From the IMG/VR virus record IMGVR_UViG_2609460125_000008: a stretch of 10,114 nt of DNA, one strand, 5' to 3'. Below, piece after piece: positions 1 through 10,114 of this stretch (positions are counted from its first letter, which is position 1; each line of letters starts with the position of its first letter). The notes beneath the pieces are model-generated. The model ran no database searches and was not told where the DNA came from. It saw only the letters and a program-made list of their open reading frames with translations. This stretch comes from a virus (lineage: Duplodnaviria > Heunggongvirae > Uroviricota > Caudoviricetes). The translations under genes were made by a program, and so were the position numbers.

Positions 1-213
1 AAACGCGATGGCGGAGAGCATCAATGGTCTTACAAAGCGGAGGTAATACACCGTAAGAGCTGGAAAAACCGTGCAGAAGTGGAACTGGCCACACTAACGT
101 GGGTGGACTGGTATAACAATCGACGATTGCTGGAAAGGCTGGGTCACATCCCTCCGGCAGAAGCAGAAAAAGCTTATTATGCTTCCATCGGAAACGATGA
201 TCTGGCAGCCTGA
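1..213 (+). CDS. IS3-family transposase OrfB, C-terminal fragment (5' part outside window)
   Basis: Frame 1 is open from position 1 to TGA at 211-213 and reads ...TLTWVDWYNNRRLLERLGHIPPAEAEKAYYASIGNDDLAA*, typical of the C-terminal tail of IS3-family OrfB. Absent from the ORF track because it has no start codon in the window. Confidence 0.8.
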   Translation, partial: KRDGGEHQWSYKAEVIHRKSWKNRAEVELATLTWVDWYNNRRLLERLGHIPPAEAEKAYYASIGNDDLAA

Positions 214-264
214 GTTCACAGATAAAACACTCTCCAGGAAACCCGGGGCGGTTCAGTGCCTTCA
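1..264 (+). mobile_element. IS3-family insertion sequence (IS911-like), 3' end with right inverted repeat
   Basis: OrfB tail followed by ...GGTTCAGTGCCTTCA ending about 264, an imperfect reverse complement of the IRL TGAAGTGGCACACTGAA seen at 9648. Exact end is uncertain by about 10 bp. Confidence 0.6.
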
Positions 265-374
265 GGAAGAGATAATCGGGAAGCGCCTTCACTGATCGAA
301 AGTTGATTTTCAAGAACCGTTCTGACAGCTTCGGCTTTGAACTCTTTAGAGTAACGTTGGGTTTTTCTGCTCAT
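216..374 (-). pseudogene. IS3-family OrfA N-terminal fragment (IS600-like), interrupted by the IS at 1-264
   Basis: Minus-strand ATG at 374 preceded by GGAG; reads MSRKTQRYSKEFKAEAVRTVLENQLSISEGASRLSLPEGT..., an IS3-family OrfA HTH N-terminus. The frame then runs into the other IS's inverted repeat and stops after 52 codons. Confidence 0.6.
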
Positions 375-443
375 TATTAGCTCCTTCTGATGCCATTCTA
401 TTTCAGGAAGGAGTGTCCGTTAAACTCAGGCTACCTCACCTCA
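265..443 (-). mobile_element. Left-end fragment of a second IS3-family element (IS600-like), host of the nested insertion
   Basis: Minus-strand sequence begins TGAGGTGAGGTAGCCTGAGTTTAACGG... (TG start typical of IS3-family IRL) about 65 bp upstream of the OrfA ATG. Boundaries are approximate. Confidence 0.5.
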
Positions 444-623
444 GACCCTGGGTACTTTCTTCATGAAACTGCGGTGTTCGAGTTTGCGATATTTCTTACA
501 GGGGAACGCAAGCCCCTCCGCCTCCGCTTTGGATTTCCGATCAGCATTAATGTAATCCACCATCTCAAGACTGCTCATGGTCGGGTATTCGCCAGAAGGA
601 AGAACGGTTAATGATTTGTTCAT
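441..623 (-). pseudogene. Phage gene N-terminal fragment truncated by IS insertion; possibly a Rha/ORF6N-type DNA-binding N-terminus
   Basis: 60-aa ORF with AAGGAAA Shine-Dalgarno upstream; the stop codon lies at the IS end (441-443). The PTMSSLEMVDY motif loosely resembles the N-terminus of the Rha gene at 7864-8427. Confidence 0.4.
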
Positions 624-770
624 GTCGGTATTTCCTTTAGAAAGTTGAGCCTGTTCGCACAGAAAAGCCGTCCCCGAGAGGTCCTCACCTATACGGCAGT
701 TCTCAGGCTCAGCTTTCTGAAAGACTCGGGATTGTTACGCGCTGCGATGCGCGGTTTACTGCGGACATAT

Positions 771-793
771 AAAAGCCCCGCAAGTGCGAGGCT
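771..793 (-). terminator. Candidate intrinsic terminator after the lysis operon
   Basis: Hairpin AGCC-CCGC-AAGT-GCG-A-GGCT at 772-791; on the minus strand it is followed by TTTTATAT. Lies about 35 bp downstream of the Rz stop. Confidence 0.4.
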
Positions 794-825
794 CATTAAA
801 TGGACTTTGTGATTTGCAAAAAAAT

Positions 826-1293
826 TTATTTCAGGCACTGAGTCCTGATGTACTCCTGAAGCATTCTCAATGCTGTCTGGTCGCTGATGATTCCGTCCCG
901 GATACCGAGAACGTTTCGTCCAGCAACTGGAGAGAGTTCGACGGTGGCATCATTGCCCATGCCGGAGGCGCTGGAGGTTTCGGCTGAGGATGGCACAGGG
1001 CATTTTCCTTTGACGAGCACCCGACCACCATTATCAAGCTTGCGCCGAAGAGCATCATTTTCAGCTTTCGCATCAGCTAACTCCTTCGTGTATTTAGCAT
1101 CGAGTGCATCAGCATCACGCTGGCGCTGCTGCATGTCAGTAATGGTTGCGTTCGCCAGCTTCAGTTCTCCGGCGTTTTTGTCGCGCTGCTCTTTGTAGGT
1201 AATGGCGTTATCACGGTAATGATTAACAGCCCATGACAGGCAGACGATGATGCAGATAACCAGAGCGGAGATAATCGCGGTGACTCTGCTCAT
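826..1293 (-). CDS. Rz: Rz i-spanin (inner-membrane spanin subunit)
   Basis: [34 protein letters not shown]...[18 protein letters not shown] closely matches lambda Rz as I recall it. N-terminal TMD plus coiled coil. Start placed at the ATG at 1291-1293, which overlaps the endolysin stop (ATGA), rather than the track start at 1308. Confidence 0.85.
867..1073 (-). CDS. Rz1: Rz1 o-spanin (outer-membrane lipoprotein), embedded in Rz in the +1 frame
   Basis: [21 protein letters not shown]... has a lipobox (VVGC) followed by a Pro-rich stretch [16 protein letters not shown], like lambda Rz1. Lies entirely inside Rz in a different frame. Confidence 0.7.
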
Positions 1294-1823
1294 TGATCTA
1301 TCCCCCAACAGGCTAATGCGCTTTCCTGGTCACGACGAATAACCTGTCCATAGCAGTTATTTGAACGTATGCGGCAATCGCGCCCAACATCTTTTATCCA
1401 CCAGCGAATCGCCTCGCATGCGCCCTTACGATCACCGGCATTCAGCCGCTTATAAAACGTCGACGGGAAACACTTACCGGGGCCAATGTTATAGGGGCAA
1501 AATGACGCTATACCCGCTTTCTGGGGTTCGGTCAGAGGTACTTTAATATTGCGCTCCACCCATGCCAGCGCCTTATCACGTTCAATAGCGTTAACCTGGT
1601 CACATTTTTCCTTCGACAGCTTCATTCCCGGTATGACAGGCTTACCATCCACCATTGTGGCACCACGACAGATGGTCCATATGCCAGAACCATCACGGTA
1701 TGCCGTTGTGTGATTACCCTCTTTTTCGTTCAGAAACTGGTCAAGTATCTGGGGAGCAGACGCGCCTGCGGCAATCAGCGCCAGAACAGCAGCCGACAGG
1801 CCGTATTTGATTTTTGCGCTCAT
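1290..1823 (-). CDS. R: SAR endolysin (T4-lysozyme-like muramidase with signal-anchor-release N-terminus)
   Basis: N-terminal Gly/Ala-rich weakly hydrophobic segment [17 protein letters not shown], then the catalytic spacing E-x8-D-x5-T ([16 protein letters not shown]). Same architecture as phage 21 R and P1 Lyz. Confidence 0.9.
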
Positions 1824-1888
1824 GGATATTTATCAGGATTTATCGGCAACAAATAACGAGCCAACTTATATACGCCTTTTAAGATAAG

Positions 1889-2518
1889 TCAGCCCCGGCT
1901 GGATCCAGTCATCAGGCTCTTTCTTAAAGGGGGAGTATTGAAATCACGAAGAAGAGCCTCCCGCACCGCAGCATCCATGTCTGCACCACTGGCAAGTGCT
2001 TCAATCTCTGCCGCCACCTGCAAATACCCCATGCAACGGCCAATGCGTTTCATAACTCTGGTGTTTTCGTCTTTCAGGCATCTGATAGCGAGATTAATAA
2101 TTTTCAGGCAGTGATGATGCGATGCCCGGACAGGTTTTCCGTTCTCATAAACGACGAACTCACCCTCTTCACAGGAAACCCTGAAAGGCCGATGGGGTTC
2201 CTGGTCTTTATCCGGTGCAGACGCAATAAAATCACTTTTATGCTCTTCCTCTCCGGCACTGTTAACCGTAATGACGTACTCAGGCCGCAGGTAAGCCGCC
2301 TCTTTTTCTGACAATGCGGCCGGTAAAAACTTTTCCTGCAAAAACTTCATAAAAGTCTCGTGAGCGACTTTGTGGCAGTAATCGTAAATCGCCGCATAAT
2401 GCTCATCGCGGCGTTTGTTTTCATCTTCAGAACTCACCAACGCCGACAATTTTTTATTAAGCTCAGTGATTTCATTTTCCAGGTGATTGAATCGCTGATT
2501 CATTTCTTCATGCTTCAT
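1889..2518 (-). CDS. Hypothetical acidic protein (209 aa) inserted between holin and endolysin; function unknown
   Basis: ATG lies 4 nt after the holin stop (TAA ATA ATG). Long clean ORF, no TMD or signal peptide, N-terminal coiled-coil-like segment, Cys/His cluster HHHCLKIINLAIRC. No family recognised from memory. Confidence 0.6.
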   Translation of the reverse strand: MKHEEMNQRFNHLENEITELNKKLSALVSSEDENKRRDEHYAAIYDYCHKVAHETFMKFLQEKFLPAALSEKEAAYLRPEYVITVNSAGEEEHKSDFIASAPDKDQEPHRPFRVSCEEGEFVVYENGKPVRASHHHCLKIINLAIRCLKDENTRVMKRIGRCMGYLQVAAEIEALASGADMDAAVREALLRDFNTPPLRKSLMTGSSRG

Positions 2519-2521
2519 TAT

Positions 2522-2737
2522 TTACTCTCCCCGTGCAGCCTTACGCTTGTCTTCTCTTATTTTGAAATACAGATTCGTCAGATAAGTCAGAAGCCCCAGA
2601 AGCAGACTTCCCAGCACACCAATCGCAGCCCACTGTGATGGCCTGACCTGATCCAACCACTGCAAAAACCAGTAGCCGGCACTGCCGGCGGAGGTGCCGT
2701 AGGCAATGCCCGTTGACATTTTGTCCATGGATTTCAT
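2522..2737 (-). CDS. S: Class II holin (pinholin, phage 21 S-like) with dual-start motif
   Basis: 71 aa, [31 protein letters not shown]...[13 protein letters not shown], near-identical to my recollection of S21. Two TMDs and a charged C-terminus; Met1/Met4 dual starts; GGAGGTGA Shine-Dalgarno upstream. Confidence 0.9.
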
Positions 2738-3029
2738 AGCCTCACCTCCGCAAATAACGGATGGCGTAGTTTTACACTGAGAAATGAAAGGGATTTGAAA
2801 AGAAAAAAACGCAAAAGCGGGCGAAACGATATATACAGTAAGGAAAGCACTCTATCCAACAAACCACCCACAGTTAATCGGAATAAAAGCAGAGTGCTTA
2901 TGAATGATCGCACGCCCGAAGGTTAGTATTTCTGCACAGCAATTTTGCAAAAAAAGGCGATCATTCATAACTTAAACGTCTTTCAGTCACTCCGGGATTT
3001 CCCATCATCGCAGACTGAAAGACTCTGAC

Positions 3030-3104
<75 letters not shown>

Positions 3105-3107
3105 ATA

Positions 3108-3183
<76 letters not shown>

Positions 3184-3185
3184 GC

Positions 3186-3262
3186 TGGCCCACCACCGAG
3201 GACTCGAACCTCGCACCGTCAACTTAGAAGGTTGATGCTCTATCCGGATGAGCTAGTGGTGG
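3186..3262 (-). tRNA. tRNA-Arg (anticodon TCT)
   Basis: CCACCACTAGCTCATCCGGATAGAGCATCAACCTTCTAAGTTGACGGTGCGAGGTTCGAGTCCTCGGTGGTGGGCCA: acceptor stem CCACCAC/GTGGTGG, anticodon stem TCAAC/GTTGA, loop CTTCTAA, CCA end. Confidence 0.8.
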
Positions 3263-3263
3263 T

Positions 3264-3340
3264 TGGTGGCCCTTGCTGGACTTGAACCAGCGACCTGGCG
3301 ATTATGAGTCGCTCGCTCTGACCAACTGAGCTAAAGGGCC
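3264..3340 (-). tRNA. tRNA with CAT anticodon, most likely Ile2 (lysidine, ileX/ileZ-like) rather than Met
   Basis: GGCCCTTTAGCTCAGTTGGTCAGAGCGAGCGACTCATAATCGCCAGGTCGCTGGTTCAAGTCCAGCAAGGGCCACCA: anticodon loop CTCATAA; T-arm and acceptor closely resemble E. coli ileX as I recall it. Confidence 0.8.
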
Positions 3341-3426
3341 GGAGGCAGAATAATAACCATATGTCATCACATCTGCAAACTCATCTGACCACCAGCGTGT
3401 TTAACGTCCTGTACCGTTTTTCAGGC

Positions 3427-3453
3427 ATAAAAAACCCGCCCGGAGGCGGGTTT
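3427..3453 (-). terminator. tR'-like intrinsic terminator downstream of Q
   Basis: Stem CCCGCC/GGCGGG with loop CGGA; on the minus strand it is followed by TTTTTTATG. Sits about 90 bp downstream of the Q stop, as in lambdoid pR'-tR' units. Confidence 0.65.
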
Positions 3454-3539
3454 AAGCTGTGTGGCGAAGCAACCACTCTTAACAGAATATCCCGTTTTTT
3501 ACGTACGTAAAATATTTTCTAGAAAGTCGCCCCTTACCA
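3454..3539 (-). promoter_or_regulatory. Presumed late promoter pR' / qut region, containing a 16-bp perfect palindrome
   Basis: By position, between the Q stop and the tR'-like terminator. TTTTACGTACGTAAAA at 3497-3512 is a perfect palindrome. The -35/-10 hexamers could not be placed confidently. Confidence 0.35.
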
Positions 3540-3920
3540 TCAGGGATGTTCAATATATTTGTCCATTTCTAACCGGACACCCAACATCATCAACATTCCT
3601 TCCACCACCCCCTCGGCTTTTTGTAGCTTCTTTCCTATATAACCATCTGAGCATCCATGCTTCCGCGCCAGCGTCATGAATGTCATCCCAAACACGTAGT
3701 AGTCAACCAGCAAGTCATGTAGATCGTTGTTGTTCCGGTTAAGGCGGGCCATACACCCACATATAACCATCGCGTCATCGTCACAGCATTGCGGGCGGGA
3801 TTTTACTTTTGAAGGGATTAATCCCTTAAAACCGGCAGCAATGGACGACCAGGTCACATCCTCATGATTATTAGCCACCCACGCGCCCCAGCGCTCAAGA
3901 ACCTGCTGAATATCACGCAT
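3540..3920 (-). CDS. Q: Late-gene antiterminator Q (QuuD / phage 21-82 type)
   Basis: [60 protein letters not shown]... closely matches my recollection of E. coli QuuD (DLP12). Start placed at the MRDIQ Met; the track's upstream Met at 3956 is likely an extension. Confidence 0.85.
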
Positions 3921-4116
3921 CACTGTCTTTACCCCTGTCCCATCCACGATGAACAATCAGAACACCATCAACAATGGCGTGCCCTTTGCCCTCTTTATCT
4001 TCAGCATATTTTCTTACCGTGGCGCGATTACAGTTCAGCATTCGTGAAACTTCGGTCATATTACCTCGTGTCTGGATAAGCAGTTCCGGTATCGTTTGAA
4101 TTTTGACGCTCATCAA
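3913..4116 (-). CDS. ninH: NinH-like protein
   Basis: [59 protein letters not shown] resembles lambda NinH as I recall it. Lies immediately upstream of Q; GGAGAG Shine-Dalgarno upstream. Confidence 0.8.
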
Positions 4117-4207
4117 ATACTCTCCGGTTCGGTGATTTTTATCCCGGGCTTTCCACCAGGGACATAATGATCGCGCACAAGCCAGGGCAAAACAAACTCA
4201 TGGCGCA

Positions 4208-4465
4208 TCAGCGCAGCGCCTCCTGCACCAGTTTTTCAAACTTTCCGACTCTGGTTTCCAGCTCTGCCACACAGTCCACCAGCTCATCTACTGCTTTCTG
4301 TGCGCGATGCTTCGCCTGCATCAGTTCCCGAAGCGCGGGTACCATATCTTTACGGATAGCATCTTTTGTTATGCCCGTTTTTTCGAGTTGTTCAGCATGA
4401 CGCAGCATTTCCTGCGCGTGTTTACGCAATTGTTCAGGGGTAAAAGTCATTGTCTGGTTGTTCAA
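4208..4465 (-). CDS. Hypothetical 85-aa helical protein in the nin-region position
   Basis: ATG overlaps the helicase stop (ATGA), suggesting translational coupling. Sequence is charged and helical; no family recognised. Confidence 0.5.
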   Translation of the reverse strand: MNNQTMTFTPEQLRKHAQEMLRHAEQLEKTGITKDAIRKDMVPALRELMQAKHRAQKAVDELVDCVAELETRVGKFEKLVQEALR

Positions 4466-5853
4466 AAGAAACGCTCCATCTTACTGCTGTCAGTTCGTTT
4501 ATTACTGTATCTGCGCGGATTGCCGGGCTTCATGGGAGTGGAAAGCACCCGTGCACTTTCCTGGTCCACAGGCAGAAAATGTCCGTTATAAAAACGCCGG
4601 TAAATCGTTCCCAGAGAACCGTTACGTTGTTTCGTGATATTGATTTCTGCGATGCCCCTGGCCTGCGTATCCGGGTTGTACACTTCATCCCTGTAAAGCA
4701 TCAGAATGATGTCTGCATCCGCCTCTATTTCTCCGGAATTTTTCAGGTCTGAGTTCATGGGACGTTTATTGGGTCTGGACTCCACACCGCGGGAGAGCTG
4801 GCTCAGCGCAATCAACGGAAAACCACCGGATTTTGCCAGGCCTTTAAGCCCCTTTGAGATTTCACCCACGGCAAGGTCATGACGCCCCGTGGTTCGGGTT
4901 TTTATCAGCCCGAGATAATCAACCACCACCAGCGCCGTTTCCGGATATTTAATCAGGTGGTGTTTCGTTGTTGCGCATATCTCATCAATGGCCAGGTTCG
5001 CCTGGTCCACCATCCAGATATTGCGCCCGGTCATCCGCCCCACCCCTTGTGAGAAACGCGTCCAGTCTTCATCTTCAAAGTGAGCCACAGATTTCAGGCG
5101 TGATACTGGCATCCCTCCAGCCGCAGACACCATACGTTCACCAATCTGGATGTTCGCCATCTCCATGGTGAACAGAAGCACACCATGCCCCTGCTCAGTC
5201 ACCTTGTCGATGATGTCCAGCGCAAGTTCGGTTTTCCCCATCGAAGGACGGGCGGCAATGAATACCAGGTCTCCGGGCTCCATACCGCCTGTTTTTGCGT
5301 CCAGTTCATCAATACCGGTCATCAACGTCCTGGATTTCTCCAGCCCCTGATTCCGGCATTCAACACGCTCAACCACTTCCGGAAGCACATCATCAATATG
5401 TACCGGCTGAATGACGCCCTTTCCTGTCGACAGTGTGACCATCATGTTCTGCGCATCCTTCAGGGCATCTTCAGCTGCTTCACAGGTATGCGCATCACGT
5501 AATTTCTGCAGCGCCTCATTCAGTGTTTTTTCTGCATCGCGCAGTGCGGCATTGCGCCGCAACGCTGCAACATAGTGCTCCAGTGAAGACTTCACCCAGG
5601 TTTTACGCCCGGTATCAGTAATCACCGGGGCAAGTTCCGGCATCTCATTACACAACAGCACGGGGTCAATCACTCCTGAAACACGGGCCTGTCTGCAGAT
5701 GCCTGTATAGATATCCTGATACGCTCGTACAGAAAAAACGTCCGCTGGCAGTGTGGCCAGAATATCCATCACTTCAGGATCTGCTCCGCGCAGAAAGAAC
5801 GCGCCGATGACAGCGCCTTCAAGGTCATCGTTACGCCATACTGGAGTTGTCAT
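4462..5853 (-). CDS. DnaB-family replicative DNA helicase (P22 gene 12-like)
   Basis: 463 aa. DnaB N-terminal domain, Walker A FIAARPSMGKTELALDI, Walker B-like LVVVDYLGLI, C-terminal RecA-like fold motifs. Start overlaps the upstream gene's stop (ATGA). Confidence 0.9.
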   Translation of the reverse strand: MTTPVWRNDDLEGAVIGAFFLRGADPEVMDILATLPADVFSVRAYQDIYTGICRQARVSGVIDPVLLCNEMPELAPVITDTGRKTWVKSSLEHYVAALRRNAALRDAEKTLNEALQKLRDAHTCEAAEDALKDAQNMMVTLSTGKGVIQPVHIDDVLPEVVERVECRNQGLEKSRTLMTGIDELDAKTGGMEPGDLVFIAARPSMGKTELALDIIDKVTEQGHGVLLFTMEMANIQIGERMVSAAGGMPVSRLKSVAHFEDEDWTRFSQGVGRMTGRNIWMVDQANLAIDEICATTKHHLIKYPETALVVVDYLGLIKTRTTGRHDLAVGEISKGLKGLAKSGGFPLIALSQLSRGVESRPNKRPMNSDLKNSGEIEADADIILMLYRDEVYNPDTQARGIAEINITKQRNGSLGTIYRRFYNGHFLPVDQESARVLSTPMKPGNPRRYSNKRTDSSKMERFF

Positions 5854-6737
5854 GCAGCCACACCTCTGATACGAGAACGGTAACTGGGCCAGTTAAACGA
5901 CAACCAGTTGCGTCCCCCGTCTGTGATCCTGTCGGCAATTCGGGGACTGATGAACGCCCACAACTCTTCCGGTGAGAGGTTACTGATCAGAATGGTGGGC
6001 AAGATACTTTCGTACCTGGCGTTGATAATTTCCTGCAAAATAGCCATTTCAGCCGCGCTGCCAAACTGAACGCCAACTTCGTCGATGATCAGCAAATCCA
6101 TTGACGCATAACGCTCAATAACTTCATCCGCTGTTTTTTCGCTGTCATTCCGCCAGCAATTTTTCACAGCACGGGTAAGGCGCATCACGTCGGTGATCTC
6201 CACACTGGCCAGATAGTTACGGATGATGTGTTTTGCCATAGCCACAGCCAGATGATTTTTTCCGGTACCACAACTGCCGGTCATAACAAGACTGGTACCG
6301 TTCTCCAGCATATCTGGCCAGTTCTCCGCATAGCGGCGACAGGCCGCAAGATTTCTGGCTGCGCCAGGATTAACCTCCAGATAATTATCAAACTCGCAGT
6401 CCCGAAAACGCAGGGCAATTCCGGCGTTATCAGTCAGCTCTTCCGCCTTGATGGACGACAGCTCCATGGTCAAATCGTTGGCCTCAGCGATTAAGCAGTC
6501 AGGGCAGCATGAAATTTCTTCTCTGTCCTCGCCATTACGATCGCTCCACACCAGTATATGCGTGTGATATTCGCCATGTTTTTCGCAATATCCGCGACCT
6601 TCACGCATCAGGCAGGAACGATAAGGCCATGGCTTTTCGCCCTTCTGAGCAAATGCAATCTCTGCCCGTAACTCATCCATTCGCGCCTGTAGTCTTTTTT
6701 GTTGTTCACGCAGGTTAAACGTCATCATCGCTGTCAC
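5850..6737 (-). CDS. DnaC/IstB-like AAA+ ATPase (helicase loader) with Cys/His-rich N-terminal extension
   Basis: Walker A LVMTGSCGTGKNHLAVAMA, Walker B DLLIIDEVG. N-terminal roughly 90 aa contain C-x8-C...H-x3-H-x-H...CC-x2-C, a possible zinc-binding module. Confidence 0.8.
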   Translation of the reverse strand: MTAMMTFNLREQQKRLQARMDELRAEIAFAQKGEKPWPYRSCLMREGRGYCEKHGEYHTHILVWSDRNGEDREEISCCPDCLIAEANDLTMELSSIKAEELTDNAGIALRFRDCEFDNYLEVNPGAARNLAACRRYAENWPDMLENGTSLVMTGSCGTGKNHLAVAMAKHIIRNYLASVEITDVMRLTRAVKNCWRNDSEKTADEVIERYASMDLLIIDEVGVQFGSAAEMAILQEIINARYESILPTILISNLSPEELWAFISPRIADRITDGGRNWLSFNWPSYRSRIRGVAA

Positions 6738-6738
6738 C

Positions 6739-10114: not shown

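Follow-up and report, generated by a model that had tools for sequence, protein, structure and literature searches.

The locus studied here raises the question of what a 209-aa open reading frame (ORF) encodes between the pinholin and the SAR endolysin of a phage 21-type lysis cassette, and whether the protein belongs to any family. Throughout the text, the window denotes the whole stretch of DNA that was analysed (10,114 nucleotides). The first-pass annotation of the window had placed the ORF in this slot, which was confirmed by the PF04971 and PF00959 matches of its two neighbours. The features of the cassette and of the surrounding late operon are as follows.

1889..2518, minus strand: the 209-aa ORF, a short form of PHROG 1085 / long YdfR proteins that lacks DUF1327, present as a frameshifted allele
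2522..2737, minus strand: S21-type class II holin (pinholin); PF04971, E 2.3e-34, and PHROG holin families
2525..2532, minus strand: Shine-Dalgarno sequence GGGGAGAG of the ORF, within the last codons of the holin gene, as read from the sequence
1290..1823, minus strand: SAR-type phage lysozyme (endolysin); PF00959, E 5e-24, and PHROG 7 endolysin
826..1308, minus strand: Rz i-spanin; PF03245, E 5e-30
867..1073, minus strand: Rz1 o-spanin, an ORF embedded in Rz with the lipobox-like LIMVVGC
3540..3956, minus strand: Q antiterminator, which marks the start of the late operon; PF06530, E 6e-54
3030..3340, minus strand: array of four tRNAs (Gly-TCC, Thr-TGT, Arg-TCT and one with a CAT anticodon); ARAGORN, with Rfam tRNA matches

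The holin has 71 aa with the N-terminus MKSMDK, a dual start, and its Pfam family is named 'Bacteriophage P21 holin S'. Its stop codon TAA (2524-2522) is followed by a 3-nt spacer, ATA, and then by the ATG start codon of the ORF (2518-2516, minus strand). The lysozyme has 177 aa and a hydrophobic, Gly/Ala-rich N-terminus typical of SAR endolysins; the gap between the ORF and the lysozyme gene is 65 nt, in agreement with the distance given previously. Rz and Rz1 come after the lysozyme. The tRNA array belongs to the same late transcript, downstream of Q and ahead of the lysis cassette, and its CAT-anticodon member is a tRNA-Ile by RefSeq in L001, a locus with a near-identical cassette. Consensus scans of the minus strand detected no promoter-like or credible terminator-like site between the holin gene (S), the ORF and the endolysin gene (R). 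Co-transcription of the three, which had been taken for granted from their spacing, is therefore plausible. No signal of foreign origin or of a moron was seen in base composition (GC 0.44-0.52). The prophage of the window looks degraded: fragments of IS3-family elements are found at both ends of the window, and no virion genes follow Rz within it. In the prophage that contains the L001 cassette, the capsid, portal and terminase genes are frameshifted.

The statement that no family could be recognised for the protein did not survive the profile searches. Over its entire length (aa 1-209) the window protein matches PHROG 1085 (E 1.2e-73, 249 bits), a family annotated as of unknown function, at profile positions 117-288 of 296. 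The first ~116 positions of the profile, which correspond to DUF1327, are left uncovered, and PF07041 (DUF1327; gathering score of 25 bits) was not detected in the window protein even at E<=1. The relatives P0004, P0073, P0082, P0090 and P0115 carry PF07041 at their N-termini with 113-147 bits. A search of 5.8 billion proteins returned 132 homologous clusters, and those with a named source are all from E. coli or Shigella. Many of the homologues have 268-333 aa and are annotated as 'YdfR family' or 'DUF1327 domain-containing'. In the long homologues PF07041 takes up residues 1-100, and the remainder aligns with the window protein, at identities of up to 82% with 94% of the query covered. Judged by these alignments, the window protein is the non-DUF1327 half of long YdfR-type proteins, with a start of its own at the coiled-coil segment. 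The assignment of the ORF to PHROG 1085, as a short form of the long YdfR proteins, is of high confidence; the term C-terminal module of the 'long YdfR family' is a working definition of this analysis.

The distribution of the family is narrow. An exhaustive profile search of 1.84e9 representative proteins gave only 40 representative clusters, and in a set with a single genome for each of 185,579 species, Escherichia and Shigella alone matched. A diverse branch in Salmonella enterica, with at least 169 clusters, has the C-domain in common. The family, one of lambdoid prophages in which it is commonly found beside the lysis genes, is confined to Escherichia/Shigella and Salmonella. Of 5426 complete E. 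coli genomes, 1066 (~20%) have DNA homologous to at least part of the gene; 79 of the 1066 cover at least 80% of the gene, and six are at 99% identity or more. Pairwise dN/dS among five family members (short-form genes) was 0.16-0.37, with values below 0.5 in each third of the gene, which indicates that the family is under purifying selection. Together with the more than 130 homologous clusters, these values argue for a genuine gene and against a chance reading frame. The protein and its family are already catalogued with no characterised homologue, and the window copy is a degenerate member and not a new kind of protein. Homology to a characterised family with a mundane function, which had been named as a finding that would count against the interest of the gene, was not found. 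A literature search returned one paper that names DUF1327 in passing, a search for essQ/rrrQ gave nothing relevant, and the slot gene is not discussed in the covered parts of a survey of Stx-phage lysis cassettes.

The synteny survey proposed in the first-pass annotation was performed with ~90 loci anchored on the gene and 76 loci anchored on the holin, the latter having both holin and lysozyme. The order is holin, the gene, lysozyme and Rz in all of the gene-anchored loci. In 83 of 87 E. coli-type loci, 0-4 nt separate the holin from the gene; the lysozyme follows the gene after 36-65 nt in some loci and after 438-1225 nt in others. The wider intervals contain a small opposite-strand ORF, denoted as Y, which is missing from ~60 of the 87 loci and from the window. 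The PHROGs of the partner modules and of the convergent Y genes are unknown-function families only. Among the ~90 gene-anchored loci, the N-module with the C-domain is seen in about 45, DUF1327 with both N-module and C-domain in about 33, and DUF1327 with the C-domain in 10; in 3, N-module and C-domain come after a split DUF1327 gene. In P0118 and P0152 the N-module is joined to another C-terminal domain. The widespread architecture of the family is a DUF1327-like N-domain, a variable linker and the C-domain.

In the holin-anchored sample the slot is empty, with S and R overlapping, in 29 of 76 loci having near-identical holins. A DUF1327-only gene is in the slot in 41 loci, and a longer DUF1327 form or DUF1327 with Y in 6. 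Hence 47 of 76 (roughly 60%) of the sampled S21-type cassettes have the slot filled by a gene of the DUF1327 family. The earlier assertion that such a cassette is normally S-R-Rz/Rz1 describes the 29 empty cassettes and was overstated with regard to the other 47. Since many related cassettes do without the gene, it is dispensable for lysis. Absence of the ORF from related prophages, which had been considered as evidence against its significance, was in part observed.

The window protein can be divided into three parts:

2327..2518, minus strand: N-module, aa 1-64, a helical hairpin / coiled coil (AF2 helices aa 3-28 and 31-64)
2189..2326, minus strand: acidic variable linker, aa 65-110, predicted to be disordered (pLDDT <50 for aa 64-110)
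1928..2188, minus strand: conserved C-domain, aa 111-197, a three-stranded beta meander and three helices, with the motif GRxMGxLQxAAE

The pI of the window protein is 6.1, with 35 D+E against 30 K+R. It is therefore acidic, as had been noted, but only mildly so, and the description fits the linker (pI 4.7) and not the C-domain (pI 8.9). No transmembrane segment (maximum 19-residue Kyte-Doolittle score of 0.76) and no signal peptide were found in it, as the first-pass annotation had stated, from which we infer a soluble cytoplasmic protein. Although the AF2 model of the whole protein is poor (pLDDT 53), its N-terminal helix of aa 3-28 is confident, with pLDDT 75-84 for aa 1-20. Reading of the sequence places F10, L13, I17, L20, L24 and L27 of this helix at a spacing of 3-4, consistent with a coiled coil, and the coiled-coil-like N-terminal stretch reported before is borne out. 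The linker is rich in indels in the family alignments (A1 and A3). In the C-terminal part the model has a small beta meander (113-130) and three helices (134-193). A second AF2 model, of the intact C-domain of the relative P0121 and with an input alignment that took in the Salmonella branch, has pLDDT 67, with 70-90 in the core and low values in the tail. All invariant and near-invariant core columns of the C-domain are present in the window protein (F112, V114, K128, H136, I145, M156, G160, R161, L166, Q167, A169 and E171), as is its core motif F.V..G.....ENGK...SH.H...AI..L...M.RIGRxMGxLQxAAEIE.

Neither the models nor the sequence led to a characterised protein. The structure prediction and Foldseek comparison that had been suggested were run, and no fold match was obtained in BFVD or PDB at E<=1e-3. 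Searches of PDB by sequence and by profile gave nothing below E 0.05, the hits being coiled-coil artefacts, and Pfam and NCBIfam gave nothing beyond coiled-coil noise for the window protein. PADLOC-DB defence families had no match at E<=0.1 to the window protein, P0004 or P0127, and in Pfam, PHROGs and NCBIfam the window protein had no homology to a holin, endolysin, spanin, antiholin or lysis-regulator family. No enzyme family was matched either. The Cys/His-rich C-terminal half, which had been pointed out as a feature of the protein, does not hold up across the family. A metal-binding (zinc-finger-like) site was considered and rejected because its ligands are not conserved in the Salmonella relatives. 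There C162 becomes S or A (GRSMG, GRAMG) and H134 becomes S, R or other residues (PTSEH); C137 and C147 vary even within E. coli, and H136 is the sole Cys/His residue that is broadly retained.

The 3' end of the window allele differs from that of its relatives. DNA alignment with L002, L004, L005 and L006 and three-frame translation identified two further features:

1929..1933, minus strand: frameshift site, a run of five C with a 1-nt deletion (CCNCCC, two Pro codons, in the relatives; CC-CCC here)
1866..1928, minus strand: out-of-frame relic of the ancestral tail, FKKEPDDWIQPGLTYLKRRI in frame-2 translation, closed by the ancestral stop codon TAA at 1868-1866

The window allele is FRAMESHIFTED. 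The relatives end in ...FNTPPFKKxPxxWxQPGLTYLKxRI and the window protein in ...FNTPPLRKSLMTGSSRG. Its last 12 residues, LRKSLMTGSSRG, are a product of the frameshift and not native, and they stand in place of the conserved tail PPFK(K)xPxxWxxPGxxYLKxR. The W, P, G, Y and L of the tail are nearly invariant in both the E. coli and the Salmonella branch, and few parts of the family are conserved as well as the tail. The same allele (WP_001300760.1) is found in a few complete E. coli genomes, and the exact protein occurs on at least 1000 contigs as 'bacteriophage protein [Shigella flexneri]' or 'MULTISPECIES hypothetical protein [Shigella]', which makes S. flexneri the most likely source of the window. 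A sequencing error was rejected as the cause of the frameshift, since the allele is seen in independent complete genomes and on these contigs. The window copy is fixed in Shigella flexneri-type defective prophages. Because the invariant tail is lost and the gene lies in the remains of a prophage, with IS fragments on both sides and virion genes missing from the window, we lean slightly towards an allele that is impaired or non-functional. Its persistence on at least 1000 contigs without further disruption counts against impairment, but clonal descent explains the persistence equally well.

The Salmonella branch gives a view of the family outside Escherichia and Shigella. Its members are 'hypothetical proteins' of Salmonella enterica prophages (P0170, 262 aa; P0180, 296 aa) that have the C-domain and the invariant tail in common with the E. 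coli family and differ in a divergent DUF1327-like N-domain and in genomic position. The C-domain of P0170 has 42% identity to the window protein (E 5e-19), and in Salmonella the N-domain proved by hhalign to be a diverged DUF1327 (probability 92%, E 7e-7). Both genera thus have the two-domain architecture, which makes the DUF1327-less form of the window the derived one. The Salmonella homologue also lies in a late operon, between Q (with HicAB nearby) and a PF16080 holin; it is upstream of that holin, with a small convergent ORF on the opposite strand in between. Its position upstream of a different holin family weakens a holin-specific role. One Salmonella Y is 44% identical to gp06 of Stx2 phage 86, and both belong to PHROG 1853.

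Comparison with the named members of the family makes the relationship to YdfR clear. The long 'YdfR family' forms, such as gp05 of Stx2-converting phage 86 (YP_794052.1, 268 aa) and the E. coli proteins P0090 and P0004 of the 296-333-aa class, have a homologous coiled-coil module and C-domain and take the same place as the window gene, directly after an S21-type holin and before the lysozyme. Compared to them, the window protein lacks the N-terminal DUF1327, starts at the coiled coil and has lost its tail by the frameshift. YdfR of the K-12 prophage Qin (P76160, 103 aa, PF07041) is in the same slot, in the order essQ (holin), ydfR, rrrQ (lysozyme), so the earlier statement that a YdfR/DUF1327-type gene can fill this slot was correct. 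YdfR has no sequence similarity to the window protein; it is the other half of the long proteins, its DUF1327 being the usual fusion partner of the C-domain of the window protein. Since the window protein is the non-DUF1327 half of those proteins, the shared slot is more than a positional coincidence.

According to a 2026 study, YdfR (DUF1327) binds RNase E at its N-terminal catalytic half, as seen by BACTH and pull-down, and RNA co-purifies with it (PMC13232886); the report concerns YdfR/DUF1327 and not the module of the window protein. In the same work YdfR overexpression changed few transcripts, and the RNase E interaction comes from BACTH and pull-down alone (PMC13232886). The fusion of the C-domain to DUF1327 across two genera and the reported RNase E binding of YdfR together favour a pathway in which the family would modulate host RNase E and RNA turnover, or the fate of late mRNA, around lysis. 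We consider this pathway possible but doubtful for the window protein. The RNase E link is one of guilt by fusion only, since the window protein is without the DUF1327 domain. A further point against the link is that the C-domain can act without DUF1327 in cis, given that short forms are common and evolve under the purifying selection described above.

The explanation that we prefer overall, and put forward tentatively, is that of a late binding protein of the DUF1327 pathway, in its short form and with this allele impaired. A soluble cytoplasmic protein would be made late in infection, along with holin and endolysin, from the Q-dependent late operon, and would act by protein-protein binding and not as an enzyme. 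The coiled coil may serve self-association or hetero-association and the flexible conserved tail may be a docking motif, as suggested by its being nearly invariant yet of low pLDDT in the model; a coiled coil combined with a conserved C-terminal tail that is apparently flexible is the layout of a binding or adaptor protein. A non-enzymatic binding protein is probable, with the limit that 'non-enzymatic' is an absence-of-evidence argument because confidence in the models is only low to moderate (pLDDT 53 and 67); the invariant H136, R161, Q167 and E171 could be an unrecognised active site. The protein is less likely to take part directly in membrane lysis. Phage proteins that modulate RNase E or the degradosome include phiKZ Dip, T7 gp0.7 and T4 Srd, all from virulent phages and of the early or middle class. 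No homology connects the window protein with them, and its gene is in a late operon of a temperate phage; if the DUF1327 link holds, its family would be a further phage family targeting RNase E. It is improbable, in our estimate, that DUF1327 and the C-domain together form an unrecognised late class of temperate phages, which would either dock to RNase E, by DUF1327 in cis or in trans through the shared coiled coil, and thereby link the lysis cassette with RNA metabolism of the host, or, as a new kind of regulator, control pinholin/SAR-endolysin lysis from the cytoplasm.

A close rival of the RNase E/RNA reading is a cytoplasmic regulator of lysis timing, made in fixed proportion to the pinholin, which would bind the cytoplasmic C-terminal tail of the pinholin or the SAR endolysin before its release and so delay or sharpen triggering. 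P1 LydB and T4 RIII are small soluble proteins encoded beside the holin gene that act by binding the holin; with the window protein they have a functional analogy only, as no sequence or fold similarity was detected. The arrangement of the E. coli-type loci speaks for such a regulator, in that the gene always directly follows an S21-type holin (gap of 0-4 nt in 83 of 87) with its Shine-Dalgarno sequence inside the holin gene, and it is the distance to R that varies instead (36-1225 nt). The family also adjoins lysis genes in both genera, and a soluble protein with a coiled coil is suited to binding. Adjacency is weak evidence, however, since all genes from Q to terminase in lambdoid phages adjoin lysis genes by default. 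The Salmonella homologue has neither the holin-type specificity nor the translational coupling, its holin being of PF16080 with an opposite-strand ORF in between. Furthermore, the slot is empty in 29 of 76 cassettes with near-identical holins, and the protein has no similarity to known antiholin or lysis-regulator families. We rate the lysis-timing regulator as rather unlikely.

More unlikely still is a late-operon moron that serves in conflict with other phages or the host, by superinfection exclusion, by anti-defence or as a counter-partner of Y. Its N-terminal, middle and C-terminal parts are shuffled in a modular way, it is patchily present within a narrow taxonomic range, and the region from Q to the lysis and packaging genes is the classical place for morons, where the convergent partner Y recurs (PHROG 1853, with 44% identity between E. 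coli and Salmonella copies). Against this, no PADLOC match was found, Y is missing from ~60 of 87 loci and from the window, and dN/dS of 0.16-0.37 gives at the whole-gene level no sign of the positive selection of an arms race. Unlike typical morons, the gene in the window has no promoter or terminator to itself, and its translation is coupled to that of S. That the whole family is functionless filler, a decaying ORF hitch-hiking in the lysis cassette, is very improbable. The frameshift of the window allele, the frameshifted or split state of other members and the often empty slot would fit a decaying ORF, but dN/dS indicates purifying selection in all three thirds of the gene, and Escherichia and Salmonella have kept a similar C-domain and tail (42% identity, motifs invariant) as well as the two-domain architecture. 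A functionless family is thus largely excluded by the selection and conservation data.

The family is widespread in E. coli, Stx-converting phages included. If it does adjust the time of lysis or the stability of late mRNA, the burst of these phages and the release of Shiga toxin would be affected; likewise, if the late-class reading were true, lysis timing and hence Stx release would be influenced in Stx phages with intact copies. The RNase E link of YdfR offers a concrete handle for tests. The window copy itself adds little, and its main value is that of a natural tail-less variant. Damage to the gene was seen in other members as well: L005 has a pseudogene, and L030, P0074 and P0130 are frameshifted or split.

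The prophage in the window is a remnant without virion genes, since just one 60-aa ORF (441-623), for which a family search gave no match, lies beyond the Rz gene and IS3-family transposase fragments occupy both window ends. A remnant prophage with such terminal fragments is consistent with an origin in IS-rich Shigella. The features used here are as follows, in window coordinates.

79-374 and 9684-10114, IS3-family transposase fragments, including a C-terminal transposase fragment (79-213) and an HTH_Tnp_1 ORF (9684-10022)
3030-3340, (-), four tRNA genes: Gly-TCC, Thr-TGT, Arg-TCT and one with a CAT anticodon
3913-4116, 4462-6737 and 9415-9591, (-), NinH, DnaB-type helicase, DnaC/IstB-like loader and NinE
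7864-8298, Rha-family regulator gene (PF09669)
8482-8569 and 8594-8670, (-), C4 antisense RNA and isrK Hfq-binding sRNA, in that order (Rfam)
about 8746-9075, (+), Gp49-like ORF of RelE/HigB type (PF05973)
9065-9373, (+), HTH_3 (XRE) ORF, overlapping the Gp49-like ORF

The window holds lambdoid nin-region and replication genes, with NinE on the far side of the toxin-antitoxin-like and sRNA modules, which suggests that the early region is rearranged or mosaic. The Rfam matches to the C4 antisense RNA (74.8 bits) and the isrK sRNA (58.1 bits) both exceed the gathering score and are found directly upstream of the Rha-family gene; together with this gene they look like a P1/P7-type antisense-controlled antirepressor module within the lambdoid remnant. 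The overlapping Gp49-like and HTH_3 ORFs look like a toxin-antitoxin pair, and a comparable Gp49/HTH pair is located near the Salmonella homolog of the 209-aa gene. The Gp49-like gene was listed as a 224-aa ORF (8401-9075), of which the domain covers only aa 131-218, and its true start is therefore probably internal.

On the late transcript the tRNA genes are placed between the antiterminator gene Q and the holin gene, a position matching that of the tRNA clusters of Stx phages. The tRNA with the CAT anticodon is annotated by RefSeq as tRNA-Ile in L001, a locus carrying a near-identical lysis cassette. A promoter-like site directly 3' of Q, at 3379-3350 (-), could be the pR' promoter. Inside the holin coding sequence, at 2675-2689 (-), there is a GC-rich hairpin, GCCGGCAGTGCCGGC, followed by the T-rich tract TACTGGTTTT. 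Since the 5 terminator-like sites observed in the region are near the 3.6 expected from shuffles, this hairpin is probably a chance match.

In about 25 of the 87 E. coli-type loci the 209-aa gene is followed convergently by a small ORF on the other strand, Y, which the window lacks. Three copies are located as follows.

L002, 3654-3968, (-), Y
L003, 3493-3807, (-), Y
L093, 4809-5126, (-), Y

Copies of Y fall in PHROG 1853, 10490 or 2572, all families of unknown function, and one is labelled DUF1823 in the PhiR12 annotation; identity between E. coli and Salmonella copies is 44%. Together with the 209-aa gene, Y may constitute a module of two genes. Many complete E. coli genomes (matches H46-H56) contain roughly 166 nt of unannotated sequence resembling only the 3' end of the 209-aa gene, aligning to query positions 466-630 with about 84% identity, and these stretches may be leftovers of its deletion or replacement in the slot.
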